Shown here: positions 1 to 32,000 of the stretch, piece by piece
How positions within the stretch are numbered: the first letter of the stretch is position 1
How the letters are laid out: each line of letters begins with the position of its first letter
Source of the DNA: Massilicoli timonensis
Lineage (GTDB): Bacteria > Bacillota_I > Bacilli_A > Erysipelotrichales > Erysipelotrichaceae
Length of the DNA: 32,000 nucleotides
Assembly: GCF_900199515.1 (NCBI RefSeq)
Contig: NZ_LT963434.1
Span: forward strand, 2,012,180-2,044,179
Direction of reading: 5' to 3'
Position numbers and translations under genes: made by a program
The notes under the pieces: model-generated
What the model was told of the DNA's origin: nothing
The model's input: the letters and a program-made list of their open reading frames with translations, nothing else
Databases searched by the model: none

Positions 1-1
1 A

Positions 2-433
2 AACGACGATATCATCATTCAAAGTGTTCTATTGGATGGAGTATTTCCTGATACGGAACTTCTGATACCAAAGCATTTTGATACAGAAATTTATTTCAAT
101 CGCATGGCACTTCTGGAAGCTTTGGATAGAACATCCTTTTGTCGTGATGATGGCATTACGATTGTTACCTTTGACCTTCTTAATGATGAGATTGTTCTGA
201 CAACAGAATCCAAAGAGATAGGTTCCTCTATAGAATCTATTTCTTATGAGAACGTATCAGGAAATAGAAAAGTCCATTTTTCATGTAATCAGCAGTATAT
301 GATAGAAGCATTAAAGGCTTTTGATACACAAGTATGTGTTCTTCATTTCAATGAAGATTTGAAACCGTTCATTCTTACGGACAGTCAGGATGAAAGCCAT
401 ATTCAATTGCTTCTGCCTACCAGAAGACATTAG
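2..433 (+). CDS. DNA polymerase III beta (sliding clamp)-like protein, C-terminal part; 5' end lies outside the window
   Basis: The frame is open from the window edge (..NDDIIIQSVLLDGVFPD..). The G-x-FPD..IP motif, the '..YMIEALKA..' segment and the C-terminal '..QLLLPTRR' resemble domains II/III of DnaN clamps. Stop TAG at 431-433. Confidence 0.55.
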   Translation, partial: NDDIIIQSVLLDGVFPDTELLIPKHFDTEIYFNRMALLEALDRTSFCRDDGITIVTFDLLNDEIVLTTESKEIGSSIESISYENVSGNRKVHFSCNQQYMIEALKAFDTQVCVLHFNEDLKPFILTDSQDESHIQLLLPTRRH

Positions 434-442
434 GGGTGATTG

Positions 443-1540
443 ATGTTGGAAAATACAATTGATTATAGAAATGTTTTTGGCAATCGTGAAGAGCAGCTGC
501 TTCATTTTATGATGGATGACTTTACATATGGAATCATTCGCAACAGATATTCCAGACAGCAATCGGACTATCTGATGAAAAAATATATTGATGATCGCTT
601 CTATACCCTACATATATTTGAAAATAGCGGGCTCTTGCTAAGAAAAGAGAAGGAATTTGTCGGACTGGTAGATATGAAAGAAAATGTTTTATATTGCAAC
701 TATTATGGGATGCATAACTATAAGAGGATTCAAGAGGAGTTTACATTGAAGGCAAATGGTATTGAAGGCATAGAAGCAGATATTGAAAAAAGGGTTAATG
801 AACAATTGAAGAATCTGATTTTTGATAGACGCCATGATCTTGCTAGTCATCGTATCGAAAATGAGGACTATGAACATATGAATACGATTGCCAGAAGAAA
901 AGCATTGCGTATGTTTATGAAAGAGCCTGATTTTCATAACAAGATGGATGAAAAGACATTGCTTGATTACATGCATGACGAAGATGATTATTTCTTTGAT
1001 CTTGTGAAATCTGAAATGACCTTAAGTGATGATGATATTATTTCTTCATTTTATGATATGAATAAAATCGTTGCTGAAAAGGCGGAAGAGGCTTTTCATA
1101 ATGATAAAATTTTTAAATATCTTTCAAGAAAAGTATATAGAGCATTTAGGACATTGGACGTAATGGATGAAATTATACAGAACCGAAACCATGAATATGA
1201 TCAGTTCTATAAAAGACGAAAAATGATCATGTCGCTGTCAGATATAAATGCTAAAAATGTATCTGTTACAATTGAATACGATAATGATAGAATGACATTC
1301 AAATATGACAGAGAAAAGCTGATTCGCGAAATGTCTGATCCTACACTTATGGACAGTTTCAATTTTGGAAAGGCATTTGAACCTGTCAGGGAGTTTGTCG
1401 AAAACCATAGAAGCGGATACAGAAGCGATTTTGAGTTTTCACATATAGAAAGCATGTCATTCAAAGGAAAGACATTTTATGACAGTAAAGGAACACCTAA
1501 GATGAAGAAAAGAATGACAGAATTAGAAAGAGAAAGATGA
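443..1540 (+). CDS. hypothetical protein (mobile-element associated)
   Basis: Long ORF of about 365 aa. ATG 443 follows AGGGGTGA. No motif recognised. Antisense ORFs 689-976 and 1207-1464 are shadows. Confidence 0.7.
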   Translation: MLENTIDYRNVFGNREEQLLHFMMDDFTYGIIRNRYSRQQSDYLMKKYIDDRFYTLHIFENSGLLLRKEKEFVGLVDMKENVLYCNYYGMHNYKRIQEEFTLKANGIEGIEADIEKRVNEQLKNLIFDRRHDLASHRIENEDYEHMNTIARRKALRMFMKEPDFHNKMDEKTLLDYMHDEDDYFFDLVKSEMTLSDDDIISSFYDMNKIVAEKAEEAFHNDKIFKYLSRKVYRAFRTLDVMDEIIQNRNHEYDQFYKRRKMIMSLSDINAKNVSVTIEYDNDRMTFKYDREKLIREMSDPTLMDSFNFGKAFEPVREFVENHRSGYRSDFEFSHIESMSFKGKTFYDSKGTPKMKKRMTELERER

Positions 1541-1575
1541 TGTTCAAATTTGAACATCTAATAAAGGAGGAATGA

Positions 1576-2247
1576 ATGGGTCAATATTATCTTGTTGCAA
1601 ATATTGATAAAAAGGAATATATGATTAGTCCTGATTTTGTGAAACTTATGGAATGGTCATATAACTATAACGATCTGATACTGGAAATGGAAAATCACAT
1701 GGCTATGGACTGGAAGGGTGATCATGTCTATGTGATAGGCGATTATGCAGGCAGCGGTGCAGATTGTAGATATACTGAACTGTTAAAAGAAATAGAAGAT
1801 AAGTTGAACATTGATACAGAAAGAGATTCTATCTTTGACAGAGTTTATAGTGAATTCAAGAAATTGCCAGTTCGCGAAGGTCTGAAAAAATATCGATATA
1901 TTGTGAATCATGCAGCTAAGGAATATATCGATAATGATCATTGCCCTTACAAGGAAAACATGGGGAGCTGGGAAGAAAATGGTAAGATTTTATCCGCAAC
2001 GATAGCACCTCTTTCTTTGATGCTGGCGTTAGGCAATGGACAGGGTGGAGGAGATTATTATGCTCATAATCATGAATTGGTTGGTTCCTGGGCAAAGGAT
2101 AGTTCTTCTCTGGAAATTACAGATGTTAAACCTAAATCGGATTATAAAGAATTGCAGCCTGAATTTCATGAAGGAAAGTATATTCCTTATAAGAAAAGAC
2201 CTGATATAATTTCAAAATTAAAGAACAGAGAAAGCAGACAGCGATGA
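1576..2247 (+). CDS. hypothetical protein (N-terminus MGQYYLVANIDKKEY)
   Basis: AAGGAGG lies 6 nt upstream of ATG 1576. The stop overlaps the next start (ATGA at 2244-2247). Confidence 0.75.
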   Translation: MGQYYLVANIDKKEYMISPDFVKLMEWSYNYNDLILEMENHMAMDWKGDHVYVIGDYAGSGADCRYTELLKEIEDKLNIDTERDSIFDRVYSEFKKLPVREGLKKYRYIVNHAAKEYIDNDHCPYKENMGSWEENGKILSATIAPLSLMLALGNGQGGGDYYAHNHELVGSWAKDSSSLEITDVKPKSDYKELQPEFHEGKYIPYKKRPDIISKLKNRESRQR

Positions 2248-2987
2248 TGGATAATCAGCAAAAAGAATTTCTGTCCATGATAAACAAACACTCCATGAAT
2301 GTCGGGCGAAGAGAGACATGTGAAGGATTTATTGCTTACGCCCTTTCTGTCTTGAATCCAGCATGTTCATTAAAGACTGATAAGGAAAGAGCGAAACAGA
2401 TTGACATGAAGATTAAGAATTCACGTATAAATAATGATGAACTGAAGCATATGCTGAATCTTATGATTGAATCTTTGGAACTGAATAGAAATCAGGACTT
2501 TTTGGCAGAGATATATGCTGATCTAGGAATATTTGATAAAAATTTTGGCCAGTTCATGACTCCATATCATGTAAGTCATATGATGGCAGAAATAAATCTT
2601 AGTGATTTGTCATTAGATAGAAAGATGGAAAATAATCCAATATCCATCTGTGATCCATGCTGTGGAACAGGTGGCATGATGATAGCAGCAGGCAATGTCA
2701 TAAAGGATAAAAACCTGAATATGAAGGATTTCATTTTTTATGCTCAGGATATTGACTGGATGATGGCAATGTCAGCATATGTGCAGATGTCGCTTCATGG
2801 ACAGGTGGGGCAGGTGATTATTGGTAATAGTCTTGACTTAGACAGTCATCCGCGTGAGTTCCTGGATGCCGGAAATTCATGGATTACCTCACCCGCTTAT
2901 ATCTACTATCCGGAATTACTGGAAAGACTATATATCAGAACACAGATGAAAAAGAAAGGCAAAGTTCATGAGGAAAGAGAATTTTAA
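2244..2987 (+). CDS. N6-DNA-methylase-like SAM-binding protein lacking the catalytic NPPF/Y motif
   Basis: Has 'FGQFMTPYHVSHMMAEI' (HsdM-type TP motif), 'DPCCGTGGMMIAAG' (motif I) and 'YAQDID..MSLHG..IIGNSL'. The ORF ends about 55 aa later with no NPPF/NPPY/DPPY. Confidence 0.6.
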   Translation: MMDNQQKEFLSMINKHSMNVGRRETCEGFIAYALSVLNPACSLKTDKERAKQIDMKIKNSRINNDELKHMLNLMIESLELNRNQDFLAEIYADLGIFDKNFGQFMTPYHVSHMMAEINLSDLSLDRKMENNPISICDPCCGTGGMMIAAGNVIKDKNLNMKDFIFYAQDIDWMMAMSAYVQMSLHGQVGQVIIGNSLDLDSHPREFLDAGNSWITSPAYIYYPELLERLYIRTQMKKKGKVHEEREF

Positions 2988-2992
2988 TAACA

Positions 2993-3388
2993 ATGATGGA
3001 TTATAGCAGATGGCTGAATCATGAGTTTTCGAGTGGTTCTGAAACAGGCAATGACTATCTTCAGTTTCAAAGGCAGATGAGGAATGATCTGAAAAGAATG
3101 TGCAGAGAGAACAATATGGAACTGTACAGCTTCAATAAAAATCATTATGAATTCTCGGCTGTATTAAATTCAGACAATGAGTATATTTACATTTCAATAT
3201 CAGATGTTCGCTTCTTTAGAAATGAATGGTATGATCATGTTCTTATAAGAACCATGAAACATTCTATGGACTGGCATGGTGGACAAAACCATTATGTAAA
3301 ATGGGAAGATATAGCGAAAACAGCCAGAAAAATGATAGATAGAAAAAGAAGATTGAAATCAATAAGCAATGGGGAAAGAATTATATAA
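2993..3388 (+). CDS. hypothetical protein
   Basis: 131-aa ORF in the same-strand operon; no recognised motif. Confidence 0.6.
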   Translation: MMDYSRWLNHEFSSGSETGNDYLQFQRQMRNDLKRMCRENNMELYSFNKNHYEFSAVLNSDNEYIYISISDVRFFRNEWYDHVLIRTMKHSMDWHGGQNHYVKWEDIAKTARKMIDRKRRLKSISNGERII

Positions 3389-3458
3389 ATAATACGAAAA
3401 TAAACCGTTGTGAATATGATGAAAGCACGTTATATTATTAGTGAAGGAGGAAATTGAA

Positions 3459-3743
3459 ATGATAAGTCATATAACAAAGAAAGATTTAACTATATTGGTG
3501 GCAGAAAAACATGGCATGTTGAAACGTGAAGCAGATGAGATAGTGGATACTATTTTTGATACAATCAGAGAGTGTGTAGAAAATGGTGGCATTGTAAGCA
3601 TTAGCGGATTTGGTAAATTTGAAGTAAAAGAAAGACCTGAAAGAAATGGTATCAATCCTGCAACGGGTGAGAGAATCATTATATCTCCAAAAAGAAAACC
3701 AATATTTAAACCTACAGGAAAATTCAAAGAAGCAGTGAAATAA
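3459..3743 (+). CDS. HU/IHF-family DNA-binding protein
   Basis: GAAGGAGG (3443-3450) lies 8 nt before ATG 3459. 'ISGFGKFEVKERPERNGINPATGERIIISPKRKPIFKPTGKFKEAV' is the classic HU arm region. Confidence 0.9.
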   Translation: MISHITKKDLTILVAEKHGMLKREADEIVDTIFDTIRECVENGGIVSISGFGKFEVKERPERNGINPATGERIIISPKRKPIFKPTGKFKEAVK

Positions 3744-3745
3744 TG

Positions 3746-3776
3746 AGACCGGCTAAGCAGTCGGTCTTATTTGTTT
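3746..3776 (+). terminator. rho-independent terminator after the HU gene
   Basis: AGACCGGCT-aagc-AGTCGGTCT stem (one mismatch) followed by TATTTGTTT. Confidence 0.7.
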
Positions 3777-3790
3777 AGGAAGAAAGGATT

Positions 3791-4744
3791 GTGATGGTAC
3801 AGAAAGAACAAGGAATTCAGCTGAGTCTATATGATTATTTCGCTGATTCAGAGGATTTTACACTGAAGGAAGCTGAGGATGCAGTTCTAAACCTCATGAA
3901 AAAGGAAGTAAAGCTACCAAGCATTAGAGCACGCATTTATGAGGGTATTGATAAAGGACTCTTTCAGCGTCTTTCAAAAGGTGTATATAGTGTTACAAGG
4001 GATCAGTCAACATGTCTTCTGATTGAAGGCAATGGACGTGATTTATCCTATATTGCCAATAACTCAATAGACTTCATCATTACAGATCACCCTTATGATC
4101 TTAAAAGCAATAAAGGCGGAAATAGAAATTTTGCTGAATATAAATGCTTTAGATATGATGTCAAAGATTTTCAGGAAAAGAAGAGAGTTCTTAAACCGGG
4201 ATGCTTTCTGGTAGAGTTCCTGCCGGATAAAAATGAGGAAAACAGAGTGTATCTGAATCAGATTGAAGAAATGGCAATATCAGCAGGATTCCGATTTTAT
4301 GCACAGGTGCCGTGGATAAAGGGGGCAGGAAGGAATACAGGAAGAAAGGTTAAGGATAGAGAGAACATTGTATTCTTCAGCAAAGGAAAGGCAAGAGAGC
4401 TTAGACGAGATGCCAAGAAGGAAAAATCAGATCCATCTAAAGAATATAGAATGAGTGGTGCAAAGAGAATGCTGCCATCCTCTTTTGAATATCCTGCACC
4501 TAATAAAAAGGAGCGCATTCATCAGGCTGAGAAACCACTTGATCTGTTAAAAGAAATCATTGACCTGATATCTGTTGAACATGAATTAGGTCTTGATCAG
4601 TTTGCAGGCTCAGGAGTTGCCGGTGAAGCCGCACTGGAATCTAATCGAGATATGATTCTCATTGAGGAAGATAAGGATACATTCAATAAAATGAAGGAAA
4701 GGATTAGCAGAAAGGAGAAAGTGCAGGATGAAAAGATACTTTAA
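3791..4744 (+). CDS. DNA methyltransferase, N4/N6 beta-class (orphan; no cognate endonuclease seen)
   Basis: 'FIITDHPY' (DPPY-type motif IV variant) lies upstream of 'HQAEKPLDLLKEII..LDQFAGSGVAGEAA' (motif I, FxGSG). The true start may be ATG 3794. Confidence 0.8.
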   Translation: MMVQKEQGIQLSLYDYFADSEDFTLKEAEDAVLNLMKKEVKLPSIRARIYEGIDKGLFQRLSKGVYSVTRDQSTCLLIEGNGRDLSYIANNSIDFIITDHPYDLKSNKGGNRNFAEYKCFRYDVKDFQEKKRVLKPGCFLVEFLPDKNEENRVYLNQIEEMAISAGFRFYAQVPWIKGAGRNTGRKVKDRENIVFFSKGKARELRRDAKKEKSDPSKEYRMSGAKRMLPSSFEYPAPNKKERIHQAEKPLDLLKEIIDLISVEHELGLDQFAGSGVAGEAALESNRDMILIEEDKDTFNKMKERISRKEKVQDEKIL

Positions 4745-5162
4745 TGGTTCCATAATGACATATGCAGGAGAAAGGGAGTCATCAGAAATAGACTGGCAAA
4801 AACAGATGTTATATTCTTATATGAGGCCTGGAAAAGTATTTTGCAAAAAGAGCCGAATTATACAAAGGAAACCAAATCATAAGGTATTTGATGACCTTGA
4901 TAAGAATAATCTAAAAAAGCTGTTCAATTTAGTTCATCCTGGAGATATTGTCAGGCTGACGGACTCAGCAGATAGAAATATGCAAAGATATATAAATGAT
5001 CTGTTCTATGTTGAAAGAATATCTTTTGATGGCAAGATTTTCGGTAAGTTTCAAAACGCTGATGTATATATGGAACTTCTACCACAGATGGATGTTTTCA
5101 TCAATGGAAACAGGAAAATCAACATGATCAGCTATCATAAGGAAAGAGGCAGAGATAGATAA
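4728..5162 (+). CDS. hypothetical protein
   Basis: AAGGAG lies about 9 nt upstream of ATG 4728. The ORF overlaps the MTase 3' end by 17 nt. Confidence 0.6.
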   Translation: MKRYFNGSIMTYAGERESSEIDWQKQMLYSYMRPGKVFCKKSRIIQRKPNHKVFDDLDKNNLKKLFNLVHPGDIVRLTDSADRNMQRYINDLFYVERISFDGKIFGKFQNADVYMELLPQMDVFINGNRKINMISYHKERGRDR

Positions 5163-5172
5163 AAAACAGATA

Positions 5173-5201
5173 CTGACATTTATGAAAATGCACGACATAA
5201 T
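5173..5201 (+). promoter_or_regulatory. putative promoter of integrase 1 (CTGACA-N17-CATAAT)
   Basis: -35 CTGACA at 5173-5178, 17-nt spacer, -10 CATAAT at 5196-5201. The 12-mer GCACGACATAAT is repeated upstream of integrase 2. Confidence 0.5.
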
Positions 5202-5213
5202 GTTTATGAGGAG

Positions 5214-6395
5214 ATGTATGCCGTGAGAAGAGAAAAAGGAAAAGGTACAGTTTCCAAAATGTCAGGAAACAGGAATATGCCTTATATGGTAAGAGTCAGG
5301 GATGGCACAAGGAAGAATGAAAAAACTGGAAAGAAGGAAGCATGCTATAAGATCATCGGATATACGAAAACAAAAAAGGAAGGCATCATCATGCTGAATA
5401 AATACATCACGGAAGGCAAATTTTATTCAGGTATGACTTTTGAAATGGTTTACCAGGAATTCAAGAAATTTAAGTTTCCGACTATATCAGAATCATTTCA
5501 AAATGCTCACGAAAATGCATATAAAATATGCCAGCCACTTCATCATCGGATTTTTTCAAATATTGATCTGGAGATGCTGCAAGAACTGATTGATCACAGC
5601 GGCAAGAATTATCCAACTTTAAGAAAGGTCAAGTTACTGCTGACACAGATGTATGATTATGCCATCAAGAATGATCTTTGTCTAAAGAACTATGCAAAGG
5701 GAATCAGCATACGACAGTACGCGGCAAAGAGGATTCCAAGCTATAAAAGAGAAAAGATCAGCAAGAAAGATATCAAGATATTCTGGATGAAAAGCTCACT
5801 TCCTTATTATCAGATGATTCTTTTCATGATTTATACAGGTGTAAGAGTGAGTGAGATGCTGAATATAAAAAAAGAAAATGTTAATCTGGATGAACAGTAT
5901 ATTGATATTGTTGAGGGAAAGAATGATAATAGCATTCGCAGAATTCCTGTTGCGGATGTTATATTTCCTTTTGTATATGAATGGTACTATCGTTATGAGA
6001 TGTCTGAATACCTATTCAGTACGGAAAGTGGAAAGAAGTTCCAATACAGAAACTATTACGACAGTTACTTTAAGCCTTTGGTAGAAGATCTGGAACAGAT
6101 TTATACACCGCACTGGTGCAGACATACATTTGTTTCTCTTATGAGTGAAGCAGAAGTAGATCCTGTCATGATCAAGAAAATAGTAGGTCATAGCACAAAC
6201 ATGGCTGTTACAGAACGCATCTATACACATTATGAAGTAGAAGCAATGCTAAGAGAAGTCAATAAGCTGGAAGAATGGAGTGAACTTGAATCAGAAGAAA
6301 GACAAGGCAAAGGAAGAAATTCCACAATTTACGGGAAGGAATGTTCCTATCAGCGAAATAGCAAAAGCAATGCACAAAGACCCGAAATTCATTAG
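5214..6395 (+). CDS. tyrosine recombinase / phage-type integrase (copy 1)
   Basis: 'YTGVRVSEML', 'HWCRHTFVSLM' and 'VGHS..MAVTERIYTHY' supply the R..HxxR..Y catalytic signature. GAGGAG abuts ATG 5214, so GTG 5223 may be the real start. A roughly 41-aa C-terminal tail past '..EVNKL' overlaps the next gene. Confidence 0.85.
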   Translation: MYAVRREKGKGTVSKMSGNRNMPYMVRVRDGTRKNEKTGKKEACYKIIGYTKTKKEGIIMLNKYITEGKFYSGMTFEMVYQEFKKFKFPTISESFQNAHENAYKICQPLHHRIFSNIDLEMLQELIDHSGKNYPTLRKVKLLLTQMYDYAIKNDLCLKNYAKGISIRQYAAKRIPSYKREKISKKDIKIFWMKSSLPYYQMILFMIYTGVRVSEMLNIKKENVNLDEQYIDIVEGKNDNSIRRIPVADVIFPFVYEWYYRYEMSEYLFSTESGKKFQYRNYYDSYFKPLVEDLEQIYTPHWCRHTFVSLMSEAEVDPVMIKKIVGHSTNMAVTERIYTHYEVEAMLREVNKLEEWSELESEERQGKGRNSTIYGKECSYQRNSKSNAQRPEIH

Positions 6396-6546
6396 ATTTG
6401 GGATTCAAATGGGTGTACTTAAATTTGGTGTAGCAATGAAAATAGAAGGAAAGTGCAATTACAGTTACTACTGTTCAGATAGGAAAGTATGGGAAGAAAT
6501 TGGCTATTTTAATCCAATTCCTGATGAAAAGAGCACTGACAAATAA
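6280..6546 (+). CDS. small HTH DNA-binding protein, excisionase/Xis-like
   Basis: 'VPISEIAKAMHKDPKFIRFGIQMGVLKFGVAMK' matches the HTH pattern seen in small excisionase-like proteins of Gram-positive integrative elements. The start is uncertain (GTG 6280 or TTG 6286). Confidence 0.55.
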   Translation: MNLNQKKDKAKEEIPQFTGRNVPISEIAKAMHKDPKFIRFGIQMGVLKFGVAMKIEGKCNYSYYCSDRKVWEEIGYFNPIPDEKSTDK

Positions 6547-6564
6547 CCTGAAGCACGACATAAT
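6536..6564 (+). promoter_or_regulatory. putative promoter of integrase 2 (CTGACA-N17-CATAAT)
   Basis: Same architecture as 5173-5201: CTGACA at 6536-6541, 17-nt spacer, CATAAT at 6559-6564. Confidence 0.5.
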
Positions 6565-6592
6565 AAGCATAGAACAGAAAGGGTGAAATATT

Positions 6593-7651
6593 ATGAAGTT
6601 TCCAAACGGTTATGGCTCTATTTCAAAATCTAAAAAGAAAGTACGTAAAAAATATAATGTTCGAGCACCACAAGTCCTGATATATGATAAGAAACAGAAT
6701 AGGGTAAGAGTTTCCCGCCCATCTCTTGGTTACTATGAAACGTATGGAGAAGCATTAGCAGCATTGGAAGAATACAATTCAAAGAAGGAATTCTATAAGA
6801 ACCAGAACATTACTTTTGCTGAATTATATGAAAGATGGTCCAGCGGGAAATTTCAATATGTAGGACAGAGATCAGTAGAAACATATGAATATGCCTTTAA
6901 GCTTTCCGCACCATTGCATAAAAAGAAAATTTCAAAAATACATTTAAGTGATTTGCAGAATGTTGTTGACAGCTGTGGGAAAAACTATCCAACCTTAAAA
7001 ATTTTGAAAGTTTTATATAAGCAGATGTTTGAATTTGCATATATGCATGATATTGTAGATAAAAATTTTGCAGTCTGGGTAGATATATTAAGGTATAAGA
7101 AAAGAAATCCAAACAAGATGAAGAGAGAGCGTTTCAGTAAGGAAAAAGTGGCAGAAGCATGGGAAAAAGTTGAAAATAAAGGAGATATGACTGTCCTTAT
7201 GCTTCTTTATACAGGTGTGCGTGTCGGCGAATTATTAAACCTTAAAAAGGAACATGTACATATTGACGAAGGTTATTTTGAAGTTGTACAAAGCAAGACA
7301 GAAAATGGAATCAGAGAGGTCCCGATTTGTGATAAAATCATGCCTTTCTTTAAGGAATGGTATTATGATGAAAGCAACAGGTCAGAATATTTAATATTTG
7401 ATCAAAGAGGTCAGCATATCAAGTATATGGAATATCGCTATATTTACTATAATCCGTTCATCACAAAATTGGATATAGATTTGACGCCTCACTGTTGCAG
7501 GCATACGTTTATTTCGATGATGGCTGAAAAGAATATATCACAGACGATTATAAAGAAGATTGTTGGGCATTCAGGTGCAATGACATTGACAGAAAGAGTA
7601 TATACACATTTTAATGTTCAGGAATTATTGGATGCAGTCAATCAACTTTAA
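6593..7651 (+). CDS. tyrosine recombinase / phage-type integrase (copy 2, paralog of copy 1)
   Basis: 'YTGVRVGELL', 'HCCRHTFISMM' and 'VGHSGAMTLTERVYTHF'. Collinear with copy 1 along its whole length. Confidence 0.9.
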   Translation: MKFPNGYGSISKSKKKVRKKYNVRAPQVLIYDKKQNRVRVSRPSLGYYETYGEALAALEEYNSKKEFYKNQNITFAELYERWSSGKFQYVGQRSVETYEYAFKLSAPLHKKKISKIHLSDLQNVVDSCGKNYPTLKILKVLYKQMFEFAYMHDIVDKNFAVWVDILRYKKRNPNKMKRERFSKEKVAEAWEKVENKGDMTVLMLLYTGVRVGELLNLKKEHVHIDEGYFEVVQSKTENGIREVPICDKIMPFFKEWYYDESNRSEYLIFDQRGQHIKYMEYRYIYYNPFITKLDIDLTPHCCRHTFISMMAEKNISQTIIKKIVGHSGAMTLTERVYTHFNVQELLDAVNQL

Positions 7652-7679
7652 AAAGATAAATAAAGTTAGAAAGTAAATG

Positions 7680-7727
7680 ACACTAGAATTTATAAGAGGA
7701 ATCTTATGGATTTTAGTGTTTTTTTTA
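7680..7727 (+). terminator. rho-independent terminator after integrase 2
   Basis: ACACTAGAAT..ATTTTAGTGT stem followed by T8. Confidence 0.65.
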
Positions 7728-7737
7728 TTTTATAGCA

Positions 7738-7786
7738 AAAGGAAATGATATATTAAAAATCAAATACAATATTGTCATTTCCTTTT
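7738..7786. terminator. long AT-rich hairpin, possible bidirectional terminator or element boundary
   Basis: AAAGGAAATGATATATT ... AATATTGTCATTTCCTTT inverted repeat sitting between convergent transcription units. Confidence 0.45.
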
Positions 7787-7825
7787 CTTTTTATGTGATG
7801 ATATTTTTATGATTAAATGACTATT

Positions 7826-8140
7826 TCACTTAAAGTGAATTTCAATAACATTTCTTAAATCTAGCTTTGTTTTTACAATCTGGATCATTTTTGTATCTAG
7901 ATTAAACTTAGCTACTTTTCCTTCTAGTTGAACATATTGTCCTTTATCATAGTAAACGACGTTAATAATCATTCCATCTTTTATCTGATGGACTTTATAA
8001 TCTAGTTCAGCCAAGTCATCTTCAGAAAGAATTTTCTTGGGGACAACTATTCTTTCCTGTTCTTTTAAGATTTCCCTAAATCCTTTCAGTGCATCGAAAC
8101 TTTGAAATATTTGTGCTCTCTGTGCTCTTGTTCTATGCAT
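7826..8140 (-). CDS. YolD-like protein (accessory partner of the Y-family polymerase)
   Basis: Sits directly downstream of the polymerase. ATG 8140 overlaps the polymerase stop (ATGCATAG). 'RAQIFQSFDALKGF' and the C-terminal beta-rich part fit YolD-like proteins. The ORF is also open to 8188. Confidence 0.6.
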   Translation of the reverse strand: MHRTRAQRAQIFQSFDALKGFREILKEQERIVVPKKILSEDDLAELDYKVHQIKDGMIINVVYYDKGQYVQLEGKVAKFNLDTKMIQIVKTKLDLRNVIEIHFK

Positions 8141-9389
8141 TGTGGCCACCCACCAAACCGTTGCGTTTTCTTTGCGTTGCTTTATCATAGAAGTTCATTC
8201 CTTTTAATACGGCATTTTTTCCATATTTAGAACGAATACTTACAAGTGCTTTTTGTACTCTTTTTTCCTTTTCAATATCATTATAATCTGCAAATAAATC
8301 ATATTGTTCATATATTTCATCTATAACATTACCAAATGAAATTGCTATTTGTCTGATGGGATAATTTGGATTTACAACCTTTTTATATAATAATTTAAAT
8401 TCCTCCAGTAAGATATGATAAGAATTTGTTGTGTTCGTTATTTTTCTGCTTCCTCTTGTCGGCTTTATAATATTTTTTGAATATCCAATGAATAATGAAA
8501 TATGATTTGAAACTAAATGCTTTTCAGTTAGCTGTAATACATTGGTTTCCACCATTTCTTTCATGATTAGGTAAGCATCTTTGTAATTATAGTCTTCAAA
8601 GAGTATTTGAGAATTGGAAATAGAATTGGACGAAGGCTTATATGCTTTTATATCGCTTATTTCCGTTGTTTCCTTTCCCCATGAATGATCGATCAAGTAC
8701 TCTGCATTAACTCCGAATATCTTATATAGTATCTTCTCATCATAATGAGCGACTCCATATAAATCTTTGATACCTAATGATGCAAGACGATTTGCTGTAC
8801 CGGGACCAATCATCCATACATCAGTGATTGGTGTATGATGCCATATGAGTTGCTTAAATAAATCTTCATCTAAATACCCCATAAAATCCTTAGCATGTTT
8901 TGCAGTAATATCTAATGCAACTTTTGCAAGAAATAAATTTGTTCCAATGCCAACAGTTGCAGTAATTCCAGTAACATTATAGATTTCATCAATAATGGTT
9001 TTCGCAAGCTGTTTTGCATTCATTTTGTATAATGATAAATATGATGTAATATCTAAAAAAGATTCATCAATGGAATACACATGAATATCTTCACAGGAAA
9101 CAAATTTTAAAAATATACTATAAATCTTAGCGGAATACTTCATATATAAAGTCATTCTTGGTGTAGCTGTAATGTATTCTATATCTTTTGGTATTTCATA
9201 TATCCTGCCACGACTTGGTACACCCAATTGTCTAATAGCTGGAGTTGCTGCTAAAGTAATGGCACCGCCTCCACGTGTTGGATCAGCAACAACTAAATTG
9301 ATTTTGAAAGGGTCTAATCCTCTTTCAACACATTCTACGCTTGCATAGAAACTTTTTAAATCGATACATAAATAAATTTTATTATTCAT
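8133..9389 (-). CDS. Y-family (DinB/UmuC/UvrX-type) translesion DNA polymerase
   Basis: 'CIDLKSFYASVECVERGLDP' and 'YSIDESFLDIT' motifs. AAGGAGG lies 7 nt upstream of ATG 9389. Confidence 0.9.
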   Translation of the reverse strand: MNNKIYLCIDLKSFYASVECVERGLDPFKINLVVADPTRGGGAITLAATPAIRQLGVPSRGRIYEIPKDIEYITATPRMTLYMKYSAKIYSIFLKFVSCEDIHVYSIDESFLDITSYLSLYKMNAKQLAKTIIDEIYNVTGITATVGIGTNLFLAKVALDITAKHAKDFMGYLDEDLFKQLIWHHTPITDVWMIGPGTANRLASLGIKDLYGVAHYDEKILYKIFGVNAEYLIDHSWGKETTEISDIKAYKPSSNSISNSQILFEDYNYKDAYLIMKEMVETNVLQLTEKHLVSNHISLFIGYSKNIIKPTRGSRKITNTTNSYHILLEEFKLLYKKVVNPNYPIRQIAISFGNVIDEIYEQYDLFADYNDIEKEKRVQKALVSIRSKYGKNAVLKGMNFYDKATQRKRNGLVGGHNA

Positions 9390-9450
9390 TAAAATTCCTC
9401 CTTGTGATTTCATATTATAGTCCTTTATATTCCTAAAACAATATAGATTT

Positions 9451-9474
9451 GGGAATTTTGTTTAAACTATTCCC
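9451..9474. promoter_or_regulatory. candidate operator in the divergent promoter region
   Basis: GGGAAT-N12-ATTCCC inverted repeat with an internal GTTTAAAC palindrome, between the polymerase and repressor genes. Confidence 0.4.
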
Positions 9475-9517
9475 AAAAGATAATATTTTTGGTAAACTAT
9501 ATTTGAGGTGGATTTAT

Positions 9518-10108
9518 ATGACATTGAAGGAATTATTGATTCAATATGAAATACAAAACGATAAATCTCATGTTGAAGTTGCTGAAGAAATAGGTATTTC
9601 ATTATCAACATATTATAGATGGCTTAGTGGGGAGAGCACACATATTAAAAAAACTAAAATTAAAAGATTATCAGAAGTCTTACATTGTGATGTTGAACAG
9701 GTTATAGAAGATATGAATAGAGTCAAACCTATTCTTGGTAGAGTAAAAGCAGGCTATGATTTATGGGCTGATCAAGATGTTGAGGGCTATGTAGAAGTAG
9801 GGCATGGTGATGCTCAAAATGGTGATTACTTTTTAAGAGTAACAGGAGATTCTATGATTGATTCACATATTTATGAGGGTGATTTAGTATATGTACAGCA
9901 ATGCAATAGTGTAGAATCGGGTACGATTGCAGTAGTGATGATTGGGGATGAAGTAACCATTAAGATTGTCAAATTTTTATCAGATGGTATTTTATTGGAG
10001 GCATCAAATCCAAAATATGACAATAGAAAGTTTACATTCAGTCAAGTTGAAGAACTGCCAGTAAGAATTATAGGTAAAGTAAGGTTTGTTAGAAGGGATT
10101 TTATATAA
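9518..10108 (+). CDS. LexA-like / phage-repressor-like XRE-HTH + S24 peptidase protein
   Basis: N-terminal HTH ('VAEEIGISLSTYYRWLSG'), 'VKAG' Ala-Gly cleavage-type site, 'GDSM' Ser and 'VTIKIV' Lys of S24 peptidases. GAGGTGG lies 7 nt before ATG 9518. Confidence 0.85.
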   Translation: MTLKELLIQYEIQNDKSHVEVAEEIGISLSTYYRWLSGESTHIKKTKIKRLSEVLHCDVEQVIEDMNRVKPILGRVKAGYDLWADQDVEGYVEVGHGDAQNGDYFLRVTGDSMIDSHIYEGDLVYVQQCNSVESGTIAVVMIGDEVTIKIVKFLSDGILLEASNPKYDNRKFTFSQVEELPVRIIGKVRFVRRDFI

Positions 10109-10365
10109 AATCATACTGACTTAAAAATGATTGAATTATTAAGAATAAGTCGCTAAAATTTACATGTATAATTTAATGATGAGAGTATTAAATTGTGGTC
10201 TGAGAACATCAGTAAAAATGAAATTATGAAAAAATCTCTCTATTTACGCGTTTTTTTCATGTTCGCAAATATTTATGAAGATCGTGAATTTCTGATAAAA
10301 AGTGCTTAGAATTGCTAAAAAGCCATCTACTGACGGAAATTATTATGAAACAAATATGTAGCAAT

Positions 10366-10407
10366 CTGACGTAATTTCTGCGTAAAATCTGGCGTAGCTT
10401 TGGCGTA
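10366..10407. repeat. four phased (11-12 bp) CGTAA/G-core repeats
   Basis: tGACGTAAtttc tGCGTAAAatc tGGCGTAGctt tGGCGTAAg. The CGTA cores start at 10369, 10380, 10392 and 10403. Confidence 0.6.
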
Positions 10408-10523
10408 AGATTATGTGATGTAGCATATAACGTAAACATGATATTTTTCTAGAAGAACTAGCTGAATGAAAAATTGATTAAATGGTTAATGAGAATCTGT
10501 GCAGGATGATTGACAGGCAGAAA

Positions 10524-10652
10524 ATGATTTGACTGATTAAAAGATTCAGAAAATCTCGTAAAATTAGTTAAAGTCTGATGGCAATGGAAATGGGCATTCA
10601 AAGAAACTATATCAACGACTTTGAATATGGGCAGTTAGTTCTATATTTTTAA
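10524..10652 (+). pseudogene. XRE-family HTH gene remnant with in-frame stops
   Basis: One frame reads MI*LIKRFRKSRKIS*SLMAMEMGIQRNYINDFEYGQLVLYF*, an HTH_XRE-like pattern broken by TGA 10530 and TAA 10569. Confidence 0.4.
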
Positions 10653-10932
10653 AAATTAGATAAAGATATGGAAATCGTGATTTATTGAGCAGTAAGTGTG
10701 AGAACTTATAATTATGCCAGAATTTTGATACAAATAGGTTATAAAAAAGCTTGCATATTAAATTTGAAATGTATATTTCTAGTTTTTGAATATACAAATA
10801 TTAATGGATTGAAATCGTCTTTGTATCACTGGATAATTTTTTATTTTACTGTAAGAATGAATAATTTTGATTTAAAGATAAATACAATAAGATTTATTTT
10901 ATAAAATGCAAATTTTCTGAATCCATTATGAT

Positions 10933-10964
10933 AATTAAAACCAATTCATATGAGAATGAATTGG
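10933..10964 (-). terminator. rho-independent terminator downstream of the HAD gene
   Basis: Perfect 9-bp stem CCAATTCAT/ATGAATTGG with a 6-nt loop. On the minus strand it is followed by TTTTAATT. Confidence 0.55.
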
Positions 10965-11053
10965 CGTGATAAATAAATAATAAGATTGATAATATTTTAC
11001 ATGATTATTATCTATTATTTTAAACAAATGTTTTTATAAGACAATCTCAAGTA

Positions 11054-11737
11054 TTAAAAATGATTTGTTTGAACGAGCTGATTTAGTATTTTTTCTACTT
11101 CATCAAATCCAGTTGCGCTTTTTACACCATCTGGCACTGTTTTATTTTCTCGATTCATCCATATGCTGTCAATCCCTACCTGATGAGGACATTTAACATC
11201 ACTTTCTAGAGAATCTCCTATATGAATTACTTCTTCAGATTGTAATCCAGTCTTTTCAAGGGCATATAGAAAAATTTCTTTTCTAGGCTTTGAATATTTT
11301 GCTTGTTCACTGGTAATAACTCCCTGAGGATGTAATCCGTGTTTCTTAATGTTTTCAAAAACATAATGATTGTCACTATTTGTTATAAAATAGACATCGA
11401 GCTTAGTTTTTTCTAAAAATAAACGGGCATCTTTATAAAGTGCTGAGGTGCACCAATGTTCTTCCATTTTATTTAAAAGTTCTAAACTATTTTTAGAAGA
11501 ATGAAAATGATCAAGTAAATCATTAAAGTTTTCTAAGGCTATTTCGTGCTGTGTACGAAAGTTCGCACCATTTGCATGTACAACTTTTTCTTTAAATGTT
11601 TTCCACCAATAGATGAAAATTTCTTCTGGAGATTTGGCTGTACTATTTTTATAAACGCTTTGAATAACTTCTAACATGATTGGTCCATTTTCATATGCAA
11701 CTGTCCCATAATAATCCATAAAAAGTGCTTTAATCAA
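11054..11737 (-). CDS. HAD-superfamily hydrolase (haloacid-dehalogenase-like DxYGT variant)
   Basis: 'LFMDYYGTV' (motif I with Tyr at D+2), 'ITNS', 'SKPRKEIF' and 'IHIGDSLESDV'. Confidence 0.75.
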   Translation of the reverse strand: MIKALFMDYYGTVAYENGPIMLEVIQSVYKNSTAKSPEEIFIYWWKTFKEKVVHANGANFRTQHEIALENFNDLLDHFHSSKNSLELLNKMEEHWCTSALYKDARLFLEKTKLDVYFITNSDNHYVFENIKKHGLHPQGVITSEQAKYSKPRKEIFLYALEKTGLQSEEVIHIGDSLESDVKCPHQVGIDSIWMNRENKTVPDGVKSATGFDEVEKILNQLVQTNHF

Positions 11738-11786
11738 AATTCAATGACCTCCTTGCTTTAACTTGTTTGTAAATAATATAACATCC

Positions 11787-12548
11787 TTATATAAAGAATT
11801 GATTTTCATTACGAACTGTTTTTAATGTACCGAGCATTTGTTCCATTTTCTCTTGAACAGGCATAGGAAGAATACGTGCATGTTCAGGACACACAGCAGT
11901 GCAAGCCATACATAGCATACATTTATCTGCATCTGTTTCAACAATCTGATTCTTAATTATAATAGCTCCTGTAGGACATGCTTTTTCACATTTTCCACAT
12001 AAATGACAAGTTTTAAGTGAAATAGGGGTAACAGGCATACCTTTTGCTTCTTTATATGGATAGTTACCTGGAACTTCCACAGTCGTTTCATCATTTGCTT
12101 CAATTTTACTTAATACCTTTTTTGCAAAAACTATAATTTCTTTTTTATCTTGTTCATCAGGTCGTCCTTTTCCAACTTCAGGGGCCATAGAGTGTTGTGC
12201 AACGAAAGCAGCGGAAGCAAGAATTTGAAATCCCTGTGCTTTTACAACATTATTTAATTCTAAAAGAGCATCTTCATAAGCTCTATTTCCATAAACAACT
12301 AAAGTGACTGCTTTTTTTCCTTTGCCATTTATTTGCTTTAATTGACTTGTTGTAAAATCTGGAATTCTACCTCCGAAAACAGGAACAGCAATAACTGTTA
12401 AATCTCCTTGAGGATTTTCTATTTGAGCATCACGTAAACCAAGATTTATTTTTTTGATATTTTTAGATATGCCATTAGAAAATAATTCTCCAACTTTTTT
12501 TGTACCACCAGTGGGGCTAAAATAATATAAATATGTTGTGTTAATCAT
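11787..12548 (-). CDS. flavodoxin-like domain + 2x[4Fe-4S] ferredoxin-domain protein
   Basis: 'CHLCGKCEKACPTGA' and 'CMLCMACTAVCPEHA' cluster motifs. GGAGGAG lies upstream of ATG 12548. The longer ORF to 12677 has no RBS. Confidence 0.8.
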   Translation of the reverse strand: MINTTYLYYFSPTGGTKKVGELFSNGISKNIKKINLGLRDAQIENPQGDLTVIAVPVFGGRIPDFTTSQLKQINGKGKKAVTLVVYGNRAYEDALLELNNVVKAQGFQILASAAFVAQHSMAPEVGKGRPDEQDKKEIIVFAKKVLSKIEANDETTVEVPGNYPYKEAKGMPVTPISLKTCHLCGKCEKACPTGAIIIKNQIVETDADKCMLCMACTAVCPEHARILPMPVQEKMEQMLGTLKTVRNENQFFI

Positions 12549-12621
12549 AAACTCTCCTCCTATTGTTATAATGATTATCATGAAAGAAAATTGATTTGTT
12601 TTTAAATATCGCCCTCTTTCG

Positions 12622-12687
12622 GTTGTATTTTTATTTTTTACAACTAAAATTATAACCCTGTTACGTTGTATTGTCAATATTTACAAC
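12622..12687. promoter_or_regulatory. two GTTGTA-N11-TACAAC operators overlapping divergent promoters
   Basis: IR1 at 12622-12644 and IR2 at 12665-12687. Minus-strand promoter TTGACA (12672-12677) -17- TATAAT (12649-12654). Plus-strand promoter TTTACA (12680-12685) -17- TATAAT (12703-12708). Confidence 0.65.
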
Positions 12688-12736
12688 TTTCATAAAATAA
12701 ATTATAATTATAAATAATTAGAAAGGAACTGATAGT

Positions 12737-13186
12737 ATGAAACTTAGTACAAAATGTTCAATCGCTTTACATTGTCTCATATTTATCTGTGAATATGAAA
12801 ATAAATTAAAAGTAACGAGCGAATTGCTTGCAAAAAGTACAGGATGTAATTCAGCAGCCATTAGAAGTATTCAAAATTCATTACAGAAAGCAGGGATTAT
12901 TACTGTTACACGTGGTATTGGAGGAGCTCATTTAAACAAAAATCCAAAGGAAGTAACAATCTGGGATGTATATCATGCTCTTGAACCTGAAGGATTGGAT
13001 CATTTTATTGGATTTCATCCACACCCGTCTCGTAAATGCCCTGTTGGAAAAAGAATTTCATCAGTTTTAAAAAAGCCATATAATGAAATTGGAAATTCTG
13101 TAAAAAATTCTATGAAGAAAATAACTTTACAACAACTATTAGATGAATATCAAAGTTATGATAATTATGTGACTAAAGAAGAATAA
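12737..13186 (+). CDS. Rrf2-family transcriptional regulator
   Basis: 'MKLSTKCSIALHCLIFI' and 'LQKAGIITVTRGIGGAHL' are typical of Rrf2 winged-helix proteins. Divergent from the ferredoxin gene. Confidence 0.85.
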   Translation: MKLSTKCSIALHCLIFICEYENKLKVTSELLAKSTGCNSAAIRSIQNSLQKAGIITVTRGIGGAHLNKNPKEVTIWDVYHALEPEGLDHFIGFHPHPSRKCPVGKRISSVLKKPYNEIGNSVKNSMKKITLQQLLDEYQSYDNYVTKEE

Positions 13187-13676
13187 TTCTTATTTCTGTC
13201 TATACTGTCTGCCATTGCTCGTCTTGAAGTGTAGCGTGTTATGTATTTAACACATTCTTTGGCTTTATTATCCTTTTTTCTTTGCTTAGACGTAGAATCA
13301 ACAGGAATAGCTAAATCAAGCATAATAACACCTGAAGATATTAGAGCAAAAGAAAAGGTGATAATCAATGATGATTAATCACCCTGTGGACAAAAATATG
13401 CATGTAAGATTGTTGATAACCACTTATTTTTGCTTTTTCTATAAATAAAGAGTTTCATAAATTTGGTTAGATTATCTTGGCTTTAGATGCTAAAATGCAC
13501 ATGTATACGATTAATATGCAAGACTAAATCTGTGAAAAGAGTTACTTCTTAGTGCGCAAAATTATAGAGAAAGAGTTGAAGGATAGCGTACGATTGGTGT
13601 TTTCTGCAAACGTGCTAAGATGTCCAAAGTGTGTAAAAAAAGCTGTGGGGTGAACGCTGGTCGACGGATTTTTTTT

Positions 13677-13787
13677 GGAAAATCCATTTAAATAAAGGAT
13701 TTTGAAGAACACCAAAACGTTAATCGTTGTATTGAGAAGATTAGAGAAGTGTTTAGACTTTGTGAGAAGTTTAGATACTTCTTTTTT
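13677..13787 (+). repeat. promoter-region module, copy A (block X 13677-13740 + block Y 13752-13787)
   Basis: Block X is a hairpin plus CAAAACGTTAAT. Block Y is TTTAGACTttGTGAGaaGTTTAGATACTTCTTTTTT. TATAAT at 13804-13809. Confidence 0.7.
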
Positions 13788-13885
13788 TCTTTTGTAATAA
13801 AAGGTATAATATGACTATAATTAAATAATGAAGTAAACATTTGTCTGGTAAATAAGATGGAATTAGATTCTTAGGAGGGATCGTT

Positions 13886-15352
13886 ATGGCGAATCAAGTA
13901 TTTTCTTCTTATAATCCTTTTTTAACATTGGAATATATGCAAACGGAACATGAAAATAAATATTTTGATAGAAAATCGGCAAAAATTAAACCATCTGATT
14001 TATCACCTTTAGTATCAGCATTTGCTAATGCAGAAGGTGGTACTATTGTCATTGGAATAAGTGATAAGACATTAGAAATTGAAGGCATCCATCAATATGG
14101 TATGGATAAAGCTAATGAATTTATTGCTATTCCTAAAAATGGATGTAAACCCATGCCACAATATAATGAAGAGTTTTTAGATGTTATAAACAGTAAGGGA
14201 GAAAAAGATCAATTGTTGTTATTGCATATTCAACCATCTGTTGATCAAATTGTGAGAACAACAAATGATTCTACTTATTTAAGAATTGGTGATAAAACTA
14301 AAGAATTAAAAGGAGATGACCTTAGAAATTTAGAGTATTCAAAAAGCACTAGACATTTCGAAGATGAAATAAATAAAGATGCCTTACTTGAAGATTTAGA
14401 TGAAGAATTAATTAACGATTATAAAGAAAAATTAGATGCAACTCATTTACCAACTGAACAAGTTTTAAAAGCTAGAGCCTTTATTAAAAATAAAGATGGA
14501 AATAATTATTTGACAAATGCTGCAGTTCTTTTGTTTGCAAAAAATGTTTCTCAATTTTATCCAAATTGTAGGGTTAGATTTATTCGCTATGATGGAAATT
14601 CTGCTCAAGTTGGGACACGAATGAATATTATTAAAGACAAAACTATTGAATGTAATATTCTTAAATTAATTGACGAGGCAAGAATGTTTATTTCATCTCA
14701 ACTAAGAGAATTTACGGCATTAGATCCATTAACTGGCAAATTTAAAACAGTTCCAGAATATCCAGAATTTTCTTGGTTAGAAGGTTTAGTAAATGCAATA
14801 ACACATCGTGAATATGGAATGAGTGGAAATTATATATTGGTAACTATGTTCGATGATCGTTTAGAAATTAAAAGTCCTGGAAAATTACCTAATATAGTAA
14901 CAGTTGAAAATATCAAGGATACTCGTTATGCAAGAAATCCAAGAATTTCAAGAGTATTAACGGATTTTGGCTGGGTAAGAGAATTGAACGAAGGAGTAAA
15001 ACGTATTTATTCTGATATGGCAGATTTCTTTTTAGATGAACCAGAGTATAGTGAACCTGAATCTGCTGTTAAATTGATATTGAAAAATAATATTATAATG
15101 CGCAACATTCGACAAGAAAACCGATTGGAACGCATTTTAACACCAGAAGTGTGGCAACAACTAGATGAATTAGAAAAGTTAATTTTAACTTATTTAGGAA
15201 GCAAAAAGACAGTGACAAGATCAGAGTTGTGTACATACACTAATAAAGCACCTAATACTATATCTGCTAGATTAAATCATCTCATTTCATTAAATATTAT
15301 TAAGCGCAATGGAAGCAAATATGATCCTAAACAGACATATGAAATGAGATAG
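13886..15352 (+). CDS. AlbA_2 (Schlafen-like) + HATPase_c_4 + C-terminal winged-helix protein ('RecG-like' putative regulator)
   Basis: 'FDRKSAKIKPSDL..SAFANAEGGTIVIGISD' (AlbA_2), 'AITHREYG..LEIKSPGKLP..RNPRISRVL' (HATPase_c_4) and a C-terminal 'TRSELCTYTNKAPNTISARLNHLISLNIIKR'. AGGAGGG RBS. Confidence 0.85.
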   Translation: MANQVFSSYNPFLTLEYMQTEHENKYFDRKSAKIKPSDLSPLVSAFANAEGGTIVIGISDKTLEIEGIHQYGMDKANEFIAIPKNGCKPMPQYNEEFLDVINSKGEKDQLLLLHIQPSVDQIVRTTNDSTYLRIGDKTKELKGDDLRNLEYSKSTRHFEDEINKDALLEDLDEELINDYKEKLDATHLPTEQVLKARAFIKNKDGNNYLTNAAVLLFAKNVSQFYPNCRVRFIRYDGNSAQVGTRMNIIKDKTIECNILKLIDEARMFISSQLREFTALDPLTGKFKTVPEYPEFSWLEGLVNAITHREYGMSGNYILVTMFDDRLEIKSPGKLPNIVTVENIKDTRYARNPRISRVLTDFGWVRELNEGVKRIYSDMADFFLDEPEYSEPESAVKLILKNNIIMRNIRQENRLERILTPEVWQQLDELEKLILTYLGSKKTVTRSELCTYTNKAPNTISARLNHLISLNIIKRNGSKYDPKQTYEMR

Positions 15353-15366
15353 TTAAAGGAAAAAAT

Positions 15367-15397
15367 GCGAGGTAAATGCGAGGTATTGCGAGGTTAA
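15367..15397. repeat. 31-bp tri-repeat, copy 1 (GCGAGGTAAAT GCGAGGTATT GCGAGGTTAA)
   Basis: Three 10-11-bp GCGAGGT units. Identical to 15476-15506. Confidence 0.9.
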
Positions 15398-15475
15398 GTG
15401 ATATTTTTGTGACTATTGATATATGATAATAAAAAAATAGCTCATTTTTAATGATTGAAGCAGGATATATTTTTT

Positions 15476-15506
15476 GCGAGGTAAATGCGAGGTATTGCGA
15501 GGTTAA
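15476..15506. repeat. 31-bp tri-repeat, copy 2
   Basis: Perfect direct repeat of 15367-15397, starting 109 bp downstream of it. Confidence 0.9.
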
Positions 15507-15582
15507 ATTATGCATGATAATATAACAGTTGTTATAAAATTATCTCAGATGCTTTAGCAATGCAACAAGTAAGCAAAGGCTT

Positions 15583-15780
15583 CAAAATCCTTATTTTATA
15601 AGGTTTTGCAGTTCTCAAAACGTTAATTTATTCGTTTATTCAGAGAAATGCAAAGAAACTCAAATCAAAAAAGTCTTTATTTATCGACTTTTACACGATT
15701 TGAGTTTTTTTCTGTTTTATTAAAATAAAAACGGTATGCAACATATTTAGACTCAGTGAGTGTTTAGATACTTCTTTTTT
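15583..15780 (+). repeat. promoter-region module, copy B (block X 15583-15648, about 95 bp insert, block Y 15746-15780)
   Basis: Same blocks as 13677-13787. TATAAT at 15796-15801 and 15802-15807, upstream of the FRG gene. Confidence 0.7.
15656..15711 (+). terminator. two-tier hairpin + T-run terminator
   Basis: AAACTCAAATC..(AAAAGTC..GACTTTT)..GATTTGAGTTT followed by a T-run. Confidence 0.6.
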
Positions 15781-15835
15781 GTTTGAAATCAATGATATAA
15801 TTATAATATGAAAATAAAATTAATGAGGTGATTTA

Positions 15836-16692
15836 ATGAATATAAAGACAGTACAAGATTTACTTAATATTTTATCAGATATAAAGCAAAATTATGGAGA
15901 AAAAAGTGAGTATGGAGGAGTCACTCCAAGTGTTAATGGATCACTCCATCCAGATGCTGATTTTGTTTTTCGCGGATTAAGTAATAAAGATTTTAAATTG
16001 ATTCCCAAAATTTTTAGAAATGGGTATAATTTATTATCATATGATGAACCATTAGAAAGATTCAAAAAAGAAGCAAATAGTTATCTATATTCAAAGTGCG
16101 GAGATGATAAATTATTATGGATGCAATATGCACAACATTTTGGTGTTCCAACTCGTCTACTTGATTTTTCTTCTAACCCATTAGTAGCTTTATATTTTGC
16201 ATGTAATGGAGATGAAAGTGTTGACGGTTCTCTCTGGATTATAAATGAATTTAGATTTAATTGCCATACTTCTTTTGAATATTGTAAGGCAGAAGGAAAG
16301 GGGAGGGATCGAGAAATAGACATACTTCATGACTATTTAGAACAAAGTTCAGAGGATGAGTATAATAAAAATAAGAAAGGTGAACTTCCAATAATTTTTT
16401 TCCAAATTATATAGATGATAGAATGAATGCACAATCTAGTAGAATGATGTTATGGCCAATGCATTATAAAGCACTTAACGACTTCATGGATAATGATAGT
16501 TATATGAATCCATCTACAAAAGAAGAGGAATATTCTAATAAGAGGTATGCATTTGAAATAATTATTCCAAAGGAAGAAAAAGATAATATTTTATCTCAAC
16601 TTGATCTTCTAGGAGTAAATGAAAAATCAATATTTCCTGGTTTAGATTCTATTGGAAGGTATACAGATTTTATTTTCAGAAATCAGAAGTAA
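15836..16692 (+). pseudogene. FRG-domain protein, broken by a frameshift in a T7 run
   Basis: 'FVFRGLSNKDFKLIPKIFR' is the FRG motif. ORF 15836-16414 and ORF 16423-16692 join as ..PIIFFPNYIDDRMNAQSSRMMLWP.. if the T-run 16395-16401 had 8 T. Confidence 0.7.
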
Positions 16693-16768
16693 GAAATTAC
16701 GATTTAGTGGTTTATATGAAAATAGAAAATAATGATAGTTGGTTAAATTTTATGAAAGGAAGTATATA

Positions 16769-17072
16769 ATGAAAAATATTAATTATATTATTAGTGATAT
16801 TCATATGTTCATGCACAAATGGTAAAAATGAGCATTTAAATAATACAGAAGATAAAAAAGAAGAAGTATCTTATGAAGAAAAGATATTAGGAACTTGGAT
16901 TTTCTATTGTAAGGATCCAGGTTTAAATTATGGAAATATATTTTCTAAAGATGGTGCAGTAAATTACTTTAATAAAAAAGGGGAAGACTTGTTTGGAAAA
17001 TATACAATTGATGAAAATATGATTGTTATTGATGATGTAGTAATTAATTTATTGGAAATAATCTTGAAATGA
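16769..17072 (+). pseudogene. putative lipoprotein whose start is out of frame at an A5 run
   Basis: AAAGGAAG lies 7 nt before ATG 16769. With one A fewer in 16772-16776 it reads MKILIILLVIFICSCTNGK.. (signal peptide + lipobox Cys). As sequenced, only GTG 16794 opens the frame. Confidence 0.45.
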
Positions 17073-17473
17073 CATATAACGGGTCTACAGTAGCATTAGT
17101 ACGGGGCCAAAAGAATGAAATAATTAGGAATAATAGTAACAATGAAAGTGAACAATTTCAATCAACAAAAGGATTTAATATTGAAAATGAAAAAGTAGTT
17201 ACTGATAAAAATATACTCGCAAGATGTTGGACTGTAGCAATCAAAGAAGTTAAAAGTAATTTAAAGTCACCATCTTCTGCTAAATTTCCATTTTCAGCTA
17301 TAAGCAATGGAGTCGAGATTTTACAAGATCGTAACTATTATTGTGTTCATGGTTGGGTAGAAACTGATAATTCTTTTGGTGCAAAAATTAAAAGCGAATT
17401 TATTGTGTTGATTGACTTAGTACAGATAGAGAGGGATTTATGGAAAAAGAAGGTAAAGTATTTGAACAAGTAA
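17069..17473 (+). CDS. hypothetical secreted/lipoprotein-type domain protein
   Basis: ATGA overlap with the previous ORF. '..LKSPSSAKFP..VHGWVETDNSFGAKIKSEFIV' resembles a common small lipoprotein domain. Its frame is open back to 17048, so it may be the 3' part of the previous gene. Confidence 0.5.
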   Translation: MTYNGSTVALVRGQKNEIIRNNSNNESEQFQSTKGFNIENEKVVTDKNILARCWTVAIKEVKSNLKSPSSAKFPFSAISNGVEILQDRNYYCVHGWVETDNSFGAKIKSEFIVLIDLVQIERDLWKKKVKYLNK

Positions 17474-18165
17474 ATGTTAATAATTGGTGGTATATAAGTA
17501 TACTTATTATCTGTATAGCATCTATGATTTATGGCATCCAAAATGGAAATAAGATATTAGAAAATTTAGGATATGGTGGAATTGCTTCCACTGTAGTAGC
17601 TTGGTGGTTAGATTTCGTTAGTGTAAAACAGAAAAATAAGGAACTAAAAATTGCTCGGTGTTTTTTGTATAATGAATTAGTTAGTTTGATAACATTTGAT
17701 TTTATTGGTATTGCACAATTTTGTAAGATTTATTTTCTAGAAAGTATAGATCTATCAAGTGACTCACATACTTTCAAAGAATGGCTAAATATATTAGATT
17801 CAGAATTTCATAAACTAGAGAATAAAAATAGTTATTTGAGTGATTTTCAAAGTAGAACTAAAAGTAAAGCAGAAATAGTGCTTAAATATTTGAATAAAAT
17901 TGAGGATGACAGATTTTATTTATATAGAGAACAAATGCTAAACGCTGACCTATGGAGTAAATTGAGAGATATTCAATTTACATATTATGTATTAGCTACT
18001 CGAAACATTGATGATAATTATATTGAATATGTTATAACAGCTTACAAAGATCTATGCAGATATCTCGAAGAAATAGGATTTTTAAAATGGATAACTAAAA
18101 AACGTTTCCAAGCAACGTATAATGAATGTCTTAAAGTTGGTGAAGATTTTAGTAGATGTTTTTAA
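17440..18165 (+). CDS. membrane protein (2 N-terminal TM helices + soluble C-terminal domain), function unknown
   Basis: 'WWYISILIICIASMIYGI' and 'GGIASTVVAWWLDFV' are hydrophobic segments. GAGAGGGA lies upstream of ATG 17440. Confidence 0.6.
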   Translation: MEKEGKVFEQVNVNNWWYISILIICIASMIYGIQNGNKILENLGYGGIASTVVAWWLDFVSVKQKNKELKIARCFLYNELVSLITFDFIGIAQFCKIYFLESIDLSSDSHTFKEWLNILDSEFHKLENKNSYLSDFQSRTKSKAEIVLKYLNKIEDDRFYLYREQMLNADLWSKLRDIQFTYYVLATRNIDDNYIEYVITAYKDLCRYLEEIGFLKWITKKRFQATYNECLKVGEDFSRCF

Positions 18166-18225
18166 AGGTTTTGTAAGAGATTTTGAGATTTATAATCTAA
18201 AGTGGAATTAAAGAAGGAGTATTTT

Positions 18226-18582
18226 ATGAGTTTTATTATTGGTATTTGTTATGACGATCAAGCTATTTTAGCAACAGACAGAAGAGTAACAGAAAGATCA
18301 GAAATTATTGATGAGAATTACAAGAAATTAGGTGTTATCAATTTAATAAGTGGATTAACATATGTGGGATATGGTGGAAATAAAGATTTAGCAAATAGTA
18401 TAATGCGTTTACTAAAGAATGTTAATCCATTTCACTTAGGGGCAATTGAAAATTGTATTAAACAAGTTAAACCTTTATTAGATAAAATATTATCAAGCCA
18501 AAATATAAAAGGAATATCGAATAAATTTATTTATAAAAATAATTTACTTATATGTTTATTAAGTTATCAATTTCGTTTATAA
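18226..18582 (+). CDS. short Ntn-hydrolase / proteasome-beta(HslV)-like protein
   Basis: AAGGAGT lies 6 nt before ATG 18226. 'MSFIIGICYDDQAILATDRRVT..KKLGVIN..GYGGNKDLANSI' parallels 'TTIvgikyddgvvlAaDrRaT..Ki..i..aGaaaD'. At about 118 aa it is too short for a full fold. Confidence 0.4.
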   Translation: MSFIIGICYDDQAILATDRRVTERSEIIDENYKKLGVINLISGLTYVGYGGNKDLANSIMRLLKNVNPFHLGAIENCIKQVKPLLDKILSSQNIKGISNKFIYKNNLLICLLSYQFRL

Positions 18583-18623
18583 TAGTGAATATGAAAGGAC
18601 ATATATACGAAGAGGTGAAAGAT

Positions 18624-18848
18624 ATGTACTTTGCAGAATATATGAAAAAGTTGCGCAAAGATAAGTTATTAACACAATCTGAGATGGCTGATATATTAGG
18701 AATTAGTTCTCAAGCTATCAAGATGATTGAGAATGGATCAATAAAATTTCCTAGTAAAGCGGTGCTAGACAAATTATCAGACTATCTAGATAAGTTTCTA
18801 GTTGCTGTTGCTTCGGCTATTATCTTTGGGGAAGATGATCATAAATAA
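18624..18848 (+). CDS. XRE-family HTH protein
   Basis: GAGGTGA lies upstream of ATG 18624. 'LRKDKLLTQSEMADILGISSQAIKMIENG'. Confidence 0.75.
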   Translation: MYFAEYMKKLRKDKLLTQSEMADILGISSQAIKMIENGSIKFPSKAVLDKLSDYLDKFLVAVASAIIFGEDDHK

Positions 18849-18863
18849 GATGAACAAGGATAT

Positions 18864-19301
18864 TTGTCATGTCGCTACTTATCATATAAATATATTAATG
18901 GGTGGAATTTAGATGAGGTTCCAATTGAATTGCAGTATAGAACTGAATCAGTTTTATTTTCTGGAAAGATATCTAAGAGAAGAGAGCCAAAGAACACATC
19001 AATCATTATTGAATTCAGTGAATTTGTAGGATCAGATGCTGTTGATTTATCGGTTGAGGGTGCATATGATATATTGGCTACTATTATGACTATCGTTGCT
19101 CAAAATGAAGAGTCATTTAGAAGAGTAGAGGTATTATTTGATATTAATGATTATCATGATATTAATCCTTTTGATATGTTAGAAAACTTAAAGATATATA
19201 GATTACCAACAGATTTGGTTATAGTTTTATTTGACCCAAATACAGGAGCACTTTGCGATGAAGTAGATATGGGAAAAGGAATAAATATCTATAGAAAATA
19301 A
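18864..19301 (+). CDS. hypothetical protein, in the same frame as the preceding HTH ORF (separated by one TAA)
   Basis: 145-aa ORF with only a TTG start and no convincing RBS. 18846 (TAA) and 18864 are in frame. Confidence 0.45.
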   Translation: MSCRYLSYKYINGWNLDEVPIELQYRTESVLFSGKISKRREPKNTSIIIEFSEFVGSDAVDLSVEGAYDILATIMTIVAQNEESFRRVEVLFDINDYHDINPFDMLENLKIYRLPTDLVIVLFDPNTGALCDEVDMGKGINIYRK

Positions 19302-19361
19302 TCTTTATACAAGTACTAAATGAAGGGTAGAAGATAGTATGGTAAAAAGGAGGAGTTGTTA

Positions 19362-19811
19362 TTGAAAGCAACTGATGAAAAAATAGAAATCATTTTGTCT
19401 CAGTGGCAAACTTGTGTTGAAATGGCAAATTCTGTTAGTCAACGTAGAGATACAATGAACAATATTTTTATAACATTGAATTTAGCTATTGTTACAGCCA
19501 TTTCAATAAGCTGGGATATTAAGTCGTTATTTATTCTTATTGCTGGAATAGTTATTAGCGTTATTTGGTTATTGTTTATTAGAAACTATAAGATGCTTAA
19601 TACAGAAAAATTTAATGTTATCAATGATATTGAAAAGAAATTACCGGTTAAACCTTTCAATGACGAGTGGAACAAGTTAAAAGACAATAAGAAATATAAG
19701 GATAGCACTAAATTGGAGAAAACACTTCCTGTAATGTTTACTGTATTATATATTATTGCTATTGGTACTATTTTAATTATCAAATTTTTCACACAAGGAG
19801 GAACAGTATGA
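19362..19811 (+). CDS. small 3-TM membrane protein (SLATT-like effector candidate)
   Basis: AAGGAGGAG at 19347-19355, TTG 19362. Hydrophobic segments IFITLNLAIVTAISISW, LFILIAGIVISVIWLLFI and LPVMFTVLYIIAIGTILII. Confidence 0.65.
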   Translation: MKATDEKIEIILSQWQTCVEMANSVSQRRDTMNNIFITLNLAIVTAISISWDIKSLFILIAGIVISVIWLLFIRNYKMLNTEKFNVINDIEKKLPVKPFNDEWNKLKDNKKYKDSTKLEKTLPVMFTVLYIIAIGTILIIKFFTQGGTV

Positions 19812-20203
19812 CATATAATATTTTTATCAGCCATTCATGGACTTATGGAGATGCCTATGATAAGTTAACTAATATGCTTAGAGCTAAACCTTATTTTGAT
19901 TATCGTGATTATTCTGTACCTAAGAATGATCCAATTCACAACGCTCCTTATGCATACCAATTAAAAGAAGCTATTAGAAAACAAATGCAACCTGCTAGTT
20001 GCGTTTTAATCATGGCAGGAGTTTATTCAACTTATAGTAAATGGATAAATATTGAAATAGAACTAGCAAGAAGCATGAATAAAAAAATAATAGCAATTGA
20101 ACCATGGGGGTCTGAAAGAATATCAACTGTTGTAAAAAATGAAGCAGATAGAATTGTGAAATGGAACACAGATTCAATAGTAAATGCAATTAGAGGATAT
20201 TAA
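19808..20203 (+). CDS. TIR-like domain protein (DUF1863 / ThsB-type, about 131 aa)
   Basis: 'YNIFISHSW', 'ASCVLIMAGVYSTYSKWINIEIELA' (Glu at the TIR catalytic position) and 'KIIAIEPWG'. ATGA overlap with the upstream gene. Confidence 0.7.
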   Translation: MTYNIFISHSWTYGDAYDKLTNMLRAKPYFDYRDYSVPKNDPIHNAPYAYQLKEAIRKQMQPASCVLIMAGVYSTYSKWINIEIELARSMNKKIIAIEPWGSERISTVVKNEADRIVKWNTDSIVNAIRGY

Positions 20204-20332
20204 TTGAATATAAAAAAACGACTAAACAGAAGGATTTTACTCATGTACGGTCGTTATTCCAAACGATTTGAATTGTTTTGGCAATGCAAAAGTAAGCAAC
20301 GTGTAACAATATGAGAGAGAAGGAGGGATACT

Positions 20333-21100
20333 GTGGGGAGAAAAGGAAGATATTATGGAAGAGGTAAAAATAGATATTATAGAAATTCATATGGGGTTAA
20401 ATATGGTGAAAAAAATTATGGATTGGCAGAAATAGGAATAGGATATTTCATTCTAATAACTATGGTAGTAGCGATACCTATTGCGCTTGCTTATTACTTA
20501 TTAAAAACAATATTATTATTATTTATACCGATACTTTTTATAGGACTAATCTTATTTATAAGAAAGTTTGATATAAGGACTATATCAACTGTTAGCATTT
20601 CTTCTAACTTTCATAAATTTTTTTTAATTATAGATATTATGTTACATAAATATGCTCCATCAATTGTGCTTACGATATTATCTATCTTGTATATTATTTA
20701 CGGTTACAAGAAATTAATTGCTAATTTATTAATTTACTATTCAGAAATGAAATCTGTTTATGTGATGAAATTAATAATGTTATTTGATTATTCGTCTGTT
20801 GATTTCGAATTAATAAAAATATTTTTATTTCATATAATTTATATTTTGATATTTCTATTTTTAACTTTTCTTTTTTTGATATCTGTTTTGATTATAGGTC
20901 GACAAACTTTTAGGTTTTTTTCAATCGAAAATAACTTATTATGCTATATCACAAAGCCTGTATGTACGCGTATCATCAAAATTATTAATCTAATTGTATT
21001 TATCATATTGATATTAAATTATCCTATAGGGATTTTAACAGGTAGATATATTTTTTTTGATGATTTAGTGGGCAATCTTATAAATTATATATTATGGTAG
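20333..21100 (+). CDS. polytopic membrane protein with an Arg/Gly/Tyr-rich N-terminus
   Basis: GAAGGAGGG RBS and GTG 20333. 'GRKGRYYGRGKNRYYRNSYG' followed by at least 6 hydrophobic segments. Confidence 0.6.
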   Translation: MGRKGRYYGRGKNRYYRNSYGVKYGEKNYGLAEIGIGYFILITMVVAIPIALAYYLLKTILLLFIPILFIGLILFIRKFDIRTISTVSISSNFHKFFLIIDIMLHKYAPSIVLTILSILYIIYGYKKLIANLLIYYSEMKSVYVMKLIMLFDYSSVDFELIKIFLFHIIYILIFLFLTFLFLISVLIIGRQTFRFFSIENNLLCYITKPVCTRIIKIINLIVFIILILNYPIGILTGRYIFFDDLVGNLINYILW

Positions 21101-21109
21101 GGAGAACGT

Positions 21110-22120
21110 ATGGAAAAATTAGAACTTTCGAAAAATGGTTATATTTGTTTAGATGATAACGATATAATTGATATTATGTATGAGAAAAAATATCAGATAC
21201 CAGTCTCTGAAATTAGAAATATTGAAATAATTAATGGTTTACTCACTAATAAAATCATGATTATAGAAACAAATAGTCAAAAATTAAAAATTAATTTGTT
21301 AATGTATAATTTAGCTGAAATCATTACATTAGTTAATTTTATTAGAAGTAAATTAAGTCAACCTGAGATAAAAATTAGCACCGAAAAAAATGGAATAACA
21401 GATCGAATGAATTTAATTATATATAGTAAAAATTTAAAAATAAATAAAATGATTAGTTATATAATATCGATATCAGTGCTTATTATCCTTGTATTTGGTG
21501 GTTTCTTTGTAAGGATAATAAAGGAAAAAAATGATATAAAACTATACTCAGATAATTCAATAGAAAATAAAGTGGAATCTTTATTTAAAAATTATGTTGG
21601 AAAAGAAGGAATGGTTGAACTACAAGAAAATAACATTTCTGATGATATAGGGATAATTTCCATAACTTCTTCATATTCTTCCGAAGATTATCCAAATATC
21701 TACGAATTTATTAAAGAAACAGATAAGTTAAATACGAATTACATTGGTTTTATTTATAAGTTAAATGACCAATATATAGATATCAAAGGATACGATCTTG
21801 AAATTAATGATAAGATTGTATGGAATGATAGCAATGAATCACAAAAAATAGTAGAATATAATTCAAATAATACATACGGTGAGATTATTGAAATAAAAAA
21901 TAAGTATGGAAGTCCATTAGGGTATAAAATAAAGGAATATTATACAGGAAATGAAATAATTGTTGAAGATAAAACAATAGAACAAGGATTAGATTATGAA
22001 TATAAATTTAAAATCGGCGATTTTGTTGAAGTTTATGGATACGTAAATAATAACTACTATATACCTGATGCATATATTACATCATTTCCAAAAGAATTTT
22101 TGGAAAATGAAAAAGAATAG
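21110..22120 (+). CDS. PH-like N-terminal domain + single-TM + C-terminal domain protein
   Basis: GGGAGAA RBS. 'IPVSEIRNIEIINGLLTNKIMIIETNSQKLKINL' is bacterial-PH-like. TM segment 'MISYIISISVLIILVFGGFFV'. Confidence 0.55.
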   Translation: MEKLELSKNGYICLDDNDIIDIMYEKKYQIPVSEIRNIEIINGLLTNKIMIIETNSQKLKINLLMYNLAEIITLVNFIRSKLSQPEIKISTEKNGITDRMNLIIYSKNLKINKMISYIISISVLIILVFGGFFVRIIKEKNDIKLYSDNSIENKVESLFKNYVGKEGMVELQENNISDDIGIISITSSYSSEDYPNIYEFIKETDKLNTNYIGFIYKLNDQYIDIKGYDLEINDKIVWNDSNESQKIVEYNSNNTYGEIIEIKNKYGSPLGYKIKEYYTGNEIIVEDKTIEQGLDYEYKFKIGDFVEVYGYVNNNYYIPDAYITSFPKEFLENEKE

Positions 22121-22133
22121 TTGCATGAGAATT

Positions 22134-22170
22134 AAAAGAAACCATTGATAGGTTTTGATGTTTCTTTTTT
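22134..22170 (+). terminator. rho-independent terminator
   Basis: AAAAGAAAC..17 nt..GTTTCTTTT plus T-run. Confidence 0.55.
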
Positions 22171-22707
22171 ATGTTTACAATAATTATAAAAGCAGATTTT
22201 GAAACATTGGGAAAAATTTCAGAAAAATTAGATGAACTAAAATCGTTTCAACACAAAGAGTTTATGATTAACAAATTATATTTACAAAGATTTACAAGAA
22301 ATGAATTTGTGGAAAGTTTAGGAGTTCCAGTTTGCCCATACTGTAATAGAAATTTTGTGAATTCTGCTAAAAAAAGAACAATGTGCGATTTAGATCATTT
22401 TTATAATAAAGACGAATATCCTTTATTGGCAGTTTCTTTTTACAATCTTGTTCCAGTTTGCCATTCATGTAATCATGCTAAAGGAACAAAAAATATTGAT
22501 TACTCTCCACATGATAAAAAGTATAAAACAAATGATTTAGTAAATTTTGATTTTTATTTAAGAAGCATGAATTTTTTATATAATTCTAAAGATATAGGAG
22601 TAGAAATTGAAGAATCTAAACAATTTGTAAGAAATATAAAAGTACTTAAATTATCTGAAGTATATCAAATACATTCTGATATAGTTCAGGATTGTATAAA
22701 AAGGTAA
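22171..22707 (+). pseudogene. HNH-type nuclease (PtuB/retron-HNH-like Cys/His motif) remnant, 3'-truncated at the IS end
   Basis: 'CPYCNRNF..DLDHFYNKDEYPLLAVSFYNLVPVCHSCNHAKG'. There is no RBS (ATG abuts the terminator T-run). Stop TAA 22705-22707 lies in the first bases of the IS. Confidence 0.55.
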
Positions 22708-24357
22708 TGTAAACTGGAGCGTGGTTTTGGGAAATGACGCTATAAACTAGTGCGTTGGTAATAAGAAGAAAAGCAAATGAAAAATAAGATAAAAAATCTT
22801 ATAAAAACATTTGCTTTTTATATGTCGAGAATATAGGTAAGATGATTATAATAAATGATTTTTCTTAGAATTTTTATCAGACTTTAAGTGATCATTGATA
22901 GAATAAAAAACTTTTTTATTAAGAGCTAAAAGACATCTTTTTCTAAATCTAGTGAAATTAGTAACACCATTAGAAACCGCCAGATAAGTACGTATCTGAC
23001 CATTGATGTTTTCAGAAAGAGAGTTACTAAGCTTTCTATTATCAAAAGGCTTTTTGAATGAATTGAGTATTTCAATTTTCCAATTGTTAAGGAGAATAAT
23101 AAACTCATGATATTCAGGAATCTGTGCCTCTATAAAAGCCTCATAAATAGAATTAAACCATTGTTCACAATTTTCTTCAGTTGCTTTCTGATTAAAGAGT
23201 AAATACATCTCTTTCAAACGATATGCAAGAGCTAAGTTTTCACTAATATCCAATATCATATCAAGCAGATCTCTTTTGTTCAACTTTCTATTAAATCGTT
23301 TATTGTAGAGAGGTTTATTATCTAAATAAACATCTTTCTCAATCAAATCTTTCCAAGTTTTTAAGAGATAATAACTATTACTATTGTATTCCACTTGATA
23401 AAGGATATTAAGACGAATGCGAGTGAAACAATCCATGAGGTGTTTTACAACATGGAAAGGATCAACAGCGATAATAGCGTTCCTTAAATAAGTAGCAGCG
23501 ATATCTTTATAAGGCAACCACATATCAATCGTTACGTATTTCACGTTATTTCTCTCTGCAAGAGGTATTTTATCGAAATAGCGTTTTAATTCAGCCTTAG
23601 AACGAGAAGGAAGAATTTCAAATAAGGATCTATTTACATTATCTACCATAATGCATAAATAAGCAGAATCTCTACGATTTGCCATCTTAGAATGGATTTC
23701 ATCGATACCAATTGATTCAGGAAGATGAATTCTAGGGATATTGACAAAGCTGTCAAAGTAACGCTGTACTTGCGTAATGGAGATGTGATTGAGTTGAGCT
23801 ACCATAGAATAAGTATAGTTGAGATTGGAAAGAGATTTCATAATGTTATTCAAAGCGAGGTAAGAGTTTTTGAAGGTAGAGAAAGTAAAAGGATTCTTAC
23901 CAGAGAAAGTACGAAGACATTCGTTGCATTGATAACGATTATTTTTGAAAACGATGACACACTTACGATCAGTAAGTTTAGGGTGATTGATATATTTAGG
24001 ACGATGATAACCATTGGAGTGGGAAATACCACTACAGTAAGAACAAGGTGGATTAGTGGGTTTAAGAGTAATAAAAAGTTGGGTTAGATCAGGAGAAGAT
24101 TTGATATCAAAAAATTGAATCAAATTTTTGTCGATATTGAATAGATCTGTGATAAAATCATACATAGGTTGATACCTCCTTCGTGTTAAAGTTTCTCGGC
24201 AAAGAAAAAGTAACATGAAGGTTATTTTTTTTCATAGTAAAAGTGGACACCCACGCAAGGTGTTAAAGGGTATCCACGCATGAAGTTAAATAGGTTTGAA
24301 AATAGCCACGCAAAGAGTTAAAGGTCCTCCACATCCACGCACCAATTTAAAGCGCCC
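22703..24357 (-). mobile_element. ISL3-family insertion sequence (ends approximate)
   Basis: Imperfect terminal IRs: left ..GTAAACTGGAGCGTGG, right (reverse complement) ..TTAAATTGGTGCGTGG. Subterminal CCACGCA-N5-6-TTAAA repeats at 24251, 24274, 24306 and 24335. Single transposase gene. Confidence 0.7.
22846..24165 (-). CDS. ISL3-family transposase
   Basis: AGGAGGTA RBS before ATG 24165. N-terminal Zn-finger pattern 'CSYCSG..H..' and 'YQCNEC', then a DDE region ('GIDEI', 'VTIDMW', 'VDPFHVVKH'). Confidence 0.8.
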   Translation of the reverse strand: MYDFITDLFNIDKNLIQFFDIKSSPDLTQLFITLKPTNPPCSYCSGISHSNGYHRPKYINHPKLTDRKCVIVFKNNRYQCNECLRTFSGKNPFTFSTFKNSYLALNNIMKSLSNLNYTYSMVAQLNHISITQVQRYFDSFVNIPRIHLPESIGIDEIHSKMANRRDSAYLCIMVDNVNRSLFEILPSRSKAELKRYFDKIPLAERNNVKYVTIDMWLPYKDIAATYLRNAIIAVDPFHVVKHLMDCFTRIRLNILYQVEYNSNSYYLLKTWKDLIEKDVYLDNKPLYNKRFNRKLNKRDLLDMILDISENLALAYRLKEMYLLFNQKATEENCEQWFNSIYEAFIEAQIPEYHEFIILLNNWKIEILNSFKKPFDNRKLSNSLSENINGQIRTYLAVSNGVTNFTRFRKRCLLALNKKVFYSINDHLKSDKNSKKNHLL

Positions 24358-24360
24358 TAA

Positions 24361-24392
24361 TAAAAAAGCGCATAGGAATCAAACCTATGCGT
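24361..24392 (-). terminator. terminator of the tRNA operon
   Basis: CGCATAGG..CCTATGCG stem. On the minus strand it is followed by CTTTTTTA. Confidence 0.7.
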
Positions 24393-24405
24393 TTTGTTAA
24401 AAATT

Positions 24406-24481
24406 TGGTGGAGCTAAGGGGATTCGAACCCCTGACCCCCTGCGTGCAAAACAGGTGCTCTCCCAGCTGAGCTATAACCCC
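24406..24481 (-). tRNA. tRNA-Ala (anticodon UGC), CCA encoded
   Basis: Reverse complement is GGGGTTATAGCTCAGCTGGGAGAGCACCTGTTTTGCACGCAGGGGGTCAGGGGTTCGAATCCCCTTAGCTCCACCA. Cloverleaf fold with the G3:U70 pair. Confidence 0.95.
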
Positions 24482-24501
24482 ATGTATGTCAAATTCGATG
24501 A

Positions 24502-24578
<77 letters not shown>

Positions 24579-24598
24579 TTGTCATCGAATGCTTTGTT

Positions 24599-24627
24599 AT
24601 ATTACCATGTTCTTTTTTTATTGTCAA
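24599..24627 (-). promoter_or_regulatory. sigma-A promoter of the tRNA-Ile/Ala operon
   Basis: On the minus strand: TTGACA (24622-24627) -17 nt- TAATAT (24599-24604), with an A-rich UP-like tract upstream. Confidence 0.75.
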
Positions 24628-24870
24628 TATATTTTTTTAAGAAGTAACGGAAATCCGATTCTGCTTTTTGATCCGCACTTATCTTTTGCCTATAAGCCCC
24701 CAACTACATCTCTTCCATTCAGATTCCTATCATTTCTATATTGATAAATCCACCTATTTCTATAAAAGCAAAATAATTATGTTATAATCATATTACAAAT
24801 CCTTATTAAAAGATTGCCTCACTCATAAAACAGCAATCATCACTGCCGTAAGGAAAGAAAGGGTGTTTTC

Positions 24871-25617
24871 ATGCTATTTCAAAAGCGCAAACAACTGTCA
24901 GTACCGGCCCAGATCGCAACCTATGACCCAAACAGGATCTATCGCTTCAAAAAGCAGTATCAAAGAGAACAACAGATCCACAGCGATCCCTTTACAGATG
25001 CCGTCCGTGATTGGCTTAGTACACATTTTCAAATTCTTTGTCTAGATGTTCAACTGGTACGCAACTCTTATCAAGATGAAATTTATGTCATTGCCGATCG
25101 TAACAGCGAAGCAAAACAGCTTGCTGAACAAAATGCCGATGCTGAAATCATGGCACAATTTCGTTTGTTTTGCGAACAGTTTCAAGTGCTTGCCAATCTT
25201 TCACCACGGCTAAATGTTCGATACCTCTCCTTGCAGCACATTGAATGTAAACGCATGATCGCAGATACCTATCGCACCTTTTCTAAAAAGATGAAGCAAA
25301 AATATCCGAACACGATCGCCTATATCGGCAAACTCCCCGACAGCCTTGTGATTTTTTATCATAACCGCGAAATTTTATTAAAAGGCATCTCAAAAGGATA
25401 TGCCAAGGATATGCAAGATACTTATATGCGTGTTCTGCGCAGTGTCGATACCTTTCATTATTATGATAGCGAAGAAGCGCCTCTTTATTTCGATAGTTTC
25501 CGTTACTTTCAACGCCATTTCCGCGGTAATCTTTCTCATTATGCCTGTTTCATGGATGAGGAATATCAAAAACGCCACTGCCTATTATATCGCCAAGAAA
25601 ACGAATCGTGTGATTAA
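24871..25617 (+). CDS. hypothetical protein
   Basis: AAAGGGTG RBS and a 248-aa ORF with core-like composition. Confidence 0.7.
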   Translation: MLFQKRKQLSVPAQIATYDPNRIYRFKKQYQREQQIHSDPFTDAVRDWLSTHFQILCLDVQLVRNSYQDEIYVIADRNSEAKQLAEQNADAEIMAQFRLFCEQFQVLANLSPRLNVRYLSLQHIECKRMIADTYRTFSKKMKQKYPNTIAYIGKLPDSLVIFYHNREILLKGISKGYAKDMQDTYMRVLRSVDTFHYYDSEEAPLYFDSFRYFQRHFRGNLSHYACFMDEEYQKRHCLLYRQENESCD

Positions 25618-25789
25618 ATTGCTATTTCTGCCTTACTTTTATACTGATCTCGATTTGATTTTTCATCTGCATCTCTCATACTTTTTCGTATCATGCAATA
25701 AAATGAGGCAATTACAATTATACAATCGCTCATCCGACTTCTATAAACCTGTTTGTCGATACGATATTTTAGGCTTTTAGAGTTTTGCC

Positions 25790-26554
25790 TCACTCTTTGA
25801 TCTGATCAGGATATATCAGCTGATAATCACCGTCATGTGTCAGTTGTAACTTTATATCACATGGCATCTGATGTTCCATAATCCTTTTTATATTGCGTTT
25901 TTCACTTGTTTCATAAAAGCGCATTGCCTCATGCGGCGCACAGCCGCCTTTCATTTTACGAAACAATAAACGCGATTGCAGTTCCGCTTCATTTGCCTCA
26001 ATAAAAATGCTAAAATCACAAAAAGAAGCAAGTTCTTGCCAGTGCAGCTCTCTCAACAATAAATAATTTCCTTCAAGCACTACGATTGGCTGATCGACCA
26101 GTAGTGCATCCGGCTCTACGTCATGCTTTTTGCGGTTATAGGCTGGCCAGTACACTTGCGGTTTTCTTTGCAGTTCCAGCAGTTTTGTTTTCAGTAAAGC
26201 AAGATCAAATGTTTCCGGGCATCCCTTTACCGCTTTCATCGGTGTTTCCGCTCCATCAATGGAAAGCGTATGTGACAAGATATATTGCTGTGTGTAATGA
26301 AAACCGTCCATGCCGATTGCCTGTAAAGCTGGAAGGGAAGGATCATTCTGCGATAAATGGGCAAAATAAGCTGCCAGCGTTGATTTTCCGGTCGCCGGCG
26401 GTGCTGCCAGAAAAACAATGATCCTGCGTCCGGCTTTTTTCTGTAACTTCGCAAGCTTTCTTAACAGCGGTTTGACGATCTGACTTGTAAAAGTATCCTC
26501 ATATTCCGCATATACGCAAAAGCCATTGATGGCAAAGTGAAATGCTTCTCTCAT
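25790..26554 (-). CDS. P-loop kinase of the PRK/uridine-kinase family
   Basis: Walker A 'AAPPATGKSTLA', then 'GMDGFHY'. AGGAGG RBS. Confidence 0.7.
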   Translation of the reverse strand: MREAFHFAINGFCVYAEYEDTFTSQIVKPLLRKLAKLQKKAGRRIIVFLAAPPATGKSTLAAYFAHLSQNDPSLPALQAIGMDGFHYTQQYILSHTLSIDGAETPMKAVKGCPETFDLALLKTKLLELQRKPQVYWPAYNRKKHDVEPDALLVDQPIVVLEGNYLLLRELHWQELASFCDFSIFIEANEAELQSRLLFRKMKGGCAPHEAMRFYETSEKRNIKRIMEHQMPCDIKLQLTHDGDYQLIYPDQIKE

Positions 26555-26874
26555 CTTGATCCTCCTGTATGCATCCTATCTAAGCAAGCCATCGCTTCCT
26601 TATTTTTATCTTCTACATCTTTCATTTTATTCTCGCTCCTATTAAAATGCAATCAAAATCAAAGCGGATTCAGACTATCCCGCAGTATAAAAGCAGCTGA
26701 AAAACGCTTATTTCATCATTTCATTGCTCCCTTTGAGAAGGTGTATGCCTTTTAGTGGATCATTTGCCTGCATCTGACTATCTTTTTGCGAATCCCTTTG
26801 AATTATAGTTTACTTTTTGAGGGAAATATCTTAAAATTGATACGTATCGAATAATAGGATGAAGGAGGCAAATT

Positions 26875-28533
26875 ATGAAAATTTCATCACTGCAAAAAGC
26901 AAGATATGAATATTCGCCGAAATTGCCGGGCATGCTCAGAAACGGCATTTCTAACATCTGCGTAAAAGAAGGCGAAGAAACAAGCAGCGTGGCAGATCAG
27001 GAAAAGATCAAAGCGCTGTTCCCTAACACTTATGGGAAAAAGGAAATCACTTTTGCACAAGGGGAAAATACTTCAACTGCGAAGAAACAGGTTGTCGGCG
27101 TTATTCTTTCCGGTGGTCAGGCGCCGGGCGGACATAATGTTGTATGCGGACTTTATGATGCGTTGAAGGCGACAAATCCGGAAAATGTACTGTATGGCTT
27201 TAAGAATGGACCGATCGGATTGATCGAAGATGATTATTTGATCTTTGATGATGCTTATATTGATCAGTTCCGCAATACTGGCGGTTTCGATATCATCGGT
27301 TCAGGAAGAACGAAATTGGAAACCAATGAACAGTTTGCGATCGTTGCGGAGGTTTGTAAAAAACATGGCATTACGGCAATCGTTATCATCGGCGGTGATG
27401 ATTCTAACACGAATGCGGCAGTGCTTGCGGAATATTTTGCGGCACACAATACCGGCGTGCAGGTAATCGGTTGTCCGAAAACGATCGACGGCGATTTGAA
27501 AAATGAAGACATCGAGTGCTCTTTTGGTTTTGATACCGCTACAAAGACTTACAGCGAAATTATCGGTAATATTGAAAGAGATGCGAATTCCGCAAAGAAA
27601 TACTGGCACTTTATTAAAGTCATGGGACGTTCTGCTTCTCATGTCGCTTTGGAATGTGCACTGAAGACGCAGCCAAATATCTGCTTGATTTCAGAAGAGG
27701 TATCGGAAAAGAAAATGTCTCTTTCGCAGATTGCGGATTATATCGCGGATTCGGTAGCCAATCGTGCCGCAAAGGGCATGAATTTCGGTGTGGCGATCAT
27801 TCCGGAAGGAGTTGTGGAATTTGTGCCGGAATTCTCAGTCCTGATTCACGAAATCAATGAATTGCTTGCCGGAAGCAAGGCGGATGCGTTTAATGCGCTG
27901 CCGACATGGAAAGAAAAATATGCGTTCATTGAAAATGGCTTGAGTGCAAAATCAATGGAAGTTTTTGCGATCCTGCCGGAAAGTATTCAGCAGCAGTTGT
28001 TCCTGGAACGCGATCCGCATGGCAATGTACAGGTTTCTTTGATTGAATCGGAAAAATTATTCTCAGCTTTGGTAAAGGATAAGTTGGAGGAGAGAAAGAA
28101 AGCCGGTACTTATAATGGCAAGTTCAATGCACTGCATCATTTCTTGGGTTATGAAGGAAGATGTGCATTCCCGTCTAACTTTGATGCGGATTACTGCTAT
28201 TCTTTGGGATATAACGCGTTTATGTTGATTCAGTATGGATATAACGGTTATCTGTCTAAGATTTCTAATCTTTCTAAACCGGCTAATGAATGGGTTGCCG
28301 GCGGTATGCCGATTACAAAAATGATGAACATTGAAAGACGGCATGGTGAAGATAAGCCGGTTATCAGAAAAGCGTTAGTGGAACTGGAAGGCAAGCCGTT
28401 TAAGTTCTTTGAAGCACATCGCGAAGAATGGGCCGTGGAAACCAGTTTCGTATATCCGGGTGCAATTCAGTATTATGGACCTGCTGAGGTTTGTGATATT
28501 ACGACGGAAACCCTTTTATTAGAACAGGAATAA
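26875..28533 (+). CDS. pfp: diphosphate--fructose-6-phosphate 1-phosphotransferase (PPi-dependent PFK)
   Basis: '[10 protein letters not shown]', 'PKTIDGDLK', '[14 protein letters not shown]'. Length 552 aa. GAAGGAGG RBS. Confidence 0.9.
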
Positions 28534-28566
28534 AATAGTGAAAGAGGCACGAGTGATATGCTTTTG

Positions 28567-28595
28567 AAAAAAGGCTGTAACCATGCCTTTTTTTT
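28567..28595 (+). terminator. terminator after pfp
   Basis: AAAAAAGGC-tgtaaccat-GCCTTTTTTTT. Confidence 0.5.
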
Positions 28596-29162
28596 CGTGC
28601 AAAAGATCAAATTCACTTTTATCTTTGCCTGATTATAAATTGTTTGCTTTTGCGTGCATGTTAAGAACTGAAATTTATCTTGGAGGAAGCGTTTACTATC
28701 CCCATTTCATATGATTGTTATCTTATAAGGCAATATGTTGCTTTATCATAAAAATGATTGCAAATAGGCACGCTTTATGGAGAGATCGAAAACTTCATCT
28801 CCGTGTAGGATTCGATCATCAGCTGCTTACGATGGCAGCCATCATAGGTACCATTTTCAAAAAGCATTTTTCCCCTTCCCATATTTTCTTCTTTGCCAAA
28901 TGATCGATGATGATTTAGGCAAATAGATACATGCAAGAATGGGTTAGAATAGTAGTATATATGATCCTATTGGACGTTCACATTACCATCACCACATAGG
29001 ATAGGCTCCATACTGATAGAAAAAAAGCCGCATTTCCGCGTACTTTCTTTCTTCTTTTTCATCTTGCAATGTTTAGAGCACGCATAGAAAGCATGATCAC
29101 AAACACCCTTTTCCTAAAATATTTCTTTGTCCATCACTTCATCTGCTCATCAAACGATCCTG

Positions 29163-30476
29163 CTAGCTGTGTGCCAAATGATAATGTGCGATCACCGCAT
29201 TTAATTCTGCAATCGTTTTTTCTCCGTCCGCTAAGCCATGGGTCAGGATCACTGTCGCATAAGGCGTCGGCGTATATACGATTCCTACGACATTGCGATA
29301 AGAATCAAGCAGCCCATACTTCTGAGCAATCGGATATTCCACATAGGTTTTCAGATACTGCTGCGGCATTGCGTTTTTCAAATGTTTGATCACGATCGCA
29401 TATTCTTTACGATGTGCATATAGATAAGATGCCGTATCTAATAAATAACGGGCTGTCGTTTCATTGTGATAAACCGAATAATAATCATCCGGATAAACCG
29501 TGTCTTTACTGTATTTCGTCGCCATCTCCCGGAAAACGCGCCAGCCACCTAAATTTTCAAATAAAATATGCGAAGCCGTATTACAGGAATGTACCAAACT
29601 TTGTTCCATCAAAAAGCTCAAAGGCACAGCGCTTCCCACCGAATAATAGTAATCAGTCGTGCCGCCGCCTTCTTCATAACAGTTTGTGCAATAGCGCAGC
29701 GTACTGTCCTCTTGCAGCGTTTTGTCATTGATCATCTCTTCATAAAGCATATTTAACGGAAGTTTGTAGGTAGAAGCAGCCGTGAACCACACGGTTTCAT
29801 TTTGATAATAGGTTTCACCGGTAGATAAATTCACATAGCCGATCGCAAGATTCTCCGCGTCAATTTGCTGATCTGAAAGATAGCGATCTACCAATTTCTC
29901 CAGCGAGAGATTTTGATAATCATAGCCGGGATCAAAGGTGATCATCTCCACTGCCACTACTTGTATTTCTTCACTCTTTTTACGCTGATTCCCATATGCG
30001 TCCACTGCCGTTACGCTCAAAGTGTAAGTGCCTTCCTTTAACGATTCCTCTTCTAAGGAATAAGATACTTCAACCGCACTTTTGTCGATCACTTCGACGA
30101 TTTCATCAAAAGAACGCATGCTTCCTAAAAGGAATGTATGAGAAATAAACTGAATCCGCGGTTTTACATCATCAACCAGCTCGATGACGATTTCGTAATC
30201 TTTGCCTAAAAAAGAAACCGTGACACGATGTTCGCCGATTTTTGAGAACTGAAACAGCGATTCCTCAAATTCCGTATTTTCTTCTTCCGCCTGTCCTTCA
30301 AAATAATAAGCGCTGGAAGTCGGGATTTCTTCTTTATAACTGATCGTAAATATCTGCTGTTTCAATGCGACATGCGCTCTACAATACTGATATATGCCAA
30401 GGCATACGATCATTACGACGATCAAAGAAGCGGATGCAAGTAAAACATGTGAAGCAGACAGCCGATATTTCTTCAT
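29163..30476 (-). CDS. membrane-anchored serine hydrolase, class-A beta-lactamase-like C-terminal domain
   Basis: N-terminal TM 'LLASASLIVVMIVCLGI', a beta-rich middle region, and 'AASTYKLPLNMLY' (SxxK). GGAGGGG RBS. Confidence 0.7.
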   Translation of the reverse strand: MKKYRLSASHVLLASASLIVVMIVCLGIYQYCRAHVALKQQIFTISYKEEIPTSSAYYFEGQAEEENTEFEESLFQFSKIGEHRVTVSFLGKDYEIVIELVDDVKPRIQFISHTFLLGSMRSFDEIVEVIDKSAVEVSYSLEEESLKEGTYTLSVTAVDAYGNQRKKSEEIQVVAVEMITFDPGYDYQNLSLEKLVDRYLSDQQIDAENLAIGYVNLSTGETYYQNETVWFTAASTYKLPLNMLYEEMINDKTLQEDSTLRYCTNCYEEGGGTTDYYYSVGSAVPLSFLMEQSLVHSCNTASHILFENLGGWRVFREMATKYSKDTVYPDDYYSVYHNETTARYLLDTASYLYAHRKEYAIVIKHLKNAMPQQYLKTYVEYPIAQKYGLLDSYRNVVGIVYTPTPYATVILTHGLADGEKTIAELNAVIAHYHLAHS

Positions 30477-30563
30477 AAAACCCCTCCATTATGTCATATT
30501 TTATCATAAAATCAAGGTTTGTATCAAACAATGCAGGCAGGCATACAATAGATTGGTGATGTG

Positions 30564-31649
30564 ATGAAGACAATTAGTTTATGCATGATCGTGAAAGATG
30601 AAGAAGCAGTGCTGAGCCGTGCGCTTGACAGTATAAAAGATGTTGTAGATGAAATGATTATCGTCGATACAGGATCAAAAGATCAGACCAAGGCGATCGC
30701 TTCCCGCTATACGCCGCATGTATATGATTTTATCTGGTGCAGCGATTTTGCCAAAGCGCGCAACTATGCGTTTTCAAAAGGGACGATGGATTATTTGATG
30801 TGGCTGGATGCCGATGATGTGCTGAAAGAAGCAGATCGACAGGAACTGCTTGCCCTCAAAGAAACATTAAATGATGATGTGGATATGGTGATGATGCCAT
30901 ATGTCGCCGCAGTACATGAAGATGGCTCGGTTGCTTTTTCTTATGAGCGGGAGCGCTTGTTTCGCAGAGATCGCCATGATCAATGGCAGGGAGCGGTACA
31001 TGAAGTGATCGTGCCTGCCGGTAAGATCTTGCACAGTCGTGTGCATATTTGGCATCAAAGCATTAAAAAAACAAAGACCAGACGAAATTTGGATATTTAC
31101 GAAGCAATCAGAAAGACTCGTTCCCTAGATGCCAGAGAACAGTTTTACTATGCCCGGGAATTACAAGAATGCGGGGAATCAAGGGCTGCTGTACAGGCGT
31201 TCATCACTTTTTTACAGCGTGGTGACGGCTGGGCGGAAAACTGTATTGATGCGTGCAGGCATTTGGCTTATTTAGAACCGGAAGAGGCATTAAACTGGCT
31301 ATTCCACAGTTTTATCTATGGGAAACCGCATGCTGAGGTCTTATGTGAGATCGGCAGTTGTCTGTTTCAAATGCGCCGTTATCAGGAAGCGATCTATTGG
31401 TATCGGCAGGCACTGCATGCCAAAAGAGTGAAGGGCGCATTTATTGTGGAAGATGCGTACGGCTTTTTGCCATCACTTGGCTTATGTGTTTGTTATGATC
31501 AGCTGCATCAGCAGAAAAGAGCGTATCATTGGCATTTGCGAAGCAAACACTATCATCCTGAACACCCCTCAGTTCTGCATAATGAAGCTTATTTTCAACA
31601 GATCTTAGGCAGTTTGCATGCGAAACAGGGAAAAACTATGATAAAATAG
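30564..31649 (+). CDS. family-2 glycosyltransferase with a C-terminal TPR-like region
   Basis: 'LCMIVKDEE..IIVDTGSKDQT..WLDADD' GT2 pattern, and a helical-repeat C-terminus. Confidence 0.8.
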   Translation: MKTISLCMIVKDEEAVLSRALDSIKDVVDEMIIVDTGSKDQTKAIASRYTPHVYDFIWCSDFAKARNYAFSKGTMDYLMWLDADDVLKEADRQELLALKETLNDDVDMVMMPYVAAVHEDGSVAFSYERERLFRRDRHDQWQGAVHEVIVPAGKILHSRVHIWHQSIKKTKTRRNLDIYEAIRKTRSLDAREQFYYARELQECGESRAAVQAFITFLQRGDGWAENCIDACRHLAYLEPEEALNWLFHSFIYGKPHAEVLCEIGSCLFQMRRYQEAIYWYRQALHAKRVKGAFIVEDAYGFLPSLGLCVCYDQLHQQKRAYHWHLRSKHYHPEHPSVLHNEAYFQQILGSLHAKQGKTMIK

Positions 31650-31673
31650 CGGCAATCAATGGGAGGCAAGAAG

Positions 31674-32000
31674 ATGCAGGAACAAGTATTGTATTACAGC
31701 GGTGCATTGGATCAAAAAACGAGTGAAGCGATCCTTGCGGCGCTTGAAGCATGTCAGATTGCTTATACGGTTTTAGAAGACAGCGATCTGGATCAGTCGA
31801 TTCAGTCATTATTGAACACTAAGAAGCAAGCGGTCATCGTTAATCGGCGGCATCAGGAAGCCTGCATGCTGTTTCGCGAGGGAAAAGAGCAGACTTTTGT
31901 AAAACTGCGCCGTGCCTTTGCACAAAGGCAGATCATCTATTCTGGATCAAAGGCAGTTGTAACAAAGCATAACCGTACATGGTCTTTTATCAAACTGTTA
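31674..32000 (+). CDS. small hypothetical protein (possibly DUF3783-like), 3' end outside the window
   Basis: GGGAGG lies 7 nt before ATG 31674. The frame is open for 109 codons to the window end (MQEQVLYYSGALDQK..AVVTKHNRTWSFIKLL). It is absent from the ORF track because no stop is reached. Confidence 0.55.
   Translation, partial: MQEQVLYYSGALDQKTSEAILAALEACQIAYTVLEDSDLDQSIQSLLNTKKQAVIVNRRHQEACMLFREGKEQTFVKLRRAFAQRQIIYSGSKAVVTKHNRTWSFIKLL

Follow-up and report, generated by a model that had tools for sequence, protein, structure and literature searches.

The pair of genes analyzed here lies on the + strand within a 32,000-nt stretch of DNA from Massilicoli timonensis, of the Erysipelotrichaceae (NZ_LT963434.1), which we call the window. 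The upstream gene encodes a small protein with three transmembrane (TM) segments, and the downstream gene encodes a small TIR-domain protein (Table 1); combined, they encode just 280 amino acids. Both open reading frames were confirmed from the ORF list and by reading the DNA directly. An earlier note on this DNA had reported a strong ribosome-binding site before the membrane-protein gene, and there is in fact a strong Shine-Dalgarno site before each gene. The site for the TIR gene, AAGGAGGAA, sits inside the 3' end of the membrane-protein gene. Also, as previously described, the two genes overlap: the stop codon of the first (TGA, 19809-19811) shares two nucleotides with the start codon of the second (ATG, 19808-19810). 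Promoter and terminator scans around the pair gave no score above those of shuffled controls.

Table 1. Features of the two-gene locus. Positions are relative to the start of the window.
Feature	Positions	Strand	Evidence
Shine-Dalgarno site of the membrane-protein gene, AAGGAGGAG	19347..19355	+	Direct reading; 8 nt from the end of GGAGG to TTG 19362
Gene for the 149-aa three-TM protein (PF24838), predicted effector	19362..19811	+	Profile match; 99%-identical protein P0001
Shine-Dalgarno site of the TIR gene, AAGGAGGAA	19795..19803	+	Direct reading; GGAGG is 6 nt before ATG 19808
ATGA start/stop overlap, coupling both genes	19808..19811	+	Direct reading
Gene for the 131-aa ThsB-type TIR protein, predicted sensor and signal synthase	19808..20203	+	PF08937, PADLOC, AlphaFold2, Foldseek
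Codon for Glu83, predicted catalytic glutamate of the TIR protein	20054..20056	+	Conservation, alignment

The start codon of the membrane-protein gene needs some explanation. The mechanical ORF opens at a TTG (19356) that abuts the ribosome-binding site. The TTG at 19362 is the likely start; it gives a protein of 149 amino acids, which is the length of a 99%-identical protein from NCBI (P0001) and of homologs that begin with MK. So the ORF that was originally proposed stands, with a probable length of 149 rather than 151 amino acids.

The membrane protein matches a family from Pfam, PF24838 (8xMP), across nearly the entire profile (positions 2-135 of 136; 118 bits versus a cut-off of 30; E = 3.4e-34). 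NCBI describes P0001 as a "RipA family octameric membrane protein"; the octameric assembly is putative and is taken from the family's name alone. PF24838 is a large family: clustering at 50% identity gives at least 2,450 clusters, from both bacteria and archaea. The earlier note had instead likened the protein to the SLATT effectors, and this identification failed: no SLATT family matched, even at E values of up to 10. The architecture that it had read from the sequence, with a soluble N-terminal helix followed by three hydrophobic helices, does agree with a Kyte-Doolittle analysis, which places the hydrophobic segments at about residues 34-51, 56-74, and 121-143. The loop between TM2 and TM3 has 46 residues and is rich in lysine and arginine (12 K/R). 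In the AlphaFold2 model of the monomer (pLDDT 78.5), the helices span residues 2-49, 54-92, 101-113, and 117-145. The N-terminal helix and the TM2-TM3 loop are predicted to be the cytoplasmic segments of the protein, and the residues that are conserved in an alignment at 29% identity (R29, N33, K83, E91, E102, and E119) all lie within them.

We considered other ways to classify the membrane protein. Its match to DUF2270 (PF10028) is below threshold (14.6 bits versus a cut-off of 25; E about 0.027) and covers only the N-terminal helix and TM1-2, so we did not assign the protein to this family; a distant relationship may still exist. When we compared the TIRs of type V Thoeris to plasmids using tblastn, the hits were in SIR2 or Macro contexts or were beside 135-amino-acid three-TM proteins that do not belong to any Pfam family. 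These three-TM neighbors of type V-like TIRs have the same architecture as 8xMP without detectable sequence homology (2% probability from hhalign). A search of PDB sequences and a Foldseek search with the membrane protein found no solved relatives, and profile searches found no recognizable nucleotide-binding domain (SLOG, Macro, SAVED, or CARF) in it. NCBIfam has no model that matches either protein, and PADLOC has none that matches the membrane protein. Fusion proteins were not useful as Rosetta stones, as the one candidate (P0138) is a truncated in-frame fusion and the long representatives of the family lack a TIR. In the literature, searches for "8xMP," for an octameric membrane protein, or for cryo-EM of RipA found nothing relevant. 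The Rosmer toxin RipA of S. pneumoniae (PMC12795458) is an unrelated protein whose name happens to collide; membranes, TIRs, and octamers do not feature in its description.

For the second gene, profiles and structure comparisons bear out the initial description of its 131-amino-acid product as TIR-like. The protein, which begins with MTYNIFISHSW and contains SKWINIEIE, matches ThsB_TIR (PF08937; 64.3 bits versus a cut-off of 21.2; E = 1.4e-17) as well as the ThsB model from PADLOC (PDLC00418; 5e-17). Its AlphaFold2 model has a TIR/flavodoxin-like fold (pLDDT 84.5) and matches solved ThsB structures. The Foldseek matches include EcThsB (8wcf), EcThsB2 (8v6t), a TIR from B. cereus (8fz9, TM 0.75), and MTH538 (1eiw); DNPH1 and the CMP N-glycosidase MilB are also among the top matches.

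The earlier note had pointed to a glutamate at the position of the catalytic residue in TIR domains, and alignments place Glu83 there. Along with the whole TIR core, Glu83 is invariant across 36 homologs. It aligns with the catalytic glutamate of ThsB from B. cereus (in the motif RYEI) and with the equivalent glutamate in all of the Thoeris TIRs in Table S1 of Yirmiya et al. (bioRxiv 10.64898/2025.12.03.692087). We predict that Glu83 is catalytic. In the type IV Thoeris protein PsTIR, the predicted catalytic glutamate, E79, is essential for defense.

The closest relatives that have been characterized experimentally are TIRs that produce signals. The TIR protein is 56% identical to the type IV Thoeris TIR of E. 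coli 328 (EcTIR), from which N7-cADPR was purified (Rousset et al.), and TIRs that adjoin 8xMP in other genomes are up to 67% identical to EcTIR. It is also 40% identical to a type VII TIR from Pseudohongiella and 35% identical to type VIII TIRs. When expressed alone in infected cells, these type VII and type VIII TIRs yield canonical cADPR. Identities to the type V TIRs are lower (21-27%).

Across genomes, the two genes stay together. Among 45 genome loci that carry the membrane protein, 38 have a TIR gene directly downstream and on the same strand. Most of the other seven loci are incomplete or degraded: two are at contig ends, one includes a masked stretch, and three have decayed (one gene is truncated, one is reduced to 32 residues, and one has a disrupted TIR). 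That leaves one true orphan (locus L033); there is also an orphan 8xMP gene in Megaera. The pair is found in Bacillota, Spirochaetota, Campylobacter, Succinivibrio, Neisseriaceae, Elusimicrobia, and Lentisphaerae. On plasmids, more distant homologs of the membrane protein also adjoin TIR-domain genes, in 8 of 9 contexts. The plasmid homologs that are beside TIR genes are 29-43% identical to our protein and are from Clostridium perfringens, Haematospirillum, Paenarthrobacter, Novosphingobium, Synechococcus, and the archaeon Halorubrum. Most of these plasmid pairs have the two genes in the opposite order. Given matches to curated Pfam families that are far above threshold and adjacency in dozens of unrelated genomes, the pairing is beyond chance. 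The earlier note had said that its reading should be abandoned if no TIR fold were predicted or if the genes did not co-occur in other genomes, and both the fold and the co-occurrence were found.

The survey of gene neighborhoods that had been suggested also shows that the pair is conserved across phyla while its flanks change. In other genomes, the flanking genes are mainly those of restriction-modification (type I and type III), BREX (BrxL), and GmrSD systems, and they also include genes for McrB-like proteins and integrases; we judged the localization to defense islands qualitatively, from the content of these flanks. In the window, the pair lies in an island with a GC content of 23-30% (versus 31-44% in the flanks) and with an ISL3 transposase at its end. 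Upstream of the pair are a gene with a helix-turn-helix domain and a 145-amino-acid ORF, and downstream are ORFs with multiple TM segments. We rejected these as components of the system because none of them are conserved with the pair: the two genes form a module that is independent of their other neighbors in the window. SIR2, SLOG, and Macro domains were absent from every ORF between 16.8 and 22.7 kb in profile searches, and there is no caspase gene in the window. A phage origin for the pair was considered and set aside, as it had no match in sequenced phages and matched only 3 contigs from IMG/VR.

We think that the pair is probably a self-contained, two-gene abortive-infection module of the Thoeris type, located in a low-GC variable island. 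Yirmiya et al. widened the definition of Thoeris to a TIR with any signal-activated effector. The pair has the general features of such systems, namely a TIR with a conserved adjacent effector in an operon and a setting in defense islands, and the best reading is that it is a Thoeris variant that was previously predicted and has yet to be validated. In this model, the TIR protein would be the phage sensor. Upon infection, it would use Glu83 to convert NAD+ to a second messenger derived from ADP-ribose, most likely an isomer of cADPR that is cyclized via the adenine (N7-cADPR or canonical N1-cADPR). Signal synthesis is suggested by the 35-56% identity of the TIR protein to producers of N7-cADPR or cADPR. 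The membrane protein would form a homo-oligomeric ring in the membrane, with its N-terminal helix and its TM2-TM3 loop facing the cytoplasm. Binding of the signal to these conserved segments would turn the assembly into a membrane-disrupting form, perhaps a pore, and the cell would be halted or would die before the phage completed its cycle. More specifically, the PF24838 proteins might be ligand-gated membrane rings of a new class, with N7- or N1-cADPR from the partner TIR binding to them directly, and we offer this tentatively, as a possibility that is somewhat more likely to be wrong than right.

The earlier note had left open whether the TIR protein generates a signal for a membrane effector or whether a membrane sensor gates a TIR NADase. 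The second of these would reverse the roles: the membrane protein would sense a perturbation of the membrane or envelope by the phage (such as DNA injection, the insertion of holins, or superinfection) and activate the bound TIR, which would act as an NAD+-depleting executioner, with no diffusible signal. Yirmiya et al. caution that in the types that have not been verified, the TIR could be such an effector, and NADase effectors with TIR domains are known from CBASS, Pycsar, and pAgo systems. Translational coupling via the ATGA overlap would suit a stoichiometric complex, and the TIR protein is a bare domain of 131 amino acids without a separate sensor module. However, similarly bare TIRs that are 35-56% identical to this one sense phage unaided and make signals. 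Furthermore, within the same TIR clade, the partner may be a caspase, a SLATT protein, a CMP-hydrolase, or 8xMP (on plasmids of C. perfringens, a caspase-TIR pair and an 8xMP-TIR pair are side by side), as would be expected of a signal generator with interchangeable effectors. Conversely, the partners of 8xMP include bare ThsB TIRs, double TIRs, and, on a plasmid of Rhizobium, a TIR-NB-ARC-WD40 sensor protein, and association with such unrelated classes of TIRs is how an effector would behave. Because the closest characterized TIRs are signal producers, a TIR signal generator with a membrane effector is clearly favored, and reversed roles seem unlikely.

It is considerably less likely that the two genes are a toxin-antitoxin or addiction pair, in which a holin-like membrane toxin would be restrained by the TIR-fold protein and the pair would stabilize the island, without any NAD+-based sensing of phage. 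Such a role could account for why the pair is often near toxin-antitoxin genes, recombinases, and transposases on plasmids, for the weak matches of some members of PF24838 to holin families, and for the lone membrane gene without a TIR in locus L033. But if the membrane protein were constitutively toxic, then the orphans in L033 and in Megaera would be lethal. Also, an invariant catalytic glutamate and TIR core would not be expected of an antitoxin that merely binds, and most of the genomic flanks contain defense genes rather than plasmid-maintenance genes. The least likely alternative, by a little, is that the membrane protein has a housekeeping role in the envelope, like its namesake RipA of Francisella (which is tied to LpxA, GlmU, and intracellular growth instead of to phage), and that its partner is a metabolic N-glycosidase of nucleosides or nucleotides, as the Foldseek matches to DNPH1 and MilB might suggest. 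Against this, the profiles assign the partner to ThsB_TIR and not to Nuc_deoxyrib_tr, the pair is patchily distributed, in a low-GC island beside a transposase here and flanked by restriction-modification or BREX genes elsewhere, and the lipid A pathway is absent from Gram-positive hosts.

If the pair is a Thoeris system, then it is a clean and minimal example of a predicted effector type that is still unvalidated. Thoeris is thought to rival CBASS in abundance, and only 11 types of effectors have been validated. Because the TIR protein is so close to producers of N7-cADPR or cADPR, the pair would be a direct test case for whether one signal can act through unrelated effectors (a protease versus a membrane ring). 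The source is a member of the Bacillota from the human gut, in which few signaling defense systems have been tested. The name PF24838 would link the catalogued "3TM" label (discussed below) to a large family that reaches into the archaea, and it also connects to a partner that resembles NLRs (TIR-NB-ARC-WD40) and to the virulence factor RipA of Francisella, for which a molecular function is yet to be assigned. If proteins in PF24838 are ligand-gated rings, then 8xMP would be a widespread receptor for TIR signals across bacteria and archaea, and RipA would have been domesticated from a family of nucleotide-gated effectors.

How does the pair compare to characterized systems? We did not find any experiment on an 8xMP-TIR pair in the literature that we searched. 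Francisella tularensis RipA is a small homo-oligomeric protein of the inner membrane with two essential cytoplasmic domains, and this layout, as described, matches the N-terminal helix and the TM2-TM3 loop. RipA differs in being a conserved virulence and envelope factor, with genetic ties to LpxA and GlmU and with no reported TIR partner or role against phage.

Among Thoeris systems, types I and II are defined by a SIR2-SLOG ThsA or a TM-Macro effector beside the TIR, and the neighbor of the TIR here is neither, so the earlier note's statement that this is not a canonical Thoeris holds for those two types. (It does not hold under the 2025 definition, as this configuration was already listed as a putative "3TM" type.) Type VII (ThsB with the SLATT effector ThsH, signaling via canonical cADPR) and type II also combine signaling by a TIR with killing by a membrane-spanning effector. 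The effector here has neither a SLATT nor a Macro domain, and it has three TM segments, while the SLATT architecture has two. The type V system (ThsB with ThsF, signaling via 3'cADPR) has a validated effector that, as here, is a small three-TM protein. ThsF (DUF2270) was modeled as a ring with positively charged pockets between the protomers; these ligand pockets are predicted to be cytoplasmic, with killing mediated by the membrane. By profile score, the membrane protein here falls outside DUF2270, and the TIRs are distant. Type IV is also a two-gene operon, and its TIR is the closest characterized relative of ours, but its effector, which responds to N7-cADPR, is a caspase-like protease instead of a 149-amino-acid membrane protein.

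The pair fits best with the "3TM" configuration of Yirmiya et al. (their Table S1 and Fig. 1C), which likewise has a short ThsB-type TIR and a small three-TM protein in defense islands. That class is outside the 10 configurations that the preprint tested, and the preprint neither names its family nor reports a structure, a signal, or an experiment for it. At least 100 TIRs with a putative "3TM" effector are in their Table S1, and most of those examined share a TIR cluster with the tested type VII or type VIII TIRs; one validated type VII TIR, from Pseudohongiella, falls in the same cluster as most of the "3TM" TIRs in that list. Our TIR, with its three-TM neighbor, is of the type of cluster 2734565194/2556961318. 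Compared to the "3TM" TIRs listed there, it is 52-65% identical to most and about 40% identical to two others, and they have several motifs in common (FISHSW, NYSVP, AGVYSTYSKWI.(I/K)EI, and PWG). A TIR on the "3TM" list shares 80% identity with the TIR from Halorubrum that abuts a PF24838 gene. This match suggests, indirectly, that the effector that the preprint labels as "3TM" is PF24838.

The membrane-protein gene and the TIR gene overlap (see table): the TGA stop of the former (19809-19811) shares bases with the ATG of the latter (19808-19810). The first in-frame TTG abuts the upstream RBS; the TTG at 19362 is 8 nt past GGAGG and gives a protein of 149 amino acids, which is the NCBI-annotated length of a 99%-identical protein from Massilicoli timonensis (Erysipelotrichaceae), P0001. 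According to hydropathy, this protein has a soluble segment (residues 1-33), a transmembrane hairpin (34-51 and 56-74), a loop of 46 residues (12 of them K/R), and a third transmembrane helix (121-143). The positive-inside rule predicts an N-in/C-out topology, so both soluble segments should be cytoplasmic. On re-reading, the layout described in the earlier note (the RBS, the soluble N-terminus with three transmembrane helices, and the overlapping stop and start) was accurate.

Features of the pair, its surroundings and its three-gene variant (window positions unless a locus is named)
Feature	Position	Strand	Remarks
126-aa ORF	18202-18582	+	proteasome beta-subunit-like N-terminus (Pfam Proteasome, E 1e-4; TIGR03634, E 1e-6, far under cut-off)
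HTH_3 regulator	18552-18848	+	in the group directly upstream of the pair
145-aa ORF	18864-19301	+	no family matched
RBS of membrane-protein gene	19347-19355	+	AAGGAGGAG
Membrane-protein gene	19362-19811	+	ORF reading; first in-frame TTG at 19356
Second strong Shine-Dalgarno sequence	19795-19803	+	AAGGAGGAA; within 3' end of membrane-protein gene
TIR gene	19808-20203	+	ORF reading
178-aa HNH nuclease	22171-22707	+	adjoins ISL3 transposase
ISL3 transposase	22846-24216	-	
Three-gene variant	L047 3932-5315; L049 1874-3240; L050; L051		8xMP, 159-aa TIR, ThsB-type TIR

The membrane protein matches Pfam's octameric membrane protein family (8xMP, PF24838; at least 2,450 clusters at 50% identity) over its full length, with 118 bits against a cut-off of 30, and P0001 carries the NCBI name "RipA family octameric membrane protein." CD20 and DUF2270 gave only sub-threshold Pfam matches. 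The earlier note had compared the protein with SLATT-like effectors, but the SLATT profiles in Pfam did not match it, and it belongs to PF24838 instead. No NCBIfam or PADLOC model matched it, and neither sequence nor fold searches found relatives in the PDB. The AF2 monomer (pLDDT 78.5) has a long helical hairpin and a third transmembrane helix. In an alignment of 8xMP proteins down to 29% identity, the conserved residues (R29, N33, K83, E91, E102, and E119) all lie in the two cytoplasmic segments. In a search of phage and viral sequences, the family was essentially absent from sequenced phages.

The TIR protein matches ThsB_TIR (PF08937) with 64 bits against Pfam's cut-off of 21, PADLOC's ThsB models match it as well, and MTH538 resembles it in sequence. 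The suggestion of a TIR-like fold is supported by the AF2 model (pLDDT 84.5), which matches the solved structures of EcThsB, EcThsB2, and a B. cereus TIR (TM 0.75), along with other members of the TIR/nucleoside-deoxyribosyltransferase fold. Glu83 (the first E in NIEIE) is invariant across 36 aligned homologues. It aligns with the Glu in RYEI of B. cereus ThsB and with the equivalent Glu of type IV Thoeris TIRs (Table S1 of bioRxiv 10.64898/2025.12.03.692087), so the alignment agrees with its proposed location at the catalytic position of TIRs. In PsTIR, defence requires E79, the predicted catalytic Glu.

The pair also occurs, at 78% identity, in another island, where it is flanked by a type I RM system and GmrSD/WYL genes. 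We scanned genomes (one per species) for relatives of the membrane protein and found 45 loci, with 44-83% identity, in Clostridia, Erysipelotrichales, Spirochaetales, Campylobacter, Succinivibrio, Neisseriaceae, Elusimicrobia, and Lentisphaerae. As the earlier note's pairing would predict, the two genes usually adjoin: an HMM scan found a TIR immediately 3' of the membrane gene, on the same strand, in 38 of the 45 loci. Two of the other seven are contig ends and one is a masked stretch; three are degenerate copies (a truncated membrane gene in L042, a 32-residue remnant in L052, and a disrupted TIR frame in L031), and one is an orphan. This orphan, L033, has an intact 8xMP gene (3992-4429) without a TIR, so orphan copies exist; its neighbour is a 303-aa ORF whose C-terminus looks Mrr-like by eye.

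Using tblastn against plasmids, we found 8xMP homologues at 29-43% identity and inspected nine contexts. Six had a ThsB_TIR neighbour, mostly with the TIR first (C. perfringens, Haematospirillum, Paenarthrobacter, Novosphingobium, Synechococcus, and the archaeon Halorubrum). The others were a 449-aa protein with a weak TIR_2 match, an orphan, and a 1215-aa TIR-NB-ARC-WD40 STAND protein from Rhizobium leguminosarum plasmid pRL22b6 (NZ_CP050092.1; locus L068, 2131-6238). The STAND protein's TIR_2 match covers residues 17-125 (E 2e-14), and its gene ends 2 nt before the PF24838 gene. This is apparently an NLR-like TIR sensor coupled to the 8xMP effector family.

In 4 of the 45 genome loci, a second TIR of a different class (159 aa, TIR_2/ThsB matches, motif SWWVPFEIG) lies between the 8xMP and ThsB-type TIR genes, and an Eco47II-type restriction endonuclease adjoins this variant. 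By analogy to Thoeris systems with several ThsB genes, it may be a multi-sensor form. Clostridium perfringens plasmids (for example NZ_CP065633.1; locus L056, 1495-3808) encode a caspase-family protein, a TIR, 8xMP, and a ThsB-type TIR consecutively. There a type IV Thoeris-like pair abuts an 8xMP-TIR pair, an arrangement that may be combined or synergistic; the cpb2 toxin gene is a few kb away. A 220-aa metagenomic protein (P0138), in which the first 92 positions of the 8xMP profile are fused in frame to ThsB_TIR minus its first 10 positions, is probably a deletion derivative.

None of the eleven other ORFs around the pair in the window, including the three directly upstream, adjoins the pair elsewhere. 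Among 112 large ORFs flanking the genome loci, the leading Pfam families were ResIII, N6_N4_Mtase, SWI2_SNF2, type I RM domains, BrxL, GmrSD, AAA_5, and integrases. Within the window, a stretch at 14-23 kb with 23-30% GC contains the pair and is bounded by the ISL3 transposase; the flanks have 31-44% GC. Given the recurrent adjacency, the unconserved neighbours, the defence-gene flanks, and the low GC content, we conclude that these two genes form a self-contained module of defence islands that is horizontally mobile.

The stretch from 14000 to 23000 itself looks like a defence/variable island. Besides the pair, it contains genes for a Schlafen AlbA_2 + HATPase_c_4 protein and for one with an FRG domain (13886-16414). 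Two multi-TM ORFs of very high AT content (20333-21100 and 21110-22120) and several small ORFs matched no family. The HNH nuclease matches PADLOC's candidate PDC-M62B (E 1e-36); the match spans just the central part of that profile (94-267 of 328 positions). PtuB/retron-type HNH models match it too. Its PDC-M62A partner was not found, and the nuclease is probably what is left of a further defence system that the insertion cut short.

Yirmiya et al. (Sorek laboratory; bioRxiv 10.64898/2025.12.03.692087) described 29 putative Thoeris configurations and validated seven new types, V-XI. Their Table S1 includes at least 100 TIRs with a neighbour labelled "3TM", a class that has no type number and was not picked for testing. 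With most of these "3TM" TIRs, the pair's TIR shares its motifs and 52-65% identity. It is 56% identical to the type IV TIR of E. coli 328; identity is 40% to one type VII (SLATT) TIR and 35% to type VIII (CMP hydrolase) TIRs. Elsewhere, TIRs that adjoin 8xMP are up to 67% identical to the E. coli type IV TIR (EcTIR), and one listed "3TM" TIR shares 80% identity with the Halorubrum TIR directly beside a PF24838 gene. N7-cADPR was purified from EcTIR. Type VII and VIII TIRs expressed without their effector yielded canonical cADPR, strictly upon infection (bioRxiv 10.64898/2025.12.03.692087). The identities to signal-making TIRs and the kinship to "3TM" TIRs indicate that the pair's TIR clade probably generates a signal and swaps its effectors, with 8xMP as one such effector.

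In the most economical model, 8xMP would be a signal-gated oligomer that disrupts the membrane; we infer the steps from signal binding onward. This model draws on ThsF, a validated three-TM type V effector whose model is a ring carrying positive pockets at the protomer interfaces; on Francisella RipA, reportedly a homo-oligomer in which two cytoplasmic domains are essential; and on the conserved cytoplasmic residues of 8xMP. Alternatively, the membrane protein might be the sensor and the TIR an NADase. The authors of the preprint leave such reversed roles open for unverified types, and the translational coupling of the two genes would fit, but we disfavour this explanation given the behaviour of the closest TIRs and the effector-like promiscuity of 8xMP in its partners. 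An addiction module or a housekeeping RipA-like role fits poorly with the TIR's invariant catalytic core, the tolerated orphan membrane genes, the defence-gene context, and hosts that include Gram-positive bacteria without lipid A.

How does the pair relate to known types of Thoeris? Lacking SIR2, SLOG, and Macro domains, it is not type I or II, in line with the earlier view that it is not canonical Thoeris, and lacking SLATT, it is not type VII. Membership in type V is not demonstrable: the DUF2270 match stays below the cut-off, and an hhalign comparison with three-TM proteins that neighbour type V-like TIRs returned a probability of 2%. Those neighbours include three proteins of 135-136 aa on plasmids of Terribacillus, C. 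botulinum, and Priestia (L060 2777-3187, L061 2838-3245, and L069 2486-2893). They share the layout of 8xMP (N-terminal amphipathic helix, TM hairpin, loop, third TM) but have no detectable homology to it (hhalign 2%) and no Pfam family; they may represent a further three-TM effector family that has no name yet, or ThsF proteins that have diverged.

Because the configuration was already catalogued computationally, it is not new to specialists, and we rate the pair as a previously predicted, unvalidated variant of Thoeris. This analysis adds a name for the effector family (PF24838/RipA), evidence that this family is consistently associated with TIRs down to 29% identity and as far as archaea, its association with an NLR-like TIR-STAND protein, and a concrete prediction of the signal (N7-cADPR or canonical cADPR). 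The pair probably functions like Thoeris, and it fits the genomic criteria of the Thoeris family.
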